Positions 1 to 64,000 of a stretch of DNA of 64,000 nucleotides are shown here, one piece after another. Under the pieces are notes generated by a model. The model saw only the letters and a list, made by a program, of their open reading frames with translations, was not told where the DNA came from and did no database searches. Positions within the stretch are counted from its first letter, which is position 1. Every line of letters starts with the position of its first letter. The DNA is from a virus. The position numbers were made by a program, and so were the translations under genes. Location: positions 16,302 to 80,301 of the IMG/VR virus record IMGVR_UViG_3300046557_000512. One strand, written 5' to 3'.

Positions 1-1026
1 GATCATCAGCTTGCGCTTGGCTCGCTGCTCGATCAGGCGGCGAGCGGCGAAGTCCACCGCGCAGCCTTCGATCGTGCTGCCCATCGCGATCGCGCCGGCG
101 GTGTTGTAGACTGCGGCGAACCGACGCTGGATGTCGATCGTGAACGGCTCGCCGAACTCTTTGAACCGGGGGTAGGAAAGCGGCGTAAAGCGGGAGATTG
201 GCGCGAGCGCGTCGGCATGGTCGACCTCAGCCATATATGCCGCGTCAGGCTGGAAGTGCAGCGTCGTGTAGCCGAGCACCTCGAACGGCACGCCGATGCG
301 ATGAAGCACCGATGCGATTGCATAGGCGGACTTTGTCGCCAGCGCGATCCTGGAGCTGCGGTGAGAGCCGCCATTGTAATTGTTGCCCATTGAGCCGGAG
401 CAGTCGATCACCAGACTGACAGCCGTGTCGAGCGCGAGCGCTTCCTGCTTGCGATAGAACACGCGGTCATCGCCGCTCACGACGCGGTGAAGCGACGAGC
501 TGTTTAGCTTTCCCTTGCGCTGCCCCGGCAACCGCACCGATTGCGTGCGGGCTGCGATCAGGCGCGTCAGTTCCTTCTGCAGCGGGCCGACGACCGAGGC
601 GGTGTCGTTCTGCAGGAACTCGAGGGACACGCCGTGCGTGCCAATGTCGGTGAGCTCGTCCAGGTCCTTCGTGAATACGCGATAGGGCTGGTCCGTCTCG
701 GCGATCGAGCGCTCGATGAACGCCGACAACATCTCGTCCATGTCCATCAGCTGGTCGGTGTCGATGTTGATGGGTGTGTCCTGCCCGACGTTCGTGTCGG
801 AGCTGCCTGCGCCTCCGATGCCTTCGTCGGGGATCTCTACGCCGTCATCGTCGTCAGTCCAGGCGCCCAGCTGATCCTCGATGTCGCGCATCTCAATCAG
901 GTGGTCAGCAAAGGCGCTGTCGCTGACCGCGAGCGCTTCCAGATCGCCCTTCAACGCGTCGGGCCAGGCCGACGAATAGGGTCCGTAGCTATCGACGATA
1001 TCGACCGCAGAATGAAAGTCCAGCAC
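1..1026 (-). CDS. CobT-like vWA-domain protein (C-terminal half), runs off the window start
   Basis: Hand translation from GTG at 1026 (SD GAGGAG): PYRVFTKDLD, RKGKLNSSSLHR, MIDAS motif LVIDCSGSM, KRKLMI. Not in the ORF track. Confidence 0.8.
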   Translation of the reverse strand, partial: MLDFHSAVDIVDSYGPYSSAWPDALKGDLEALAVSDSAFADHLIEMRDIEDQLGAWTDDDDGVEIPDEGIGGAGSSDTNVGQDTPINIDTDQLMDMDEMLSAFIERSIAETDQPYRVFTKDLDELTDIGTHGVSLEFLQNDTASVVGPLQKELTRLIAARTQSVRLPGQRKGKLNSSSLHRVVSGDDRVFYRKQEALALDTAVSLVIDCSGSMGNNYNGGSHRSSRIALATKSAYAIASVLHRIGVPFEVLGYTTLHFQPDAAYMAEVDHADALAPISRFTPLSYPRFKEFGEPFTIDIQRRFAAVYNTAGAIAMGSTIEGCAVDFAARRLIEQRAKRKLMI

Positions 1027-1029
1027 GCT

Positions 1030-2337
1030 CTAGCTCCTCAAAATCCGTGCGAGTTCGCGACGAGCGTCCCGCAGCATCTGTTCGACCTCCGAAACACCGA
1101 CGTTCAATTCGCCCGCAATTTCGTCGACCGACTTCTTGAGCTTCTTCTGCATGAAAAGAGCGCGTCTGAGGGTGGGATCGAGCATCGCCAGCGCATCCGT
1201 CATCGTGACGTTGCGGTCGCCATCCTCATCGCTGCCGGCAGGCTCGTCATCATCGCGGTCGCCTTGGTCATTTCCAGACCCAGACGATCCGCCGCCGCAG
1301 TTATCCTGTGGACCGTCGTCGCCATCTCCCTCATCAGCGCCGTCTTGCCCATCGTCCGTGTCGTCAGCATCATCCGATTCGGTGCCGGCGCCGTCATCAT
1401 CGCTCTGGTCATCGCCAGCTGGCTCACCGTCGTCAGGCTCACCGCCTTCATCAGACGCATCGCCTTCGTCATCATCGCCCCCTTCGCTGTCATCACCTTC
1501 GTCTTCGCCGTCAGCGCCGGGCTCAGTGCCAGGCTCGTCGTCATCGTTCGGCTGCGTGTCGTTCTCGGCATCGTCCTCGCGCTCGCCTTGGCCGTCGCCG
1601 TCGCCCTTCTGGGGCTCGTCGTCCTGTTCGGGCTCATCATCCTGATTGTCGTCACTGGGGGGCGGGGGAGGAGGGGCGGGAGGAGCCGGCGGTGGCGGGG
1701 GAGGGGGTGGAGGCGTGAGAGCCTTGTCGAGCGCGAGGACGCACGCCAGCACGTCGTCATAGGTTTCCATCGCCTGGATCTGCGTGCCGAAGCCCGGCAG
1801 GCGATCGAGCAGCGGCTTCATGTGTGGCCAATAGGCGTTGCGGTCCATCAGATCGATGAAGACCTTCTGGCCTCCTAGCGCGCGCATTGTCGGCACGAGA
1901 AGCACCGCGGCGATGTGTGACGGGTCTTTGGCCTCGATCGCCTTGTCAACGCCTGGCTGGATCAAAAGCGGGATCCAGTTCACATACATCCGCTCCAGAT
2001 TGTCTTTGGTGCCGGGCAGGTCGCGCGGCAGCATCTTCTCGAGGCGGATATCCTCGAAGATATTGGCCAGTTTGGCCCGCGAGTTGTCATTGGGGATACG
2101 CTTGAACGGCGTATAGAAGATGTGGCCACACTCGTGATCGACATAGCCCTGGAGCGCGTCGATCAGCATCTGCGACGGCTCGTCGGGGATCTCGGGGAGA
2201 TTGAGGTGCGAGACCTTGCCCGTGCGCTTGTCGGCCGCGACGTAAGGTGTGACACCGCGGAAGGTGACCTTGACGCCCCGTCGTGTCAGCATGCTGACGG
2301 TGCGCTTTAGCGCCTCCTTCCTGATACTCGTTTGCAT
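1030..2337 (-). CDS. CobT N-terminal-like protein: HExxH domain, Pro/acidic linker, C-terminal sigma-region-4-like HTH
   Basis: DHECGH and NIFEDIRLE motifs, poly-Pro and D/E-rich tract, terminal KSVDEIAGELNVGVSEVEQML. Start moved to MQTSIRK (SD GAGGAG). Confidence 0.75.
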   Translation of the reverse strand: MQTSIRKEALKRTVSMLTRRGVKVTFRGVTPYVAADKRTGKVSHLNLPEIPDEPSQMLIDALQGYVDHECGHIFYTPFKRIPNDNSRAKLANIFEDIRLEKMLPRDLPGTKDNLERMYVNWIPLLIQPGVDKAIEAKDPSHIAAVLLVPTMRALGGQKVFIDLMDRNAYWPHMKPLLDRLPGFGTQIQAMETYDDVLACVLALDKALTPPPPPPPPPAPPAPPPPPPSDDNQDDEPEQDDEPQKGDGDGQGEREDDAENDTQPNDDDEPGTEPGADGEDEGDDSEGGDDDEGDASDEGGEPDDGEPAGDDQSDDDGAGTESDDADDTDDGQDGADEGDGDDGPQDNCGGGSSGSGNDQGDRDDDEPAGSDEDGDRNVTMTDALAMLDPTLRRALFMQKKLKKSVDEIAGELNVGVSEVEQMLRDARRELARILRS

Positions 2338-2380
2338 GTCGCTCCTCGTGCGTGTGTGTTGTTCTATATGCACTCACTAG

Positions 2381-2423
2381 CACAAAGCAGCGATCGCACA
2401 AGCTGGCGATCGCGGCTTTTGTG
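2381..2423 (-). terminator. Probable intrinsic terminator hairpin
   Basis: Inverted repeat cacaaagc-agcgatcgc...gcgatcgc-ggcttttgtg just downstream of the 68-aa gene. Confidence 0.4.
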
Positions 2424-2427
2424 TGGG

Positions 2428-2634
2428 TCATGATCTGGGGACGACGTGGATCGCGACCGATGTGCCGTCGGGGCCTCGATACGCGATCCTATCGATGTCG
2501 AAGATTGCTATGCCACCGGCGTCGAGGAATTGCCGCCTCGTAGGATGTGCCGCCGCGTCGATCTCGGCGAACTCGTCGAAGGGCAGGGGCTCCAGCAAGA
2601 GCTGGAATGCGTAGAGCTGTTGGTCGGTCTGCAC
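2428..2634 (-). CDS. Small hypothetical protein
   Basis: 68-aa ORF with strong SD (AAGGAGG) downstream of the HTH gene. Confidence 0.6.
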   Translation of the reverse strand: MQTDQQLYAFQLLLEPLPFDEFAEIDAAAHPTRRQFLDAGGIAIFDIDRIAYRGPDGTSVAIHVVPRS

Positions 2635-2690
2635 GTTGTCCTCCTTGGAGAATCAGGCGTGCAGACGCGCATCCAACATTGCAACCGCGA

Positions 2691-3287
2691 TTAGATCGCG
2701 GTCACTGCCTCTTTGAGGGCACGGCGCTGCTTGGGATCCAAGCCATTTTCGACCAGCTCGGGTCGACTTTCCCGAATGACATCCATGATGCCGAGCTCGG
2801 GGATAGTCAGCCAGCGTCGGATCGCCCGCGAGTCCGCGGCCGCTTCCTTCAGCACGCCGTAGTGGTCGCGCGACAGATTCGACAACGGGATGCCGGCGGC
2901 GGCTTGCAGGTCGTCGAAGACCATCTGTTCGTCGTCAGCCATACCCTTAGCCAGGTTCGCCTTCGAGCCCACCAGAATGCGCAGGAAGTCGATGTTGGGA
3001 TATCGCTGCTCAAGCACGGCCAGCAGGAACTCAGCCGCGTCGAGCTTGATGAGCCGAACGAAGTCCGGCACACGCTCGATCGGGATCGGGGCTCGGCCGC
3101 TCGCCATGTGGCTGATCACGACAGACGACTTGTAGCCGAGGTTCTTCGCCAGGGCTCGCTGGCTGATGCCAGAGTCCCTGTCGAGTTTCTCGACGCCGTC
3201 CTTGAACATCCTCGACGCTTTGGTGTGCGCCAGGGGATAGTCGTCGTTCTGTGCTGCGGTCGGCAGCTTGATAACACTTGCGCTCAT
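2691..3287 (-). CDS. XRE/Cro-C1-type HTH transcriptional regulator, candidate prophage repressor
   Basis: ISQRALAKNLGYKSSVVISHMASGRAPIPIERV HTH. No obvious S24 autoprotease domain. Start taken at MSASVIK. Confidence 0.72.
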   Translation of the reverse strand: MSASVIKLPTAAQNDDYPLAHTKASRMFKDGVEKLDRDSGISQRALAKNLGYKSSVVISHMASGRAPIPIERVPDFVRLIKLDAAEFLLAVLEQRYPNIDFLRILVGSKANLAKGMADDEQMVFDDLQAAAGIPLSNLSRDHYGVLKEAAADSRAIRRWLTIPELGIMDVIRESRPELVENGLDPKQRRALKEAVTAI

Positions 3288-3399
3288 TTTCTTTCTTACT
3301 CCGTCCAATGTTGTGTAGAACGGTATGCAGGTGTTTGATAGCTGCTTCACACACACCCCGCAAGGGGAGAAATGCGCAAGTCAGTCGCCGCAATTCTGC

Positions 3400-3414
3400 G
3401 AACGAATAGTGAAC
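3400..3414. promoter_or_regulatory. Putative alphaproteobacterial LexA (SOS) box
   Basis: GAACgaatagtGAAC matches GAAC-N7-GAAC, in intergenic DNA upstream of the HTH gene. Confidence 0.45.
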
Positions 3415-3563
3415 ACCATGCGCGAGATCGCCGCACGGACGGAGCCCCTTCAGGGGCGGAGCTCCGTTCGGGCGGCGCGGTTAAGAGTCACTGTTTGAAT
3501 CTATTTGTTACAGAGTTAGGGTTGCAATTCGCACGTAATTACAAAGCGCTGCGATGCAACATC

Positions 3564-3694
3564 GTGTTCGATAGACGAACCTTTGTGTGCGATAGACGGC
3601 GGTCTGGTGTTCGATAGACGGGTGCCATTGTGTTCGATAGACGGGCGTGGCGACCCTTCGTGTTCGATAGACGGGCGAATGTGTTCGATAGACG
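3564..3694 (+). repeat. Iteron array downstream of repA (6 copies of GTGTKCGATAGACG)
   Basis: Copies start at 3564, 3585, 3607, 3630, 3660 and 3681 (spacing 21-23 bp, one 30 bp). AT-rich tract adjacent at about 3480-3545. Confidence 0.88.
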
Positions 3695-3739
3695 AATGTG
3701 TTGGCTTTTCCGGTGCGCGCGGGTGCCAATTCCGTCGAA

Positions 3740-4834
3740 TCAGGCGTCAGGGTCGAGCTTCATATTGCCTGCGAGTCGGTCCATCAGTTGCCCCAACTGC
3801 TGCGAAAGAGCGGCGCGCTCCTCGGGAGATTGCTCCTCGGCCGCTGGCGGCTCCTCCACTCGTCTATCGGACACAAGCGCCGGCGCGACTGGTCGCCTAT
3901 CGGACACAAGCACAGACTCGATCCTGCGGCCCGGCGACCGGAGAGGGGCTGGTCGTCTATCGGACACATTGAGCCGTCGCGTGAACACTGCCTTGAGCGA
4001 TCCGATGCCGCGGACCTTGCTGATATTCTGAACCGGTTCGTTCGTCGGGTCCCCGATCAGCGCGACATGGAAATGATATTCGGGCAGCTCGTCGTCAGCC
4101 ACCGCCTGGGTGACGATGCGTTTGAAGTTGCGCATGTCGTCGAGCTCGTAGCCGATCTTCTCGGCGAGCCGCGAGAGGTTGATCGCGAAGCTGGTCTTGT
4201 TGCCGCAATGCTTGCGCGCCAGTTCGTAGATGCGGCGCAGCACGCCGGAGGTAAGCTGAAAATAGTCCTGGTCGATCATCAGGATCGTCCGATCGTCGGC
4301 GACCTGGCGGTAGACCCAGTCCTCGAGCTCGACCTCGACCATGCCGAGGACCCTCTTGCCGTTGGGGAGGGTGCGCTCGCTCATGCGCCCCGATTTGATC
4401 CAGGAGAAGAACGTGCGCTCGGTCTGGCCGTTCTTTGTGGTGATGTTGGTGCGGATCGATGTCGACTGCAGCCGATCGAGCGTAAGCGCGAGATCCTCAT
4501 AGGCTCGACCACCCGAGGACCGGCCGCAGGCGACGAAGAAATCGTGCGCGTGGAACCGGACCTTGGGCGATACCTCCTGACCTTCGTTCTGCAGCCTGGT
4601 GATCTGCGAGAAGATGTAGATCAGAAGGTCCTTGTCCCAGATCGTCGCCAAGCCGCGGTGGCCGGGCTGCACCTCGATGCGGGTCGTGCCGTCGTCGTAG
4701 ATGCGCGCCTCGAACGCAGGCTTCTTCGAGATGGAGAAGAAGGGGTATTCCATCAGGCTGAGGACGTCGCGGTAGCTCAGCCGATCCTGGGGATCGAGGA
4801 ACAGATCTTCAACGAGCTTGACCACAGCAGCCAT
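3740..4834 (-). CDS. repA: Plasmid replication initiator protein (RPA family)
   Basis: LMEYPFFSISKK, GLATIWDKDLLIY, YFQLTSGVLRRIYELARKHCG motifs. Flanked by iterons. Confidence 0.9.
   Translation of the reverse strand: MAAVVKLVEDLFLDPQDRLSYRDVLSLMEYPFFSISKKPAFEARIYDDGTTRIEVQPGHRGLATIWDKDLLIYIFSQITRLQNEGQEVSPKVRFHAHDFFVACGRSSGGRAYEDLALTLDRLQSTSIRTNITTKNGQTERTFFSWIKSGRMSERTLPNGKRVLGMVEVELEDWVYRQVADDRTILMIDQDYFQLTSGVLRRIYELARKHCGNKTSFAINLSRLAEKIGYELDDMRNFKRIVTQAVADDELPEYHFHVALIGDPTNEPVQNISKVRGIGSLKAVFTRRLNVSDRRPAPLRSPGRRIESVLVSDRRPVAPALVSDRRVEEPPAAEEQSPEERAALSQQLGQLMDRLAGNMKLDPDA
3861..3967 (-). repeat. Three inverted iterons inside the repA coding sequence
   Basis: CGYCTATCGGACAC at 3861, 3894 and 3954 is the reverse complement of the iteron. 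Each encodes VSDRR. Confidence 0.8.
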
Positions 4835-4849
4835 TCGCCACTCCCATTT

Positions 4850-4950
4850 GTGTGCGATAGACGAATCAAGGCTTAGCCGTTTTGTGTGCGATAGACGAAT
4901 CTTTTGTGTGCGATAGACGAGCAGGCGTTAGCCGATGTGTTCGATAGACG
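4850..4950 (+). repeat. Iteron array upstream of repA (4 copies)
   Basis: GTGTKCGATAGACG at 4850, 4884, 4906 and 4937, followed by an AT-rich tract at about 4965-5000. Confidence 0.88.
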
Positions 4951-5005
4951 AGCCCACATCCCAGATTGATAATAGAGATTATGTTAAATTATCAATGGCT
5001 TAGCG

Positions 5006-5509
5006 CTAGATCAGTGTATCACGCCTACGCAGCGCAGCCAAGGCGTCGGCCGACATGGTGCAGACCAGGTTGCGACGGCCGCCGCGGTTCGCGTGGTTGG
5101 TGATCCGCCCTTCATAGTGGCGTTTCAGAAAGCCCGCGGCCTCGAGATCGGGCAGCACGCGGCTGAAATTATCCGCTCCCGATTCGCGAGCTCGCCGTTC
5201 GACCACTCGATCGACCATCTCCTGGGCCTCGAGCAAATCCGCCGGCAGTTGGTCACTGAGCTCATCGCGCACGCGCTTCGCCAGGTCGACGCGGCGGCCG
5301 ACGTTCTCTGCCATCGTCGACAGCCTAGCGCCGACCCAATCGCGCAACGCGAGATCCTTGCCATTGAGTTTGACGAACGGCCCTACCTTGCCGCGGTCGT
5401 CTGCCTGCTCGCAAAGCAGGTTGAGCACCATGAACGCATAGCGCGGCCGGCTGCTCTTATGCGCGAGCGCGTCGAGGATGCTGCCGAGATCCAGGGCCTT
5501 CGTAGCCAT
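5006..5509 (-). CDS. repA-associated putative winged-helix DNA-binding protein
   Basis: 167-aa ORF upstream of repA with FSRVLPDLEAAGFLKRHYEG wHTH-like segment. Confidence 0.6.
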   Translation of the reverse strand: MATKALDLGSILDALAHKSSRPRYAFMVLNLLCEQADDRGKVGPFVKLNGKDLALRDWVGARLSTMAENVGRRVDLAKRVRDELSDQLPADLLEAQEMVDRVVERRARESGADNFSRVLPDLEAAGFLKRHYEGRITNHANRGGRRNLVCTMSADALAALRRRDTLI

Positions 5510-5560
5510 AGCGCATCTTCACCAGCGCCCTGCCCGCCGCAAGCCCCAAATTCAACGACT

Positions 5561-5658
5561 CTGTCGCGCGTGACAGTTTGCCATTGGACCCTTCGAAAGC
5601 ACATTCTTTGAGCAGATGCTTTTCGGATGCGCTGAAGGCAAACTGTCACGGGTGACGG
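5561..5658. promoter_or_regulatory. Pair of 16-bp palindromes forming a 14-bp inverted repeat
   Basis: CTGTCGCGCGTGACAG (5561-5576) and CTGTCACGGGTGACGG (5643-5658). cgtgacagtttgcc (5569-5582) and ggcaaactgtcacg (5637-5650) are a perfect IR. Confidence 0.55.
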
Positions 5659-6129
5659 TTAGGACCTCCCGTAGCGATGCGTGCGCTTCAGGCCCGGTGT
5701 CGTGCCCCACAATCCGGCCCGCAGCAGGTGCGTGTAGCCGTAGTCGATGCAGACCGGCCGCCCATCGATCATGCCCCAGTTGGTCCACCGGACGTCGTCG
5801 AAGAACGTCGGGACCCGCTTAACCTTCTCGAGGAAGTCAGGTTCATTCTCGAACACCGTCGCCTTCTTCATGATTAGCGCTGAGCCCCAACTGTCGATGC
5901 GGACGCACGGCGCGAACCAGCGCTCCCACTTGGTGCCCTTCACCGCCTGCCATATCTCCCACTCCATCGCGTTGTGGTGGCCAGGCCCGTATTGGATCTT
6001 CAAGACATGTTCCGGCTCGTGCCTCATGTCGTAGACGCGACGATAGGATCCGTCGCCCAGGAGGTTGCCGACGAACAGCTCAAGGGCGCAGTTCTTCAGC
6101 TGCACGATCTCATCGTAGATTGTGGTCAT
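5659..6129 (-). CDS. Minimal protein-kinase-like protein
   Basis: Gly loop LGDGSYRRVY, VLK lysine, helix-C Glu (NAMEW), catalytic DVRWTN, and IDYG. Confidence 0.7.
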   Translation of the reverse strand: MTTIYDEIVQLKNCALELFVGNLLGDGSYRRVYDMRHEPEHVLKIQYGPGHHNAMEWEIWQAVKGTKWERWFAPCVRIDSWGSALIMKKATVFENEPDFLEKVKRVPTFFDDVRWTNWGMIDGRPVCIDYGYTHLLRAGLWGTTPGLKRTHRYGRS

Positions 6130-7208
6130 TTGTAAGGGTTCCGCACTTTGATCTTCATTGCGAGGGTTCGGGAATACGGCCGAGCGTTGGCGATCGCGTA
6201 GCGCACCACCGCCGGTTCGACTTCGTTCGGATCACAGCCTTTCGGCAGGAATGCGATGCGCACCTGGAAGCCATGCGCCGTCAGCTGCTGCGCGGCGTCG
6301 ACCGCGGCCGAGAGAGCGTCCGGCGTGCCGTCCCAGATGATCGTAATGATCTTCAGGCCGGCCGCCTTCAACTTGAGCAGCGCGGTCAGCTGGTTGGGCT
6401 GTTCGCCGGTCAGCGTCAGGTTTTTGCCGAAGGATCCAACAGGAACGATCGCGCGCATCGCAGCGTCCTGGTCGAGCGCCTTCTTGGTCGCGATGACGTC
6501 GAAAGCCCCCTCCCCCATCGCAATGTGCGCCGCGCCGATCGCGTTGTGACCATTGTAGAGGAAGCGCGCGGTGCCAGGCAGCCGCGGCGGGAACAGATAC
6601 TTGCGGTCACTCTCTCGGGTGATGTCACGGCCCTGGAAGGTCACCAGCGTTCGGTCGAGATCCCACACCGGGATAATGACGCGGCCGGAGAAGACCATCG
6701 ACTGAGGCGAGCCGTCTTCCTTGGCGTATTTGAACGCGCCGTCGTGGCAGTAGCGCAGCCCGAAATAGCGGGCCAGATCGTTGGTGATACCGCGCTTGTC
6801 GATGTAGGGCAGCGTGCGGCCGTCATGGGTCGGCAGTTCGATCGAGTGCGGCAGCTTGACCTCACCCTCGATCGCCGGCGCGACATCGCGCTTTAGCGCG
6901 CGCTTCTTGGGCTTCCAGCCGCCAAGTTTCGCAATCTCGTCGAACAGCTTGCCGATCGCCTTCGAATCTTCGGTGCCCAGGTGAGCCTTCGCGAACGACC
7001 AGAGATTGAAGGGGCCGCACTTGAAGCAGTTACCGAGACCGCTCTCCACGCCGAGATAGACCTTCCAGTCCTCCGTGCTGCAGCGCGGGCAGACTTTGAC
7101 GTTGAACTGCATGCCCGATCGGCCGGACAAGGGGCCGCGATACTCGAAGCCCTCGTGCTCGAGGAAGTCCTCGGCCGTGACCTGATCGTAGCCCCTCTCC
7201 TCATTCAT
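6126..7208 (-). CDS. DNA primase (Zn finger plus TOPRIM)
   Basis: CPRC...CFKC zinc finger, GRVIIP, FQGRDI, GEGAFD, WDG, KGCDPNE. Confidence 0.88.
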   Translation of the reverse strand: MNEERGYDQVTAEDFLEHEGFEYRGPLSGRSGMQFNVKVCPRCSTEDWKVYLGVESGLGNCFKCGPFNLWSFAKAHLGTEDSKAIGKLFDEIAKLGGWKPKKRALKRDVAPAIEGEVKLPHSIELPTHDGRTLPYIDKRGITNDLARYFGLRYCHDGAFKYAKEDGSPQSMVFSGRVIIPVWDLDRTLVTFQGRDITRESDRKYLFPPRLPGTARFLYNGHNAIGAAHIAMGEGAFDVIATKKALDQDAAMRAIVPVGSFGKNLTLTGEQPNQLTALLKLKAAGLKIITIIWDGTPDALSAAVDAAQQLTAHGFQVRIAFLPKGCDPNEVEPAVVRYAIANARPYSRTLAMKIKVRNPYK

Positions 7209-7363
7209 GCGTGCGCGACCCTACAGCCTTCGCCAGGCGGCGAGCAGCACTCACACGGCCGACGATGCCAGCCGGCGAACAGGCTGAAGGACCAATGCTC
7301 GCCGGTGCCGAAGCATCGGAAGCAAAGGCCCCACAGTGCGAAGAGTGCATGTGTTATGAACAC
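7205..7363 (-). CDS. 52-aa Cys-rich (zinc-ribbon-like) protein
   Basis: Hand translation MFITHALFALWGLCFRCFGTGEHW...RPCECCSPPGEGCRVAHA. Coupled to the helicase stop (TAGTG) and the primase start (ATGA). Confidence 0.5.
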   Translation of the reverse strand: MFITHALFALWGLCFRCFGTGEHWSFSLFAGWHRRPCECCSPPGEGCRVAHA

Positions 7364-8712
7364 TACGAGTCGAGCCCGACGAAATTGGTGATGAACCGCA
7401 TGCAGTCAATCTCCTGGTTGAAACGCAGCCGCAGGCCACCCTCGGTGTTACGCATCTCGGAGAAGTAGAGGACGACCTCGCCGTTCTGCTTCTCCTCGGC
7501 GCTCGCGTTGATCGTGATCAGCGCGTCGGCCAGACGGACCTTGTCGTAATCCTCCGCGACGTCCGTGCCGTCGGTGACGTTCTTGGCCGCTTTGCGCGTG
7601 CCTTCTCGGTTGGTCTGGGTGGCGGTCAGGACCGCGGCGTTCATATCCTTCGCGAGCGCACGAAGGTCGCGAGTGATCTGGCTGAGCTCATGTCGCTTGT
7701 CGCTCTCGCGACGCTCAGGCGCCATGATGTCGATATAGTCGACGACGATCATGTCGAAGATGATGCCGTCGGACTCGTAGCGCTTCAGTAGGCGGCGGAG
7801 CTCGGAGACCTTGAGCGTGCCGGTGGGGAAGTCCTGGATCTCCAGGACACCCGCGTGCTGTGCCCATGCGTCGCCAGCAGCTTCGACCTCGACCGCGCGC
7901 TTGCGCAGCTCCTTGACCGGCACGCGCGAGATGTTCGCGTCGAGACGATCCTCGATAATTTCCTTCGAGACTTCGCAGGAGGCGTAGAAGACGTTCTTGC
8001 CGGCGCCGGCCGCGGCTTTGGCAAAGGTGACCAGGCCGGCGGTCTTACCGGACTTGGGTGGCCCCATCAGGATCGACAGTTCCTTGCGGCCCCAGCCGTG
8101 GTGAGGGAACAGATACTGGTCGAGCTGAGGGCAGCCGGTGGTGATGCCTGTTGGGATCGCTGTGCCGGCGGCGAGCGCCTGACGCTTAGCGGCGCGTTCT
8201 TTGATGCGATCCTTGAAGTTGTGGGCGCGCTCGACGTCGACCGAGCCAACGCCGAAGGCCGCGGTCATATTGGTTGCCGCCTTCTCGATCGCGCTGACCT
8301 TCTTCGCGGGATCGATCTGGTCGAGCGCGTCAGCCATATCGAGGGTCGCCCCCTCGATCGCCTTCTCGCGCGCGAACTCTGCGATCTTGTCGATGACGAA
8401 CTGGCGATCGGCCGGCGTGCAAGCGCCAGGCGCATAGAGCGCGCCGAGCAGCCGCTTCGCCTCATCCATATCCGCGACTGTGATCTGCTTCCGCGCCTGA
8501 GCGTCCTTGAACGCCTGGACGTAGGTCTGCAGCGACGGGCACGCGCGGTATTGATCCCAATACTCGCGCTGCACCCAGATCAGCTGCTGCAGCGTGTCGT
8601 TCTCGAAATATTGCGGCTGGATAAGCCCATCAACCGCATGGCAGAACGTGTCATCACGAAGGAAGAAGGAACCGACCTTCTCCTGGAAGGCGGCATCGAA
8701 GGTGTAGCTCAT
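7363..8712 (-). CDS. Replicative DNA helicase, DnaB-like (SF4)
   Basis: Walker A GPPKSGKT, IVVDYID, TATQTNREG, DVAEDYDK. Confidence 0.92.
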   Translation of the reverse strand: MSYTFDAAFQEKVGSFFLRDDTFCHAVDGLIQPQYFENDTLQQLIWVQREYWDQYRACPSLQTYVQAFKDAQARKQITVADMDEAKRLLGALYAPGACTPADRQFVIDKIAEFAREKAIEGATLDMADALDQIDPAKKVSAIEKAATNMTAAFGVGSVDVERAHNFKDRIKERAAKRQALAAGTAIPTGITTGCPQLDQYLFPHHGWGRKELSILMGPPKSGKTAGLVTFAKAAAGAGKNVFYASCEVSKEIIEDRLDANISRVPVKELRKRAVEVEAAGDAWAQHAGVLEIQDFPTGTLKVSELRRLLKRYESDGIIFDMIVVDYIDIMAPERRESDKRHELSQITRDLRALAKDMNAAVLTATQTNREGTRKAAKNVTDGTDVAEDYDKVRLADALITINASAEEKQNGEVVLYFSEMRNTEGGLRLRFNQEIDCMRFITNFVGLDS

Positions 8713-8779
8713 TCGTGTCCGCTGCCGTTCGTGTGAGTGTGTGTCATTGACTATGCACTAGCCCGAATCGACCAAGGGG

Positions 8780-9628
8780 TCAACCCAAGGCTTTCGCGCG
8801 TCGCATTGTGACCTCGGAGAAATGCGCGGCCGCCAGCTCCTCGGGCAGGTGCCGCTTGTGGTAGACCATCACTGCCAATGGGACCGCGGGGTCAGCCACC
8901 ACGCCGCGCTCCTCGATCTGGGCGATCAGCCACCGGCGATAGTCGTCCTGGATCTTGAGCCCGCAATAGTTCTCGATCTCGAATGCCGGATGCGCAGCCG
9001 CGCGCAGCTTGTGCTGGCACTCCGCCTGCCAAAGGTTGATTGTCTCTGCACACATCCGGTCGTTGTAGAGGTGCCACGGCTGGGGAACGCGGTCCCATTG
9101 GCGCTCGAGCGCGTTCTCGATCGCGAGCTTACAGAAGGCGTCATAGGGGATGCCGAACAGGTCGGCCGCGACCATCGCCTTGAACATGCCGACGATGTAT
9201 TGAGAGCCGCGCTCCCAAATGTCGGCCTCAACCTGCTTCGTGAAGATGGCGCCGTAGAGCTTGTTGAACGACGCGACCTCGCCGGCGGTCATGACCTTGC
9301 CGTTCTTGTCTCGCTGCGGGCCTCGTGACATCACGAAGTTGCGCGCGCCCGCCCGCATCGCCTTGAGATACTCGCGATTGAACAACATGAAGCTATGGCC
9401 TGGCGAGAGCCGGCGGTAGTCCCACCAGCGGCTCTCGTAGACCATAGCCATGTCGGCGAAGTGCTGCTTCTTGACGTGCGCCGCCAGGAGCGCCTCGAGC
9501 CTGGCCGAGGGCATGTTGATGCCCTCGAACAGACCAAAGACAGCGAGGTTCAGATCCCAGGGATCATTGGCAAGGGATGCCGAGAAAGTAGGGGGCGGCA
9601 CCGCTTCCAATGTGGTCGTCGTTGTCAT
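8780..9628 (-). CDS. Hypothetical phage protein upstream of the helicase
   Basis: 282-aa ORF in the replication operon with genome-typical codon use. Confidence 0.65.
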   Translation of the reverse strand: MTTTTTLEAVPPPTFSASLANDPWDLNLAVFGLFEGINMPSARLEALLAAHVKKQHFADMAMVYESRWWDYRRLSPGHSFMLFNREYLKAMRAGARNFVMSRGPQRDKNGKVMTAGEVASFNKLYGAIFTKQVEADIWERGSQYIVGMFKAMVAADLFGIPYDAFCKLAIENALERQWDRVPQPWHLYNDRMCAETINLWQAECQHKLRAAAHPAFEIENYCGLKIQDDYRRWLIAQIEERGVVADPAVPLAVMVYHKRHLPEELAAAHFSEVTMRRAKALG

Positions 9629-10364
9629 GTGGTTTCCGGGAGTTGTTGCGGTAGCGCTCGATGACCTCGCGCACGAGGCCGGAGCGGACGATGTCGTCGA
9701 GGGTGAACTCGAACACCGAGACCGACTTCACGCCGCGCATGCGGTCGATCGCGTCAGTGAACCCGTCGATGCCCTGGTATTCACCGAAGCGCTGATGGGC
9801 GTCGCCGTCGACCACGATCTTGCTGTGCTCGCCGATGCGAGTGAGAAACATCTCCATCTCGCGCGGCGTCATGTTCTGCGCCTCGTCGAGCAGCACGAAG
9901 GCGTTCTCGAAGGTGTGGCCCTGTAAGAATGGCACCGGTGCGATCTCGATACGGCCGTTGGCGATATACGCCTCGACGGTTGCGGCGCCGAGGATCTTCT
10001 CGAAGATCTTGCGCACAGGCAGGAAGTAGGGAGCGAACTTCTCCTCCATCGTGCCCTTGAGGAAACCCATCGGGGTTCCAGCCTCGACGTTCGGCCGAGT
10101 TACGATCACTTGGTCGACCACCTTATCGCGCAGCGCGAGAGCAGCCAGGCCGGCGGCACAATGGGTCTTGCCCGTGCCTGCCGGCCCCTTCAGGAATGTC
10201 AGCTGACTGGCGTTGATCGTGGCGATGCAGCGACGCTGTGCGTCGTTCTTCGGCTTGAGCTCGCCGATACCGCGCGCCCGCGGCCCAGGTGCTATTAGCG
10301 CCTCGGTGGGTAAAGCGACGGGAGAGTGACGATCGCGGCGGGTTGGTTTCGAATCACGCTTCAT
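9564..10364 (-). CDS. phoH: PhoH-like ATPase
   Basis: GPAGTGKT, IVTRP, GFLKG, LDEAQN, IVVDGD, DIVRSGLV. Start at MKRDSK (SD AAGGAG). Confidence 0.93.
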   Translation of the reverse strand: MKRDSKPTRRDRHSPVALPTEALIAPGPRARGIGELKPKNDAQRRCIATINASQLTFLKGPAGTGKTHCAAGLAALALRDKVVDQVIVTRPNVEAGTPMGFLKGTMEEKFAPYFLPVRKIFEKILGAATVEAYIANGRIEIAPVPFLQGHTFENAFVLLDEAQNMTPREMEMFLTRIGEHSKIVVDGDAHQRFGEYQGIDGFTDAIDRMRGVKSVSVFEFTLDDIVRSGLVREVIERYRNNSRKPHDNDDHIGSGAAPYFLGIPCQ

Positions 10365-10420
10365 GTTTGTCACTCCTTTGTGTGTGTCGTCTACCATGCA
10401 CCGCGAGCAGCGCAACCGGT

Positions 10421-10972
10421 TTATGCGGTCGCCAGCGATTCTATCAGCTTGTTGCCTTTCGACCGATTGGTTTTTTGCTTGGCGACGCGAAGATTGTTCT
10501 GGACATGGAGACCGCAGACGTTCTTGCCCTGCAGCGGCACGATATGGTCGACCTCGTAGGGCACACCTGTCTGCGCTGATAGCGCGGCGGCGGTCTCATA
10601 GTAGAGGGTGATCGCGTCCTGATCCGCCCATTTCGGCGTCGCTTGGAGTATGCGAGCACGACGTCGCGCAGTCGCAGCGTTAGCCTTGTCTGGATTGTCG
10701 CGGATCCATTGGCGACCGTAGGCCCGCTTCTGCTCGATGTTCGCTTCATTCCAGCGATCGTTGCGGGCTCTCACTTTGTCTTTATTCTCGCGTTGCCATG
10801 TCGCGATGTAGTCGACCTTCGTCAAGCGCACGTCCGCCTCGCAGTCGAGGCAGTTGAAGTTGCCCGTGCGACGCTTGGCGATGTGACCTTTGTTACATGG
10901 CCTGCCCGTAAAATAATGCCGCAAACCTTGGGCCTTAGCATCTTTTCGGGAGATCAGATTCACGCGAACCAT
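10421..10972 (-). CDS. Free-standing HNH (homing) endonuclease
   Basis: YFTGRPCNKGH...CLDC N-terminus and VDHIVPLQGKNVCGLHVQNNL. Confidence 0.88.
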   Translation of the reverse strand: MVRVNLISRKDAKAQGLRHYFTGRPCNKGHIAKRRTGNFNCLDCEADVRLTKVDYIATWQRENKDKVRARNDRWNEANIEQKRAYGRQWIRDNPDKANAATARRRARILQATPKWADQDAITLYYETAAALSAQTGVPYEVDHIVPLQGKNVCGLHVQNNLRVAKQKTNRSKGNKLIESLATA

Positions 10973-12618
10973 CTACCATTCATCAGCGTTATCAAGCAAC
11001 GCTTCCCGTTCGGGTAAACGAGACAGTGCGTATGGTCCCAAGAGGACATGCCGCGATTGTAACCTTGGTCCAGGCTGCCCGAGACCCCGACCACAACCGC
11101 GCCGTCGATGATCTGCGGACTGTGGGTGTGTCCGCTGATCGACTTGGGTCCGGCGCGTGTGAATTGCTTGGGACTGCCGCGCGATCCATTGGCGCCGAGA
11201 TGCCCGTGCATGGCGCACTCAATGTCGCCGCAAATGATATATGTGTCGTCCTCACCGACAAACTCGATGTTCGCCGTGAGACCAGCTGACAGGTCGTTGA
11301 GCACATGCTCGAACACCGGTGGTGTCTGCACGCCCAGTCCCAGCTGCTGGTAATAGTAGGTCTGACACTCAAGGAAGAAGACCGCGTTCTCAGGGTCCTC
11401 CCGATAGTCGGCCGTCTTGAGCCATGTCACCAGAGCCTGGTCATGATTGGATTCGACGACCACGGAGCGACACCAAGGGCGCGAGGTGTCTACGAGGAAT
11501 TGGGCACAACCCGACAGCGCATCACGCACGTTGGCGGTGTCGTGCGCATGGGTCGCGAACCTAAAATGGTGATCTTTGATTCGGTGGTGGTTTCGAGCGG
11601 TGAAGTCGGACAGATCATGAAAGAACTGGTGACGCGGCCGGAAGCGATCGAGTAGACCGCCCTCGCCCCATGTCGTGCGCTCAACGATCGGGTCGAGCTT
11701 CTCGTGGTGGATGTCCCCATAGACCAGGGCTTCTGCCCGGTGGTCGGTGGTCACGTTGCCGCGCTCCACACGGCGATCGAGGTCGTAGAAGCTGCCGTCG
11801 TCTTCGGCCAGCAGGTGCCGGCAGAAGAACGAGCCATCAGGGTGCAACTCGACGAGCACGCAGCCGATCACATGGTGGAAGCTAGCCTTGATGCCCGCCT
11901 TCTTCTGGACGTAGTTCGGCATTGTGACGAAGCCGGTGGTCATCAGCTGCTTGGTGCGCGCCATCTTGGCCGTCGCAACCGACTGCAACTGGACCTTGGC
12001 GTGCGGGAACACGCCCCACTTATCGCGCGTGTAGGTCTCGAAGCCCGACAGGGGATTGGTGGCCGTAGGAAGCGTATTCATCTCCCCGCAGAACAGGAGA
12101 CCATCGCCTATCTCGACCTGGTCTTGGGTCCAGTATTTCATGATACGCGGGTGCCACCAGTGCTTGTCCGCGTCGTTCTTGTCGTGGCTCTCAAACAGCT
12201 GCTTGTTGTAGGTCGAGCCAGAAATCATGGTCTCGGAATCACCGAGCCACGCCGCATAGGCTTCCATGTTGTCCATGAAGCCGTGGTGGACCTCAGATCC
12301 ATCTTGGCCAGCGCCGAGGAAGAAGTAGCGAACCCCCTGCCCCGGCGCGCGCGGCTTCGGTTTTATCGGATCGGTGCGCGACCACACCGGCACGGTCTTC
12401 ACTTCCTCGACCGGCGCCTTCGGTCGACGCGCGCCGCGGCTGCGATCGATGAGTTCCGCGGTGTCGGCGTCGAGCTCGCGTGCCAGGGTGCGCATCTCGC
12501 CGGCGCGGTTGCGCACGGTCTTGACGCTGACACCCAGCTCGTCGGCCACGTCGTCGATCGTCGGGAACCGCGCGGTGTCGTTGTAGACAGCGGCGAAGCG
12601 ACTATCGAAGGCTCGCAT
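10960..12618 (-). CDS. Calcineurin-like metallophosphoesterase with N-terminal HTH
   Basis: TIDDVADELGVSVKTVRN HTH, GDIH, HDLSD, SNHD, HGH, GHTH. Start MRAFDS is coupled to the endolysin stop (TGATG). Confidence 0.8.
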   Translation of the reverse strand: MRAFDSRFAAVYNDTARFPTIDDVADELGVSVKTVRNRAGEMRTLARELDADTAELIDRSRGARRPKAPVEEVKTVPVWSRTDPIKPKPRAPGQGVRYFFLGAGQDGSEVHHGFMDNMEAYAAWLGDSETMISGSTYNKQLFESHDKNDADKHWWHPRIMKYWTQDQVEIGDGLLFCGEMNTLPTATNPLSGFETYTRDKWGVFPHAKVQLQSVATAKMARTKQLMTTGFVTMPNYVQKKAGIKASFHHVIGCVLVELHPDGSFFCRHLLAEDDGSFYDLDRRVERGNVTTDHRAEALVYGDIHHEKLDPIVERTTWGEGGLLDRFRPRHQFFHDLSDFTARNHHRIKDHHFRFATHAHDTANVRDALSGCAQFLVDTSRPWCRSVVVESNHDQALVTWLKTADYREDPENAVFFLECQTYYYQQLGLGVQTPPVFEHVLNDLSAGLTANIEFVGEDDTYIICGDIECAMHGHLGANGSRGSPKQFTRAGPKSISGHTHSPQIIDGAVVVGVSGSLDQGYNRGMSSWDHTHCLVYPNGKRCLITLMNGRWFA

Positions 12619-13115
12619 CAGGCGTCTTGCCCCGTGCGCATCATCTTCTCGAGGCGATCGGCGCGTGCGCCAACCTGGCCGTCCCATTTCGAGTTCGCCA
12701 TGCCATCGGCGGCGGCGCCGTATTTCCCGGTGCGGACGAACTCGAGGGTGTTCTTGAAGCCAGTCAGGCCCTTGATGCCGTTGCCGATGCCCATGTTGAA
12801 GCACATGTTCAGCAGCACACGCTGGCGGACGTCGTCGAGCTTGCGCCACCAAGGCAGCTTGCGGTCGAGGTCGGCTTCGCTGCGCTTGATGTCGTTGAAA
12901 AAGAGATAGTCCGACTGCGCTTGCGTAATGCCGTACTTGATGATGCTGGCGACGGTGATGCCCAACACCCGAGTCTCCTCGGCCGAGATGCCGACGTCGT
13001 CGAGGTTGCGCCCCTTGCCGATCGACAACTTGCCGGCGGTGCAGCGGTAGACGCGAAGCTTGTCGCCTTCGTCACGCGCAATCTCCTGCGCCAGTTTGAG
13101 GTGGTTATAGTCCAT
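12618..13115 (-). CDS. Endolysin, T4-lysozyme-like (GH24)
   Basis: DEGDKLRVYRCTAGKLSIGKGRNL, LNMCFNMG, SKWDGQVGARADRL. Confidence 0.9.
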   Translation of the reverse strand: MDYNHLKLAQEIARDEGDKLRVYRCTAGKLSIGKGRNLDDVGISAEETRVLGITVASIIKYGITQAQSDYLFFNDIKRSEADLDRKLPWWRKLDDVRQRVLLNMCFNMGIGNGIKGLTGFKNTLEFVRTGKYGAAADGMANSKWDGQVGARADRLEKMMRTGQDA

Positions 13116-13233
13116 GGAAACCTCGTGTGTGCCGGACACTATGCACTACGGGCGTAGTGGTGCCGTTGGGTTTGGGGAGCGGTGCGCTCCGGGATCAGCA
13201 GCGCGAGGAGCGCCGCGAGGATTGTGCGGCGCA

Positions 13234-13620
13234 TCAATCCTTCTTCATGCCGGGCAGCGACGGAATGATGTCCTTCACGACGTTTGTAATCGTCGTCAAA
13301 GGACTCTCGGCGAACTGCTTCGACGCGTTCATGAAGCCGAGAACGATGTTCTCGGTCATCACGCCGGCGATGCCGGCCGCCGTAAGCTGCCAGGGAAGAC
13401 TGCGGCCCTCCATGATCCACCCCGCCAGCAAAGCGCCGACGCCACCGAACATGCAGCCGGCGGCGAGCTTCAGTGCCGTGCGTCGCGTCGCATCGAAGAT
13501 CGACGCGAGCAACGTGATGAGCGAACCGCCCACGAAGAACAGCGTGTGGCCGATCGCCGACGCGTAGTCGGGGCTTACGCTCGCTGCGATATTGGCCGCG
13601 GCGGCGGCGTTGTTCGACAT
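13234..13620 (-). CDS. Putative holin (about 3 TM helices)
   Basis: Hydrophobic segments, basic C-terminus, upstream of the endolysin. Start MSNNAAA. Confidence 0.6.
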   Translation of the reverse strand: MSNNAAAAANIAASVSPDYASAIGHTLFFVGGSLITLLASIFDATRRTALKLAAGCMFGGVGALLAGWIMEGRSLPWQLTAAGIAGVMTENIVLGFMNASKQFAESPLTTITNVVKDIIPSLPGMKKD

Positions 13621-13970
13621 TATCGGTTGCCCCAGAGATAGACCGGCTCGAGACCGCGCGAGACGATCAGCTTGTGCTTGATGAACAGGTGTGCGGTGAA
13701 GAAGAGAATGCCCATGCCGGCATGAAGCGGCATCCACATGTTGGTGTGCGGGCCGACGTAAAAGAGGCCGTTGAGCAGTGCCCAGAACCCCAACACCGCG
13801 GTGTGTGCGATCGTGAAGATTGTCGAGCAGACCACCCAAACATAGGCGAGAGCGTTTTCACGGCCGCGCAGGATGTCTCGCGGCGTGAAGTGGAAATCGA
13901 CCCCACTCCCGATCGCCAGCAGCCCCGAAATCAGGGCCAGCAGCGAACATGCGAGTGCGAGAGCGATCAT
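13620..13970 (-). CDS. Membrane protein of the lysis cassette (holin/antiholin-like)
   Basis: 116 aa, 3-4 TM segments, TAATG coupling to the next gene. Confidence 0.55.
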   Translation of the reverse strand: MIALALACSLLALISGLLAIGSGVDFHFTPRDILRGRENALAYVWVVCSTIFTIAHTAVLGFWALLNGLFYVGPHTNMWMPLHAGMGILFFTAHLFIKHKLIVSRGLEPVYLWGNR

Positions 13971-14206
13971 AAGCTGAATTTCTCCATGCAGGTTATCCTA
14001 TGCATGTGTGTTGAATAGCATGCAGTCTACCACGGGTAGTGGAGCTGTGCAACGGCAACGCAACGTTTGGATTGGTGCGAGGTCATCGTGCGGGCTACCT
14101 TGAAAACCGGGTATGTGCATGGTAGATAACACAACTGCGTGTTATACTCAACAGCGGTTGCACGCCGTCAACGCGTTTCACCACCCATCGGAGTTCACCA
14201 AACAAA

Positions 14207-14644
14207 ATGCTCGAATTTAACCTTGCTGACGGCAACGCTTTGGACATCCCGGCGGCCAGTATCTCGATGTTCGAGAGCCTGACGGCCGTGAAGAACGAAG
14301 CCTACCCCGACGCCAAATCGTTCATCCGCTATTCGATCGGCGAGATGGACTACCAAGCCCTGCTGACCGACAGCTTCGACGACGTCATTCGTGTCCTCGA
14401 CATCAACGTCCGGCCTGGCCCCTGGCTCATCCTGACCAACGCCAACGGCAACAAGCTTGGCGTGATCGCCGGCAATATCCTGGCACGTAAGGGCCTGCCG
14501 TCCGGCGAGACCGAACTATCGATCGCGCTGAATCAGAACGGCCAGATCGGCGACTTCACCGTCAGCGAGACCCGCGACACCGTCAAGACGATGATGGGCG
14601 ACCTCAATCGGCCGGCCGGTCTCATCGAAATACCCACCGCTTAA
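14207..14644 (+). CDS. Hypothetical protein with two internal beta-rich repeats
   Basis: 145-aa ORF with SD GGAG and its own promoter (TATACT near 14143), divergent from the lysis genes. Confidence 0.7.
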   Translation: MLEFNLADGNALDIPAASISMFESLTAVKNEAYPDAKSFIRYSIGEMDYQALLTDSFDDVIRVLDINVRPGPWLILTNANGNKLGVIAGNILARKGLPSGETELSIALNQNGQIGDFTVSETRDTVKTMMGDLNRPAGLIEIPTA

Positions 14645-14667
14645 CCCCACAAACCAGGAGAAGGACC

Positions 14668-14943
14668 TTGGATATTCCCGAAAACCCCACCCCCGAAGAA
14701 CTGGAGGAAATGCGAGCTGCCGTCGAAGCCGAAGATCAACGCATTGCCCAGGAAGCTATTGCGGCTCGCGCCGCTAAGCTTGCTCCCTTGCGTGCGATCC
14801 TCGACTCGAACGGCTTCAAGACCGTCTTGAACGGCCTGCGCGACATTCGCGACGGAGGCACCCTCTCGGAGGAGCCGAACATTGCTCCTCACCTCGATGC
14901 ACTGGTGACCATCATGCCAGTGCTGGATACCAACGCGAACTAA
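14668..14943 (+). CDS. Hypothetical protein
   Basis: TTG start with SD, followed by a terminator. Confidence 0.6.
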   Translation: MDIPENPTPEELEEMRAAVEAEDQRIAQEAIAARAAKLAPLRAILDSNGFKTVLNGLRDIRDGGTLSEEPNIAPHLDALVTIMPVLDTNAN

Positions 14944-14947
14944 GACG

Positions 14948-14971
14948 AAGGGGGCCGGAAGGCCCCCTTTT
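14948..14971. terminator. Intrinsic terminator between convergent genes
   Basis: aagggggcc-ggaa-ggccccctttt. Confidence 0.8.
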
Positions 14972-15416
14972 AGTATTCTAGCGCTGGCGGTTCGGGCCAG
15001 ACGACTTCTTCTGGCGATCCAAAGTCGATCGCGATCCGATGCAGAGCGCGGATCATCACCCGCACCTGAGCCTGGCATCCCGGCGTAAGCGGGGAGCACC
15101 CCTCATCCACAGCCCAGCGCCAGCGATCGATGCGCAGATTGCGCTCTGATCGCACATGATCCCCCATCGGTGTATCCCAAGGGTTGGCGGCAGCGCGCGC
15201 CGCGGCGTCCGCCTGTTCGGCTTCAGCAGCGATCTCGCGCTGAGTGTGAATGATGCAGCAGGCGCAATAACCCTTCTCTCCATCTTCGTCAGGCACGATC
15301 GCGAAAGCCGGCAGACTCTTGCCACAGCCCCCGCATTCGTAACCGGCAGGGTCGAGCTTGGATGGGTCGACCCCCGCGGCGATCGCGTGATCTTCGAGAT
15401 TGATATAATCGGTCAC
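14970..15416 (-). CDS. Tail fibre assembly chaperone-like protein with N-terminal Cys4 motif
   Basis: CGGC...CACC, VRSERNLRI...WPEPP C-terminus, located downstream of the fibre gene. Confidence 0.65.
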   Translation of the reverse strand: MTDYINLEDHAIAAGVDPSKLDPAGYECGGCGKSLPAFAIVPDEDGEKGYCACCIIHTQREIAAEAEQADAAARAAANPWDTPMGDHVRSERNLRIDRWRWAVDEGCSPLTPGCQAQVRVMIRALHRIAIDFGSPEEVVWPEPPALEY

Positions 15417-15417
15417 G

Positions 15418-15753
15418 CTATGGTCTCACAGTCACGGTGGATTTCTGGCTGGCGGGCGTGGCAGAGCGTTCACCTGACCCGGCGCCCTGTGCCTGCCAGA
15501 TGAGATGCGAGAAGGCGCTCAGAGCTGCTGCGGTGCCTGAGTAGCCGTCGATCGTGAGACCGACTGCCTGGACCCCGCTGCCCATCTGAACGACGATGTC
15601 CTCAAACCAGTTGAGCGTGGCCGTGTTTGAGCCCGTCGTGCCCTGCGACACCGAGACGTTGTCCTGCATGATTTTCTGCCAGACGCCGGCCTTCTTGGCC
15701 CAGATGCCCACGGTGACGGTGCCGTTATATTCCCACGAACCGGGGACAGACAT
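15418..15753 (-). CDS. Small beta-rich tail-fibre-associated protein
   Basis: In frame with the fibre gene after TGA TAA. SD TAAGGA. Confidence 0.6.
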   Translation of the reverse strand: MSVPGSWEYNGTVTVGIWAKKAGVWQKIMQDNVSVSQGTTGSNTATLNWFEDIVVQMGSGVQAVGLTIDGYSGTAAALSAFSHLIWQAQGAGSGERSATPASQKSTVTVRP

Positions 15754-15768
15754 TTCAATCGTTCCTTA

Positions 15769-18700
15769 TCAGTCGGGGATGAATGACGAGTGGAGGGTGA
15801 TCGTGCCGGAGAATTGCAGCCGGTAGTTGCCGTCTGTCGCGTCGGGCGAGCTCGACTTGTCGATTTGCAGAGTTGGTCCGCTCCCTGGCGCCGTCGAGGT
15901 CGTCAGGTCGTAGTTCGACGGGCTTGCCGGCGTCAGGATACGAAGACGAGCCGTGAAGCCGGTAGAGGTCAGACTGTCGGCGTAGAGCTTGTAGGTCTCG
16001 CCAGCGGAAAGTGGCGCCAGGTTGTTCTGCTTGAAATCGAGCGCAGGCAGAGCTCCAAGATCCGTGCCGAAGCTGACGACGTCGCCATCCGAGACAAGGA
16101 AATCCTTCGACTTCAGCGCTACAGGCCAGCCTTGCCCGGAGCCGAGACGAATGAACGCGCCGGCCTGAAGACCCCCGGTAAAGACGGCGTTGCCGCCGAC
16201 CATCTGGAGCGTGAGCGTCCAGCCGGCGGTGGTCTGATTATAGAGCGAGATGTTGGACGCGCCGATCGCGACGTCCGACGTCAGAGTTCCATTGTCATCC
16301 TTTGCACGGAAGCTGATGAACGCAGCCGCGGCGCCAGCCACAACTTCCTTTTGGGCGTAGGCTTCGACCTTGCCGTTGACCGTAACAAGCGCTCCCTCGG
16401 TCGTGGTGACCCGCGACGACAGCGACGTGATGCTCGACGTAGCTGCCTGCGACGCAATCTCCTGGTCGGTCGCAGCACGGAATGATGCCCGATACCATTC
16501 GATCACCTTGGCCGCGCGCGTCAGTTGGGCCCAGTTCGACAAGGCGAACAGAACAGGCTCGGTTGCCGCTGCGTCTTGCAAGCGAACCAGTTTCGCGAAA
16601 CGATACGTGGTGCCCGCGACGCCTGCACCGACCGCGTTGCCGCTGCTGTCGGGATCAGAGAAAAAGTCGATCCGACCCACATCCACCTGATAGGAATTGC
16701 TGCTGTTGTAGCCTTGAAGCAGCATGCTCGACCCGGCCAGCGAACCGCTGATAAGCCTGACTTCTGCTTCCAGCACATACCAGCCGAGACGAAGCGTGCC
16801 TTGACCCATTGCGGTAGTGTTGTTCCAGCTCTGCTGATGTCCGCATTCTTCGGCGGCCGCCACCGTATCGCGAATGGCGAAGCCACCGCGAGGGCTGGTT
16901 ACGCGGGCGCGCGTGGCTGCACCGGTGTAGGCCCAAACGCTCCAATTATCGGGCGGGTTCGACGCGTTCGCCCACGCGTTGAAGAGCGGGTTGACGTTGA
17001 TCGAGTTGGCGCCGATCGTCGCGGCCAGGTTGGCGCTCGACAGCGCGGCAGCTGCGCTGGCCGACGATGCCGCTGCGAAGCTCTGCGCATTGGTCGCGCT
17101 GGTCGATGCGTTGCCCGCTTGCGTGGAGGCCGTGACGGCCGAGCCGGCCGCGGCAGTCGCGCTGTTCGACGCGTTCGTGGCGGACGTGTTTGCGTTCGAG
17201 GCTTGGGTGCTTGCAGTGGACGCGCTGCTCGAGGCGTTGCCGGCGCTGGTGTTGGCGGCGGTGGCCGATCCGCTGGCGGCAGTTGCAGACGTCCCCGCGT
17301 TGGTCGCGCTGGTCGAGGCATTCGACGCGGACGTCGCAGCGGCGGTCGCGGATCCAGCTGCATTGAACTGATCGGTGACGTCCTCGAACTTGCACGAGGC
17401 CAGCTGATAGGTGTTGCTCGCATTGAGCGCGGCAAAGATCGGCCTGATATAAACGCCACCGGCAGCAATGACCGTATCGCCCGACACCTCAGTGACGCGC
17501 GTCACCCAGGTGTTCTGGGTCAGGATGCCACTGCCCGTGGAGATATTGGTCGCCTGATTATAGGCGTCGTTCAGGTAGGTTAGGTAGCAGGCGAACTGAG
17601 GGCTGCCGACCGGCACGTTTGTGACGCGCGCCGTCATCGTGACGCGATAGCGCCTGCCCGCCTGCGCCTTCATCACGCCGATCGACGAGTAATAGGTCGA
17701 GCCCGCACCGTCGACTTCGAACACCTTGCCGATGCCCGTAACCGTTGGGAACCGGAAGGTGGCGTTGGTCTGTATCGACACCCTGGTCGCCGGGTCTCCC
17801 GTATAGCCGGCCTGCCAGAACTTGCCCTCTTGCGTGAAGTCGCTGGGGAAGGTCGCGGCGGCGCTTTGAAGCGCGCCTGCTGCCGAGCTCGAGGCCGAGA
17901 CCTGGGAAGCCAGCGCAGCACTCGCGCTGTTCGACGCGTTGGTCGCCTGGGTGCTCGCGGTAGAGGCGCTACCAGACGCAGCCGTCGCCGAGCCAGCCGC
18001 AGCCGTTGCCGAATTGGATGCGTTGGTCGCCTGCGTGGACGCTGTGTTGGCCGAGCCGGCCGCATTCGTCGCCGAAGTGGCCGCGGTGGTTGCACTGGTC
18101 GAAGCATTGCCGGCGCTGGTCGAGGCGTTCGTGGCGCTGGTCTGTGCAGCACTCGCGCTGGTCGAGGCATTCGTGGCGCTGGTCGAAGCAGTGCTGGCCG
18201 AGCTGGCCGCTGCCGACGCACTCCCCGCAGCGGCGGATTGCTCGGTGATGTCGCGGATGTAAAGCGCGGTGACATCGACACGGGCCGCGGTTGCAAGGTT
18301 GGCCCCAGTGACATCGCGGTTGGTCAGAAGGCCCAACCGAAATACTTCCCCGGCAACCCCAGACGTCGTCGTGTCATAGGTCCAGGTGAGCGTCTGAACG
18401 GTGCCGTCGAGGAGAACGTAGGGAGACAGAACAACGTTGCCGCTATTGGCCTTCGCCGCGTTGAAGCGCGTCAGATATGCGCCCGCGTAGTTTGCGGCCG
18501 ATCCCGATACCTTCTTGATGACCGCGACAAGCTGATACTTGCGACCAGGCGCCCACACGATCTTGCTGTTGCACCAGGCGCCCCACGGATACGAAGCGGC
18601 CGCGGTGTCGAGCTGGATCGTCTTTCCGTCCGTCGACATGGTGTTAGCCGGCAGCGAACCATCGGCGTAGTTGGTGAACGCCTGCGTGAAGATCCCAGCC

Positions 18701-20982
18701 GACACGGACTGCGGGAACGTGCTGGCGAGCGACGACATCGCGTCTGAGGCGCTGTTACTGGCAACTGTGGCGCTCGAAGCCGCCGCGCTCGCTGAACCCG
18801 ACGCATTCGTGGCACTGGTCGAAGCTTGACCCGCTGACGTGCTCGCATTGCCCGCCGAGGTGTTTGCAGCGGTTGCGGAGGTCTGCGCGGCAGTTGCCTG
18901 CTGACCAGCGGTTGTCGCGGACGACGCGGCATTCGAAGCCGACGTGCTCGCAGCGGTCGCGCTGGTGGCTGCATTGGTGGCGCTGGTGCCGGCGTTGGTT
19001 GCTGCCGTCGTAGCCACCCCGGCCTGCGTGGTGGCCGTCGATGCACTGCCGGTCGCACTGGTCGCGCTGTTCGACGCGTTCGTCGCATAGGTGTTGGCGT
19101 TGCTCGCCGAGGTGCTGGCGTTAGTGGCGCTGGTCGAGGCGGCCGACGCGGATGTGCCAGCGGCGGTCGCGGATCCAGCCGCGCTCGAGGCAGAGGTTGC
19201 CGCGGCGTTGGCGCTGTTGGACGCCGCCGTCTGCGCGGTGACGTCTGTGATCGTCAGGCGGCGGATTTGAACCGTCGTCGATGTCGCGCCCCCAGCGAAG
19301 GCTTGTGCATACGGGCGCAGCCACACTGAGCCGGCCGGCCAGGCGGCAATCCCAGCACTGGCAGTGTCGCTGACAGTGACCGACATGGTCTGAACGGAGC
19401 CGTTCATGACCGGCCCGTTGTTGGTCCCGGCTCCGACCGAAGCGTAGGATGCGTCGAGTCCCCGCACGTTCATTTGCACGGTAGTCGACGCGTTGCCAGT
19501 GCCGACGATCGCGGTCTGCTGGTATTCGACCTCGAACTTGTAGATCTTGCCCGGCGTCGCTGGAACGACGGCGCGTGTGGTAAAGATGAATGAGCTGCCA
19601 GAGACGACCGTCTGCTGGTAAACAGGCCCGTAGCCCGCCGCTGTCGCGTTCGACGGCAACCCAGCGCTCGAGGACGGCGAGCCTGCGATGGAACCCAGCA
19701 CGAAGTAGTCCCCAGTGCCGTCGTAGCGGTCAGGGAGCGTCTTCACGGCGTTGATATTGGCCGATACCTGCGAAGCAGCAGCAGCGGCGGCTGAGTTGCT
19801 CGAGTTGGTGGCGCCCGTGCTGGCCGTCGTGGCGGAACCGGCCGCAGCAGTCGCGCTGTTGCCGGCGTTGGTCGCGCTGGTCTGCGCTTGGGTGCGGGCC
19901 GTCTCAGCCGCGGTTTGTGCGGCGACCGATGCTGCGCGGGCGGTGTCCGAATTGGTAGCGGCTGTTTGAGCGGCGGTCTGTGCGCTCTGAGCGGCCGTCA
20001 GCGCCGTTTGAGCGGCACCCTGGGCCGCGGTGGCGTTGGTCGCCGCCGTGTTCGCGGTGTCGCGGTAGCCCTGCGCGGAGGTCGCGCTGGTGGCCGCGGC
20101 GGCAGCGCTGGCGGCGGCTGCCGCGGTGCTCCCGTAGGTCGCTTCCAGCTGATCCTGGCGCGTGGTGATGTCGTCGATGTTCTCGAGGACGGTGTCGACG
20201 GGGATGCCGCCTACATGGTGCGTGTCGTTAGAGGTGCCCTGCCCCGTGATGACGTCGCCGTCGTGGATGAGGTTGCCGTTGCTATCCCTGATGTTGCCGG
20301 CATGGCCCATGTCGTTCCCGAGAGAGCCGCCGACGGTCGCGCCGTCTTCGGGTTTCCCAGGGCCGGTGACGCCGCCCCAGTTCGCCAGCTGGCTCGCGCG
20401 ATCAGCAAGAGACGCGTCGAGATCGGCCTGCTTCGCCGCGACCGCTGCGAACGCAGTTTGGAAGTCTGCTTGAACGATGCCGGGCGTGTCGCCAGTGAAG
20501 TCGTTCCACGCGGGCTTTCCACCGGCCGACAGGGTGTTGAGGTAGACATCGAGCGCCGTCTTGGCGGCGAGCAAAGCGGAGCGCGCGCTATCCAGACCAC
20601 CAAGCTGCACTGCCTTGGCGGCCGAAGCGGCCACACTGGCCGCGATCTGGTTGTAGGTCGTGACCAGCGAGGGTTTCTCGCCGCGCGAGAGGATCCCGTC
20701 GCTCGTGATGCCAGCGAGGTCACTAATGACCTGACTGGCAGCGACGCTCATGATCGTACCGGTCACGTCGCCGGCGAAGGCGACGTTTGCCAGCGGCTGA
20801 TAATGCGCGCTCTTGGCGCCGATCAGGTTGCTGTAAATTGCCCCGCCCGCGGCGATGTCAGCATCGACCCGGCGGTAGGCGCGAACCTGGAAGGTGTAGA
20901 ACCGATCGGCGGCCACGCCGGGGAGGATGATCGAGCGCTTGTTGGGCTGGACGAACACACTGGTGGCTGCGGGGGTCGGCAT
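15769..20982 (-). CDS. Long tail fibre / receptor-binding protein with Ala-Ser-Thr repeats and four carbohydrate-binding-like globular domains
   Basis: 1737 aa. Stf-like SATAAAGSATTA heptads alternate with beta-rich domains ending ITDVT, IRDIT, FEDVT and FRAAT. Confidence 0.85.
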   Translation of the reverse strand: MPTPAATSVFVQPNKRSIILPGVAADRFYTFQVRAYRRVDADIAAGGAIYSNLIGAKSAHYQPLANVAFAGDVTGTIMSVAASQVISDLAGITSDGILSRGEKPSLVTTYNQIAASVAASAAKAVQLGGLDSARSALLAAKTALDVYLNTLSAGGKPAWNDFTGDTPGIVQADFQTAFAAVAAKQADLDASLADRASQLANWGGVTGPGKPEDGATVGGSLGNDMGHAGNIRDSNGNLIHDGDVITGQGTSNDTHHVGGIPVDTVLENIDDITTRQDQLEATYGSTAAAAASAAAAATSATSAQGYRDTANTAATNATAAQGAAQTALTAAQSAQTAAQTAATNSDTARAASVAAQTAAETARTQAQTSATNAGNSATAAAGSATTASTGATNSSNSAAAAAASQVSANINAVKTLPDRYDGTGDYFVLGSIAGSPSSSAGLPSNATAAGYGPVYQQTVVSGSSFIFTTRAVVPATPGKIYKFEVEYQQTAIVGTGNASTTVQMNVRGLDASYASVGAGTNNGPVMNGSVQTMSVTVSDTASAGIAAWPAGSVWLRPYAQAFAGGATSTTVQIRRLTITDVTAQTAASNSANAAATSASSAAGSATAAGTSASAASTSATNASTSASNANTYATNASNSATSATGSASTATTQAGVATTAATNAGTSATNAATSATAASTSASNAASSATTAGQQATAAQTSATAANTSAGNASTSAGQASTSATNASGSASAAASSATVASNSASDAMSSLASTFPQSVSAGIFTQAFTNYADGSLPANTMSTDGKTIQLDTAAASYPWGAWCNSKIVWAPGRKYQLVAVIKKVSGSAANYAGAYLTRFNAAKANSGNVVLSPYVLLDGTVQTLTWTYDTTTSGVAGEVFRLGLLTNRDVTGANLATAARVDVTALYIRDITEQSAAAGSASAAASSASTASTSATNASTSASAAQTSATNASTSAGNASTSATTAATSATNAAGSANTASTQATNASNSATAAAGSATAASGSASTASTQATNASNSASAALASQVSASSSAAGALQSAAATFPSDFTQEGKFWQAGYTGDPATRVSIQTNATFRFPTVTGIGKVFEVDGAGSTYYSSIGVMKAQAGRRYRVTMTARVTNVPVGSPQFACYLTYLNDAYNQATNISTGSGILTQNTWVTRVTEVSGDTVIAAGGVYIRPIFAALNASNTYQLASCKFEDVTDQFNAAGSATAAATSASNASTSATNAGTSATAASGSATAANTSAGNASSSASTASTQASNANTSATNASNSATAAAGSAVTASTQAGNASTSATNAQSFAAASSASAAAALSSANLAATIGANSINVNPLFNAWANASNPPDNWSVWAYTGAATRARVTSPRGGFAIRDTVAAAEECGHQQSWNNTTAMGQGTLRLGWYVLEAEVRLISGSLAGSSMLLQGYNSSNSYQVDVGRIDFFSDPDSSGNAVGAGVAGTTYRFAKLVRLQDAAATEPVLFALSNWAQLTRAAKVIEWYRASFRAATDQEIASQAATSSITSLSSRVTTTEGALVTVNGKVEAYAQKEVVAGAAAAFISFRAKDDNGTLTSDVAIGASNISLYNQTTAGWTLTLQMVGGNAVFTGGLQAGAFIRLGSGQGWPVALKSKDFLVSDGDVVSFGTDLGALPALDFKQNNLAPLSAGETYKLYADSLTSTGFTARLRILTPASPSNYDLTTSTAPGSGPTLQIDKSSSPDATDGNYRLQFSGTITLHSSFIPD

Positions 20983-21028
20983 CCCCGCATTATAGGTTAT
21001 TGCATGTGTGTTGTCACCTATGCACTAG

Positions 21029-24000
21029 CTACGTTGCGGAGCTGGTCACCATCACCTCAAATCCATCGATTGAAGCCTCGTCGCCAGTCCAGCCCCACTC
21101 AAAGCTGATGTCGGCCGAGCCGTCCGTGTTGACAGTGTGATCGACGTCTGTGCCGACCTCAGTTGTAGGCGCCGGGATCGCGGCGCCGTTGCGGTTATTC
21201 TGCGACAGGAAGTCGGCCATGATCGACCCAGGGGCGATCGCGATATCGAACGACTTTTGGACCCAGGGCGACTCCGACGTTTCGCTGACCGAGCGCACCT
21301 GCGCGACCCAGCCGCCCGTTTCGAGGCCGGTGATCGTCACGAGCAGTGAGCTGTGAACGCCAAGGCTGCTCCAGTCGGCCGCGGTCGACTTGCGATACTG
21401 CACCTCATATCCGGTGACGCCGGTCGCGTCGGCCGGCGGCGAGATGACGACGTCCGCTGTGCCGTCGACCTGGAAGTTCTTCGGTACGACCGCGATCTCT
21501 TCGGGCGGATCGAGGTCGGAATAGGTCACAGAGATGGTGCCGCGGACACCAGGGGCCGTCGGCAACGGGGCGCGATCGCCATGCTTGTTGTAGGCGCACA
21601 CGCGAAACTCCACCACGTCGCCGGGGTTCGCGGTCACCATGTATTCAGCGACGTTCACGGCCGAGCCGATCGGACGAAGCGGCCCTCCATTCACGCCCAT
21701 ATAGACGTCCGCACCCGCGTAGTTGCGGATGCCGGCGGCGCTCCAATGGACGCGGGCGCTGATGGACTTGCGGTTGGCCTCGACCAGACGCTCATAGTCG
21801 AACAGCACCGTCTGGACATGACCGACCGCTCGATCTGACAGCGAAGTCACCGGCGTCGGGATCTCGACCTCGGGAGGCCCATACACCAGCTCGTTATATT
21901 CACCGAACGAGAGCTTGCGCTTCTCGATACCAGTGCCTTCGATGCCGATCAGGGTGTAGATCCGCGGCGTATCGGTGACCTCGCCGAAGATGAAATTGCG
22001 TAGAGCGTCAGGCGCCCCCGGCAACGGCGTCGACACATCGACAAAGGTCTGCGTCACCTCGGCGGCGGGCGCCACGACTGGGCACTCGATCACTGCGTCG
22101 GTATCCCAAAACGCAACCTGGGCGCCGACCGTGAAGCCAACGGTGCTGTCGAGCAGGATGGTATCATAGGTCCCGCCCTTCACGAGATCCACAACCTCGG
22201 CGTCCGCGGTGCCGCATGTCACGCGCATCGGCGGCGCAGCCGTCGACAGCGAAGCATTCGTCGGCAGGAGAATGCGATTGCCGACGACGTTCGAGATAAC
22301 CGCCGTGCCGGCGGCCGTGGTGTCAAAATGGACCATCAAGGCATATTGCTTGCCTGGGATCAGGTTGACCTCTTGATCGAGCTGAACACGGGTCGTCGTC
22401 GAGCCAAAAGCCGTGCGGCCACTCTGGCTCCACTCCATCATCGGATGACTGATGAGCGCGTTCTCGCCGATCGTCAGGTTGATCGACTCGAGGCCGGTTT
22501 CGAAATCGATGGAGCGGATCAGGACCCGGTTGGCATAGATGAAACGCCACAGCTGTGCAGTTGCCTGCGCGATGTTGTCGACGCCGGGCAGTTCCAAAGC
22601 CGCCGTGCGCTTGGCTTCGTTGAACAGCACCGCCTTCGGATCGACGTATCGAATCGTCTTCTCTTTGTTGCGGTCGTTCTTGTCATAGAAGGACAGCTCG
22701 AACTCATTCGCGCGATCCGTCATACCCATATAGGTCACCTGGAAGGTGCCCTTGTGGATGTTGCCGGCGCCGAACATCGTTACCGGGTCGCGCGGTCGGT
22801 CGATTGCGACGCTCAAGCGGCGGCCGAGCGGAACAGGGGCCGCATAAGCCACGCGCAAGACGGTCGCCAGCGCGTCGCCCACGTTGCTGGATTCGGCGAA
22901 AACACCGTTGAAAGTGATGCCTTTGTCGACGCAGTATTGAGCGAAATCGACCCACGCCGGCCAGTCGATCTGATCCAACGGGAAGCCGCAACCGCGCTGC
23001 TCGCCGCAAAGGATGTCGAGACAGATCCAAGCGGGGTTGGCTGACCAACGCTTGACCGTCTTGTTACCCTCGACGTCATATTCCTGAAGGATGCAGCCGC
23101 GCGTGCGGGCTGTCACCGTCGGGATTTGGTTGAGCTGTTCGCTCAGCTTGATGCGCAGGCTCAGGTTGGCCGTGCCGCGCAGGGCAACTTGCTCGGTCTG
23201 GATCTCCGCGACGTCGGTGAGATAGACCTCGTCAACCTTGTATTGGTCGGTAGAGGTCGCGGTGGTCCGCCTAATCCGCACCTCGTGATAGGCCAGATTA
23301 AGAGGGCCGCTTTCGAACGACTTTCGAATCGCACGCGTGCGGCTGTCCTGGACCGTGATCTGTCCGGTCTGGTTGTGCGGGTAAACCACGACCTGCGTGA
23401 TCGTCGCCCCAGGGATGTCGATGTTGACGTCCCCGCCGCCGGGGTTCTGGATCTCGTAATAGTCGCCGCCGACCGGAGAAATATCGGTCTGCCCCACGAC
23501 AGACCCGTCACCTGACGGGTCGAAATTATAACCGTATGCGCCAGGATCAGCGATCGTCGGCGACATGGAAATCCATTCGCCACCGTCGATGCGATAGCGT
23601 GCCTCAGCACCCGTCTCCAGTGCGGCGCTCTGCTGGTAGCCCTTGCTGGCCCACACCTTCATCAAGAGCCCGTTGATGAGCGGATTGTTGAACCAATTGC
23701 TATTCTGGTAATTGCTCGGATTGCCGCTCGCGCCCGTCCAACCCGAGACCGGCTGCTTGGTGACAGGGTCGAGCTCGCGGTATTCCATCACGAAGGTGAC
23801 GCTTCGTGTGCTGTAGGTGCCCTTCTTCTTATCGACGTTGACCAGACCCGTCGTGAAGGAGACGTCAAAGCGCACATGATCGACGGGCGTCGTGGTCTGG
23901 TGGATGACGTCAGCCGTGTCGATCTTGACGCTCTTGTTCACCTGGCGCAGCGAACGCCCGAACCAAGGGTTGACGTCCTCGGTCAGCGTCCCCTTCTTGA

Positions 24001-24685
24001 GGATCGTTTGAACGTCGGTGAAGTTGCTGATCGGCTGCTCATTGAGCTCGAGGTCATAGACGCCCTCAATCTCCCCATCGTTGAGCACAGCTCGCAGATA
24101 GAGATACTGATCGTCGCCGACGTTCTCCGTATACGTGTCGGCAAAGTTTCCGCCGGTGCGGAACTCGCCATAAACCACTTGATACGGGATGTTCTCGGTC
24201 GCGCTATTCTTCGCGCCGTCGATACCATAGGAATTATTGTTCTGGTCTGCCGGCGTTTTCGGCTTCGGCGTCAGGAGCAGAGCGTTGATGACCCCGGCGA
24301 CCGCCATTCCGACGGCCAACGCGCCGGGGATGCCGATGATCGGGGCGAGAAAGACGAGTGAGGCCACGACGGCCGCGATCGTCACAACCATGCGAAGGAT
24401 CGACTTCAGGCCGTCGCCTCCCTGCGGGACCAGCAGCAAACCAATGACGTCACCGGCGTCGATCGCCACCGTCTTGGCGTCAGCGAGGTCGACCTCACGC
24501 CCATTGACGAAAACCATCCACTCGCACTCGGCCGGCAAGCCATCGAGATATGTCGCCAGCGGCTGACCCGTTTGATGGACCAGCTCGTGGATCTCGACTG
24601 TCGACGGCGCGAAGACGTCGTAGAGCAGGCGCAGCTCGACCTCATCGGCCGCGCAGGTCGACGCAGGAGCGAGAATTTCCCTCAT
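21029..24685 (-). CDS. Tail tip / host-specificity protein J-like (N-terminal gpI-like segment, C-terminal FN3)
   Basis: IPYQVVYGEFRTGGN, WSANPAWICLDIL, FNGVF, PVTMFGAGNI, FN3 repeats. Confidence 0.88.
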   Translation of the reverse strand: MREILAPASTCAADEVELRLLYDVFAPSTVEIHELVHQTGQPLATYLDGLPAECEWMVFVNGREVDLADAKTVAIDAGDVIGLLLVPQGGDGLKSILRMVVTIAAVVASLVFLAPIIGIPGALAVGMAVAGVINALLLTPKPKTPADQNNNSYGIDGAKNSATENIPYQVVYGEFRTGGNFADTYTENVGDDQYLYLRAVLNDGEIEGVYDLELNEQPISNFTDVQTILKKGTLTEDVNPWFGRSLRQVNKSVKIDTADVIHQTTTPVDHVRFDVSFTTGLVNVDKKKGTYSTRSVTFVMEYRELDPVTKQPVSGWTGASGNPSNYQNSNWFNNPLINGLLMKVWASKGYQQSAALETGAEARYRIDGGEWISMSPTIADPGAYGYNFDPSGDGSVVGQTDISPVGGDYYEIQNPGGGDVNIDIPGATITQVVVYPHNQTGQITVQDSRTRAIRKSFESGPLNLAYHEVRIRRTTATSTDQYKVDEVYLTDVAEIQTEQVALRGTANLSLRIKLSEQLNQIPTVTARTRGCILQEYDVEGNKTVKRWSANPAWICLDILCGEQRGCGFPLDQIDWPAWVDFAQYCVDKGITFNGVFAESSNVGDALATVLRVAYAAPVPLGRRLSVAIDRPRDPVTMFGAGNIHKGTFQVTYMGMTDRANEFELSFYDKNDRNKEKTIRYVDPKAVLFNEAKRTAALELPGVDNIAQATAQLWRFIYANRVLIRSIDFETGLESINLTIGENALISHPMMEWSQSGRTAFGSTTTRVQLDQEVNLIPGKQYALMVHFDTTAAGTAVISNVVGNRILLPTNASLSTAAPPMRVTCGTADAEVVDLVKGGTYDTILLDSTVGFTVGAQVAFWDTDAVIECPVVAPAAEVTQTFVDVSTPLPGAPDALRNFIFGEVTDTPRIYTLIGIEGTGIEKRKLSFGEYNELVYGPPEVEIPTPVTSLSDRAVGHVQTVLFDYERLVEANRKSISARVHWSAAGIRNYAGADVYMGVNGGPLRPIGSAVNVAEYMVTANPGDVVEFRVCAYNKHGDRAPLPTAPGVRGTISVTYSDLDPPEEIAVVPKNFQVDGTADVVISPPADATGVTGYEVQYRKSTAADWSSLGVHSSLLVTITGLETGGWVAQVRSVSETSESPWVQKSFDIAIAPGSIMADFLSQNNRNGAAIPAPTTEVGTDVDHTVNTDGSADISFEWGWTGDEASIDGFEVMVTSSAT

Positions 24686-25059
24686 TGGGGCACGCCGTAT
24701 GTGTAAGCGGCCAAGGGCGTGAACGGCCCCGAGAGGAGCCGCGGCGCGGTTACCCCGCCTTCGATCGCGTGAATGAAGCGGTCAGAGCCGAGGCAGACAC
24801 CGACATGGGCGCCAACACCCTCGAGCCGGAACGTCACCAACGACATCGGCGTGCCCATCGGCACACGCTGCCAACGCGCTTCATTGGCGCTGATCAATGC
24901 AGCCACCTCTTCGTTCGTGCCAGGCGACGTGAAGTCCGGCACGACGATCCCGGCACGACGGAACATCTCGATCGCCAGGCCGTAGCAATCATAGCTGTTC
25001 GGGCCGCGCGCGCCACGCTCAAACGGCTTGCCGAGAAGGTCGATATAGGGCGGGATCAT
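24682..25059 (-). CDS. NlpC/P60 tail assembly peptidase (gpK-like)
   Basis: GARGPNSYDCYGL, HVGVCLG, FIHA. Start MIPPY. Confidence 0.88.
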   Translation of the reverse strand: MIPPYIDLLGKPFERGARGPNSYDCYGLAIEMFRRAGIVVPDFTSPGTNEEVAALISANEARWQRVPMGTPMSLVTFRLEGVGAHVGVCLGSDRFIHAIEGGVTAPRLLSGPFTPLAAYTYGVPQ

Positions 25060-25098
25060 CGCGCAATCATAACACGCATGCGTGTTGTTTGCCATGCG

Positions 25099-25722
25099 CT
25101 AGATATTCATCGGCACAAGGCCGGGCAGCCCGCGGAAGTTGAGGCTGTTGTTCTTCGCCTTGCAGCCGCCGGCGCCCTCCAGGACATAAGTGCAGGTGGT
25201 TTCGGCGCCGGCGTATCCGCAGCCAAAACCCTTGAACCGCCACGCGCAGCGCTCGCGCGACTGACGATACTTGGGGAACTGGATCTGCAGCGGGTTCTCG
25301 GCGCCCAGGGTTGCGGTGATGACGAAGTCCTTGGCCGACGAGCCGAGCACAGAGAAGCGCTCGCGGATCTCGGCGGGGAAGTCGAGGCGGGCAGCGTTGA
25401 CGACCGTGAGAACGACCTCAGAGAAAACGCCGCCGGCGTAAGCCTCGAGCCTCGACTGGATCATCAGGCTGGGATCACGCGCGGTCAACGTGACGTCGGG
25501 AGCCGAACCCTGTTTCTGCACCACGTTGAGGTCGAAGTTGGCCGCGTAATAGATGTTGCCCTCGAACTCGACGTTCTCGGTGTTCGTGACGATGCGGACC
25601 ACCTCCTCCACCACGCGAGTGTTCGGGTTGGTGATGTTGAGGTCGAGCAGAATCAGAAACGCGGTAGCCGACGACAGCTTATTCTTTTCGATGACCGTCG
25701 CGACGGACAGATGGCGAGCCAT
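25099..25722 (-). CDS. Minor tail protein L-like
   Basis: C-terminal CAWRFKGFGCGY...C...C...NFRGLPG. Confidence 0.82.
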   Translation of the reverse strand: MARHLSVATVIEKNKLSSATAFLILLDLNITNPNTRVVEEVVRIVTNTENVEFEGNIYYAANFDLNVVQKQGSAPDVTLTARDPSLMIQSRLEAYAGGVFSEVVLTVVNAARLDFPAEIRERFSVLGSSAKDFVITATLGAENPLQIQFPKYRQSRERCAWRFKGFGCGYAGAETTCTYVLEGAGGCKAKNNSLNFRGLPGLVPMNI

Positions 25723-26096
25723 CAGACCTCCTTCATTTGGAATGTGGGTGACCAGCGCCGGGTCGTGCCGATCGCGCTTGGGTTCCAGTCGGGCTCTTTC
25801 TCGAAGCGGACCTGGCGATCGATACCGACCATGTAGTCGTGATAGATAAACGCGACGGTCGTAGTGTGATCGAGCCAGAACTGGTTGAGCATGTTGAAGT
25901 CGGCCTGGGTGAGGCCGATGAAGCCCGTTGTCACCTGGTCGCGGCCGCGGCGCGTGAACCGCGGACGGCGAGCCTCGTAGCCACCTTCTGCGTCCGCGCG
26001 GATATCCGCAACCTCATTCTTGATGTCGTATTTCGAGGGGCTCTCACCCAGCGAAAGCCCCGCGATCTTGGTGGGGAATGTCGTCGCGACCGTCAC
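25722..26096 (-). CDS. Distal tail protein (gpM-like)
   Basis: EGGYEARRPRFTR, directly after the tape measure gene. Confidence 0.72.
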   Translation of the reverse strand: MTVATTFPTKIAGLSLGESPSKYDIKNEVADIRADAEGGYEARRPRFTRRGRDQVTTGFIGLTQADFNMLNQFWLDHTTTVAFIYHDYMVGIDRQVRFEKEPDWNPSAIGTTRRWSPTFQMKEV

Positions 26097-29000
26097 TTTC
26101 CTGCCTTCCTCATATTGGCGAAAAGGTCGCGCAGCGGCCCCTGCTTGGTGGCTGCTTCAGTGACGACACCGATCACCCAATCTTTCCCGTTGAAATTGGC
26201 ATCGCCCACGGTGGCGTCGGCGGGCACGCCGGTGTTGTTGATGAACTCGATCTTGACGTTCGGTGCTGCGCCACCCGCGCCGGCGAGCCGGCGACCCAAG
26301 AGATCCTGCTGATCCTCGGTAAGCATCAGCTCCTTTTCCTTGGCGATGATCGGGACCTCACCAGGCATCAGCGGGCGACCGCCGATCTCACCGCCGGTGT
26401 GATACTTGCGGGCGTTCGCGAACACGGCCGGGTCGACCGCACCCCAAGCGGTGGCGGCGCCACCGATCAGGCCGCCAGTGTGGAAGCCGTCGACACTGAC
26501 CGACCCGGTCTGGCCGCCCGAGCCGCCCGATGGGATCACTGCATTGCTCTTGCCACCGAACGCCGCGCCGAGCTGGTCCGTCATGAACGACCCGAGCGAC
26601 ATTGTCCCACCGCCGGCACCAGCCGTCGGGGCCATGCCGAGCGCGGACAAGATCGCGTAAGCGATCACAGCCTTCAAAATGACCTTGAGTAGCGCCTTGA
26701 TCGTGTCGGTGACGAACTTCCCGATATTCAGATTGCCCTCGGCCAGGCCGTCGACCAGGGTCGAGATAGAGTCGGCCATCACCTGCTGGATGTTGTGGCC
26801 GAGCTGCGCCCACTGACGCATCATCTTCGTGGTCTCGGTCTCGTTGTCGCGAGAGACCTTGGCGCCCTCCGCCTTCTTCCAGGCGTTGAACGCGGCTTCC
26901 ATGCGCTTGCGTTCTTCGGTGCCGGCCGCAGTCAGCGAGATCAGCTTGCGTTGGCGATCGACCTCATCCTCGAAGTTCTTCTGACGCGCGGCATCCTCGT
27001 CGAGCAGACCGTTCATGATCTGCCGAGTGGATTCTTCCCAACCGTTGGTGATGTCGGCGGCGTCTGCCGCGTTCATCGCCTTGACGATGTCGTCGACCTT
27101 GCCCTGGACGCGCGTGAGATCGTCGCCCTTCAGACCATCAGTCAGGCCCGCAAAGCGGCTGGTGACCTGCGCGAGACGCTTGTCGGCCTCATAGGTCCCG
27201 GCATTCAGCGAGCTCCACAGCTCCTTGGACTTCGTGGTCGCCTTGGAGAGCTCGTCGTCGAGCTTGTCGTCGACTCCCTTGACGTCCTTCTGGTGCTGAA
27301 GGTTGTCGAGGAGCTTCATGTATTCCCGCATCTGGTCGATGCGGCCTTGGGTGATGCCCTTATATTTGCCCGCGGCGAGCTCGGCGTTGAACCTCTCCAG
27401 GTTGCCCTTGCCGCCAATCAGCTCATCGGAAAGCTGCGCGATTTTACCGGCCGTGGTCGCCAGCGCCTTGTCGAACGCCTTGTTCGGGTCGACCTTGCCC
27501 ATCTCGGACTTGGACTGCTGAAGCGCGTCCTTCAGCGCCATCTGACCGCGGTAGGCGTCCTTCTGCGCGTCGGTCCAGCCGGCGTATTTCGACGATCCGG
27601 CCGCGACCTCGGCGTTGAACTGCGCAAGGTTACCCTTGCCGCCGGCCAGCTGGTCGCGCAGCTTTGCCGCGTTGCCGGCGGCCGTGGCCATCGCATTGTT
27701 GAAGTCGGCGCCCTTGCCGCCTTTGCCTAGCTTTCCAGCGGCATCGTCGGCGGAGTCACCAACCCCGTTGATGTCACCCCGCAGCTGGCGCAGCGCAGCG
27801 CGGCGCGCGTCGCCCTCCATGCCGCCGCCCGACGTAGGGGTGATTTTGGCGAGGTCATCAATGCGCTTGTTGCGATAGTTGCTGGAGGTCGCGTCATACC
27901 ACTTGCGCAGATTCTCCTTGCCGGTCTTATCGTCCGACTTGAGCAGGCTCTTTTTGCGCGCGTATTGGGCCGACAACCGATCGAGGAAGTTGTCGTTGTC
28001 GGAAGTGATGCTCTCATACCACTGGCGCTGGCGGCTACGGAAATCAGCACGAGCGCCCTCCACCTGCGCATTGTTCAGGTCTGCCAGATCCTGATTGAGC
28101 GCAGCCTTCTTCTTCGCACGCTCAGCCGGGCTCAGCGACATCACGCCAAGCTGCTGCATCGCGATGTCGTCGCTGGTCGAACCACTGTAGTTGGCGGTGT
28201 TGCTGGGATCGTCGAGCTGCTTGATCTCCTGGGCGATGCCGGCCTTGCGAGCCATGACGATCGCCGCGTCGCCCGCTTCCTTGAAGCCGGCAGCCATGCG
28301 GCGCGCGGCCGCCGTTGCCTTGTCGGCCTGGGACTCGAACACGCCGCAAGCGGATGCCGCCTGGTAGAGCAGCATCGCGATGATGCCGACCGGCCCCAGG
28401 GCAACACTGACGGCGGCGCCCAACACTTCCGCAGCGACAGCGCCGGCCGCCATTGCCGTGGTCCAGAAACCAGTGGCGACCGTGTCAGCGGCAATCGCGG
28501 CCGTCTCGATCTCGATCGCGGCCGTGGCCGTGGTGGTCGCCACAGTCGCGGCCTCTTGCGCCGTCGCCGAACGCAACGCGGCTTCTGCTGCGATCGCCTC
28601 CGCTTCGGCCACCGCGATGTCTGCCTTCGACAGCATGTTGCGCGCGATCGTCAGACGATTGGTGGCGCGCTCATACGCTGCGAGCGCTTCTGCCCGGCTG
28701 GCGAATTGCCCAGTTTCGGTGCGCCCGGTTTGCAGCACGTTGAGAGCCGCCAGCTGCTCGGCTTCGAGCGTGGCGACCAAGTTCATGCGGGCGACCTGCT
28801 GACCCCTCAGACCCGCGAGCGTGTCTTCGGCGGCCTGCGCGGCGATGCTGGCGCGACGCGCGATCTGGATCGCGGTAGCCTCTTCGGCGACCGCGGTGTT
28901 GGCCATCGCCGTCGCATATTCGGCCTGCGCGGCCGACATGAGCTGGAGCTCACCGCGACCTGCTGCCACGGCGGCATTGTAATTGATCTGCTCCAGCGTC

Positions 29001-30166
29001 GACTGAGAGATGCCGATCGTCGCCAAGCTGAAGTTTCGGAACGCGGCGATCGCGTCGACGACCAGGCCCTTCAGGCGGGCGAACCCAGAGAGCACCGTGT
29101 TGGCTGCCCACATGGTTGCCAGCGCCTGCGCAACAAACAGGATTTCGCCCCGGAAACGGACGACCCATTCGATCACGCTCATCAGCGCGGACGCTACGTT
29201 GGAGACGCCCTGGCCAACCGACTGAAGAAACGCGCGCGCTTCATCGGAACGCATCGCGGCGTTCATTTCCTTGAGCTTGTCGACTACCGTCTTGAAGAAG
29301 CCACCGCCTGGGGTGTCCATGCCGGTGAAGTCGGCCGCGAGCTGGGCGAAGTTCGTCCTGATCTGCGCCATCTGACCGAACAACGTGTCCGCCAGTCGCT
29401 TACCGGAGCCGCGATAGACACGCTCCATTTCCGCGAACATCGCGGCGAGCGCGGGCTTGGCGGCCACGGTGCCCTTGGAGATCTGCTTGACGAGCTCAGG
29501 GATAGATTGCCCCAAGGCATCAGCCATGAGCTGGATCGCCGACGGCACGGCTTCACCGAGCTGCTGGCGAAGTTCCTCCATCGAGACGACGCCCTTACCG
29601 GCCATCTGTTGGATCGCGATCGAGGCGCGGTGCAAAGTTTCGCTGTTGCCGCCAAAGGCCGCCACGGCGTCGACCAGGCCGTGCAGCGAGCCGTTAAGCG
29701 GGTCGATGCCGCCCGACTTGATCTTGACGAACGAGTCCGTCAGTTCCTGGACAGCGAAACCCGACTGACGCGCGATCTTGTAGAGTGCGCTCAGGTTGTT
29801 CGCCGCGTCCTGCTGCTTGCCGAGCTTGGTGGTCGCGTTCGACAGACCTTCCATGAGCACGGTCAGGCGCTCAAGGTCGCCCGCCTGCTTAAAGATCGCG
29901 CCCAGCCACCCGACCGAGACGTCCTTGAGCGTGAGGAACGCGGAACGCGCCTGGCCGAGAATGACGACCAGGTCGCGGAAGCGCTGCATCGGCGTCTGCA
30001 TCGACGAACCGACGCGACCCATCTGACCAGCGAAGCGATCGGCTTCGGCGCCGGCGGAGCGGATGACGCCGCCAAACGACTTAACCTCGCCTGATGCCGA
30101 CGTAAGCTTGCCGGACCAGCGCGAGGTATCGAGGTCGAGGACGACGCTAAGCTTCCGTTCTGTCAT
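26093..30166 (-). CDS. Tail tape measure protein
   Basis: 1357 aa, Ala-rich helical. QMAGKGVVSMEELRQQLGEA tape-measure motif and FHTGG C-terminal motif. Confidence 0.93.
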   Translation of the reverse strand: MTERKLSVVLDLDTSRWSGKLTSASGEVKSFGGVIRSAGAEADRFAGQMGRVGSSMQTPMQRFRDLVVILGQARSAFLTLKDVSVGWLGAIFKQAGDLERLTVLMEGLSNATTKLGKQQDAANNLSALYKIARQSGFAVQELTDSFVKIKSGGIDPLNGSLHGLVDAVAAFGGNSETLHRASIAIQQMAGKGVVSMEELRQQLGEAVPSAIQLMADALGQSIPELVKQISKGTVAAKPALAAMFAEMERVYRGSGKRLADTLFGQMAQIRTNFAQLAADFTGMDTPGGGFFKTVVDKLKEMNAAMRSDEARAFLQSVGQGVSNVASALMSVIEWVVRFRGEILFVAQALATMWAANTVLSGFARLKGLVVDAIAAFRNFSLATIGISQSTLEQINYNAAVAAGRGELQLMSAAQAEYATAMANTAVAEEATAIQIARRASIAAQAAEDTLAGLRGQQVARMNLVATLEAEQLAALNVLQTGRTETGQFASRAEALAAYERATNRLTIARNMLSKADIAVAEAEAIAAEAALRSATAQEAATVATTTATAAIEIETAAIAADTVATGFWTTAMAAGAVAAEVLGAAVSVALGPVGIIAMLLYQAASACGVFESQADKATAAARRMAAGFKEAGDAAIVMARKAGIAQEIKQLDDPSNTANYSGSTSDDIAMQQLGVMSLSPAERAKKKAALNQDLADLNNAQVEGARADFRSRQRQWYESITSDNDNFLDRLSAQYARKKSLLKSDDKTGKENLRKWYDATSSNYRNKRIDDLAKITPTSGGGMEGDARRAALRQLRGDINGVGDSADDAAGKLGKGGKGADFNNAMATAAGNAAKLRDQLAGGKGNLAQFNAEVAAGSSKYAGWTDAQKDAYRGQMALKDALQQSKSEMGKVDPNKAFDKALATTAGKIAQLSDELIGGKGNLERFNAELAAGKYKGITQGRIDQMREYMKLLDNLQHQKDVKGVDDKLDDELSKATTKSKELWSSLNAGTYEADKRLAQVTSRFAGLTDGLKGDDLTRVQGKVDDIVKAMNAADAADITNGWEESTRQIMNGLLDEDAARQKNFEDEVDRQRKLISLTAAGTEERKRMEAAFNAWKKAEGAKVSRDNETETTKMMRQWAQLGHNIQQVMADSISTLVDGLAEGNLNIGKFVTDTIKALLKVILKAVIAYAILSALGMAPTAGAGGGTMSLGSFMTDQLGAAFGGKSNAVIPSGGSGGQTGSVSVDGFHTGGLIGGAATAWGAVDPAVFANARKYHTGGEIGGRPLMPGEVPIIAKEKELMLTEDQQDLLGRRLAGAGGAAPNVKIEFINNTGVPADATVGDANFNGKDWVIGVVTEAATKQGPLRDLFANMRKAGK

Positions 30167-30170
30167 CGCG

Positions 30171-30518
30171 CTATGCCGGGGCCGGCTGATCCTTCGGGGT
30201 TGGGTTGAGTTTTCGCTGGAGCTCCAGGAACTTCGCTTCGTCGAAGCCCTTGATGACGACCGCCGGGGAGCCGACCTGCAGCTTCAGGGCTGCGAACAGT
30301 TCCTTGGCGCCCTCTCCGCTCTGGCCGGCGATTCCGACCTGGAGATTCATCTGGGCTTGCTCTGCCTGGAGCCGGTCGATCTGCTTGTTGGCGGACCAGA
30401 ACATCACCAGGGGCATCTGCATGACTTGTATGTGTGTTAGTCCGTATGCACCGGCGACGCGCCAGAAGAAGAACGGGAGATCTAGCTCTGCGAGCTGGTC
30501 TCCCCCAGCACGTTTCCC
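30171..30518 (-). CDS. Tail assembly chaperone, -1 frameshift extension (gpT-like)
   Basis: Slippery GGGAAAC at 30512-30518. The -1 frame is open: KRAGGDQLAELDLPFFFWRVAGAYGLTHIQVMQMPLVMFW... Confidence 0.75.
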   Translation of the reverse strand, partial: GKRAGGDQLAELDLPFFFWRVAGAYGLTHIQVMQMPLVMFWSANKQIDRLQAEQAQMNLQVGIAGQSGEGAKELFAALKLQVGSPAVVIKGFDEAKFLELQRKLNPTPKDQPAPA

Positions 30519-30901
30519 TCACTCGTCTCCTCGGGTGCGTATTTCTGGTTGATCTGCTGCGACACGTCGTTCAGCCAGCCGAACACCGCGAACATCTTGG
30601 TGACCGGCATCTGGTCGACCGGAAGAGACGGGAAGAACGCGACCACTGCATCGCGGACCACTTCGACCACCTTGCGCTGGACGTCCTCGATCTCTTCGTC
30701 GGTCGCGCCGGTCGCCCCCAACTTGAGCTTCTGCTCGGCCAGGGCCTGGTGTTCCGCGGCGCGGTTCTGCTGATCGATAAAGCCTTCCACCGTCAGCTGG
30801 ACCATCGTGTGGTCGACGCCTTCGTGCCGAATGGTAAGCATCGACGCAGGCGTCGGCAGCTCGTCAAGATTCAGAATGCGCGGGGACTGGGATTGGGTCA
30901 C
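30482..30901 (-). CDS. Tail assembly chaperone (gpG-like)
   Basis: Between the major tail and tape measure genes, ending in a slippery site. Confidence 0.8.
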   Translation of the reverse strand: MTQSQSPRILNLDELPTPASMLTIRHEGVDHTMVQLTVEGFIDQQNRAAEHQALAEQKLKLGATGATDEEIEDVQRKVVEVVRDAVVAFFPSLPVDQMPVTKMFAVFGWLNDVSQQINQKYAPEETSEGNVLGETSSQS

Positions 30902-30929
30902 AAACTACCGTGGATTTGGAGGAAAGTGT

Positions 30930-30960
30930 GGCGGCCGGCCTGGGGAGGAGCCGGCCGCCA
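30930..30960 (-). terminator. Hairpin after the major tail gene
   Basis: ggcggccggc-loop-gccggccgcc. Confidence 0.55.
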
Positions 30961-30965
30961 AGGGC

Positions 30966-31502
30966 TTACGAGGACGCCAGGGCCGGGTCGCCGAAGACGG
31001 CGAGCGTGCCCGTGGTCAGATCCACGTAACCGGTGAACTCGACCGTGTAGACGCGCTGGTCGTCGACCTTGTAGGAGAACTGGATGTCCCCCTTGGCGTT
31101 CGCCAGCGGCAGCACGAAGTCCTTCGACTTGTCGCCTTCGGCCATCGCGATCGGGTGAAGAACCAGCGGACCCGCGCCAGCGCGCAGCGAGACGCCGACG
31201 CCCGAGGACAAGGTCAGCTTCTTCTTGCCGAGGTCGGCGCCGGTGCCGGTGACGAGCACCGAACCCGGAATGACAGTGACGAGCTTGGCGAGATCACGCT
31301 CGGCCATCGGGACCTTAACGGTCACCTTGCGGCCCTTGATGATCTCGTCGATCGCGGTATCGCCGAACTGGTCGGCGGTGATCAGCGTGCTCTCGGTGGC
31401 GATCTGGACCTCGCAGCCACCCTTGGTCAGGCCAAGGTCGGCTGCTTTGAAGAAGGCCGTGCAGGGACCCATCTCCAAGTTATCGAATGCGGTGCCGGAC
31501 AT
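30966..31502 (-). CDS. Major tail tube protein
   Basis: DLGLTKGGCEV, DQFG, KVPMAE, VYTVEFTGY, and position in the module. Confidence 0.85.
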   Translation of the reverse strand: MSGTAFDNLEMGPCTAFFKAADLGLTKGGCEVQIATESTLITADQFGDTAIDEIIKGRKVTVKVPMAERDLAKLVTVIPGSVLVTGTGADLGKKKLTLSSGVGVSLRAGAGPLVLHPIAMAEGDKSKDFVLPLANAKGDIQFSYKVDDQRVYTVEFTGYVDLTTGTLAVFGDPALASS

Positions 31503-31572
31503 TTATCAGCTCTCCTGGGAAAATATGCAGCCAGCATCATAGCACGCATGTGTGTTATTTGCCATGCACTAT

Positions 31573-31959
31573 TTACGCACCCTCACCCCACGCGATCTCG
31601 AACGGGATGCCCCACTCTATGGTGCCGGCCCCCGACCGCGGATAGGGGATCGGTTTGGTCCGAGGGTAGACCTGGGTATAAAAGACGTTGTCGATCGTCC
31701 GGCGATAGAATGTCAGCAATTCGGAGATCTGCTGGCACTTTGCCTCGGCAATCTCGACGTCGTCATGGCGGACGATGATCAGGAACTCGCTCTTGTAAAA
31801 GCCGGGCTGCTCGCAGTCGATCGCGTCGCCGGTAAGCGGCGGGCGGATCATCACGCCATCCTGGACGTCCGCCGGCATGGTCAGCAAATACAGGTCCACG
31901 CCAATCTTCGCGATGCCGGCCGCGTCGATCAAGTCTTGCATAGCTCGAAGGTGGATCAC
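31573..31959 (-). CDS. Tail terminator / completion protein
   Basis: Size and synteny before the major tail gene. Confidence 0.7.
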   Translation of the reverse strand: MIHLRAMQDLIDAAGIAKIGVDLYLLTMPADVQDGVMIRPPLTGDAIDCEQPGFYKSEFLIIVRHDDVEIAEAKCQQISELLTFYRRTIDNVFYTQVYPRTKPIPYPRSGAGTIEWGIPFEIAWGEGA

Positions 31960-32384
31960 AGCAGGTCTCCCATAATCACGTCGATAAGGTCGTCGGGCAG
32001 TTCTTCGTCATATTTGTCGAAGGCGCGCTCGAGGAAGTGCGCACCGACTTGCGGCCCCTTGGCCAACGACCGAGCTCCCAGTTTCTCGAATGCGCCCTCC
32101 TCGATGAGATAAGCGTATTCGTCGACGTCCGACCGAGTGATCCCTTGGTTGCCCACCTGGACGGTCACGACCAGCCGACGGTTCGACGACGTCTCTTCGA
32201 TAATCTCGTGCGCAGCCTCAATATCGCCCCTCAAGATTGGCGCGTTGTGCACCGACTCGGCTTTCACCTTGTCCGCGATCTTGCGCATGAAGCGCAGCGC
32301 GCGCGGCGTCGTCACTTGTCCGATACGCTCAAAGGTCGCCCCGACGTCAGTCGCGCTTTCCCCAGGCTTGAAGGTGAAGGTCAC
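31956..32384 (-). CDS. HK97 gp10-like tail completion protein
   Basis: NAPILRGDI, YAYLIEEG, AHFLERA. Confidence 0.75.
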   Translation of the reverse strand: MTFTFKPGESATDVGATFERIGQVTTPRALRFMRKIADKVKAESVHNAPILRGDIEAAHEIIEETSSNRRLVVTVQVGNQGITRSDVDEYAYLIEEGAFEKLGARSLAKGPQVGAHFLERAFDKYDEELPDDLIDVIMGDLL

Positions 32385-32737
32385 GACGGCTGCTCGGCAA
32401 TCGCCGCACCCACCTCGATATGATCGAGAGAGCCGGTGACCGCATGAAAGCGCTGGTGGGTCATCGTGATACGGAGACGCACATTGGCGACGACCACGAT
32501 GTCATCGATCGCGATCTTGACGTTCGGCGGGAACAGCAGGTTGGCTGCCGCCTCCTCTTGCTCCGCGGCGCCGCGTGACGCCGAGCTGTCGGCCCGCACG
32601 GAACTGGCGACGGACGATACCTCAAGCTTCACGACTGAACACGGCGTTTTGACCGGCGTGTAATAGACGGCCTTGCCATAACGATCGCGGCGGTTCGACT
32701 TGCGCGACAGCATGCAGAATTTGTTTGGACGGAACAC
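32381..32737 (-). CDS. Head closure / head-tail joining protein
   Basis: DRYGKAVY, SSVRADSSASRG, synteny. Confidence 0.65.
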   Translation of the reverse strand: MFRPNKFCMLSRKSNRRDRYGKAVYYTPVKTPCSVVKLEVSSVASSVRADSSASRGAAEQEEAAANLLFPPNVKIAIDDIVVVANVRLRITMTHQRFHAVTGSLDHIEVGAAIAEQPS

Positions 32738-33484
32738 TTATTCCTCCACCATGACCAGGCGTGAATCGGATGACGGGTGAAACACCTCGTCGCGGATGTC
32801 GTAGTAGGACGGCAGCTTGCCCTGCCCCGCTTCAGTCGAGACGATCGTGCCGTCCCACTTATTTTGTGGGTTCGGGTTGCTGATCTCGACCCGGTCGATG
32901 CCGGCCTCGGACATCGCAAACAGGAAACCGTCGTTGATCGTCATCAGCAGATGCAAGCGATATTGGTCACGAACGTGCTTCGACGAGCTGTAAGAGCGCC
33001 CTGCGCGGTCTACGAAGCGAAAGTCGAGCGTTGGTGCGTCGAGCATCAGGTTTGCGATCGCGTCGACCTGACGAGCCCCTGAGCGCTGCGCCATGTCGGC
33101 CCGAATCCCAATCGCCGCAATGGCGCGCTTCATCGCCGAGATGTCGCGAGACGCTTGGGCCGCCAGGATCTCCACCAGATAGTCGCCGGTGTTGCCGAAG
33201 TGATCCTGCAGCTCAGTTGGCGCTTCTCCCAAAGGAACCTTCGCTGATTGAAGGCCCTCCTGATACGAGTGATCGCCCATCCCGTAGGTGTCGATACGGA
33301 TGACATCGGCCTCGGACGCCAACCAATCCTTCGCGAACTCCGTGGCGGCGTCGCCGGCTTCCAAGCGGGTGGATCCGTGCGTCGGGTCGTTCCTCAGCGC
33401 GATCTCATATTGTGCGCGCAGTTGGTCAAGAAAACGCTGATAGCGCGCGGTCGCATCGAACGCGCGCTGGGTGATCGGGTTCAT
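32738..33484 (-). CDS. Minor head morphogenesis-like protein
   Basis: FVDRAGRSY...VFHP motifs resembling minor capsid families. Confidence 0.5.
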   Translation of the reverse strand: MNPITQRAFDATARYQRFLDQLRAQYEIALRNDPTHGSTRLEAGDAATEFAKDWLASEADVIRIDTYGMGDHSYQEGLQSAKVPLGEAPTELQDHFGNTGDYLVEILAAQASRDISAMKRAIAAIGIRADMAQRSGARQVDAIANLMLDAPTLDFRFVDRAGRSYSSSKHVRDQYRLHLLMTINDGFLFAMSEAGIDRVEISNPNPQNKWDGTIVSTEAGQGKLPSYYDIRDEVFHPSSDSRLVMVEE

Positions 33485-34287
33485 CCTCGCGCGATCTCGA
33501 TTCGACGATAGACGTATGCGCCGACCTCGCGATACGCGGCCTTGCAGACGGGGCGATCGAGCGCTGGTCGCGAGTTGAACATCATCGAGCTCTCGCCCGT
33601 CGTCTCAGACAGCACCCCATCCTGGCGCCGTGCGCCGATGACATCACCGCCAAGGATGTTGTCGGCTTCGAGGATCTGTGCCCGAGCGAGCGCCTCGCGG
33701 AAATTCGACGGGAGACCCAGAAAATCCTGAGTGGGCATGCTGGCGATGTCGACGACGATCCACGCCGGCGAGCAGCCAATGTCGTCGTCTTCGAACGACG
33801 CATAGTTCCGCGGATCCTGGGCAGCGACACGATAAGCCATGCGCGCCAGCTTGGTGAAGGCACCCTCCATCGCGGATGAGCGATCGCGCGCAGTCGCCAT
33901 ATCCCAGCCCTGCAGCATGCCGCCGATACTTTCGCGCCGCACCAGACTCTGTCCGTAGGTCTGGAAGCTGTTCAGCAGCAGCGTCAGCGTGTCGGCCTTG
34001 CTGATGATATAGTGGGTGTCGACCGTGATCGTCCCACTGGCCGCCGTGAACGCAACACGCAGGCAGCGCGCGCCCCGAATTGCCGAGATCACGTTGAATG
34101 CGCCGGCGATGGTCACATCCAGTTCGACGGCGCTGTCGTCGATCGACGAGATCGTATCGCTTGCGATCTGCGCCTCGTTCTCGTCGAGCAACGTCCACGC
34201 GGCCGCCGTCGGCACGAACGGCGTGCCGTTTTCATCCTCGAACGGGACGGCGAGCTTGACCTCGGTTCCGGCGGTGACGCGCAACAT
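33481..34287 (-). CDS. Head-tail adaptor-like protein
   Basis: C-terminal ALARAQILEA...GVLSETTGESS, synteny. Confidence 0.6.
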   Translation of the reverse strand: MLRVTAGTEVKLAVPFEDENGTPFVPTAAAWTLLDENEAQIASDTISSIDDSAVELDVTIAGAFNVISAIRGARCLRVAFTAASGTITVDTHYIISKADTLTLLLNSFQTYGQSLVRRESIGGMLQGWDMATARDRSSAMEGAFTKLARMAYRVAAQDPRNYASFEDDDIGCSPAWIVVDIASMPTQDFLGLPSNFREALARAQILEADNILGGDVIGARRQDGVLSETTGESSMMFNSRPALDRPVCKAAYREVGAYVYRRIEIARG

Positions 34288-34832
34288 TACGACGCCAGCT
34301 GCTCGGTCTGCTTCTTCAGGATCGCCGCGACCAGCTCGGTGATGGAGCGACCCTTGGCGTTGATCTTATCGCCGATCTCGCGCAGGCCGGGGATGCCGTC
34401 ATTCGCGCCGATCGCCTCGAGCTCATCGCGGGTATAGACGACCGGCACTTCAGCCTCCGCCTTGCTGCGCGCTTCCTGGAGCGCCGTTGCCTGCTTCTCG
34501 GCCGCTTCCTTGGCGGCGAGTGCCTCGGCTTCGCGGGCGGCGTCGGCCGCATCGGCGTCGGCCTGAAGTCGGATGGCCGACTGCGTCCCGGTCTCGATTT
34601 CGGGCTTCACCGGCATGCCGTCGCCGCGGTAGTTCACCATCATCGATGAGGCGCCGACCTGTTCGCCGTTCGAGCCGTCCTCCAGGACCTCGACCAGGTG
34701 GACGATGCAGCCAATACGCATCATCGCACGGTGACTGACCTCACCCACGGATACGCCGTCCTCGAACATGGTTCCGGTGCCGAGGGGACCGGTGAAAGTC
34801 TCCCAGCCTGGGGAGACGATACGAACCTTCAT
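34287..34832 (-). CDS. Virion-associated protein downstream of the capsid gene
   Basis: 181 aa with C-terminal small helical motif GLREIG...GRSITELVAAIL. Confidence 0.6.
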   Translation of the reverse strand: MKVRIVSPGWETFTGPLGTGTMFEDGVSVGEVSHRAMMRIGCIVHLVEVLEDGSNGEQVGASSMMVNYRGDGMPVKPEIETGTQSAIRLQADADAADAAREAEALAAKEAAEKQATALQEARSKAEAEVPVVYTRDELEAIGANDGIPGLREIGDKINAKGRSITELVAAILKKQTEQLAS

Positions 34833-34850
34833 CAGGAATCCTTCAAAACA

Positions 34851-34882
34851 GAAAAGGGGCGATCCCTTTCGAGACCGCCCCT
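34851..34882 (-). terminator. Intrinsic terminator after the major capsid gene
   Basis: Minus strand gaggggcggtctc-gaaa-gggatcgcccc-ttttctg. Confidence 0.65.
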
Positions 34883-34925
34883 CATTCTAGCAAACTGCAT
34901 GCGTGGCGTCTACCACGCACACCGA

Positions 34926-35846
34926 TTACAGGTTGGTGACACCACCCAGGCGGGCCAGCGACTTGGTCGACTTGAGCGCCAGGCCGGTATACCACTTGAC
35001 GCGGTAGCGCTCGGCGTCCTTGTTCTGGACCGGGCCGACCGAGCTCACGCGCACGCCGGCGGTCGGGCCGCCATAGATGCCGTGGAGGCCATCGGCCTCG
35101 TTGAAGCGCGCGGCGTAGATCGAGCAGGTGTTGTTGACGCTGGTGCCACGGGTTTCGTCGCCCGCCAGGAAGTCGTTCACCAGGATCGGAACCGAGCGAT
35201 ACGACGGCACCGAGATGGTGCGATCGCCACCCAGCGAGATCGTGACGTGCTCGGGGTTCGTGCCGCCGAGCTGACGCAGCATCGCCGCGATCGCGTCGGT
35301 CGTGCCGCCGCGCATGATCAGCGCGTCCGCGCCGTTCGGGATCATGCGGAGCAGACGATCGAGGTTCTCGAAGGTCAGCGCGCCGCCGTTGGCGCCGGCA
35401 CCGGCGTAGAAGGTCTGGCTCGGATCGACCAGACGCGCAATGCCGTCGAACTCCTTGGCGCGCGCCGAGTTGTCGCCCTGGGCCACCGTGCGGTGGAATT
35501 TGCGCGACATACCCTTGACCTTGGCCGCGATCTGGATCGCGGTCTGGTCGTTGGTGTCCGACATCGTCTCGTCGAGGAAGTTGTCGACGTCGACGTCGCC
35601 GATCAGGATGCGCAGCTTGGCCACGACTTCCTCGAAGGTCGCAGCCTCCTCGTTGATCGTGTCGTTCGGATCGAGGAAGTCACCTTCGCTCAGGGTGCTC
35701 TCGCGGTCATAGACATACGCCTTGCCCACGATGCGCATGAACGGCAGCAACGCGAACATCGCGTCGTTGTCGATGATCTCCTCGACAACGCCCTGTTCGA
35801 GGGCGTTGTTCGACAGCTTTTCGGCTTCAACGCGAAGCAAAGGCAT
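34926..35846 (-). CDS. Major capsid protein (HK97 fold)
   Basis: GDVDVDNFL, EFDGI, SIYAARF, RYRVKWYTGLAL...LARLGGV. Confidence 0.9.
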   Translation of the reverse strand: MPLLRVEAEKLSNNALEQGVVEEIIDNDAMFALLPFMRIVGKAYVYDRESTLSEGDFLDPNDTINEEAATFEEVVAKLRILIGDVDVDNFLDETMSDTNDQTAIQIAAKVKGMSRKFHRTVAQGDNSARAKEFDGIARLVDPSQTFYAGAGANGGALTFENLDRLLRMIPNGADALIMRGGTTDAIAAMLRQLGGTNPEHVTISLGGDRTISVPSYRSVPILVNDFLAGDETRGTSVNNTCSIYAARFNEADGLHGIYGGPTAGVRVSSVGPVQNKDAERYRVKWYTGLALKSTKSLARLGGVTNL

Positions 35847-35951
35847 CGGACTCTCCTAAAAATTTTGTCGAAATTTGTTATCGAGGCATCATCCTACACG
35901 AAGCTGCATGTGTTGTAAATACCACACACAGCCCGTGCAGAAATGTCACAC

Positions 35952-36821
35952 TTACTTCTTGAGGCTAGCAAGCCCCTCAGCCATGCGTTGATGACGCGAT
36001 TTGTTCAGGTCAGCCTGGCCGCGCTGGTCGCTGCGCGAACCGCCGCCCGGCTTCACCTCGGAGGCAAGCAGCTTGTCCTTGTCGGGGTCCGACGTGATGA
36101 CCTTCTCGATCGCCGCGTTGAACTCCATCGGCTGGCCCTTGGCGTCGACGATCTTGGTGCGACCCTGCTCGCCGCGCGGCTTGGTGTAGACCACGGGCAC
36201 GCCATTCTCGACGTCGACATGCGCACCATACAGCTGGCGAACCTTGCCAATCGGCAGCGTCACCTTTTCGGAGATGAACTTCGACTCGCCGAAAGCGCGA
36301 TCGGCGGTCAGGGTGTCGGCGCGCTGCTCCGCGGCCGTCTTGCCCGATCGTTCCGCGTCACGCTCGCTGATAAGCCGCTGTTTTTCGGCCTCGTGTTCCT
36401 GGACCATGAGCTCGCGCACACGCTCCCAGTTGCCGTCGGCTTCCGCCTTGGCACGCTCGGCGTCGCGTTGGGCAGCTTCGTTGGCGGCTTTGGCTGCGAT
36501 AGCGGCCTTTGCCTCCGCCGGGTCGAGACCCTCGAAGGTCGCGAGCGATGCGTCCCGACGCGCAAGCTCGGCGCGCAGACGCTCGATCTCGGCGGCGTCC
36601 TCATTACCAGCTGCGGCAGCAGCAGCAGCAGCGGCAGCCGCCTCGGCCTCGCGGGCACGGGCAGCTTCGGCTTCACGAGCCGCAGCCGCCGCGGCTGCCT
36701 CCTCGTGACCGGTTTCGTCGCGCATCGGGCGACGCGTCATCCCCGCAACCAAACCCTTGCGGGGCGCAGCGAGGCTCATCGAAGTGCCGGCCATCAGCCG
36801 GCTGCGGGTGTGAATGGTCAT
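35952..36821 (-). CDS. Capsid scaffolding protein
   Basis: Ala/Glu coiled coil, located between portal and capsid. Confidence 0.78.
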   Translation of the reverse strand: MTIHTRSRLMAGTSMSLAAPRKGLVAGMTRRPMRDETGHEEAAAAAAAREAEAARAREAEAAAAAAAAAAAGNEDAAEIERLRAELARRDASLATFEGLDPAEAKAAIAAKAANEAAQRDAERAKAEADGNWERVRELMVQEHEAEKQRLISERDAERSGKTAAEQRADTLTADRAFGESKFISEKVTLPIGKVRQLYGAHVDVENGVPVVYTKPRGEQGRTKIVDAKGQPMEFNAAIEKVITSDPDKDKLLASEVKPGGGSRSDQRGQADLNKSRHQRMAEGLASLKK

Positions 36822-36890
36822 GCAACCTTTACTCTAAATTGTGTAGGTGCATGGATAATGCCACACATGCGGCATTTTTGCAACAGCGGC

Positions 36891-38507
36891 TTATGCGCCG
36901 GGCGGCTTCTCGTTGCCTGCGCCCTTGTTGTTCTCGCCCTGCTTACCCTTCTTGCCAGGGATTCCGCCGGCCGGCGCCGGGACACCAGGGCGGCCTGGGA
37001 GAAGCGTGGCTGGATCGGGCTCGACGAGCCAATCATTCTCGATGTCGTCCGCGACCTTCTTCGCCTCCTCGGCCGTGATCTGCGGATACATCTTCTTGGC
37101 CATGCGCGTCATCTGGAGCTTGCGCAGTTCCTTCGGTGCATTCATCACCGCCAGGCGCTGGGCGTTATCCATCTCGTCGGCGAGATTGCGCACATCGAAG
37201 GTCTGAGGATAGCTCACGCAGTCCTCGAAGTCCTCGAGCTCCTGGAGCGCGCCATGCCAACCTTCGACCAGGCGCGCGATGTTCTGCTCTGCGCCCGCCA
37301 GCGCCATCGCCTTGGCAACTAGCATCGCATTCAAGCGCTCGAAATCGTATGCCTTGGCGACACCGGAGCTATTGTCGATACCGACTGAATTGTCCTGCTT
37401 GGTCCGCTCGCCGGCCATGCCGATCGAGTGATAGATCTCGTCGATGATCTTGCTGACCACGGTGACGATGATGCCGGCCTGGCGCGGATCCGGCGACAGA
37501 AATTCAGGCGCTGAACCACCCTCGGCGTTGTAGGCGAACACACGTTTGGTGCCCATCTCATACATCTGCCGCTGGGTGCCAACCTTGCCGCTGTCGTCGT
37601 TGTCGGTCTCGAGCAGCCCCTGGTAGGGGATCGCGAGCTGACTGAAGGTCTGATCCTGGATGATCGCGTCGAGATTCGACAGGTAATTCGCGGCCGCGCG
37701 GTCGAGATACGCGGTATCCTCGATCAGCGCCGGCGAGCTGTAGAGCTCCTCGGACGGATTGTGATCGACCACAACGACGGGCACGGCGCCGAGCTGGTGC
37801 TCGCGGCTGTCCTCGGCCACGATCTGAGCGATGCGATCGCCATTACTCGCCTTGACGATCTCGATCACCGCGGTGAACTCTGGCGTCCAGAGACGGAAGC
37901 GCGGCGTTGATGCACCGCTCGACAGGGGGCTGGAATCGTCGCGCTTGGTTTCGAGCATCAAGAACCAGCTGAGCTCGCCGTCCTCGTCATACGCGAAATC
38001 GAGCGCGTCGATCGGCGAGATGACGAAGGCGTAAACGCGCCCCTTGGACTTCTTCTCGTCTTCCTTGGTGACGATGTTCTCGGGGAAGTTGTTGTCGACG
38101 ACCACATAGCAGCGGCCGAAGGTCGACGACTTGCGCGAGATGGTGTCGATCAACGCATCGATCGGACGCTTCATCAGCGTCGAGTTCTTCCAGAAGCGCT
38201 TGAGGTTTTCGGAAGCGTCTTCCTTGCGGGCGATGTCGCCCTTCAGGACATACTTGTTGACCAGGTTCACGACTTCGCGGGTGTGCGGGAATCGGTAGGC
38301 GCGCTTCTTGCGCGCGTTGAACTCTTTGGTCCCCTCCTTGTGGTAGCGCCACAGGTTCGTGTCGAACCACGACCGGCCGCCCTGGTAGGTCGCGTCAAGG
38401 AAGCGCCAGTGGTCGATCTTCTCCGCGTAGTCGGGGTGACGTCGATCGACCAAGGAGAGCAGCTCCTCGGGCTTAGCGGCCTTCAGTTGATCGAGAGTCA
38501 GGGACAT
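36891..38507 (-). CDS. Portal protein
   Basis: RHPDY...YQGG, SSGVAKAYDF, directly after terL. Confidence 0.88.
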   Translation of the reverse strand: MSLTLDQLKAAKPEELLSLVDRRHPDYAEKIDHWRFLDATYQGGRSWFDTNLWRYHKEGTKEFNARKKRAYRFPHTREVVNLVNKYVLKGDIARKEDASENLKRFWKNSTLMKRPIDALIDTISRKSSTFGRCYVVVDNNFPENIVTKEDEKKSKGRVYAFVISPIDALDFAYDEDGELSWFLMLETKRDDSSPLSSGASTPRFRLWTPEFTAVIEIVKASNGDRIAQIVAEDSREHQLGAVPVVVVDHNPSEELYSSPALIEDTAYLDRAAANYLSNLDAIIQDQTFSQLAIPYQGLLETDNDDSGKVGTQRQMYEMGTKRVFAYNAEGGSAPEFLSPDPRQAGIIVTVVSKIIDEIYHSIGMAGERTKQDNSVGIDNSSGVAKAYDFERLNAMLVAKAMALAGAEQNIARLVEGWHGALQELEDFEDCVSYPQTFDVRNLADEMDNAQRLAVMNAPKELRKLQMTRMAKKMYPQITAEEAKKVADDIENDWLVEPDPATLLPGRPGVPAPAGGIPGKKGKQGENNKGAGNEKPPGA

Positions 38508-38553
38508 GCGGCCAGTTTAGCACAATGCATGCGTGTTGGCTACCATGCACCAA

Positions 38554-39807
38554 TTACAGGTTGATACCGATCGGCAAACGATAGCGGCGCCCGTAGAGGT
38601 AATGGATCGGATACCCGACGGCGTCCATCATGTGCTCGACCCCCATCGCCTTGTCGACGACCGGTTGGCCGGACTTGTAGATCGTCTGCTCGGCGGACTC
38701 GATGACGTGGCTGCAGGTCCTGTTGACCCGCATGCGGATGGTGCCGTCGGCCGATCGGAACATGGCGTTGACCGCGGCGACACGATCGCTGACGAGCGGG
38801 TGCTTCTTCGGGAAGATGAGCTTGCGATAGCCCTTCTCCCTGAAGATATCCAAGTCGCTTTCGCCGCGGCTGGAGCTCCTGTTCGAGCCGGCGGGGTCGG
38901 GATAGATCGTGATCGCCGACTTGTTGCGGAAATACCGCCTGTCGAGTTCGTCAGCGACCTCCATCGCGTTCGAGTTCGGGAAGTGGATCTCGTCAACGAT
39001 CCATACCTCACCGCTCTCCTGGATCTGCATGATCGCTGCCGACATCGGGTCGACGTTGAAGTCCTGGCCGACGATGATCGGCAACTTGGGATTGTAGAGA
39101 TAATCGCCGACATGCTCGCGCCGGTCGAACTGGTAGTAGACGCGGCCCGACATGCTCTCGAAGGAAGCTTCAAACTCCTGGCGAAAGCTCTTGGGATCCA
39201 TCGAGTTCCGCGCCGTCTCGATTTCCGAGGGCGGGAAGAACGGGCTCATGATCGTCGGAATCTGCCAGCTCATGTATTCCAGCTTGCGCTGGTTTTTCCT
39301 GATCTGGCCGAGACGATACATCTCGTAGAAGTGGTTGAACGACTTGGGGGTGCCGATGATCAGCGCGCGGCCACGGGTCGTCGTCAGCGTCGGGAACAGG
39401 ACCTCCTGCCACACACCGGGACGGAAATCCTGGTATTCGTCCAGGATGAGGAAGTGGAGCGCGCGGCCGCGCAACGTGTCGGGTCGATCGGCGCCCTTGA
39501 GCTGAATGACGACGCCGTTGATGAGACGGATCTCGAGCCGCGTTTCGTGGGTCTTCTTGATCCACGAGGCCGGGATGTTGGCCAGCAGTTCGTCCCACAT
39601 GAGGTCGCGGGCCATCGTGAAGGTCGGCGCCACATACCAAATTATCTTGGGGCCGCGGCCGCGCGCTGCACGAATGATCTCGGCCCGCGCCAGCGTCGTC
39701 TTTCCGAAACGACGGCCGGCGACCAGCGTGCGGAAGCGCGCCGGATGCCTGAACACATCAGCCTGCCCCTTGTGGAGCTTGATGTGCAGCTTGGGCACGT
39801 CGAACAT
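38554..39807 (-). CDS. terL: Terminase large subunit
   Basis: AGRRFGKT, LRG...LILDE, IGTPK, GQDFNVDP, HMMDAVGY. Confidence 0.95.
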   Translation of the reverse strand: MFDVPKLHIKLHKGQADVFRHPARFRTLVAGRRFGKTTLARAEIIRAARGRGPKIIWYVAPTFTMARDLMWDELLANIPASWIKKTHETRLEIRLINGVVIQLKGADRPDTLRGRALHFLILDEYQDFRPGVWQEVLFPTLTTTRGRALIIGTPKSFNHFYEMYRLGQIRKNQRKLEYMSWQIPTIMSPFFPPSEIETARNSMDPKSFRQEFEASFESMSGRVYYQFDRREHVGDYLYNPKLPIIVGQDFNVDPMSAAIMQIQESGEVWIVDEIHFPNSNAMEVADELDRRYFRNKSAITIYPDPAGSNRSSSRGESDLDIFREKGYRKLIFPKKHPLVSDRVAAVNAMFRSADGTIRMRVNRTCSHVIESAEQTIYKSGQPVVDKAMGVEHMMDAVGYPIHYLYGRRYRLPIGINL

Positions 39808-39812
39808 AGCGA

Positions 39813-40376
39813 TCAGACCGAAGTGTCGTCGTCTTCGTCGTCTTCGAGGCCAGCCTGCCAGGCGGCCTCGTTAGCGTCCCTGACGGCCTCGATCTCATCC
39901 TCGGTGTATTCGCCGATGTTCAGGTCGGGCAGCTCGTCTTCGCTCGCTTCGAGCGACGGAATATCCAGGATGGTCCAGCTTTCCTCGCGCGCTTTGGCCA
40001 CGACCTTGATCGCGTTGCCAAGGACGATGAGATCGGCGTTGATGCCGGCGAGCGCCCCGTTCTTCTCTGCGTCGGCAACCTTCCTCATGGTCATCCGCGT
40101 CAGCGCGTTCATGTAGCTGGCGTAGTCCGCCTTGAGCTTGTTGGCCTCGGCGACGCGACGAGCGAGCTCCTCTCGAGCCTTATCATCGACGTCGTTCCGC
40201 ACCTCGTCGAGGCGCGAGTTCTTCTCGATGCCGCGCTCCTTCAGGCCCTTCTCGATCGCCTGGCGCGAAACACCGAAGCGCTCACCAAGCTGGCGCGTGT
40301 TCGCCTCGCCGCGCTCGTAGAGCACGACGATCGTGGCCCATTCGGCGGGCGTCAGGTTGCCGGTGCGGGTCGTCAA
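39813..40376 (-). CDS. terS: Terminase small subunit (N-terminal HTH)
   Basis: HTH TRQLGERFGVSRQAI, helical core, acidic tail, directly upstream of terL. Confidence 0.75.
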   Translation of the reverse strand: MTTRTGNLTPAEWATIVVLYERGEANTRQLGERFGVSRQAIEKGLKERGIEKNSRLDEVRNDVDDKAREELARRVAEANKLKADYASYMNALTRMTMRKVADAEKNGALAGINADLIVLGNAIKVVAKAREESWTILDIPSLEASEDELPDLNIGEYTEDEIEAVRDANEAAWQAGLEDDEDDDTSV

Positions 40377-40564
40377 AGGATCGCCCCTACAGCCTGCAGA
40401 TCAACGGAGTTCGCGGAGTGCATGTTAGTAATATACCACACACACCGCGGAAATGGAACTTGCTCGCGCTGCGAGCGATCACCGGGGAGTGTTCGATCAC
40501 CCCTCGCGCATATACGCGTGCGTTGCGCTAGGCGTGCGTGCATGCGCGTATACGCGTGAAAGAG

Positions 40565-40592
40565 ATTCCTAGAATCTAAGAATCTAGAATCA
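40565..40592. repeat. AGAATC(T) short repeats forming four GANTC sites
   Basis: GANTC at 40565, 40573, 40581 and 40588 in AT-rich intergenic DNA upstream of terS. Confidence 0.7.
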
Positions 40593-40666
40593 GTATTATA
40601 TTCACTTCGTTCATATAATGATGACGAGGTCATTTTTTTATCAATTTGGACAGTCATGTTGACCTA

Positions 40667-40954
40667 TTAGATTGTCGGCCTGAAAATCGCATATCCCGCG
40701 GTGGTCGCACTGTAGGTGCGCAAAGAGCGCTTCCGGCGAGTCACGAGCTTGTCCTCGCGAACCAGGCCATGCGCGGCGAGATGCCGAAGGCTGCAGAGCA
40801 TGGCTCCTCGGGTGGTGTTCGGCGCGACGAGGTCGATCAGCTGCATCACGTCGAGCAGGGTGCCGTCGGGGTTTCGCCGGATCAGCGTCTGCATGATCGC
40901 GGTCTGCTTCGGCGTCATCTTGGGCGGCAGGCGCTTGGCGTCCAGCTGCATCAT
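40667..40954 (-). CDS. Small winged-helix DNA-binding protein
   Basis: MTPKQTAIM...TTRGAMLCSLRHLAAHGLV...YSATTAG. Confidence 0.7.
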   Translation of the reverse strand: MMQLDAKRLPPKMTPKQTAIMQTLIRRNPDGTLLDVMQLIDLVAPNTTRGAMLCSLRHLAAHGLVREDKLVTRRKRSLRTYSATTAGYAIFRPTI

Positions 40955-41880
40955 GGCAGCACCAGGGGCTTGGTCGGATCCTGCGCGTCGAAGGCGCGAA
41001 GCGGCAGCACCGCCGGCAGCGACCGGCCGGTCTCAGGGTTCTGCCAGACGCCGTAGAGCGGGCTCGCAAGCGTCATTTGCTGCAGCTGCCCCAGGCAGTC
41101 GCGCATCGACATGTTCGCGACGCGCCGCTCCCCTACTCCGCCCAGTGATTTGCCGGTCTTTTCGAGGCTCGAGTTCTTGTAATAGAAATCCTTGGTCAGG
41201 CGCTCGATCACCGCGCGCTCGCCCTCGGGCAGCTCCATCCATTCAGCCAGGATCGCTTCAAGATCGGCGGGATCGGCCTTGAACGTCGATCGGAAGAAGC
41301 GGATGCCGACGTCGTACTTGTTCGAGCGCATCGGCTTGACGAACTGGAAGCCTGCGCGGTGCGCGAACTGGTTGTATTTCGACATCGAGGATTGGATCTC
41401 GATGTAGCGTTTGCCCTCCATCCGTGCGGCCAGATTGGTGAAGCGGTATGCGAGACCAGCGCCGCGATACATCGTGTCGACCACGACGCGCGCGACCACC
41501 GACATGTTCGCGTTGATCCACTTCATCCGATATTGATTGGTGATCTTATTGTCCTGGCCGGTGGGCTTCAGCTTCGGAAACAGGACATGGCGTTCCTTCA
41601 GAAGAAGCTTGGGGCTCGCCATCACCAACACGCCGACGAGCTCGTCGCCGAGCTTCAACGTGAAGTGGTGGCTTCCCGCCGGCAGCGTGCCGTGCTGCTT
41701 GTAGTGGAGGCCCTCGAGCACGCGCCAATCCTCGATCGTGCCGCGCTGGACGGTCATGTCGTCGAGCAACGAGAGCTTGGGGCGCGCGATGCCGCGCTCG
41801 AACACCCAAGGTGCTTCGAGCCTTGCAGATTCGGGGTTGTCAGCGATCTGCTTGATCGCTAGATGTGTGTCATTGACCAT
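40951..41880 (-). CDS. GNAT-fold acetyltransferase-like protein
   Basis: LEGLHYK, VVARVVVDTMYRGAGLA (acetyl-CoA motif A), F..RAGF. Start MVNDTH overlaps the ATPase stop. Confidence 0.78.
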   Translation of the reverse strand: MVNDTHLAIKQIADNPESARLEAPWVFERGIARPKLSLLDDMTVQRGTIEDWRVLEGLHYKQHGTLPAGSHHFTLKLGDELVGVLVMASPKLLLKERHVLFPKLKPTGQDNKITNQYRMKWINANMSVVARVVVDTMYRGAGLAYRFTNLAARMEGKRYIEIQSSMSKYNQFAHRAGFQFVKPMRSNKYDVGIRFFRSTFKADPADLEAILAEWMELPEGERAVIERLTKDFYYKNSSLEKTGKSLGGVGERRVANMSMRDCLGQLQQMTLASPLYGVWQNPETGRSLPAVLPLRAFDAQDPTKPLVLP

Positions 41881-42517
41881 GCACACGCTCGATAACAATC
41901 CGCTCGTGAAAGCGCTTCGTGATTTTGAGGCTCGGTGCGAGCTCATCGACGAGGTCACTGTGCGTGGTCGCGACGATGAGGGTCTTTCCATTTGCACGCG
42001 CCGCCTTGGCGAGGTTCCAGGCGACAATCTTCGCCGTCGTGCGATCCAGGACCGCACCAAACTCGTCAGCGACCCAGACATCAGCGCCGCATTCGATCAG
42101 CTTGGCGAGGCGGTATCGATATTTCTGCCCGTCGCTGAGCTCTTGGGGCTTGCGAATATAGAGATACGCGTCGGAGAGCCCGGCGATCGAGAGCAGCCGG
42201 ATCGCTTCAGCCATGTTATCGGGACACAGCTGGTCTATGATCGCAACGTCGTTGCACAGCTCGACTTCGTCTATGTTCGCAACCTTCTGGCCAGCAGCCT
42301 CGAGGGCTGCGCTCGTCTCGCGAAGGAGCACAGATTTGCCGGCGCCCGACTGTCCGTTGATGTAGACGACCTCACCAGGCTCAACATCAAACTCCACACC
42401 ATCGAGCACGACAAACTCGCGGTCCTCGAGGCCGAGTCCAAACGCTTCCGCTACCTTGATGACCCGGTCGCTGCGCGTCACGCGGGTCTGGAATGACTTG
42501 TTCAAAGTGATCTTCAT
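41870..42517 (-). CDS. Stand-alone ABC-type ATPase (no permease)
   Basis: Walker A GQSGAGKS, signature LSDGQ, Walker B VWVADE, H-loop ATTH. Confidence 0.88.
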   Translation of the reverse strand: MKITLNKSFQTRVTRSDRVIKVAEAFGLGLEDREFVVLDGVEFDVEPGEVVYINGQSGAGKSVLLRETSAALEAAGQKVANIDEVELCNDVAIIDQLCPDNMAEAIRLLSIAGLSDAYLYIRKPQELSDGQKYRYRLAKLIECGADVWVADEFGAVLDRTTAKIVAWNLAKAARANGKTLIVATTHSDLVDELAPSLKITKRFHERIVIERVHGQ

Positions 42518-42951
42518 TCGGCGCCCTCATCGATGAGGCTGTCGTAGCCCATCGCCTTGTCCTGGATGTGGGTTTTGAGCAGGTCACAGCCGCCGAGGAA
42601 CATCGCCAAGTGCTCCTCCAGGCCCGGCGAGAAGATCGTCTCGACATACCCCATGAAGCGCTCGTTGCTTTCGGCGCCCGCGACGATCGCGACGTGCCGT
42701 ATCTCGCCCGATCGCGCGCGGTCGGCGAGCGTCTCGAGCACTTGCGCAGTCATCTCGCGTGCTTCGCGGCGCTCCTCCTCGCCGGTCATGACCGGGCCGC
42801 CGTAGATCGGCAGCACGTTGCTCTCGAGCGGCTCCTCATCGGGTTCAGCGTCGACCAACATGATGACGACCTTTTGCCCAGGGGCAGGCTGAAGAATATC
42901 CGCGGCGAGCTCGCGCAGCGCCTCGAGATCGTGCAGTTCAGGCATGCGCAT
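42514..42951 (-). CDS. Acidic hypothetical protein
   Basis: Coupled to the ATPase (ATGA overlap). Confidence 0.65.
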   Translation of the reverse strand: MRMPELHDLEALRELAADILQPAPGQKVVIMLVDAEPDEEPLESNVLPIYGGPVMTGEEERREAREMTAQVLETLADRARSGEIRHVAIVAGAESNERFMGYVETIFSPGLEEHLAMFLGGCDLLKTHIQDKAMGYDSLIDEGAE

Positions 42952-43621
42952 TGAGCCATCCTTCGAATGCGTCGAGGCCAGTCTTGCCCGTCTGATCCTC
43001 GATCTTGGCGATGAAGCGCTTGAACAACGGCTCCATCCTGACCGGCACCGCCTTGAAGCCGAATACCTTGGAGATCGGCGTCATCGCGTCATCGACCGCG
43101 GCGACCTTGCCGGCAGTCTCGGCATCTTGCGCATCGATCTCGGCATCGAGATCGCCGGCGAGTCCGCCCATGTTCATTGCCCCCAGGTCCTCGGTCAGGA
43201 ATCCAAGTTCATGATCATCGAGGCCCAGGGACGCGAGATCGACGTCGTCGGCGTTCGCCAGGCGCTCAAGTTCCTCGGCGAGAAAGCCGCTGTCGTATTC
43301 GGTGCCTTGGGTCTTGTTGTCGGCGATACGCGCGGCGTCAGCCTGGTTCTTGCTGAGGTGCTTCGCCCATTTCACCGGGAACTCGACGTGACCCATCTTC
43401 AGCAGGCACTGGAAGCGCTTGTGCCCGGCGATGATGATCCCGTCGATGTCTACGATGATCGGGTTGAACAGACCATATTCGCGGATCGACTTGATCGTCG
43501 CCTCGACGTCTGCACTGGAGTGGATCTTGTTGTTCTTGGCGTAGGGGTGAATGCGGTCGGCCGTCCACATCTCGGTGGGCAGCAACTGCAGGCCGTAGGG
43601 GTCATGTGTGGCGATCACCAT
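42938..43621 (-). CDS. ParB/Srx N-terminal domain protein
   Basis: PYAKNNKIH, SIREYG, IIIAGHKRF, RIADNK. Confidence 0.85.
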   Translation of the reverse strand: MVIATHDPYGLQLLPTEMWTADRIHPYAKNNKIHSSADVEATIKSIREYGLFNPIIVDIDGIIIAGHKRFQCLLKMGHVEFPVKWAKHLSKNQADAARIADNKTQGTEYDSGFLAEELERLANADDVDLASLGLDDHELGFLTEDLGAMNMGGLAGDLDAEIDAQDAETAGKVAAVDDAMTPISKVFGFKAVPVRMEPLFKRFIAKIEDQTGKTGLDAFEGWLNAHA

Positions 43622-43625
43622 GCAC

Positions 43626-43769
43626 TCAATACCTCATCAGGTCGTCAACGCCGGCTGGCTCGACCTCTTCGAAAAACTCGCCTGCATCGCAGCCGTTACA
43701 GGGACGAACCTTGCCGGCGAACACGCAGTCCGAGCACTCATCGAACTTCAGTTCGATATCCTCATCCAT
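43626..43769 (-). CDS. 47-aa acidic Cys4 protein
   Basis: Hand translation MDEDIELKFDECSDCVFAGKVRPCNGCDAGEFFEEVEPAGVDDLMRY, with SD GGAGG. Confidence 0.7.
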   Translation of the reverse strand: MDEDIELKFDECSDCVFAGKVRPCNGCDAGEFFEEVEPAGVDDLMRY

Positions 43770-44421
43770 CGTCCACCTCCTTACTCAGAATGTGCATGAG
43801 CGCGTCGCCGGCGTTGGTGAGCTCGTCGGCTTGGGTGAACCCCTGGGCCTTCATGACACCGCCGATCAGCGCGCGGGCGCGAGCAGCATCAGCCAGCGTC
43901 AGCTTGAAGCGGAGAATCTCGTGCGTCTTGGGGTCCTTGGTCGGCGCGTCCGTCACCGTGTCCATGTCGCCCGCCTCCATTGGGGCGTCGTCCAGGTCCA
44001 AGCCAGAGATGTCGACGCTCAGCGAAGCGGTGAAGGCCGCGACATCGTGGTCGCTCCAGGGCATCACCGCGGTGATGTCGATATCGTCGAGGTCCTCGAG
44101 CAACGAGGCCATCTTGAGCGCATCGTCGTGACCGTAGCGCGCGTTATCGAGCAGGCCGATCTCCATCGCACGGGCGTCGTCGATCTTGCCGAGGTTCCAG
44201 ATCGGCACCTCGCTGAAATCGAGATGAACCGCCTGCTCGACACGGTGCCAGCCACCGATCGACTGCACCGATCCGTCATCGAGTTCGCGCACCAGGACGG
44301 GTCGAAAGAACCCGTGGCGCCGAAGCGATTCACGGATCTTCAGCTCCGCCTCATGGCTGACCACGTTGGTGTTCCAGGGATTGGGGCGAATTTCCCTGGG
44401 GTCTATTGTGTCATTACGCAT
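43762..44421 (-). CDS. ParB/Srx N-terminal domain protein
   Basis: IRPNPWNTN, SLRRHGF..PVLVR, IGGWHR, DNARYG. Confidence 0.85.
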   Translation of the reverse strand: MRNDTIDPREIRPNPWNTNVVSHEAELKIRESLRRHGFFRPVLVRELDDGSVQSIGGWHRVEQAVHLDFSEVPIWNLGKIDDARAMEIGLLDNARYGHDDALKMASLLEDLDDIDITAVMPWSDHDVAAFTASLSVDISGLDLDDAPMEAGDMDTVTDAPTKDPKTHEILRFKLTLADAARARALIGGVMKAQGFTQADELTNAGDALMHILSKEVDDG

Positions 44422-44573
44422 GCACTAGCGCCGGTGAGGTTTTCATGCCCGCCAGTATAGGCGATCTGCCTACGGAAATCCAGCGTTCTTTACCGAAATC
44501 ATCTACACAAAACGCAGGGTAGATGACACACGCACAGTTGCAAACCTACACGCTTTTTGGTAGAGTATTACCG

Positions 44574-46139
44574 ATGAGGCCAGTCGCTCAGTTACTCGCA
44601 AACCCAGTCGTCGCCCAAGTTCGCGGCGTCGACGATGCCGTGCGTCTGCAGCTGTCCGAGGCGATGAGCTACATCATCGAGGGACACGAGCACATGGGTG
44701 CGCCCGGCTGGGATGGTCGCTCGACGCTCTACGACTGGAACACCAACAAATTCCCCGCCGGCTTCCAGGCAACGGCCGAGGCCGTGCTCAAAGCCGCTGG
44801 TTACGACGTTCAGATCCTCAAGCATCCCCTGCCCGCCCCGCTGGGGCCGATGCCCACGCAAGAGAATAGTCTCGTCGACGATTTCGGGCCGAACCCGAGC
44901 TACGACTATCAGTTCCTCGCCCCGCTGATCCTTGAGCGCCACGGCACGATGATTGCGCGCTGCGCGACCGGCGCCGGCAAGAGCCGCATTGCGAAGCTGT
45001 GCATCAAGCGCATCGGCCGCAAGACGCTGTTCATGACCACGCGCCAGGTGCTCCTCTACCAGATGGGGGAAGCGCTCGAGGCGGCCGGCTTCAAGGTCAG
45101 CTATGTCGGCGATGGCTCGTGGGACACCTCCGGCGACGTCGTGCTCGGCATGGTGCAGACGCTTGTCGATCGCCTGACCGAGCAGCCCAAAGGCATCAGC
45201 ATGTCGATGTCGCCCACGCAGATCAGCCAGGCGACGGACAAGTGGCGCGCGCGGCGCGATGAGTGCGTCGATTTCCTCCAGGAGATCGAGTTTGTCATCG
45301 GCGAGGAAGCGCACGAGGCCGGCGGCAACAGCTACTTCACCGTCCTCAAGAATTGCCGCAAGGCCGCGTATCGACTGGCTTTAACCGGCACGCCGATGAT
45401 GCGCGACGGCGAAAGCAACGCGCGTTTGATCGCCATGTTCGGCCCGATCCGAATGGAAGTGACCGAGGAGATGCTGATCCAGCGCGGCATTCTCGCGCGA
45501 CCGATCTTCAAGATCCTCGATTCGGAAGCGCCACCCACCCTGCGCCGCGGCTCCGCGTGGCAGAAAGCCGAGCAGATCGGCATCGTAGACAACATGTGGC
45601 GCAACAAGCGCATTTGCGCTGAAGCGATCCGCGCAAGCCGGTTCGGTCTGTCGACGATGATCCTGGTCAAGCGCAAGGTCCACGGCGAGATCCTGAAAAA
45701 CATCCTCGCCGGCGCGGGCATGCGCGTAGAATACATCTACGGCGACAGCAACAAGACGAAGCGCGACAAGGCGCTGAAAGACATGCGCGACGGCAAGTTG
45801 GATGTGCTGATCGGCTCGACGATCCTTGACGTGGGTGTCGACGTGCCGGCGATCGGCATGTTGATCCTGGCTGGCGGCGGCAAAGCAGAGGTTGCGATCC
45901 GCCAGCGCATCGGTCGCGGGCTCCGCGCGAAGAAGCGCGGCCCCAACGTCTGCTACGTGCTCGATTTCCGCGACAAGATGAACAAGCACCTGGCGGGCCA
46001 CAGCGCCCAGCGGCTCGAGATCCTGAAGCAGACCCCAGGCTTCGCTGAGAACATCCTGCCCAAGGGCAAGGACTTCGACTTCATTGGCGACGGGTTCGTT
46101 GCCGCGAACGACAACACCAGACAGGCAGCTGCAGCGTGA
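44574..46139 (+). CDS. Superfamily 2 DNA helicase
   Basis: ATGAGKS, EEAH, TGT, DVGVDVP, QRIGRGLR. Promoter TTGCAA-N17-TAGAGT (44538-44566) ends 7 nt before ATG 44574. Confidence 0.9.
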   Translation: MRPVAQLLANPVVAQVRGVDDAVRLQLSEAMSYIIEGHEHMGAPGWDGRSTLYDWNTNKFPAGFQATAEAVLKAAGYDVQILKHPLPAPLGPMPTQENSLVDDFGPNPSYDYQFLAPLILERHGTMIARCATGAGKSRIAKLCIKRIGRKTLFMTTRQVLLYQMGEALEAAGFKVSYVGDGSWDTSGDVVLGMVQTLVDRLTEQPKGISMSMSPTQISQATDKWRARRDECVDFLQEIEFVIGEEAHEAGGNSYFTVLKNCRKAAYRLALTGTPMMRDGESNARLIAMFGPIRMEVTEEMLIQRGILARPIFKILDSEAPPTLRRGSAWQKAEQIGIVDNMWRNKRICAEAIRASRFGLSTMILVKRKVHGEILKNILAGAGMRVEYIYGDSNKTKRDKALKDMRDGKLDVLIGSTILDVGVDVPAIGMLILAGGGKAEVAIRQRIGRGLRAKKRGPNVCYVLDFRDKMNKHLAGHSAQRLEILKQTPGFAENILPKGKDFDFIGDGFVAANDNTRQAAAA

Positions 46140-46414
46140 TCGCGCCGACCGATATCATCATCAAAGCCGTCAACATCAAGCTCGCGAAGGGGGCGCACAC
46201 GCGCGCCAAGGACATAGCTCGCCGCAACCGGCTCAAGCTCCAAGATGTATTCTCCGGGATGCTCTTGCGTCTTCCCGAAGAGGACATCGTTCGCGCGGCA
46301 CGCGAGCATGCGGCCGCCGAGGAGTCGATGCCCAAGGCTGTCCGTGGCGTCGTCGAAAACGCCCACCTCCTCACCGACGCTGACAAGAAGGCGATCATCG
46401 ATGCTCTCTCGTAA
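46136..46414 (+). CDS. Small putative ribbon-helix-helix protein
   Basis: KAVNIKL strand followed by two helices, coupled to the helicase. Confidence 0.55.
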   Translation: MIAPTDIIIKAVNIKLAKGAHTRAKDIARRNRLKLQDVFSGMLLRLPEEDIVRAAREHAAAEESMPKAVRGVVENAHLLTDADKKAIIDALS

Positions 46415-46991
46415 CCTGATCGGCTTCGTCGGTCAGCCAGGCCACGGCAAGTCTACCGCGATACGCGTGGCTCAGCGCCTGTTTGGTGCCGTCGCGTTCG
46501 ACACCGGCGCCCCGCTGCGCCGCGGCTGCATGGATCGTTACGGTCTTTCATGGAACGATGTCTTTACCCAAGAGGGCAAGCTGCGCATGGTCCGTCGTCC
46601 GGAGCGTGGCGACGTCGTGACTGTTCGGCAGGCGCTGGGCGACTTCGGCAAGGAGATCGAAGCGACGAGCCCCGACAAGAACATTTGGACCACGATCGCG
46701 GTCGATGATGCGCTGCAGACCTTGTTTCCGCTCATCGTGTTCGACAGCGTTCGCATGGGTCAAGGCGAGGTCATCCAGCGCGCCGGCGGCTTCGTTATCG
46801 AGATTGTCGATCCGCGCAAGCCGAGCAGCTCACACGATTTCGATCAGTACGATCCGCGGTTCGTCAACTGCCGCGTCACGAATAATGGCTCGATCGAAAA
46901 GTTCGAGCAGGATGTCGAGATCGCTTTGCTCTGGGCGATGCTCACCGACGCGCAGCGCGCGGCGTGGGAAGCGTCAGCGAAGGCCGCTTGA
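46401..46991 (+). CDS. Deoxynucleoside monophosphate kinase-like P-loop protein
   Basis: LIGFVGQPGHGKST, TVRQALGDFG, IVFDSVR, NNGSI. Confidence 0.78.
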   Translation: MLSRNLIGFVGQPGHGKSTAIRVAQRLFGAVAFDTGAPLRRGCMDRYGLSWNDVFTQEGKLRMVRRPERGDVVTVRQALGDFGKEIEATSPDKNIWTTIAVDDALQTLFPLIVFDSVRMGQGEVIQRAGGFVIEIVDPRKPSSSHDFDQYDPRFVNCRVTNNGSIEKFEQDVEIALLWAMLTDAQRAAWEASAKAA

Positions 46992-47049
46992 CCCGATAAA
47001 TCGACAAGCCTAACGATCGGTCAATCGATTCGTTGGCAGGTGGATTTGC

Positions 47050-47685
47050 ATGCTGGTCATCAGTTTCATCAGTCAGAAGGGCGGCGTGGGCAAATCGGTG
47101 CTCGCGCGATTGCTCGCCACTGAGCTCACCGGCGCAGGCTACACCACTCGCATCGCGGACCTGGATGTCCAGCAGGCGACCTCGACCCGCTGGGCCGGGC
47201 TACGGCTGGAGAATGGCCACTCGCCGGCGGTGGACGCGCGCTTCTATAAGTCGGTCGGCCAGGCAATCCGGGAAGCCGAGGGCACCGACGTTCTGATCTT
47301 CGACGGCAAGCCTATCGCGGATGCACAGGCCACCGAGGCCGCGCGCAAATCGAACCTGATCGTTCTTCCCACTGGGGCTAGTCTCGATGACCTGCAGCCC
47401 GCGGCGCAGCTGGTCCACGCTCTGCTGAAAGAGGGCGTGCCGGCGAAGCGTATCCTTATCATGCTGGTCGGCCAGATGACCGAATTGACGGAAGCGGACG
47501 CTCGCACTGTGCTGACCAATGCCGGCATGCGCGTCGCCGTAAGCAAGCTGCGCAAGCTCCCCAGCTATGAGGCTGCATTGGGCCAGGGGCTATCACCAAC
47601 CGAGACATGGGGAAAGCCGGGGCTGCGCGCCGAAGCGGCGGCGGTGGCCGAGGAGATCGTCGACGTGTTGAAGGAGGCCAAGTGA
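47050..47685 (+). CDS. parA: Short (type Ib) ParA partition ATPase
   Basis: SQKGGVGKS deviant Walker A, ADLDVQQ. 211 aa with no N-terminal HTH. Confidence 0.9.
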   Translation: MLVISFISQKGGVGKSVLARLLATELTGAGYTTRIADLDVQQATSTRWAGLRLENGHSPAVDARFYKSVGQAIREAEGTDVLIFDGKPIADAQATEAARKSNLIVLPTGASLDDLQPAAQLVHALLKEGVPAKRILIMLVGQMTELTEADARTVLTNAGMRVAVSKLRKLPSYEAALGQGLSPTETWGKPGLRAEAAAVAEEIVDVLKEAK

Positions 47686-47930
47686 TGACGAAGAAAGATG
47701 AGGCGACCGGGAAGGCTGCCGGCGAGCGCACCGCAAGGTTCGGGCTCGACATTACTCCCCTGCCCGCTCTTTCAGAAGCAGTCGAAGACAAGGACTATTT
47801 CAGCGCCCGCGTTCCCAAGAGCTATATCGCCAAGTTTCGGACTGCGCAGGCCGCCGAGGGAGAGAAGCACGGTTGGCGCTTCTTCATGAAGGTCCTCGAC
47901 TTCTACCTCGAGCACCACTCGCCAAAATAG
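47685..47930 (+). CDS. Small ParA partner (ParG-like, RHH)
   Basis: Coupled to parA (TGATG). Flexible N-terminus then YFSARVP strand-helix-helix. Confidence 0.65.
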   Translation: MTKKDEATGKAAGERTARFGLDITPLPALSEAVEDKDYFSARVPKSYIAKFRTAQAAEGEKHGWRFFMKVLDFYLEHHSPK

Positions 47931-47970
47931 GTCTTGCGCGGTCCCGCGCTTGATCGTATGTGCATAGTCG

Positions 47971-48267
47971 ATGACACACACTCACCTAGCCGCGGCTGAC
48001 ATGATCGAGGTTGAATACCCGCCGGTGATCGACACCGACGTGGTCTATGACGAGGGCGCCGAGCAGAGCAAGTTTCTGGTGGGCGCGCTTGCCAATGTGG
48101 ACGCTGAGCTACTGACTAGCGGGTATAGCCAGATTCGGCTCGCCCAGGCCCACGCGAGCCGCGCGCTAGATCTGCTGCGCGACTGCGGCGACGATGTGAG
48201 TGCCCAATATCTGATGCTCATGAACTCGCGCCTTTGGCTCGACCAGGCGAAGGGTGCCCGCGCATGA
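47971..48267 (+). CDS. Hypothetical protein
   Basis: First gene after promoter TTGCGC-N17-TATGTG. Confidence 0.55.
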   Translation: MTHTHLAAADMIEVEYPPVIDTDVVYDEGAEQSKFLVGALANVDAELLTSGYSQIRLAQAHASRALDLLRDCGDDVSAQYLMLMNSRLWLDQAKGARA

Positions 48268-48707
48268 AGCGTCTCAAGGCATGGGCTGTGCGCGCGCGCG
48301 CCAACCAGGAAAGGCGCTTGACGGCCGCCATGCTCCGCCACAACGCGCCGCTGCGCAACAGCTACCTGACGACCATCCAGGAGCGCAATGCCGCGATCGC
48401 CGAATTGGCCACCTTGCGTCAGCGATTGGCGTCGACCGAGGCTGCGTTCGATCTCATGAACCGGTCTTTCGAGAGCCTGCACGCGAGCGCCCAGCAGCTC
48501 ATCGCTCTGCGCGATGAAACCATGCGGCTTTTGCGCTTCTTCGACAGTGAGAACACCCGCGCGCCGGGTGTGATCCAGATCGTGGTGCCAGATAGCGAAG
48601 TGCGCTCTCGAATGCAGCTGCGTTGGATGGCCTTTGTCCGCGCTGCAAACGGCTTGCCGCCCTTCGACGGCGCCGAGCAACTCAGCCCCTCAAGAAGGAC
48701 TCATTGA
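48264..48707 (+). CDS. Hypothetical coiled-coil protein
   Basis: ATGA/TGATG coupling on both sides. Confidence 0.6.
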   Translation: MKRLKAWAVRARANQERRLTAAMLRHNAPLRNSYLTTIQERNAAIAELATLRQRLASTEAAFDLMNRSFESLHASAQQLIALRDETMRLLRFFDSENTRAPGVIQIVVPDSEVRSRMQLRWMAFVRAANGLPPFDGAEQLSPSRRTH

Positions 48708-49381
48708 TGATTATCACCGTCGACGGCTTGCCGGCGTCCGGCAAGGGCACCCTCGCCCGGCGCCTTGGCGAGATTTACAATCTCCCGGTGCTCGACACCG
48801 GCGCCCTTTGGCGCGTGCTCGCGTTCCAGCTCTCGCAGCTCCAATTCACGGTCGACGTGAATCAGGATCGCCTCGAGGCGGCATGCCACCGCGTGCTCGA
48901 TCAGGGACTGGATTATGATCTGATCGATCAATCTTCGATCCGAACCGAGCATATTGGCCAATTCGCGAGCGTCATTTCCGGCTTCCAAAAGGTGCGCGAT
49001 CGCGTTGACCTGGCGCAGAAGCGCTGGCTGGTCGACAACGGTCAACGCGGCATCCTCGACGGTCGCGAGACGGGTGTGTCGATCGCCCCCCATGCAGACC
49101 ACAAGTTCTTCCTGATGGCCACCGTCGTATTGCGCGCGATCCGCCGCGCCAACCAGCTCGGCGTCTCTGACGACAGCGAGGTCGGCAAGATCATGGAGTC
49201 GATCCAACAGCGCGACGCTCGCGAGATCACCCGTCGCGTCTGCCCAGTCCGGCCGGCGCATGGCGCGCTGGTCATCGATACCACCTCTCGCGGCATTCAA
49301 GCCGTCGTCGACTTGGCCACCGGCTCGATCGACGATCGCATGCGGTGGGAGACATATTCTCTCGAGGTAGCAACGCTATGA
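48707..49381 (+). CDS. cmk: Cytidylate kinase-like protein
   Basis: IITVDGLPASGKGTLA, LDTGALWR, LDGRETG, KFFL.A, IDTT. Confidence 0.85.
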   Translation: MIITVDGLPASGKGTLARRLGEIYNLPVLDTGALWRVLAFQLSQLQFTVDVNQDRLEAACHRVLDQGLDYDLIDQSSIRTEHIGQFASVISGFQKVRDRVDLAQKRWLVDNGQRGILDGRETGVSIAPHADHKFFLMATVVLRAIRRANQLGVSDDSEVGKIMESIQQRDAREITRRVCPVRPAHGALVIDTTSRGIQAVVDLATGSIDDRMRWETYSLEVATL

Positions 49382-49800
49382 ATTTCGCAGCACTCATCGC
49401 TTCGCCCTTCATCAAGTTCGGCGGTGTCGCCTTGCTTGTCGCGGGCGTCATCTTCGGCACTCACATGTGGCTAGATCACCGCGACAGCGTGGCCTTTCAG
49501 CGCGGCGTCGACAGCAAGACCGCGGAGGTCGCCCAGGCTGTCACGCGTGCGAACGACAACGCGCGTCTTCTCGAACAAGCGATGGGATCGATGTCCAACG
49601 CAATCGGCGGCCGAGCGAATGCGCAGCAGGCCGCGCTCACCGTCAAACTCGAACCGCTCGTGAAGGAGCTGACCAATGCGATCAATTCTGACCCTAACGC
49701 TCGCTGCGCTTTGTCTGACGGCGTGCGCGGCGCGATCAAAGATCAGCGTGCCACCGTCAACGCCGGCATCGCTGCCAGCGATCCCGGCCAACCTCGATAA
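49378..49800 (+). CDS. Inner-membrane spanin (Rz-like)
   Basis: N-terminal TM, periplasmic coiled coil, Cys, overlapped by a lipoprotein gene. Confidence 0.7.
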   Translation: MNFAALIASPFIKFGGVALLVAGVIFGTHMWLDHRDSVAFQRGVDSKTAEVAQAVTRANDNARLLEQAMGSMSNAIGGRANAQQAALTVKLEPLVKELTNAINSDPNARCALSDGVRGAIKDQRATVNAGIAASDPGQPR

Positions 49801-49981
49801 GTCGGCGAAGGTCATCCCCGACACGGACCCGCAGACCTACGGTGAAGTGACGCAGGATCACAGCGCGCTGATGAGCGCGTATGGCTCGCTGGCGATCGAC
49901 TACAACAACCTGCTCCTCTGGGGTCGGTGCGTGGTCGCAAAGGCCAACGGCGGCGCGATGCCGGCGAACTGTCCGAAATGA
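49676..49981 (+). CDS. Outer-membrane spanin lipoprotein (Rz1-like)
   Basis: Lipobox LTAC, Pro-rich, overlaps the Rz-like gene in another frame. Confidence 0.72.
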   Translation: MRSILTLTLAALCLTACAARSKISVPPSTPASLPAIPANLDKSAKVIPDTDPQTYGEVTQDHSALMSAYGSLAIDYNNLLLWGRCVVAKANGGAMPANCPK

Positions 49982-50163
49982 CGATCCAGATCCCCACCTG
50001 GTTCGCGGTGATCGTGACGATCATGGCGGCGATCCCGACGCTGGTGGGCGCGGGACTAACCTTCTTCGGCCTCGAGCTCTTATGGTGTCGGTATCGCAAG
50101 CGCTTTACCTACTGGCGCAGAAAAATCGACTGGTGGGGCAGTTTTCGCGAAGAAATAGCTTAA
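49978..50163 (+). CDS. Small membrane protein
   Basis: MTIQIPTW..., hydrophobic, ATGA coupling. Confidence 0.5.
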   Translation: MTIQIPTWFAVIVTIMAAIPTLVGAGLTFFGLELLWCRYRKRFTYWRRKIDWWGSFREEIA

Positions 50164-50204
50164 ATAAGTCTTGACGTGTGTGTGTTGTTTGCTATGCACG
50201 TCTT

Positions 50205-51341
50205 ATGAACGATCAAACGAACATCGTGACCGGCCCGACGCTCTTTAAGCGTGACACGAGCGGACGGGTCAGGGTCTGGCGTGCGGAGCGCCAGGATCAT
50301 TGCCACCGGGTCGTTTCGGGGCTCCAGGACGGCAAGCTCGTGGAGAGCGGCTGGACTGTTTGCGAAGCGACCAACGTAGGTCGCTCGAACGAGCGCGACC
50401 CGGTGGCGCAGTGCGATTTTGAGGTTCGAGCACTCTACGAGTTCAACGTCTCGCGCGATTATCACGCGTCGGTCGACACGATCGACGAACCCAAGTTCTT
50501 CGAGCCCATGCTCGCGAAGAAATACGAAGGATTCGAGCCCGGTTTCGCTCAGCCGAAGCTCGACGGGGTCCGCTGCATTGCCAGGGCGACCGGCCTCTTT
50601 ACCCGACAGGGCAAGCCGATTTCGAGCTGCCCACACATCGTCGAGGCATTGGCGCCCCTATTCGCAGCAGACCCCGATCTCATTCTCGATGGCGAGCTCT
50701 ACAACCACGCGCTGAAGGACGACTTCAACGAGATCATCAGCCTCGTGCGAAAGGCGAAGCCCAAGGCCGACGATCTCCAGGCGACCGCGGCGAAGGTTCA
50801 ATACCACGTCTACGATATGCCGTCGCACCCCAGCGACTTCCATAATCGCTTCAAAAGCCTCGTCGTCAGCATGGCGGCGAGCAGCGCCGGAACGGCGTTC
50901 GCTGAGGGCAATGTTCTGGTCATGGGGCCGGTGCGCACGGTGCTCACGAAGCGCGTCGAGACCGCAGATGATTTCGATGCGCTGCATGGTGAATGGCTCA
51001 CATGCGGTTTCGAAGGGTCAATGTGGCGCGCTGACGCGCCCTACGAGCAGAAGCGCTCCAAGCACCTGCTGAAGCGCAAGGAGTTCCAGGACGCCGAGTA
51101 CGAGTGCGTTCGGATCGAGGAAGGTCTGGGCAACTGGGCCGGCCTAGCAAAGCGGGTGGTCTGTCGACTGCCCGACGGCCGCGAGTTTGGCGCCGGCATC
51201 AAGGGCAACATGGCGCGAGCCAAAGAGCTCCTGAGCGAGACGCACAACGTCGTGACCGTCCAATTCTTCCAACTGACGCCCGACGGGATCCCGCGCTTCC
51301 CCGTCGTGACGAAATTCTGGGGCGCGGAAAGGACCTTATGA
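50205..51341 (+). CDS. ATP-dependent DNA ligase with N-terminal WGR-like domain
   Basis: PMLA, QPKLDGVR, LDGELY, YHVYD, EGSM, LLKRK, PRFP. Confidence 0.92.
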   Translation: MNDQTNIVTGPTLFKRDTSGRVRVWRAERQDHCHRVVSGLQDGKLVESGWTVCEATNVGRSNERDPVAQCDFEVRALYEFNVSRDYHASVDTIDEPKFFEPMLAKKYEGFEPGFAQPKLDGVRCIARATGLFTRQGKPISSCPHIVEALAPLFAADPDLILDGELYNHALKDDFNEIISLVRKAKPKADDLQATAAKVQYHVYDMPSHPSDFHNRFKSLVVSMAASSAGTAFAEGNVLVMGPVRTVLTKRVETADDFDALHGEWLTCGFEGSMWRADAPYEQKRSKHLLKRKEFQDAEYECVRIEEGLGNWAGLAKRVVCRLPDGREFGAGIKGNMARAKELLSETHNVVTVQFFQLTPDGIPRFPVVTKFWGAERTL

Positions 51342-51757
51342 TGACCCGATACATTATCGATGGCCTGGCCAACACGGCCCGGCGCGTCCACCGCGCGATC
51401 CAAGGTCGCGCCCTCGTGCTGCTGTCCGATCACTACATGACGTTGTCGGCCCACTACCTGGCCGCCACTCACGAGATCGACACCCTGGCTGCTCGCCAAC
51501 AGGCCACCGGCGAGCTCCTGAAGCTTCGCGGCGGGACGCTGCGCACGGCCTTCAAGGAGATCGAGATCCTGCGTTCAAAGCTGCAGGAAATCGTCGACGT
51601 CACCGGTGCCGTCGGTGTGCCGAACGGCACGACCCGCAAGGTGGCTCGGATCGCCAAGGCTGCGCTTCAGCCGATCGTGGTTTTCGATGACCAGGCATCC
51701 GCCACCATCTCGAGCATCATCGGCCAGCCGGCGACCGCGGCGAAGTGCGAATCGTGA
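51338..51757 (+). CDS. Hypothetical protein
   Basis: ATGA-coupled to the ligase. Confidence 0.55.
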   Translation: MMTRYIIDGLANTARRVHRAIQGRALVLLSDHYMTLSAHYLAATHEIDTLAARQQATGELLKLRGGTLRTAFKEIEILRSKLQEIVDVTGAVGVPNGTTRKVARIAKAALQPIVVFDDQASATISSIIGQPATAAKCES

Positions 51758-52017
51758 AGAAGGCCGCTCTCGTAACGCTTGCGATCGTCGCATTGTTCGT
51801 CGCAGGCTGCTCGGATCCGGTCACCGCCAAGCGCGTGGTCGAGGACGCCGGCTACAAGAACGTCCAGATCACTGGCCACCGCTGGTTCGGCTGCGGCGAG
51901 CACGACACCTACAGCACTGGCTGGACCGGGACAGGCGCCACCGGCGGTGAAGTCTCCGGCGTCGTCTGCAGCCATTCGACGATCTTCGGCAAGGCGAACA
52001 CCATCCGCGTCGACTGA
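51745..52017 (+). CDS. Small lipoprotein
   Basis: Signal peptide with lipobox VAGC, then WFGC...VSGVVC. Confidence 0.7.
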   Translation: MRIVKKAALVTLAIVALFVAGCSDPVTAKRVVEDAGYKNVQITGHRWFGCGEHDTYSTGWTGTGATGGEVSGVVCSHSTIFGKANTIRVD

Positions 52018-52080
52018 CCCGTCGAGGGTTGCGTCGAGCAGTGACCCTCGGATCTCCAATCCCGCTCGAACGAAAGGAAC

Positions 52081-52398
52081 ATGCCGCCAATGACTGGCAT
52101 CCCCAAAGCCCCGACGATTAGCCAGGTTGGCCACATCGTCCTCGAAAAGATCGCGGCCGTTGCCGCGTTCATTCTTCCGACCCCCAGCATCGAACGCGCT
52201 GTGCGCGGTCTCAACGCTGCGGTCTACGAACTGCATCGCGCCGAGAAGGCGAGCTCGGCCCGATCGAGCCGCGCGTTCGCCAAGGGCGCCCGCCTCGAGC
52301 AGCGCATGAAGGCGGCCAACGAAGCCGGCGGAAAGCATATCGCCGACGTCACTCGTGCGGCTCGCGTTCGTCGCAAGCTCACCGACCTGACCGCGTAA
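52081..52398 (+). CDS. Hypothetical helical protein
   Basis: ORF with SD AAAGGA. Confidence 0.55.
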   Translation: MPPMTGIPKAPTISQVGHIVLEKIAAVAAFILPTPSIERAVRGLNAAVYELHRAEKASSARSSRAFAKGARLEQRMKAANEAGGKHIADVTRAARVRRKLTDLTA

Positions 52399-52403
52399 AA
52401 GCG

Positions 52404-52724
52404 ATGTCCGTGGCCAGTCGCGTCCTCGATGGAGATGCCTTCTTCAGGTTGGGCATCAAGGGGCGGCGCGACTGGCTGCGCGACCTAAAACCCGACGACG
52501 TGATCGCGGTCACGTCGAAGGACAATCAGATTTCGATGGATGATCAGCTGGGCTGCCAGTTCAAGTCCAATAAGATCATCATCCGCGCACCGGGCGCCCC
52601 AATGCCTGTGATGGCGCCGCCGATTGCGCCTCTCTCTTTCGCCCCAATTTTTAGCGCGCCGCTCGATCTCGATGATCTCGTAGCGGCCACGCACCCTCTC
52701 AAGGAACTTGAAGCAACATGGTGA
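52404..52724 (+). CDS. Hypothetical protein
   Basis: Fills the operon between neighbours. Confidence 0.5.
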   Translation: MSVASRVLDGDAFFRLGIKGRRDWLRDLKPDDVIAVTSKDNQISMDDQLGCQFKSNKIIIRAPGAPMPVMAPPIAPLSFAPIFSAPLDLDDLVAATHPLKELEATW

Positions 52725-52906
52725 GCACCGAGGCCGTGCAAATCGCGGCCGCGCTTGAGCCCAGCGATGGCTGGTTCAAGCCCGACACAGAAGATCAGAT
52801 CGCCGAGGCGGCCGACACCATGCTTCGTGCCGAAATGCACGCCCACCTCGTCGAGGAGACGCTGCAAGGCGTCATATCCGCGGTGCGCCAGGAGTACGGC
52901 GATTGA
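52718..52906 (+). CDS. Small acidic hypothetical protein
   Basis: Overlapping operon arrangement. Confidence 0.5.
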   Translation: MVSTEAVQIAAALEPSDGWFKPDTEDQIAEAADTMLRAEMHAHLVEETLQGVISAVRQEYGD

Positions 52907-53349
52907 TGCGCTACGTAGTCGGTCTCGCCTTCTCGGAGGATCGCAATCACCTCGTGATGATCGAGAAGCAGCGGCCGACCTGGCAGGCTGGCTTGCTCAA
53001 CGGCGTCGGCGGCAAGATCGAGCTGGGCGAGCTGCCTCTCGCGGCGATGGTGCGCGAGTTCCGCGAGGAGACCGGCGTGCATATCGCAGCTGATCGCTGG
53101 CAAGCGCTCGCAGAGCTCAGGGGAAGCGATTTCGAACTGTTCTTCTACACGGTCGCGACAGACGACGTGCATGACGTGCAGTCGATCACAGACGAGCGTG
53201 TGGTGAAGGTCGACCCCTGGTTGATACACGCGATGGAGACCGTGTCGAACATCCCGGTGATGGTCGCGCTCGCGCTCGACGACAGCGGCATCGCGAAGCC
53301 CCTCATTATGATCGACGAAAAACCCGAAGCGAAGAAGGCAGCAGCATGA
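52903..53349 (+). CDS. Nudix hydrolase
   Basis: GGKIELGELPLAAMVREFREETG Nudix box. Confidence 0.9.
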   Translation: MMRYVVGLAFSEDRNHLVMIEKQRPTWQAGLLNGVGGKIELGELPLAAMVREFREETGVHIAADRWQALAELRGSDFELFFYTVATDDVHDVQSITDERVVKVDPWLIHAMETVSNIPVMVALALDDSGIAKPLIMIDEKPEAKKAAA

Positions 53350-53801
53350 TCGAACAACGCGAGCTCAAGTGGCATCGTCGCTTCCTAGCGATGGCCGACA
53401 TGGTTGCGAGCTGGTCGAAGGACCCCTCGACAAAGGTAGGCGCCGTCATAGCTCGCGGTGACCGCTCGATCGCCAGCGTCGGTTATAACGGCTTCCCGCG
53501 CGGAATGTCGGATGACGCCGCCCTGTATGCTGACCGTGAGACCAAATATTCGCGGATCATTCATGCCGAGGTGAACGCCCTTTTGAATGCGCGCGAGCAG
53601 TTGACCGGCTGCACCATCTACGTTCCGACCGCTCCTTGCGACCGCTGCGCGGCGCAAATCGTCCAGGCCGGCATCGCGCGCGTCGTCTATATCGAGCCGT
53701 CGGCAGACATCCTCAGCCGCTGGGGCGAATCGATGGAGCGCACGAAAGCGATATTCGCAGACGCCGGCGTGGAAGTGCTTGTGCTTCCAGCTGTTGCATA
53801 G
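53346..53801 (+). CDS. dCMP deaminase
   Basis: SKDPSTKVGA, GYNGFP, HAE, PCDRC. Confidence 0.92.
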   Translation: MIEQRELKWHRRFLAMADMVASWSKDPSTKVGAVIARGDRSIASVGYNGFPRGMSDDAALYADRETKYSRIIHAEVNALLNAREQLTGCTIYVPTAPCDRCAAQIVQAGIARVVYIEPSADILSRWGESMERTKAIFADAGVEVLVLPAVA

Positions 53802-53830
53802 TAGACGACACACACACACGAAAGAGAGAC

Positions 53831-54295
53831 ATGCGTTACTTCATTCATACAGCACCTGACGCGCTCGCGATCGTCGGCGAGGACGGAAGCAAGCTCGAAC
53901 TCACCCCGAGCAAGTTCCTCCAGGCGAGCTCGGTCAACTCTGCGGTCGCCGGCTATCTCAACCGCGACGGCCAGCCGTGCTTGTTCGCGCGCGACCCGAA
54001 GCACGTCGCCGACCTGATGGGCTGGCTTGTCGGGCAATGTATCGACCAGCTGCAGATCGTTCTGCTCGACATGAGCGACGCGCCGATCAAGTGCACCGCG
54101 CCCGGCAACGTGCTGGCGGAAGCCTATGCGTTTGGAGACTTCGTCGTCGACGAAGAGACCACCATTAGTTGCGGGCTCGCCGAGATCCAAGACATCTGCA
54201 CCATCCCGCCCGAGGGTTGGCGCTGCACGCGCGCCGGCGGCCACGAAGGCCCCTGCGCAGCAATCCCGACCGGCGACGGCGTGGTGGGCGACTGA
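53831..54295 (+). CDS. Hypothetical protein with C-terminal Cys/His motif
   Basis: C...PPEGWRCTRAGGHEGPC. Start MRYFIH. Confidence 0.55.
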   Translation: MRYFIHTAPDALAIVGEDGSKLELTPSKFLQASSVNSAVAGYLNRDGQPCLFARDPKHVADLMGWLVGQCIDQLQIVLLDMSDAPIKCTAPGNVLAEAYAFGDFVVDEETTISCGLAEIQDICTIPPEGWRCTRAGGHEGPCAAIPTGDGVVGD

Positions 54296-54618
54296 TGCGC
54301 CTGGTCATCCTCGAGAGCCCCTTTGCCGGCGACGTCGAAGCGAACGTCAGTTATGCCCGCGCCGCGGTGCGCGACAGCCTCACGCGCGGCGAGGCGCCGA
54401 TTGCGAGCCACCTGCTCTACACCCAGCCCGGCATCCTGGACGACGACGTCCCGGTCGAGCGCCAGTGGGGCATTGAAGCGGGGCTCGCGTGGCGTGAGGT
54501 CGCGCACGGCTCCGTGGTCTATGCAGACCGCGGAATCTCGAAGGGCATGCAATACGGCATCGACGCTGCGACCGCCGCCGGCCGGTCAGTAGAGATCAGG
54601 TATCTCGGCCACCAGTGA
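54295..54618 (+). CDS. Conserved phage protein, nucleoside deoxyribosyltransferase-like fold
   Basis: VILESPFAG, PIASHLLY, GISKGM.YGI. Confidence 0.6.
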   Translation: MRLVILESPFAGDVEANVSYARAAVRDSLTRGEAPIASHLLYTQPGILDDDVPVERQWGIEAGLAWREVAHGSVVYADRGISKGMQYGIDAATAAGRSVEIRYLGHQ

Positions 54619-54740
54619 TGTTGAAGCTGCGCTACAACCCCTGGAAGGGCTGGTCGTGGCTGCTCGACGACCGCGAATGGTTCGGTCCCTATCCGACGTT
54701 TGAGGCCGCGTTCGAGGACGCGCGCGTGTTCAACCAGTGA
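54618..54740 (+). CDS. 40-aa Trp-rich protein
   Basis: Hand translation MLKLRYNPWKGWSWLLDDREWFGPYPTFEAAFEDARVFNQ, coupled at both ends. Confidence 0.55.
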   Translation: MLKLRYNPWKGWSWLLDDREWFGPYPTFEAAFEDARVFNQ

Positions 54741-55099
54741 GCATCTTCGGCTCCGGCATAGACGAGACTGTTAAGGTCAGCGTCGACGACGTTCTGAGCG
54801 TGGTCGAGGCCGAGGAGCAGACGCGCGTAGAGGCTGCAGCCGAGAAGGTCCGCGAACTCCTCGAGGAGGAGGCGCACGACAAGGCGATGGAGCAGGCATA
54901 CGCCGGCCGCGATGGCGCCGAATGGGAGACATTCTCCTTCAGCGACGACATCTTCGACGATCGCGGCCCATTCGTCACACCTCAAACCACCATCGTCACC
55001 AGCACGCCGACAGGCAAGGATGACATGGTGAAATTGCGCTGGGACATGAGCTTCGCCGTTAAGCGCCCAGAGAAGATGTGGGGCATCTCGGCATGCTGA
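54737..55099 (+). CDS. Acidic hypothetical protein
   Basis: GTGA coupling. Confidence 0.55.
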   Translation: MSIFGSGIDETVKVSVDDVLSVVEAEEQTRVEAAAEKVRELLEEEAHDKAMEQAYAGRDGAEWETFSFSDDIFDDRGPFVTPQTTIVTSTPTGKDDMVKLRWDMSFAVKRPEKMWGISAC

Positions 55100-55524
55100 A
55101 GAACATCCGCCTCCTGGTCAGCGGCGGCCGCGACTTCGACGACGATCGCGAGCTCGACCGAGTGCTGAGCGCGATCCACGCCAGCCGCGGCATTGCCGTG
55201 CTCGCCGAAGGTGAGAGTCCAGGTGGCGGCGCCGACATCCTCGCGCGCGGCTGGGCAAACTTCAATCTGATCCCCGTCGAACCCTATCCGATCCTTCAGA
55301 GTGAGGTTGATCTTCTCGGCCCCTCGAGGGCGCCGATGCGTCGCAATCAGCGCATGCTCGACGAGTTCAAACCTGACCTAGCGGTGTGCTTCCCCGGTGG
55401 CAACGGCACCAAGGACATGATGCAGCGCCTGATGGGCAGCGTGCCTTTCATGTGGGCCAAGACCCACCCGATCATCTGCAATGGCGTCCCTGTGCGCCCA
55501 ATCTACGAATGGAATCTGATGTGA
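55093..55524 (+). CDS. SLOG / YspA-like nucleotide-binding protein
   Basis: LLVSGGRDF, GADILARGWA, RRNQRML, FPGGNGTKDM. Confidence 0.82.
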   Translation: MLKNIRLLVSGGRDFDDDRELDRVLSAIHASRGIAVLAEGESPGGGADILARGWANFNLIPVEPYPILQSEVDLLGPSRAPMRRNQRMLDEFKPDLAVCFPGGNGTKDMMQRLMGSVPFMWAKTHPIICNGVPVRPIYEWNLM

Positions 55525-55811
55525 GCAAAACGCACCGTCCTATGACCGCCGACGAGACGTTCGTCATGCTGGCATGTGAGCCGTCGCCGGGCTGGCGATC
55601 GTCACCCAAGGTCAACGGGACCCGCGCCGGCAAGATCATGCGTCGCCTGGCCAAGAAGGGCCTGTTCAACGAGCGCTACGAGAAGGCGAACGGCCTGTGG
55701 TGGTTCGAGATGACCGCGCTCGGCCGAGGGATCCACGCGAACCTGCGCATCTACCAAGCCGCGATGGCCAAGGTGATGCTTGAGCGCCAATCGCAGGCAG
55801 CCGCCGGATGA
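55521..55811 (+). CDS. Small winged-helix-like protein
   Basis: IMRRLAKKGL...FEMTALGR. Confidence 0.55.
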   Translation: MSKTHRPMTADETFVMLACEPSPGWRSSPKVNGTRAGKIMRRLAKKGLFNERYEKANGLWWFEMTALGRGIHANLRIYQAAMAKVMLERQSQAAAG

Positions 55812-56083
55812 CGCCGACCCGCGACTTCGAGGATTACGACTACATGTCGGGGCGCCCCTATCTCTGCATAGGGACGTGGGAGCACAACGACACGCATCGG
55901 TCGAGCACCTATCGCCACCCGCTCGGCGTCGTCGAGGTCGACGAATACATCTCCGGCAAGCCGATCCTCGCGTTCGGCTTCAATTGGCAAGGCCGCACCT
56001 ATCGCCGGCGCTGGGAGCATAGCTTCGGCGACAAGACGATCGCGCGCCTGGCTCGCGAGTTCGTAGAGGAGATCACCGCTTGA
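55808..56083 (+). CDS. Hypothetical protein
   Basis: ATGA-coupled ORF. Confidence 0.55.
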   Translation: MTPTRDFEDYDYMSGRPYLCIGTWEHNDTHRSSTYRHPLGVVEVDEYISGKPILAFGFNWQGRTYRRRWEHSFGDKTIARLAREFVEEITA

Positions 56084-56183
56084 TCGACTATATCTCGCTG
56101 CCGCTGATCGCGGCCGCCATCATCCTCCTCGCGCTGGGCACGAGCTGTCGCTGGTGCGGCGATCGCGTCGACAGGATCACCCG

Positions 56184-56834
56184 GTGAAATACGGCGCCCT
56201 CCCCAAGGATCTCGGCCTGTTCGACATGTCGTTCAGCGAGATGATGTTCTGGATGTATTGCCCGATCGCGACCCCAGATCGCGCCACGACCCTGCCGGCC
56301 AACCTCGAGCAGTTCCGTCCGCTTGTCAGGGCGGCGATCGCGGCCGAGAGCGAGATCAGCTATGGCTTCATGGAGGATTCCTACGTCTACCTGACCGCCA
56401 AGACGCTGTGGGTATCGGGCGACTATATCGGCAATCGCCCTGGCTGGCATAGCGACGGCTACCGCACCGACGACGTCAATTACATCTGGTGCGACCGCGC
56501 GCCGACCGACTTCCTCCACGCCCCAGCGGGCCTTGAGCTCGACGAGGACTGCGACACGTCGCTCCGGCAGATGAACGCCTATGGGCTGCGGCCAGGAATG
56601 TATGGGGCCGAGATCGCCACCTTCCCCGACAAGCACTTGCTGCGGCTCGACGAGTCCGTGATCCACCGATCGCCGGTGAGCTTCGAGCCAGGCATGCGCA
56701 CTTTCGTGAAGGTGTCGATCAGCCGCAGTCGCTATAACCTCATCGGCAATAGCGTGAATCACCATCTCCCAACGGTCGGCGAGATGTTCCCGCGCGGCGA
56801 GAAGCGCAACCACCCGACGAGGGATTACGAATGA
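56184..56834 (+). CDS. 2OG-Fe(II) dioxygenase-like protein
   Basis: RPGWHSDG (HxD), distal IHRS, RTFVKVS. Confidence 0.65.
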   Translation: MKYGALPKDLGLFDMSFSEMMFWMYCPIATPDRATTLPANLEQFRPLVRAAIAAESEISYGFMEDSYVYLTAKTLWVSGDYIGNRPGWHSDGYRTDDVNYIWCDRAPTDFLHAPAGLELDEDCDTSLRQMNAYGLRPGMYGAEIATFPDKHLLRLDESVIHRSPVSFEPGMRTFVKVSISRSRYNLIGNSVNHHLPTVGEMFPRGEKRNHPTRDYE

Positions 56835-57199
56835 AGATCGTCGACGAACCCACTTTCCTGGCGCTGCCCGCCGGCACGCTCTACGCCAAATATGAGCCGA
56901 TCAATTTCGGCGAGCTCGCGATAAAGGACGAGAGCACCCCCGCCAAGGATCCGGCCACCTGGTATCTTCAGGACCTCATTCCTTGGTTCGAGGGCACACA
57001 TGACAGCGGCGCCTGGTTCGATGCCTGGGATGCGATCGGCCGCGGTGAACCCTCGCCGCCCCTCGATTACGACTGCACGGTGAAGGACGGCTGCTACGAG
57101 CACGCCCAGCTGTTCGCGGTGTTCGAGAAGCCGGACGTCGAGGCGCTGATCGCCCGGCTGCAGAAAGCCCTCAGCGACGGGTATCCCGCTTCGGCTTGA
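56831..57199 (+). CDS. Hypothetical phage protein
   Basis: ATGA-coupled ORF. Confidence 0.6.
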   Translation: MKIVDEPTFLALPAGTLYAKYEPINFGELAIKDESTPAKDPATWYLQDLIPWFEGTHDSGAWFDAWDAIGRGEPSPPLDYDCTVKDGCYEHAQLFAVFEKPDVEALIARLQKALSDGYPASA

Positions 57200-57332
57200 A
57201 CAGGCGCCCCGACTTGTTCGCGAAAAAGAACGCCTCGACGTCCTGCTGCCAGGTGCGCACGATCGGAATCTCCGGCATAAGCTCAGGCGGAAGCCCGATC
57301 GGAATGCCGTAATCGTCGTCTTCAATGTCCAT
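57171..57332 (-). CDS. 53-aa protein under a LexA box, candidate antirepressor
   Basis: MDIEDDDYGIPIGLPPELMPE..., antisense to its neighbours, SOS box 10 nt upstream. Confidence 0.5.
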   Translation of the reverse strand: MDIEDDDYGIPIGLPPELMPEIPIVRTWQQDVEAFFFANKSGRLFKPKRDTRR

Positions 57333-57342
57333 GCGCACATGA

Positions 57343-57357
57343 GAACATAGAAAGAAC
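57343..57357. promoter_or_regulatory. Alphaproteobacterial LexA (SOS) box
   Basis: GAACatagaaaGAAC (GTTC-N7-GTTC on the minus strand) overlapping a TATGTT -10-like element. Confidence 0.65.
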
Positions 57358-57477
57358 GATTCGTGAAGGGCCACCGCGACCTTTGGGCGAACCTAATGGG
57401 GTTTCTGGCAAACTTGCCAACCCGGCTTAGTCAACCATTTCTTGACTCGCGCGTTCTACACACCATAACATGTTGCT

Positions 57478-57497
57478 GTGCGATAACGTTATCGCAC
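57478..57497. promoter_or_regulatory. Perfect 20-bp palindrome in the TA promoter (operator)
   Basis: GTGCGATAAC-GTTATCGCAC downstream of a TTGACT...TAACAT promoter. Confidence 0.65.
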
Positions 57498-57521
57498 GAC
57501 AGACGTGAAAGGAGGACGGAC

Positions 57522-57674
57522 ATGGCAATGAGCAAATTCCTCCTCGTAGAGGACACCCAGACCAAGCGCCCGGTGCGCATGGCGAAGCCGACGGGCCGCA
57601 AGGTCAATCCGGCTGAGGCGGTCGCTCTCACGCTCGCTCGCTATCCCAACGTGATGGCGCATCTCGCGGAATGA
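57522..57674 (+). CDS. Short antitoxin of the Doc toxin
   Basis: 50 aa, SD AGGAGG, C-terminal RYPNVMAHLAE helix, ATGA overlap with doc. Confidence 0.7.
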   Translation: MAMSKFLLVEDTQTKRPVRMAKPTGRKVNPAEAVALTLARYPNVMAHLAE

Positions 57675-58138
57675 GCCAAGAGCCTGAGTGGATCTCGGTT
57701 GAAGACCTGATCGGCTTCAACCAACAGATCGTCGCGTCCTCGACGCCACCCGAGCCCCACTTAATCGTGATCTCAGGAGCGATCGAGGCGGCTCAGGCTT
57801 CGCCCGTCAACCACTACCACTATGACGGCGTGGAAGACATCGTCGCGCTCGCAGCCCAGCTATGCCTGGCGGTGTCGCGCGCCCACGCATTCCAGCAGGG
57901 CAACAAGCGCACTGGCTTCGTCGCGATGCACGAGTTCCTGCGCATCAACGGCTACATGCTCGATGTGCCCGACACGACGGCGTTCTCGGATCTCATGATC
58001 CGGCTGCTCGAGGACGACGGCCTGCTCCCGCTGTTCATGCATCTGATCGACGAGCACCTGGTCGATGTCGAGGACGACGATGTCGACTTCAGCGAGGTTA
58101 TCGTCGTGCCCTTCGGCACGCTGGGCGATCAGGACTAG
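57671..58138 (+). CDS. doc: Fic/Doc family toxin
   Basis: HAFQQGNKRTG, FLRINGY. Confidence 0.82.
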   Translation: MSQEPEWISVEDLIGFNQQIVASSTPPEPHLIVISGAIEAAQASPVNHYHYDGVEDIVALAAQLCLAVSRAHAFQQGNKRTGFVAMHEFLRINGYMLDVPDTTAFSDLMIRLLEDDGLLPLFMHLIDEHLVDVEDDDVDFSEVIVVPFGTLGDQD

Positions 58139-58463
58139 CCAACAGCAGGCGCCGGCAGAGCGGTAATGCAAAGCGACCCCTGATCGCTTTGCCAGGTGCT
58201 GTCGAAGGATGGCTCGGAGCCGAACGGCACCCCTCCCCTCAAGAATCGACTGGGCCGAGGATGGCTTGGGCGTCCGAAATCTGTGGCATCGTTCGGACAG
58301 CGCATCGGCGGATGGCGTGGGTCGGCCGGGGACGCGGAACCGCGGGTCGAGCTGGGGGCACGGGGCAGCGAGCATACCGGAGGATGGCTGGGTCGCGCGG
58401 GAGCTCGGCTAATAGGCGGCATCCGGGTGAGGCGAACGGGAAATTTTCTAGGACTTCTTGACG

Positions 58464-58492
58464 GGGTGGTGCCCTCTTGCGGAGGGCACCAC
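58464..58492. terminator. Strong hairpin terminator at the convergence point
   Basis: ggtggtgccctc-ttgcg-gagggcaccacc. Confidence 0.7.
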
Positions 58493-58501
58493 CGAGTCGC
58501 G

Positions 58502-59371
58502 TCAAGCGGTCACGGTCGCGTCGGTCGCTTGCGTCATGTAGCGATTGCGGAACAGCTGGTAGAACCCATGATCGCGGTTGATGCTGATACCCCCGCGCGC
58601 ATGCTCTACCGTGCAGATGGTAGCGAGGCCCAGCACGTCGAGCACGTTGCGCACCTGGCTGCTCTGCGTGTCACGTCCACCGGACATGAACTTGTGCTGA
58701 TAGTCGCGCAAGTAAGCTGCTAGCTCTGCGTCGTTCACCAGCTTGTCAAAGCTAGCGTTCGACAGAAACGCGCGGTTGACCTTGTTACCGATCGGTGACG
58801 CGTCACGGTCTGCGACAGCGATAGAACAAGCGATGAACGCTTGCGTCACACGCTGAAAGCGCGATGCGTTACCGCAGATGAACGCACACACCTCAGTCAC
58901 CTTGTCGAGGCCCTTAGCGGTGAACTCGTTATTCGACATCACCTTGCGACGAATGACGTTCACCGGTTCGACGTTGAGGGCGAGGAAGCCGCGAGCGACA
59001 GCAACCGCGTTAGCGAGCATGTTGCGCTTTGCTTTAGCGTAGCTGGATGCGCTGTCATTGAGATCGAGACCCCGCGACTCTTCGAACGTGTCACGCGCCG
59101 CAAAGGTAGCGCGAATGTCGTCGATCATGGTGTCCACCGTGCCTTGATCGAACGAAAGCGCGATATCGCGCAACGACTGCATTGCGTCGCTATCGGTAAC
59201 GTCAATCACCGGTGTGTCGCTGTCGGTCGGTGCGAGCGCTTCAAGCACCGCATTGACGTCGACTTGATCGGTCGCGGTCAGCGTGTCGATCGTGATGGTT
59301 TCGAGGGCGACATTGGTTTCGTCGGTCACGTTGACGACAACCGGGGCTTGCTTGCGAGTGCGCTTAGTCAT
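58502..59371 (-). CDS. Hypothetical phage protein
   Basis: 289-aa ORF, SD GAAAGG, own promoter and terminator. Confidence 0.75.
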   Translation of the reverse strand: MTKRTRKQAPVVVNVTDETNVALETITIDTLTATDQVDVNAVLEALAPTDSDTPVIDVTDSDAMQSLRDIALSFDQGTVDTMIDDIRATFAARDTFEESRGLDLNDSASSYAKAKRNMLANAVAVARGFLALNVEPVNVIRRKVMSNNEFTAKGLDKVTEVCAFICGNASRFQRVTQAFIACSIAVADRDASPIGNKVNRAFLSNASFDKLVNDAELAAYLRDYQHKFMSGGRDTQSSQVRNVLDVLGLATICTVEHARGGISINRDHGFYQLFRNRYMTQATDATVTA

Positions 59372-59648
59372 GGTGAGAACCTTTCAAGTGTGTGTTACCG
59401 CACCGCTGCGGTGACACCTTTAGAGGACGATTCGCTGTGCGGGGCAAGGGTCAAAATGTCCTGCAATTATAGATATTTCCGGGATAGTTTCGGACCATAT
59501 CAGCGAATCACCTAATCGATTGATCGATTCGTCATGCATATAGAGCGCGCTTCGCTCAATCTGGATGTGTGTTGTTGACTCTGCACCGAATCACTCCTAG
59601 CTAGTGATTCGTCGGTGCAGCGGTGCACCGCTTTTGAAAGGTCTTCAG

Positions 59649-59801
59649 ATGGTCGACTTCTGGTGCATCTTCGCAGTGCTGAGCGCGTTTGCGATGGTCG
59701 TTCTCCTGGTCAAGCTGATCGACATGCGGGACGCGCGCACCATGACGCGCCGGCATCACCGGGTGCGGATCAACAAACTCGCAGATTTCCGCGGTCGGTA
59801 A
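59649..59801 (+). CDS. Small membrane protein
   Basis: MVDFWCIFAVLSAFAMVVLLVK, SD GAAAGG, promoter TTGACT-N17-TAGCTA. Confidence 0.55.
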   Translation: MVDFWCIFAVLSAFAMVVLLVKLIDMRDARTMTRRHHRVRINKLADFRGR

Positions 59802-60294
59802 AACGGTCGCACGCTAGGGCCGCGCGTCCCTGGTGGCGCGCGGTCATGCGCAGCGCCCCGCGCGCTCCCTGGGCATCCCTCGGCCCCGCGCGCGCGCCAC
59901 TGGTCCCATGGATCCCCTAGGCCCCGCGCTGCCCGATCCTTTCGCCGATCCGCGCCATCACCGGGCTAGCCGTATACCGCCACAGCCATAGCCGTTCACA
60001 AAGGCAGCCTTTCGCCGTGGGAGCCCGCGGGCACCGAGCTTGCGCCGATCCATGGGTGCCCTAGGCATGCCATGGCGCGCCACCCGGCACTCTCGCGAAA
60101 AAGGCGGCACCATTGGCACCGCCTCTCCCGTGGTGTGGATGATCGCGCGTATGGCGCGGATTACTTGCCCTTCATGCGACCTCCCTTTCTGCGCGCCCAC
60201 CTGGCCCGCCTTTCCTCTCGATCCACAGCGGGCTCGCCGAACGCGAGATCCATGAAAACGATGGCGCTCGACACGCGGTCACGCTCGCGCCGGC

Positions 60295-60507
60295 TCATTT
60301 CGAGCCAAACCCGCAGCGCAGCTTGAGCTTGCCGGAGATCCGCGGAGCTGATGCGAGCTCGGTCGTGGTGACCACGCCCTGCTCGACCTCGCCACGGATC
60401 GCGCGGTCCCAGTCGCGCTTACGCATGCCGTTGGTCTCTCCCACGCCGACGCGCGAGACTGCTCCCCCGTTGCCCAGGTAAGCTGTGACCAGATCCTTCG
60501 TTCCCAT
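60295..60507 (-). CDS. Small hypothetical protein
   Basis: MGTKDLVTAYLGNGGAV, SD GAGAGG. Confidence 0.6.
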   Translation of the reverse strand: MGTKDLVTAYLGNGGAVSRVGVGETNGMRKRDWDRAIRGEVEQGVVTTTELASAPRISGKLKLRCGFGSK

Positions 60508-60847
60508 GATTGACCTCTCATTCGTGATCAGCACCGCTGCTGACCATTTGAGAGTGCGCGATCGCGCGTAGGCGGTCGGGTGGCGAATGAGAGGGAGCGC
60601 GCTGGCATCGAGAAACGCCTGGTGCCAGCGGACCCCTCGGAAACGCCTGGTGCGCGTGGACCGGGTGCCTGCATGCCATGGACTGCCTCGGGAAGCCTAG
60701 GCTCGCCATGGATCATCGGCGCACAAGACAAAGGCGACCGAGGGAGCCCCGATCGCCTTGTCCCGCACCCAGGGGTTGAAAGGTCCTAAGACACCCTGGC
60801 TACTCGGTTCGTATATCTTGGCGCGCTAGGACCCGGCGCGCAAGTGA

Positions 60848-61027
60848 TTAGCCGACGTCGATCGGCATGATCGTGATTTCGGTGGGGCCATCGGACGCCT
60901 GGAGTTCGGCGAGAATGGGGTCGAGCGCGGTCATCATGGACTCGTCTGTATCGAGCCCCTCGATGCCAACCTCGATCACCGCGGCGAGTGCGACACGCTG
61001 GATGCCGGTGAGTTGGAAGCAAGCCAT
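60848..61027 (-). CDS. Small acidic protein
   Basis: MACFQLTG..., TGATG-coupled. Confidence 0.55.
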   Translation of the reverse strand: MACFQLTGIQRVALAAVIEVGIEGLDTDESMMTALDPILAELQASDGPTEITIMPIDVG

Positions 61028-61212
61028 CAGCGCTTGTCCTCGACGACACAGCGGAAGCGCGCGGTCACCCGCGAACCGGGGCCATCGTATAGCCGCGCAT
61101 TCACCGCCTTGGCGATGGCACGCTGACAGTCGGCCGGCGACCGGAAGCTGTCGAGCTGATAGATATTGCCGACGCCATTGATCGTCAGCACCATGACCAG
61201 GATGTGGAGCAT
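61027..61212 (-). CDS. Small hypothetical protein
   Basis: MLHILVMVLTING...F.S.ADC...FRCV, TGATG-coupled. Confidence 0.6.
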   Translation of the reverse strand: MLHILVMVLTINGVGNIYQLDSFRSPADCQRAIAKAVNARLYDGPGSRVTARFRCVVEDKR

Positions 61213-61289
61213 CAGCGCATGTCCTCGATGAAGCACACGCCGGCGGGGATGACCGCCAGCACGAGCATGATGATGCCGATGAAGTCCAT
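61212..61289 (-). CDS. 25-aa single-TM peptide
   Basis: MDFIGIIMLVLAVIPAGVCFIEDMR, SD AAAGGA, coupled to the next gene. Confidence 0.5.
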   Translation of the reverse strand: MDFIGIIMLVLAVIPAGVCFIEDMR

Positions 61290-61898
61290 GTTTCGCGTCC
61301 TTTCGATACCGCGAGCACCGCTGCTCACGAGTATTGAATGCACCGCTGGTGCGCGGAACGCGGGTGGCTTATATATCTGGCACCTCGGGATACCGCGGTT
61401 GCGCCGTGCAACGCCTCGGCGAGCCTAGGGTGCCCATGGGAGTTCGCGTGCCGCGGGGAGCCGTGGGAGTGTTGGCGCGAGAGGGAATGCGCTGGTGTGG
61501 CGGTGCCGCGGGGATAGCGGGAGTTCGTGGGGTCGGCGGCTGGCTCGGGTGCGCGAGAAGCCAATTGACAGAGGCTTGGCGCCCGCCGACCACCCTACCA
61601 TCGGCACGACCCGCTATACCCGCTCTGCCCCTTACGCTCCCCTAGCCTGCACGCTGCCCGTGCTCTCTCATTCTCTAGGTTGCCGCAACCACGGTGCCCT
61701 CTAGCTTAGCGCTCTATACGCTCTCTGCCCCTATGGTTCCTCTATACGTTGAACCACCTGCCCATGCGCTCAGCGCTGCTCCCAGGAGACCGAGGATCCC
61801 TGGTGCCGTGTCTCCTACCCATAGCGCTCCTATAGCGTTCGACAGCATCATCCCTGCCGAGATCAGTGCGAGCTTGGGTGCTAGGGTTGCTATGGTGT

Positions 61899-62219
61899 TC
61901 ATGCTTGCCTTCCCCTCTCGAAGTCCTCTTGCGACTGCCACACCCCTTTGATCCCTTTACGGTTGAGCGATGCCAGTCTGCGTTCTTCCCTGGTGGGTGG
62001 TGGAGCTCCGAGCCTGTTATCGTTGATGTGCTGCCTCAATGCGTCTCTTGCCGCGATCGATCGTTGACGGGCTTGCCGGTGAGTGTCGCATTGCTGGTTA
62101 TGGCGCCATTGATCCTTGCAGATAGGACACGTCCTCCATCCCTCCCCGATCTCGCGTTGGGTTTCGCGTTCGGCTTTCAGCTCGGTCTTGATGCGCTCAT
62201 AGGTGGCCTGGTCCATCAT
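61899..62219 (-). CDS. Hypothetical protein with CPIC...C..H motif
   Basis: Start MMDQAT, ATGA-coupled. Confidence 0.55.
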   Translation of the reverse strand: MMDQATYERIKTELKAERETQREIGEGWRTCPICKDQWRHNQQCDTHRQARQRSIAARDALRQHINDNRLGAPPPTREERRLASLNRKGIKGVWQSQEDFERGRQA

Positions 62220-62539
62220 GCCTCGAGATTCTTGGGTGGGATGCGTTCGACCAGCCTGAGCTCGCCGTCGATGTTGAGGTAGCGTTCGATCGTGCCATCT
62301 GCGAACACGCCGTAGCCGCTCCACCACTTCCATGCCGTCGGTTCCTCGGGTTCGGTGACCTCTATGGTGTCGATCGCCTCGCCATTCTTGAAGCGCGTGA
62401 TCTTGTGGATCCTGGGTTTGCCCAGCGTGCCTCCTACGAACATGGCGCCGTCGAAGCCTTCGATATGCGGCTTCAGCCAATCGGGCGCTTTCGCCATGTC
62501 GATTCCGGTGAACGGCTTGCTGATCTGCGGAATGGTCAT
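62216..62539 (-). CDS. Hypothetical protein
   Basis: Start MTIPQI, ATGA-coupled. Confidence 0.55.
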   Translation of the reverse strand: MTIPQISKPFTGIDMAKAPDWLKPHIEGFDGAMFVGGTLGKPRIHKITRFKNGEAIDTIEVTEPEEPTAWKWWSGYGVFADGTIERYLNIDGELRLVERIPPKNLEA

Positions 62540-62715
62540 TTGCTTTCCAGTTCCCATCTCAGAGCCTGTGCGGTCACGATCGCGATAGGTCGGTCGCCGC
62601 CAATTTGCTCGCTGCTCGGTTCCAAGTCGATGACGAGGGTCGCCTTGCCGAAGATGTATGTGTGGCCGTTTAGCCTGACCTCGCCGGGGCCGAGGGTGAG
62701 GTTCATCTTCTTCAT
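62536..62715 (-). CDS. 59-aa hypothetical protein
   Basis: Hand translation MKKMNLTLGPGEVRLNGHTYIFG..., ATGA overlaps at both ends. Confidence 0.55.
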   Translation of the reverse strand: MKKMNLTLGPGEVRLNGHTYIFGKATLVIDLEPSSEQIGGDRPIAIVTAQALRWELESK

Positions 62716-62996
62716 GCCGCTGCCTTATTCTCATCGACCCACTTGGTCAGCCATGCGTCATAGGCATCGTGGTCGACCAGGGAGGCGCTCTGTCCTGATC
62801 CGCGCGGGCCGGGCATGAACGCCTCGGGGTGCTCGCACTGGAAGTCCCTGATGCGGTCCCTGTTCCAGAACGTGAAGCCGCCATCGAACGCCGGCGTGTT
62901 GAGCTTGCCGCGATCGATGGCGGCCTGATCCTCAGGGCTGTTGCCGTGCGCACGCGCGTAATTGGCGTAGCGCGGGTTGTCGCCTAGTTCGGTCAC
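62712..62996 (-). CDS. Hypothetical protein
   Basis: NPRYANYARAHG...DHDAYDAWL. Confidence 0.6.
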   Translation of the reverse strand: MTELGDNPRYANYARAHGNSPEDQAAIDRGKLNTPAFDGGFTFWNRDRIRDFQCEHPEAFMPGPRGSGQSASLVDHDAYDAWLTKWVDENKAAA

Positions 62997-62999
62997 GTT

Positions 63000-63221
63000 C
63001 TACTCCTCGTGTTTGGTCCAGCCAGCTTTCGCCGCTGCGCTGTGCGCCTCGATCGCGCGCTCGATTGACTTCTGGGCGTCGCGGAGCTGAGACCATGCGT
63101 ATGATGGGTCGGACAGCTCGCCGAAGCCGTTATAGACGCGGCCGTCGAAATAACTGAGCGCCTGGCTCGCCTTCTCCGTTGCCTCGACGATGATGTTGGT
63201 CTGCTCCTTGGCGATCGTCAT
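63000..63221 (-). CDS. Hypothetical protein
   Basis: Operon-coupled small ORF. Confidence 0.55.
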   Translation of the reverse strand: MTIAKEQTNIIVEATEKASQALSYFDGRVYNGFGELSDPSYAWSQLRDAQKSIERAIEAHSAAAKAGWTKHEE

Positions 63222-63418
63222 CCTCGGTCAATCCTTGCTTGCCGCAGCGTGTCATTGCTGCCTGCCTCTATATGAGCATATGCCTTGGCGGCGTCGAGAA
63301 GCGCTTCCCTGAAGCCGATGTGCGTCAGGTAGCGCAGGGCTGTGTTGGTGGAGACCGGCGTCTTGGTCGCCATGCTGGTGACGAACGCCTCGATCGCCCC
63401 GTCCTCTGCGACGCTCAT
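63218..63418 (-). CDS. Hypothetical protein
   Basis: Operon-coupled small ORF. Confidence 0.55.
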   Translation of the reverse strand: MSVAEDGAIEAFVTSMATKTPVSTNTALRYLTHIGFREALLDAAKAYAHIEAGSNDTLRQARIDRG

Positions 63419-63642
63419 GCCGCGGTGAGGTTCTGGCTATAGGTGGAGACCAGCTCATCCACTTTGTCGTAGCGAATCGTCTCGACGGGCTTGAACTCAT
63501 TTTCGATTTCGCTGACCAGCGCTGCCAGGTCTTTTTCGTTGCCGCGATACGCGTTGCTCTCGACGGTGTGAGCCTCCTGGCCCGCCTCACCGAGGATTGC
63601 GACCATTCCTCTGCCGCGCTCGTTTGCGTAATAAAGCCTCAT
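63415..63642 (-). CDS. Hypothetical protein
   Basis: SD GAAAGG and leader hairpin. Confidence 0.6.
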   Translation of the reverse strand: MRLYYANERGRGMVAILGEAGQEAHTVESNAYRGNEKDLAALVSEIENEFKPVETIRYDKVDELVSTYSQNLTAA

Positions 63643-63723
63643 GCCTTCAACCTTTCACTACGCCAGCACCGCTGCTGACGATTCTACTATGTGTTCGATC
63701 GACGAGGCATGCGGGTGGCATCA

Positions 63724-63999
63724 TCAGAAGATCGCTCTTGCCGCGAGATCGTCCTCATCCTTGTCGCGCTCGCGGGTTTCGGCGCGGATCTCTGAGCGCA
63801 TGATGGCGCAAGGGAGAATCTGGTCGGCCGGGCAAGCATCTTCGCCGAGCCAATTCTCGAGCCTGGTAAGCGTGCCTTCGTTGTCCTCATAGACCGAAGC
63901 AGCGCGCTCCAGCGCGTCGTGGACGCATGGGAAGTCCTCATAGAGGTGCGTGCCATCGGGATCGTCCCAATGCAGCCGCATAGTCCGCGCCTCCATCAT
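63724..63999 (-). CDS. Acidic hypothetical protein (start may lie outside the window)
   Basis: ORF at the window edge. Confidence 0.5.
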   Translation of the reverse strand: MMEARTMRLHWDDPDGTHLYEDFPCVHDALERAASVYEDNEGTLTRLENWLGEDACPADQILPCAIMRSEIRAETRERDKDEDDLAARAIF

Positions 64000-64000
64000 G

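Follow-up and report, generated by a model that had tools for sequence, protein, structure and literature searches.

Organization of the cassette

The stretch of viral DNA analyzed here (the window, 64,000 nt) belongs to an SSU5-like phage-plasmid and carries, immediately 5' of terS, terL and the portal gene, a cassette of seven minus-strand ORFs (40667-44421), all of which were verified at the coordinates given here. In order, they encode a ParB-N protein (ParB1, 43762-44421), a 47-aa protein with four cysteines (Cys4 mini-protein, 43626-43769), a second ParB-N protein (ParB2, 42938-43621), an acidic protein of 145 aa (42514-42951), a soluble, permease-less ABC ATPase of 215 aa (41870-42517), a GNAT-fold protein of 309 aa (40951-41880) and a small basic protein of 95 aa (40667-40954). 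The junctions comprise overlaps of 8, 14, 4, 11 and 4 nt and a single gap of 4 nt, and coordinates, overlaps and neighbors all agree with the original prediction of seven tightly coupled genes ahead of the packaging genes. On the same strand follow terS (39813-40376), terL (38554-39807) and the portal gene (36891-38507), the latter assigned by its conserved position and the annotation in Rhizobium phage RHph_N1_10; the family matches in this terS-terL context are phrog_867/1206, Terminase_6N/6C and phrog_2. An SF2 helicase gene that is syntenic across the SSU5-like lineage (plus strand, 44523-46139) is oriented divergently to the cassette, and a ParA-like gene with a KGGVGKS motif lies apart from it (47050-47685), as expected if partitioning is encoded elsewhere.

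The small basic protein gene and terS are separated by an AT-rich, non-coding gap of 290 bp (40377-40666), which may hold a promoter or the packaging site and contains the only minus-strand promoter-like site of the region (40644-40615). A 94-aa ORF in this gap is probably not a gene, as none of 82 loci has a relative of it and it matches no family.

Three copies of a 21-bp motif (consensus GTGCATRG-N7-ACACA) in the cassette had been described as marking internal gene starts. The copies are real, all on the minus strand, and lie on the start codons of ParB1 (44407-44425), ParB2 (43607-43625) and, within the end of the ABC gene, GNAT (41866-41884), but as ParB1 opens the operon, the first of these is not internal. 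In relatives, the ParB1 copy sits slightly 5' of the start, while the placement at ParB2 is the same in seven relatives (L003, L004, L007, L008, L009, L010, L015), as is that at the GNAT start in seven related loci. As the window contains 14 copies where 1.65 are expected, the motif is not peculiar to the cassette; it is a genome-wide regulatory motif.

ParB-fold and accessory proteins

ParB1 begins with a ParB/Srx NTP-binding domain (residues 1-95), which is joined by a disordered, acidic linker to a small conserved domain at the C-terminus. In the AF2 model (pLDDT 82), the latter consists of one strand and two helices. It matches phrog_723 (4.2e-51) and, with 27.9 bits, exceeds the Pfam ParB_N cut-off of 26.3 bits, below which ParB2 falls with 16.6 bits. 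The Foldseek matches of ParB1 to CTP/CDP-bound ParB, Noc and KorB reach 5e-8, and the motifs GGEHR and DNARYG are kept in its family (65 sequences). ParB2, with conserved GHGR and DN motifs, matches phrog_930 (2.7e-51), the N-terminal part of the phrog_498 “DNA methyltransferase” family (1.6e-29) and positions 11-170 of PADLOC MTase_II (6.7e-21). Going by these alignments, ParB2 is a ParB module that is otherwise fused to phage DNA methyltransferases and here occurs without the methyltransferase.

Neither ParB protein has an HTH domain of the centromere-binding type, which had been noted before, and in the ParB1 model the linker and the small C-terminal domain are found instead. Phage ParB proteins without an HTH have been shown to activate DNA-modifying enzymes or to act as their partners (PMC13229309, PMC10164549): a ParB switches on 5mYOX on double-stranded DNA (PMC13229309), and DpdA requires the DpdB ATPase (PMC10164549). 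Fusions of the ParB fold to acetyltransferases and methyltransferases exist as well (PMC12704722).

The three remaining small proteins are conserved in position. The Cys4 mini-protein, which has no match in Pfam or PHROGs, shows the pattern CxxC...CxxCxxGEFFE followed by an acidic tail and is likely a zinc ribbon. It had been predicted to be a gene missed by annotation, and it is indeed a real one, as 57 related loci have an ORF of at least 30 aa at the same inter-ParB position and the pattern recurs in 45 of these. The acidic protein (pI 4.4; family range 4.1-5.7) has no useful match among families or in the atlas, but searching with an iterated profile revealed members of its family between ParB2 and the ABC gene in 57 of 73 loci. 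In 72 of 77 loci, the GNAT gene is followed by a member of the family of the small basic protein (pI 11.2; phrog_900, 1.5e-15). The original prediction had called this protein a winged helix from sequence alone.

ABC ATPase and GNAT protein as halves of one enzyme

The ABC ATPase (ABC_tran, 8e-13; phrog_293, 1e-41) keeps Walker A, the LSDGQ signature, Walker B and the H-loop in 72 sequences. Its domain is transporter-like in kind and not of the SMC/Rad50 DNA-clamp type, and no permease gene is found in about 80 syntenic loci, in line with the earlier view of a soluble ATPase. In public records, the cassette is annotated as an ABC transporter together with proteins for plasmid partition, a reading that we consider highly improbable and that has nothing but these database labels in its favor. 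The label “partition protein” is wrong, as there is no HTH, no adjacent ParA and a separate ParA locus (47050-47685); the label “ABC transporter” is wrong in view of the absence of permeases, and the second “ABC subunit” has a GNAT fold. Moreover, the genes are located in a late packaging operon.

The GNAT gene starts at the ATG at 41880 and not at the upstream ATG of a 376-aa ORF, because homologs of 304-309 aa align from residue 1. The protein (pI 9.6; phrog_886, 5e-107) has no Pfam match and contains a helical insert. Its predicted GNAT fold is confirmed by the AF2 model (pLDDT 81), whose VIA Z scores against many GNATs (RimI, NatA and Mom among them) range from 11.8 to 10. The conserved motif R-x-x-G-x-A, with R139 and G142-L143-A144 invariant, confirms it as well.

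The structural matches leave room for several kinds of substrate. Polyamine, agmatine and arylalkylamine N-acetyltransferases top the Foldseek list (E about 1e-4), and the cassette could in principle acetylate a small molecule, be it DNA-condensing polyamines, a host defense signal or an antibiotic-like molecule. This is rather improbable, as such enzymes require neither an ABC ATPase nor ParB partners, and as the low TM-scores (0.3-0.45) concern the common GNAT core only. NAT10 and TmcA are among the Foldseek matches together with Mom, and some ABC ATPases (the ABC-F and ABCE families) act on ribosomes, which would be compatible with an RNA acetyltransferase resembling TmcA/NAT10 that forms N4-acetylcytidine and so adjusts translation at a late stage of infection. 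The ATPase of the cassette is of the ABC type, unlike the helicase-like module of TmcA, there is no tRNA-binding domain, and partners and neighbors are DNA-related, so we regard RNA as a very unlikely target.

In other relatives, both proteins form a single chain. We found 296 representative relatives, many of them 450-900 aa long with ABC_tran followed by a GNAT region, and such fused polypeptides are encoded by many viruses and by some planctomycete and archaeal genomes. The fused consensus spans both phage proteins end to end, with the ABC ATPase aligning to fused residues 1-210, and the loop binding the acyl-CoA pyrophosphate (R-x-x-G-x-G/A) is invariant from phages to the archaeal-type fused proteins. 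Judged by these alignments, an enzyme made as one polypeptide elsewhere (COG2401 type) is divided here between the ABC ATPase and the GNAT protein, which represent its two halves.

Conservation and genomic neighborhoods

All seven genes represent conserved families, and a neighborhood survey, as had been suggested, showed that their order is kept in about 80 related viral contigs as well as in phage SSU5 and Rhizobium phages including RHph_N1_10. The fused gene is present in 589 viral contigs and adjoins terL in 45 of the best 80, while some contigs have it beside tail genes instead. In planctomycete loci, an ABC-GNAT-ParB arrangement is found, in some cases with terL following it; there is one ParB-fold partner in these loci and two in the SSU5-like lineage, and ParB profile searches found no ParB gene in archaeal-type viral contigs. 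The SF2 helicase has no match in the planctomycete or archaeal-type loci. The set of ParB, ABC and GNAT is real and widespread in viruses.

The position directly 5' of the non-coding gap and terS, together with two planctomycete loci in which terL adjoins the GNAT gene and leaves no space for terS, would fit a packaging accessory that leaves DNA unacylated. In this view, the packaging site or the concatemer would be recognized or prepared by the ParB proteins together with the small basic protein and an ABC-GNAT clamp, and the GNAT would mainly serve as a binding module. Such a role is unlikely, as the acyl-CoA-binding motif is invariant across phages and archaeal-type fused proteins, as the genome of the cassette has a normal terS, and as some contigs place the fused gene by tail genes.

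ABC and GNAT share 50-55% identity among relatives and are conserved about as well as terL, which points to a core function in morphogenesis more than to a dispensable anti-restriction trait. This level of conservation, the late-operon site and the adjacency to terL in distant viruses would also suit the main rival of the mechanism proposed below, in which an ATP-gated GNAT acetylates a packaging or virion protein (terminase, portal, capsid, or DNA-bound host proteins such as HU) and the ParB proteins bring the enzyme to DNA-bound targets. The best structural neighbors include the protein acetyltransferases RimI, NatA/Ard1, Naa50/60 and HP0935, but this ranking is without specificity because all GNATs score alike. 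ABC-GNAT-ParB islands also occur among cellular genes without any phage protein nearby (e.g. L095), and such flanks argue that the target is not a phage protein; the ParB-fold partners, in turn, point to DNA. Acetylation of a protein is possible but somewhat doubtful.

Proposed mechanism

We tentatively propose that the products of the cassette form a nucleotide-gated acyltransferase of several subunits, which is activated by the ParB proteins and modifies phage DNA at around the time of packaging, and consider DNA acylation the most likely of the readings discussed here. ATP binding would shut the ABC dimer and thereby switch or position the GNAT domains, while the ParB proteins, as NTP switches, would bring the enzyme onto double-stranded DNA or activate it there, a role modeled on the ParB that accompanies phage thymine dioxygenases and on DpdB of the Dpd system. 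After replication, and before or during packaging, the acyl group of acyl-CoA may then be transferred to an amino group on a base of the phage DNA, and the Cys4 zinc ribbon, the acidic and the small basic protein may be lineage-specific accessory subunits. The resulting mark could shield the DNA from host nucleases or serve as a packaging or self signal.

Support for this mechanism is indirect. It comes from the ABC-GNAT fusion and the occurrence of the fused or split pair beside terL in distant viruses, from the conserved gene order of the cassette, from the planctomycete loci and the L095 island among cellular genes, from the retention of catalytic motifs in both halves and the basic nature of the GNAT, from the modeled resemblance of the ParB1 NTP-binding domain to CTP-bound ParB, from the identity of ParB2 with the methyltransferase-fusion ParB module and, by analogy, from ParB-fold fusions to acetyltransferases and methyltransferases (PMC12704722) and from the HTH-less phage ParB precedents with DNA-modifying enzymes (PMC13229309, PMC10164549). 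Several observations argue against it: the GNAT is equally like RimI, NatA, polyamine N-acetyltransferases and Mom/NAT10 (Z 10-12, about 10% identity), the ABC domain is not of the DNA-clamp kind, archaeal-type contigs lack a ParB gene by profiles, the terL-like conservation fits a morphogenetic role better, and the SSU5 annotation contains no pathway making an amino-bearing hypermodified base. Besides Mom, we know of no GNAT that acylates DNA. Of the original prediction, the structural statements are supported. Its functional part, an ATP- and acyl-CoA-dependent modification of virion DNA or packaging proteins against restriction, gains the indirect support given above, but “anti-restriction” fits poorly with the terL-level conservation.

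Comparison with known systems

Among the closest known systems is the COG2401-type [quoted passage not shown], to whose halves the ABC and GNAT proteins align over their full length with the same motifs; the cassette differs in that the enzyme is split over two overlapping genes and in that two ParB-fold genes and the Cys4, acidic and small basic proteins are added. Mom of phage Mu, a DNA adenine modifier, works without an ABC ATPase and, to our knowledge, without a ParB partner. It shares the GNAT fold with the cassette protein (PDB 8bv8; Z 10.6, rmsd 3.4 over 141 residues), but with 10% identity it is no nearer than dozens of unrelated GNATs. TmcA and NAT10, ATP-dependent RNA cytidine acetyltransferases, combine an ATPase with a GNAT that acetylates a nucleic-acid base, as proposed for the cassette, but they have a helicase-like ATPase and RNA-binding domains and act on RNA.

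On the side of the ParB proteins, the N-terminal NTP-binding fold is common to ParABS systems, from which the cassette differs by the absence of an HTH and of a ParA in the operon (the ParA of the plasmid is encoded elsewhere) and by its position in a late packaging operon. The N-terminal ParB module of ParB-DNA methyltransferase fusions (phrog_498; PADLOC MTase_II) matches ParB2 residues 17-172, whereas ParB2 ends in a short C-terminal domain without any methyltransferase domain. In the Dpd 7-deazaguanine system, a ParB-fold NTPase, DpdB, is the obligatory partner of the DNA base-modifying enzyme DpdA, but DpdB carries a DGQQR motif and, at its C-terminus, a large helical domain, DpdA is a transglycosylase, and the genes form a cellular restriction-modification island and not a packaging operon (PMC10164549). 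In case of 5mYOX, the partner enzyme is an Fe/2-oxoglutarate dioxygenase and not an ABC-GNAT pair, and the cassette, whose activity is predicted, has two ParB paralogs; both systems nevertheless have an HTH-less ParB beside the enzyme, which 5mYOX needs on double-stranded DNA, and ParB1 shares the architecture of its cognate ParB, an NTP-binding domain followed by a C-terminal domain (PMC13229309).

Operon organization and gene boundaries

The seven genes of the cassette lie on the minus strand in the order ParB1 (43762-44421), Cys4 (43626-43769), ParB2 (42938-43621), acidic protein (42514-42951), ABC ATPase (41870-42517), GNAT-like protein (40951-41880) and small basic protein (40667-40954), and they are part of a long minus-strand operon within the 36.9-46.1 kb region of the window, which has a G+C content of about 62%. 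The tight coupling that had been claimed for these genes is evident from their ORFs, which from 44421 to 40667 overlap by 8, 14, 4, 11 and 4 nt and leave one gap of 4 nt. For the GNAT-like gene, the start codon is the ATG at 41880: homologues with a length of 304-309 aa match the protein from its first residue on, and a longer reading of 376 aa was rejected on the same alignments. The SF2 helicase gene that begins at 44523 on the plus strand, divergent to the cassette, was not accepted as a member of the module, since its synteny is confined to the SSU5-like lineage. On the other side, a non-coding, AT-rich gap of 290 bp (40377-40666) separates the small basic protein gene from terS (39813-40376), terL (38554-39807) and the portal gene (36891-38507), all on the same strand. 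Among 82 loci, none has a relative of the 94-aa ORF at 40373-40657, which is unlikely to be a real gene. On the minus strand, the region has a single promoter-like site, at 40644-40615 inside the gap before terS, and a promoter and terminator scan gave sites no more numerous than in shuffled sequence. The linear SSU5 record starts and ends at the place equivalent to this gap, which may simply reflect record numbering. No RNA dataset containing the stretch is listed, and the sole matching run is a rhizosphere metagenome, from which the stretch may originate.

The cassette as a core module of SSU5-like phage-plasmids

By blastn, the region is present in Rhizobium phages, Pseudomonas phages, SSU5 and E. 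coli phages, and the ABC gene and its region match 482 plasmid records, mostly of non-mobilizable enterobacterial plasmids. A survey of gene neighbourhoods, proposed together with the original prediction, gave one gene order throughout 80 IMG/VR loci, namely helicase, ParB1-(Cys4)-ParB2-gap-ABC-gap-GNAT-(small basic protein)-terS-terL-portal, with a conservation of ABC and GNAT about equal to that of terL. By comparison of these loci, the cassette is a conserved module and not a chance cluster. It belongs to the core of the SSU5-like phage-plasmids, a group that takes in the pHCM2, pKpn and pMT1 groups (PMC7969092).

The spacing between the ABC and GNAT genes is variable (-7 to 2184 nt, median 437, 77 loci), and in the window the two genes overlap. 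This junction is an insertion hot spot: an 84-aa gene occupies it in SSU5, and a DUF2829 gene is found there in Rhizobium phages and plasmids (5685-6187 in L002, the locus of RHph_N1_10). The anti-Thoeris protein Tad2 belongs to the DUF2829 family. Several related phage-plasmids have a terL match that is broken into two pieces 0.5-1.3 kb apart (loci L009 9800-12301; L022 9027-11645; L046/L047 9023-11561; L055 4047-6557; L040/L041 8729-10510), which suggests that an intron, an intein or a homing endonuclease has been inserted into the gene of the large terminase.

The ABC ATPase and the GNAT-like protein are predicted to be one enzyme

The ABC ATPase belongs to the ABC ATPase superfamily by its ABC_tran match (8e-13) and contains every catalytic motif, with GQSG(A/S)GKS, LSDGQ, VWVADEF and TTH conserved in 72 sequences. 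Its closest kin are transporter-type nucleotide-binding domains. A cognate membrane permease, whose absence had been noticed before, is found neither in the operon nor in about 80 syntenic loci, and the partner is instead a GNAT that elsewhere is fused to the ABC domain. The GNAT fold of this partner is borne out by an AF2 model with a pLDDT of 81 and a helical insert, which aligns to many GNATs with Z scores of 10-12, including VIA Z scores of 11.8 (3bln), 11.6 (RimI, 5isv) and 10.6 (Mom, 8bv8) over 124-141 residues with an rmsd of 3.0-3.4. Motif A, which binds the pyrophosphate of acyl-CoA (Q/R-x-x-G-x-G/A), is present as R139-G-A-G142-L143-A144, invariant in 32 sequences, and the fused relatives carry RGIGLG, with invariant R339 and G342. 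As a GNAT, the protein would be predicted to move an acyl group from acyl-CoA onto an acceptor. Pfam gave no match of any kind for it, a profile of the protein had no match among solved structures, and a BFVD search returned generic GNATs only.

The fused relatives are numerous. A full-library search with the GNAT-like protein gave 296 relatives, many of them 450-900 aa long with ABC_tran in front, and the named ones either originate from MAGs of Nitrososphaerota or have been labelled by JGI, for example as 'ABC-type ATPase with predicted acetyltransferase domain'. By tblastn and profiles, the two window proteins hit one and the same ORF, 410-570 aa in length, with full-length homology to both halves of the COG2401-type fused ABC-GNAT family, and the fused consensus and the phage proteins have in common an N-terminal EAFGLG and a C-terminal Y-x-x-W-x-NP. 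As judged by these sequences, the ABC ATPase and the GNAT-like protein appear to be one enzyme. Some fused relatives in the representative library are unusual (P0204, P0174, P0179, P0216): in one, the ABC domain is interrupted by an intein that contains a LAGLIDADG domain, and in others the protein is fused to, or runs on into, a Gins51 C-terminal domain, a TFIIB repeat or a piece of a family B DNA polymerase.

Fused or adjacent, the pair occurs in genome contigs of Bathyarchaeia, Nitrososphaeria and Planctomycetota. A ParB-fold gene joins it in ten planctomycete loci, and several planctomycete loci also have terL, either together with the ParB gene (L097, L103, L108) or without it (L105, L109), while in L095 an island of HTH, ABC, GNAT, ParB and unknown genes sits among cellular genes. 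A gene with a PAPS-reductase domain adjoins the pair in a Bathyarchaeota locus. In IMG/VR, the fused gene is present in 589 contigs, and in 45 of the best 80 of these a Terminase_6 terL abuts it upstream; in other contigs, a tail gene precedes it. Hundreds of viral contigs, bacterial as well as archaeal-type, have the enzyme pair next to the terminase. A Myb-like small gene is seen before terL in fused-gene contigs. DNA methyltransferase or restriction genes often follow the fused gene in the archaeal-type contigs (L088 7794-8552; L232 7935-10717; L177 8148-10454), and the types encountered after it include a PAPS-reductase domain, an N6_N4 methylase with an AlwI endonuclease, and an Eco57I-like methylase. 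ParB profiles had no match in the IMG/VR fused-gene contigs.

ParB-fold proteins without the HTH of partition ParB

SSU5 and Rhizobium phage RHph_N1_10 have the same gene order, and their records name a 'ParB-like partition protein' twice, an 'ABC transporter' and an 'ABC transporter ATP-binding subunit'. Could the cassette be a partition system combined with a transporter? Both ParB proteins have matches at 1e-51 to ParB-like families in PHROG (phrog_930 for ParB2), and Pfam ParB_N scores above threshold for ParB1 and below threshold for ParB2. The ParB/Srx (ParB-CTPase) fold of ParB1 is supported by Pfam, by Foldseek and by the nucleotide-binding GxxR motif GGEHR; in Foldseek, the structures nearest to the N-terminal domain of its model (pLDDT 82) are those of ParB, Noc and KorB with bound CTP or CDP (5e-8; 7bm8, 6sdk, 7nfu). 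For ParB2, the fold is assigned at the sequence level, by profile matches and the GxxR motif GHGR, and both GxxR motifs are conserved across 65-67 sequences. Residues 17-172 of ParB2 also match the N-terminal module of the PADLOC type II methyltransferase model (MTase_II, 6.7e-21) and phrog_498.

As anticipated by the original prediction, a centromere-binding HTH is missing: there is no HTH_ParB match, and the N-terminal domain of the ParB1 model is followed by a disordered acidic linker and then a conserved C-terminal strand with two helices, none of which forms an HTH. A profile of this C-terminal domain had no match in the PDB; it might be a ribbon-helix-helix domain, an idea drawn from the strand-helix-helix pattern alone. 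A canonical partition ParB has a central HTH and a ParA in the same operon, and here the ParA-like ATPase (211 aa, KGGVGKS, 47050-47685 on the plus strand) is in another operon, 2.6 kb from the cassette, and would be the real partition locus. In RHph_N1_10, the gene after the ParA-like one encodes 92 aa and has an annotation that refers to transcription regulation. With no HTH, ParA elsewhere, no permease and a GNAT as partner, we reject the partition and transporter reading, and the public records mislabel the module as partition and transport genes.

Accessory proteins and a dispersed start-codon motif

The Cys4, acidic and small basic proteins have no informative family matches. The predicted Cys4 ORF between the ParB genes is real, as its Cys4 pattern recurs in 45 loci, and the gap contains an ORF in 57. 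Members of the acidic protein family are found in 57 of 73 loci and those of the small basic protein family in 72 of 77; an atlas search with the acidic protein gave nothing usable. This distribution suggests that all three are conserved subunits within the SSU5-like lineage. PADLOC assigned no defence system to the cassette besides generic ABC matches and the MTase_II N-terminus, and an NCBIfam search of the cassette gave sub-threshold matches only.

The three repeats of 21-22 nt that had been described at cassette genes (44407-44425, 43607-43625 and 41866-41884, minus strand) exist, but they are not specific for the cassette and belong to a GTGCATRG-N7-ACACA family that is spread over the window, with 14 copies at up to two mismatches in comparison to 1.65 expected, a number reached in 0 of 100 shuffles. 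Further copies, GTGCATRG-N7-ACACA(CAY), are at 2355-2373, 8740-8758, 10383-10401, 13128-13146, 14115-14133, 20996-21020, 30433-30451, 31551-31569, 36847-36865, 47960-47978, 50181-50199 and 50982-51000. Most copies are located just 5' of genes, 10-25 nt ahead of the ribosome-binding site or overlapping the -35 position, and after those at 14115, 31551 and 36847 there is either CATGCG with a -10-like box or the hairpin-like leader CAACAGCGG. In seven related loci, too, the motif is exactly on the start codons of ParB2 and GNAT; in L009, the motif-embedded ATG is replaced by ATA and the ORF begins at the next GTG, and two relatives have a palindromic GTGTGT-N7-ACACAC form. Because the start-codon placement is kept, the ATG can be lost and a palindromic form exists, the motif must be regarded as a nucleic-acid signal. 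It is best read as an operator or phage promoter that dictates the odd M-V-x-D-T-H N-termini, and for the dispersed copies the likely roles are those of late phage promoters or of dispersed operators. The P1 C1 operators are a precedent for dispersed operators.

Possible function and comparison with known systems

What could such an enzyme do next to a terminase? In the mechanism that we favour, tentatively and as something that may well turn out otherwise, the GNAT would be gated by ATP and assisted by the ParB-fold proteins as NTP switches, and the acyl group would be placed on phage DNA near packaging. A more far-reaching version, in which the ParB-switched ABC-GNAT would acylate canonical bases of viral DNA at the hand-over to the terminase, in bacterial and archaeal tailed viruses alike, with the start-codon motif setting timing and ratio of the subunits, is rather unlikely to be correct in all its parts. 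To our knowledge, such chemistry on DNA is undescribed outside Mom. If the DNA is acylated, the mark would be of a kind not seen before, and ABC ATPases and ParB switches would gain an additional task.

Part of the DNA-acylation mechanism is supported by precedents: an HTH-less phage ParB is the activator of a thymine dioxygenase that acts on dsDNA (PMC13229309), DpdB is an ATPase required by DpdA (PMC10164549), and ParB-fold fusions are known with methyltransferases and an acetyltransferase (PMC12704722). Against it stand the transporter-like ABC domain, the failure to find ParB in archaeal-type contigs, a conservation at the level of core genes, and a GNAT with no evident closeness to Mom or NAT10 in particular. 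The acceptor could also be a protein, and such an acetylation of proteins by the GNAT is a doubtful alternative for which we would give about a quarter of the weight; the remaining rival functions are less probable still.

Mom ranks 15th by Z for the GNAT model, tied with unrelated GNATs and at 10% identity. TmcA/NAT10 combines its acetyltransferase with a helicase-like ATPase and an RNA-binding domain, whereas the ATPase here is of ABC type, and its alignment to the GNAT model is confined to the GNAT core, with TM scores of 0.1-0.3. The activator ParB of the 5mYOX type resembles ParB1 in its architecture, with an NTP-binding and a C-terminal domain and no DNA-binding domain, and in its adjacency to an enzyme, but the 5mYOX partner enzyme differs from the ABC-GNAT pair of the window. 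A literature search of incomplete coverage found no paper on the seven-gene cassette. New details in the present analysis are the Cys4, acidic and small basic proteins as conserved subunits of the lineage, the motif on two internal start codons, and the counts for terL adjacency; by its homology, the pair itself is best described as a further member of the known COG2401-type fused ABC-GNAT kind, whose function is predicted.

Follow-up and report, generated by a model that had tools for sequence, protein, structure and literature searches.

In lambda-type nut sites, boxB is a hairpin bound by N that combines a 5-bp stem with a GNRA-like pentaloop, lies alongside boxA, occurs once per early operon and does not abut the Shine-Dalgarno (SD) sequence. 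The early promoters of phage N4 depend on a giant virion RNA polymerase and carry a loop of 3 nt, and the 5' hairpins of the E. coli ompA leader and of T7 phi10 act via structure alone, without an invariant loop over unrelated stems. Dimeric operators in double-stranded DNA keep their half-sites conserved and leave the centre free, and integron attC sites are 57-141-nt imperfect palindromes with R''/R' core sites, located at the 3' end of promoterless cassettes and associated with an integron integrase. The promoter-early stem-loops (PeSLs) of T4-type phages combine a sigma70-type promoter, a stem-loop, an SD and a start codon, lie mostly ahead of ORFans in hyperplastic regions and are present in many copies per genome; their stem-loop is a terminator with G/C tracts that is placed differently with respect to the -35 and -10 elements in each of five subclasses, and sequence conservation extends over the whole motif (Arbiol et al. 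2010, PMC2839356; Comeau et al. 2014, PMC4122927).

The 64,000-nt window analyzed here is part of an 80,301-bp contig from a siphovirus-type, SSU5-like phage-plasmid, and contains five exact copies of GCAGCGGTGC, at 59400-59409 (minus strand), 59617-59626 (plus), 60531-60540 (minus), 61315-61324 (minus) and 63666-63675 (minus). All five leader hairpins with this apex that the initial annotation had described, each ahead of an SD and an ATG, were recovered, and its remark that none occurs elsewhere in the window holds: an exact search returned no further copy in the whole contig, with one match for the reversed-pattern control. Every copy lies within a longer inverted repeat on the sense strand of the downstream gene. 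The arms differ in sequence between copies yet still pair, and, as had been reported, the imperfect pairs of the five stems are mostly G-U (three or four, with C-A once). Downstream of each hairpin come GAAAGG or GAGAGG and an ATG, the latter 31-37 nt past the C of CAGCGGTG. Scored with a covariance model of the hairpin, all five copies reach at least 20 bits, compared with only 3 among 64 unrelated GC-rich loci containing the identical 10-mer, so that the presence of the 10-mer does not account for the stems. Among all hairpins located directly ahead of an SD and start codon, as collected by an unbiased scan, A-GCGG-T was the commonest apex both in this genome (5 copies) and in the relative G006 (9 copies).

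The element was found 59-61 times in 11 metagenomic contigs of one SSU5-like siphovirus phage-plasmid lineage from soil, whose hosts are probably alphaproteobacterial. All copies, those in divergent pairs included, are sense-oriented and lie 25-37 nt ahead of a start codon, and the operons that they head consist of small ORFan genes. The closing A-U pair is invariant and the loop GNGG is fixed, with only four sites departing from GCGG; the apex forms a tetraloop, or a hexaloop AGCGGU, in every one of 61 sites; the GCA-GCGG-TGC apex previously described as invariant is so in the five window copies, while across relatives the common core is only A-GNGG-U. There are 23 distinct inner arms in the family. 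Paired stem cells amount to 96.7%, against 59.3% in shuffles, a comparison in which inner pairs are partly paired by construction because most sites were gathered with a filter requiring several flanking pairs. The covariation score is 0.865, against 0.154 in shuffles and at most 0.16 with slid partners, and double changes occur in six of the seven stem pairs, including two pairs below the A-GNGG-U core. Stem positions 4 and 5 had no influence on the selection of the first 28 sites, yet they are paired in 27 and 22 of these, respectively; G-U outnumbers A-C by 5 to 2 at such unbiased positions, which points only weakly to the sense strand. A clean C-G to A-U swap separates leaders of orthologues of the 289-aa gene described below. 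Identical stem alleles recur ahead of unrelated genes, and the same promoter-hairpin allele is found in different genomes, so that the independent events are fewer than the sites. Of 28 leaders, 27 have the hairpin as their minimum-free-energy structure, with stabilities of -8 to -11 kcal/mol, and in all 28 the hairpin is followed by an SD and, at the same 25-37 nt, a start codon. Rfam 15 gave no match at the gathering score across the whole window, and three matches at chance level in 59300-63800 (E 1.7-5.2), none of them on a hairpin. The proposed search of relatives and of Rfam yielded a covarying family in 11 contigs without an Rfam match, in support of the idea that these hairpins form a strand-specific, genuinely covarying cis-regulatory family that has not been described before. 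Even without a dedicated reader, this is a well-supported new RNA motif, with about 60 copies and six covarying pairs.

The hairpin is one part of a cassette with a promoter at a fixed distance upstream, an organization that is new in this analysis. The -35 region takes two forms, either TTG-type (TTGACT, TTGACC) or a conserved box, GCCACCCGCAT, which aligns with CCGCTTGCATGCC in intermediate copies, with CCG in place of TTG. This box was found at 34 of 59 sites and starts 42-44 nt upstream of the apex 10-mer. For ten sites whose -35 is TTG-type, the distance from the end of the best -10 to the first base of the stem has a median of 9 nt (range 5-15). At sites with readable hexamers, transcription is predicted to start 0-3 nt ahead of the stem, a placement that rests on weak, alpha-type -10 hexamers; the only sequencing run that contains this DNA is the source metagenome. 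An A-rich, TAGAAT-like hexamer abuts some stems, and if this were the true -10, the start would fall inside the apex and leave the 5' arm outside the RNA.

Within the window, the hairpins head separate small-gene units on the sense strand at a fixed distance from the start codons, as the initial annotation had it. Hairpin 1 (59392-59417, minus strand; 22.9 bits) has 8+8-nt arms with one C-A mismatch around the apex GCA-GCGG-TGC; with an SD at 59380-59385 and an ATG at 59371, it heads a 289-aa gene (58502-59371, minus) that is conserved across the lineage and always has a family hairpin upstream. A -35-like hexamer, TTGACC, lies upstream of it at 59449-59454 (minus), with a -10 that is not clear-cut. 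Hairpin 2 (59613-59630, plus; arms cggt/accg), with its SD at 59636-59641, heads a 50-aa membrane-type ORF (59649-59801). By consensus reading, unit 2 has a promoter at 59575-59603 (plus), made up of TTGACT (59575-59580), a 17-nt spacer and TAGCTA (59598-59603); the -10 ends 9 nt before the stem, and the start site is a predicted one. Hairpin 3 (60525-60546, minus; arms tggtca/tgatca, one G-U; 25.8 bits) is followed by the SD GAGAGG (60514-60519) and a 70-aa ORF (60295-60507), and is preceded by a class A promoter box, GCCACCCG, at 60577-60584 (minus), whose CCACCCG core begins 43 nt upstream of the apex 10-mer. Ahead of this promoter, unit 4 is closed by a terminator-like 13-bp hairpin with a T-rich tail (60731-60759, minus), picked up by a consensus scan only. 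Unit 4 itself opens with a class A box, GCCACCCG, at 61361-61368 (minus), and hairpin 4 (61309-61330, minus; arms tcgtga/tcgcgg, two G-U; 26.3 bits), which stands ahead of a 25-aa hydrophobic mini-ORF (61212-61289) and then ORFs at 61027-61212 and 60848-61027, all on the minus strand. Hairpin 5 (63661-63680, minus; arms cgtca/tggcg, one G-U; 27.7 bits) heads an operon of six or more small, coupled ORFs on the minus strand, from 63642 down to about 62216 (possibly 61899). Its class A box, in the full form GCCACCCGCATGCC, lies at 63706-63719 (minus), with a CATAGT/TAGAAT -10-like stretch between box and stem. The hairpin-led ORFs gave no family matches and are ORFans; their earlier casting as first-expressed host-takeover genes is conjectural. 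Neither the conserved upstream promoter box nor the cassette organization had featured in the initial annotation.

SSU5-type phage-plasmids are widespread, and SSU5 itself, whose portal is 49% identical to that of this genome, carries a fixed-sequence palindrome, AAACAAnTTGTTT, between -10 and SD, in 11 copies against none in the control; Rhizobium phage RHph_N1_10 also has a fixed-sequence palindrome in this slot. The SSU5 palindrome shares with our hairpin its position after the -10 and before the SD, its multiplicity and its clustering in the small-gene region, but it has invariant arms around a variable centre, whereas our hairpin has arms that vary with compensation around an asymmetric, invariant centre. 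The palindromes of SSU5 and RHph_N1_10 therefore show the opposite conservation pattern, the one expected of double-stranded DNA operators. This is a natural experiment, in which one slot is occupied by a fixed DNA palindrome in enterobacterial members and, in this lineage, by a covarying hairpin whose loop is invariant, and the contrast between the two occupants makes a DNA-level or RNA-level reading directly testable. It is very unlikely that the hairpin acts as DNA, be it as an operator over +1 to +20, as an extruded hairpin in an N4-like promoter or through GCAGCGGTGC as initially transcribed sequence. The shared slot, the constant distance from -35 box to apex and the TAGAAT-like hexamer next to some stems would suit such an element, as would the 289-aa protein, a conserved, lineage-specific product whose C-terminal domain has a winged-helix fold and which looks like a winged-helix DNA binder. 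Conservation is, however, the reverse of that in a dimeric operator, the centre is always sense-oriented, and a 7-bp stem is short for extrusion as a cruciform. A palindromic operator in double-stranded DNA was rejected on the 23 inner-arm alleles and the invariant centre. With the early promoters of N4 the element has in common its small hairpin, conserved apex bases and several copies ahead of genes. Unlike in N4, no giant virion RNA polymerase gene was found in the contig (75% complete), the largest ORFs of which (1737, 1357 and 1218 aa) are tail fibre, tape-measure and J-like, and ordinary two-hexamer -35/-10 promoters lie upstream of the hairpins; on these grounds the single-stranded DNA hairpin promoter, an option raised earlier for this siphovirus-type genome, was rejected.

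Because the stems are compensatory, the loop fixed across phages with core proteins only 40-60% identical and the sense orientation constant, we infer that the element acts as RNA and that its apex is read by one partner. We give a probability of about one half to the hairpin being the middle part of a compact promoter-leader cassette, a 5'-terminal mRNA tag for common post-transcriptional control. A two-hexamer host-type promoter would drive each operon of small accessory genes, and a start about 0-3 nt ahead of the stem would let the mRNA open with a hairpin of about 7 bp, consisting of five freely covarying pairs, usually a C-G pair next, the invariant A-U pair and the GCGG cap, with the SD and then the start codon 0-10 nt past it. 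The apex would be read sequence-specifically by one conserved partner, which may be a protein of the phage-plasmid or else a conserved machine of the host. The effect, its direction included, would likely be joint control of accessory-gene messages, by 5'-end protection and/or ribosome access at the adjacent SD; the hairpin looks like an undescribed RNA tag that could place many messages under shared control. More tentatively, and at somewhat less than even odds, the A-GCGG-U hairpin may be the RNA operator of a post-transcriptional regulon, in which one reader switches stability or translation (or loads an antiterminator) blockwise, and in which an RNA-level signal has replaced the DNA operator kept by SSU5 relatives in the same slot. 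No candidate RNA-binding reader protein was identified; if the loop has a dedicated reader, the two would form a new RNA-protein pair and the hairpin a compact, portable expression tag.

This lack of a reader would fit a purely cis-acting 5' stabilizer or insulator, which blocks 5'-end-dependent decay and shields the SD from variable flanks, with the loop fixed by folding or doubling as the initially transcribed sequence of the promoter. The stable hairpin is predicted at the extreme 5' end, and it adjoins the SD of ORFan genes that are swapped and for which a leader independent of its context would be an advantage. We nevertheless consider this explanation doubtful, since it needs the stem but not the invariant loop and closing pair, and GCGG is not, to our knowledge, among the known extra-stable tetraloops. 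The loop stays constant across genomes of 52% to 62% GC while each stem pair drifts; moreover, L363 has tandem hairpins (9779 and 9797) ahead of one gene, the second of which cannot be 5'-terminal. The ompA leader and the T7 phi10 stem-loop resemble the cassette in having a hairpin a few nucleotides from the mRNA 5' end, a short leader and an SD, and the phi10 stem-loop is, like our hairpin, common to several transcripts, but an invariant loop on unrelated stems sets the present family apart.

A sequence-specific reader at a promoter-proximal RNA hairpin of a temperate phage also recalls lambda nut, where the stem varies between phages and the apex is sequence-specific, as here, where it is presumably protein-read. 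The nascent hairpin could recruit an N-like factor to RNA polymerase for read-through of terminators within or after the unit, and there are a terminator-like hairpin downstream of at least one unit and several hairpin-led proteins with basic N-termini. Such a nut-like role, the boxB/nut function suggested in the initial annotation, is distinctly unlikely, however. The stem has at least seven pairs and a GCGG tetraloop closed by A-U, in place of the boxB geometry, and no conserved, boxA-like column was found either in the stretch from the -10 region to the stem or in that from the stem to the SD. Genomes carry 5-9 sites, each joined to an SD, rather than one or two per early operon, and the units are short and, in a terminator scan, mostly without internal terminators.

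The same scan of the window picked up none of the five leader hairpins, TTTT follows the hairpin in only one of the five copies, and an intrinsic terminator was rejected, as the leader hairpins lack the pattern of a G+C-rich hairpin plus U tract. Integron attC sites do not match either, the elements being 18-26 nt long, 5' of genes, behind their own promoters and without conserved flanking core sites. The cassettes sit in a hyperplastic ORFan block between conserved modules, and like PeSLs they repeat a sigma70-type promoter, stem-loop, SD and start codon ahead of ORFans in plastic regions. Unlike PeSLs, they belong to siphovirus phage-plasmids, and the stem-loop is always downstream of the -10, has no U tract and combines covarying arms with an invariant loop; the box-to-apex distance is fixed at 42-44 nt. 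The PeSL precedent (PMC2839356, PMC4122927), the plastic surroundings and the occurrence of one promoter-hairpin allele ahead of unrelated genes in different genomes would agree with a recombination joint, an exchange point for accessory genes in which regulation is secondary. As the primary explanation this is highly improbable: identity is confined to the 8-10-nt apex and a 10-14-nt box, so that with their differing arms the cassettes are poor substrates for homologous exchange, and covariation reflects selection on pairing, which recombination does not need. The recombination-joint and regulatory readings are compatible and not exclusive, and the cassette also marks a plastic gene-exchange region of these phage-plasmids.

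The initial annotation described five hairpins with a common apex, and these copies are real: exact matches to GCAGCGGTGC lie at 59400 (−), 59617 (+), 60531 (−), 61315 (−) and 63666 (−), and the exact motif is absent from the remainder of the whole 80-kb contig, in line with the claim that it occurs nowhere else in the window. Viewed on the sense strand, the motif in every case forms the apex of an inverted repeat whose arms differ in sequence; GAAAGG or GAGAGG and then ATG are found downstream of every copy, and five separate units of small genes each begin with one of the copies, as had been proposed. Unit 1 is the gene for a 289-aa protein (58502-59371, −), unit 2 a divergent 50-aa membrane-type ORF (59649-59801, +), unit 3 a 70-aa ORF, unit 4 a 25-aa mini-ORF (61212-61289, −) followed by two small ORFs, and unit 5 an operon of six or more small, coupled ORFs. 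No hairpin-led protein matches a Pfam or PHROG family. The unit 2 protein has a single membrane helix and a tail rich in arginine; the 25-aa peptide of unit 4 is very hydrophobic. A terminator-like hairpin lies between units 4 and 3 (60731-60759, −), and the long spacers between units (59860-61470) are abundant in CCATGG, CCTAGG and CCNNGG words.

Pattern scans and protein-guided searches revealed the same element in ten more metagenomic contigs, whose core genes share 40-88% amino acid identity with those of the window contig. G001 (109 kb, 98% complete) carries eight unique copies, seven with a CA-GNGG-TG apex; G006 has nine copies, all on the + strand, and G007 seven, all on the − strand. 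The remaining contigs (L354, L355, L356, L357, L360, L362 and L363), reached through homologues of the 289-aa protein, have between one and eight copies each. Within each relative the hairpins share one strand of a region of some 12 kb, made up of small genes with little conservation, that heads toward a conserved module for DNA metabolism (helicase, ligase, dCMP deaminase and cytidylate kinase). The first and last ~130 nt of G001 (1-130 and 109300-109429) are nearly identical and include one cassette; the record is likely to be circular or to have terminal redundancy, though IMG/VR calls its ends linear. Three other IMG/VR contigs of 55-59% GC (L042, 1770-1880; L066, 8750-8860; L104, 4470-4580) hold one similar cassette each, in the order TTGACA, 17 nt, TTAAAG, a 10-bp hairpin with a GCAGCGGTGC apex, GAAAGG and ATG. 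Given these cassettes, the motif may range more widely than the lineage of phage SSU5 and its kin. The apex motif CAGNGGTG did not rise above control level in SSU5 or in Rhizobium phage RHph_N1_10. A scan of IMG/VR with the 10-mer and Shine-Dalgarno (SD) pattern returned mostly single chance matches, and among the matches listed in a scan of genome contigs for the promoter box and 10-mer, hits were single, apparently due to chance, and in GC-rich genomes.

Pairing was found in 96.4% of cells across 28 sites, compared with 64.5% in shuffles, and in 96.7% across the 61 sites of alignment A3, compared with 59.3%; the inner pairs contribute to these figures partly by construction, because the filter used to collect sites demanded flanking pairs (3 in the first set, 5 in the second). 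In A3, double-change cells numbered 148 against 45, changes on both sides were seen in six of seven pairs, and the covariation score was 0.865 against 0.154 (at most 0.16 with the 3′ partners slid); once identical rows are collapsed, 23 different inner arms remain, which puts the number of independent events below the number of sites. Several observations are independent of the filter. Of the 28 sites in the first set, 27 are paired at stem position 4 and 22 at position 5, and the hairpin covariance model (R1) scores at least 20 bits in 5/5 window copies and in 3/64 unrelated loci with the exact 10-mer. A-GCGG-T is the top apex in a motif-blind scan for hairpins before an SD and start codon, and the leaders of orthologous 289-aa genes have stems that are identical but for a clean exchange of C-G to A-U. 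The family hairpin is the minimum-free-energy structure in 27/28 leaders, its 18-nt core contributing −7 to −11 kcal/mol.

The apex is less rigid than the invariant GCA-GCGG-UGC first described. The loop-closing A-U pair never varies. At ten sites A-U, U-A or G-C stands in for the C-G pair beneath it, and four loops depart from GCGG, three reading GAGG and one GUGG. Together with its closing pair the loop reads AGCGGU, which resembles a short tRNA D-loop (A14, G15, C16, G18, G19, U20), and the variant GCUCU-AGCGGU-AGAGC in L354 (9873-9898) resembles a whole D-arm; both likenesses may be coincidental.

The hairpin is one part of a promoter-leader cassette, a feature that is new with respect to the first reading. 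A conserved box, GCCACCCGCAT, accompanies three of the five hairpins in the window and 34/59 overall, in place of the −35 hexamer, with its CCA beginning 42-44 nt upstream of the apex 10-mer; written more fully as GCCACCCGCAT(G/C)CC, the box lies at 60577-60584, 61361-61368 and 63706-63719 (all −), as well as in G001, G006, G007 and L354-L363. In fifteen more sites a TTG-type hexamer occupies the position of the box, for example TTGACT-17-TAGCTA (hairpin 2), TTGACA-17-TAGACA (L354) and CTTGTGCGAATC...CTAGAA (several relatives), and intermediate copies, CCGCTTGCATGCC, align the box with the −35 hexamer, with CCG in place of TTG. The box may be an operator, or it may depend on an activator or on an alternative sigma factor. 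An A-rich stretch lies 8-16 nt upstream of the C of CAG; counting downstream from the same C, the first base of the SD is at 12-27 nt and that of the start codon at 25-37 nt. At the ten sites whose TTG-type promoter could be scored, the gap between the end of the best −10 and the first base of the stem has a median of 9 nt (range 5-15). As the usual distance from −10 to +1 is 6-8 nt, transcripts are predicted to start 0-3 nt upstream of the stem. GANTC, the CcrM methylation site of Alphaproteobacteria, occurs in 15/59 cassettes between 12 nt before and 3 nt into the 5′ arm, at about ten times chance expectation, which hints at methylation-sensitive promoters and a CcrM-bearing host.

The arms are variable yet compensating, the centre is invariant and asymmetric, and orientation is strictly sense, divergent pairs included. 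Compensating arms around an invariant sense centre are the signature of a folded single strand and not of a duplex operator, and an element acting at the level of DNA is very unlikely. The initial annotation proposed, among other options, a single-stranded DNA hairpin promoter; one of the N4 type would share one aspect with the family but not the defining features of N4 promoters, and is made unlikely by the lack of a giant RNA polymerase gene on the contig and the presence of ordinary promoter hexamers. Leader sequence and a terminator scan ruled out a terminator role. Given the single-strand signature, the improbable N4 promoter and the exclusion of terminators, we read the element as a putative hairpin at the 5′ terminus of the mRNA. 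The loop and closing pair are fixed over genomes of 52-62% GC while all other pairs drift, and one gene of L363 has hairpins in tandem; both observations point to a reader that recognises sequence more than to structure by itself. Our main reading, to which we assign a probability of about one half, is that the hairpin is a common tag controlling message stability and/or ribosome access. A stabiliser or insulator acting without a reader is unlikely; 5′ stabilising stem-loops have one aspect in common with the family and differ in their defining features. The same holds for boxB/nut sites, and a nut-like antitermination site is distinctly improbable. An antisense RNA partner was rejected, as the gene strand has no free copies of the apex complement; on inspection, readings of the box as a DnaA box or, in reverse complement, as a sigma54 element, anti-SD pairing by the loop and a CsrA site were rejected for misfits of orientation, element order or the required GGA.

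No Rfam family matches the hairpin, in keeping with the earlier proposal of an undescribed element, and a literature search on GCGG or AGCGGU loops turned up tRNA and miRNA contexts only, with nothing relevant. Among described systems, the PeSL cassette of T4-type phages comes nearest in architecture and genomic context; unlike the family hairpins, PeSL stem-loops are terminators, variable in placement and conserved in sequence (PMC2839356; PMC4122927). A PeSL-like recombination joint, which would be compatible with the regulatory reading, is highly improbable as the explanation. In SSU5 (JQ965645.1), AAACAAnTTGTTT occurs 11 times at 80.7-94.5 kb, mostly between the −10 and the SD, and 0 times in the control, while RHph_N1_10 (MN988505.1) has fixed-sequence CAGTAAAT...ATTTACTG-like palindromes before several SDs (e.g. 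48372, 83342, 90966 and 97120). Both related phages use the same slot, from −10 to SD, but with the converse pattern of a fixed palindrome, and the hairpin family is absent from them.

The 289-aa protein (58502-59371, −) is the best marker of the lineage and the one hairpin-led protein that is both conserved and specific to it. Named phages and plasmids yielded no match, and neither the 401 alphaproteobacterial genomes sampled nor four named genomes gave a convincing one; a scan for close relatives using this protein alone found nothing. Its family profile detected no solved relative by sequence, and Foldseek returned nothing at E ≤ 0.001. In an AlphaFold model (pLDDT 80) the N-terminus is disordered and basic, and the C-terminal domain (residues 172-284) gives consistent, if modest, winged-helix matches (MarR/ArsR and ORC/Cdc6 WH; Z 7-7.7). 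On this model the protein may serve as a regulator or as a plasmid initiator, and the DNA box would be as probable a target as the RNA. Some relatives carry tandem hairpins in the leader of this gene (L363, 9769-9812; L354, 9850-9900; L355, 3290-3360; all +); both have an AGCGGT apex in L363, and the first appears degenerate in L354 and L355.

The window comprises bases 16302-80301 of an 80,301-bp IMG/VR contig (CheckV completeness 75%), its right edge being the contig end. With the contig incomplete and the cassette region running off its end, further copies may exist beyond the five counted. Genes on the contig include those for a tape-measure protein, a J-like tail-tip protein, a tail fibre and a portal. 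The portal shares 49-50% identity with the portals of Salmonella phage SSU5, many enterobacterial phage-plasmids and Rhizobium phages RHph_N1_10, N1_15 and N2_6; from this gene content and portal identity, it is a siphovirus-type, SSU5-like phage-plasmid. Its 62% GC suggests an alphaproteobacterial host, and the single sequencing run containing the stretch is its source rhizosphere metagenome. Adjoining the cassette region, a 155-aa Fic/Doc-family protein (57522-58138, +; Pfam E 5.5e-9) follows a 50-aa ORF that overlaps it, and the two look like a Phd/Doc-type toxin-antitoxin pair.
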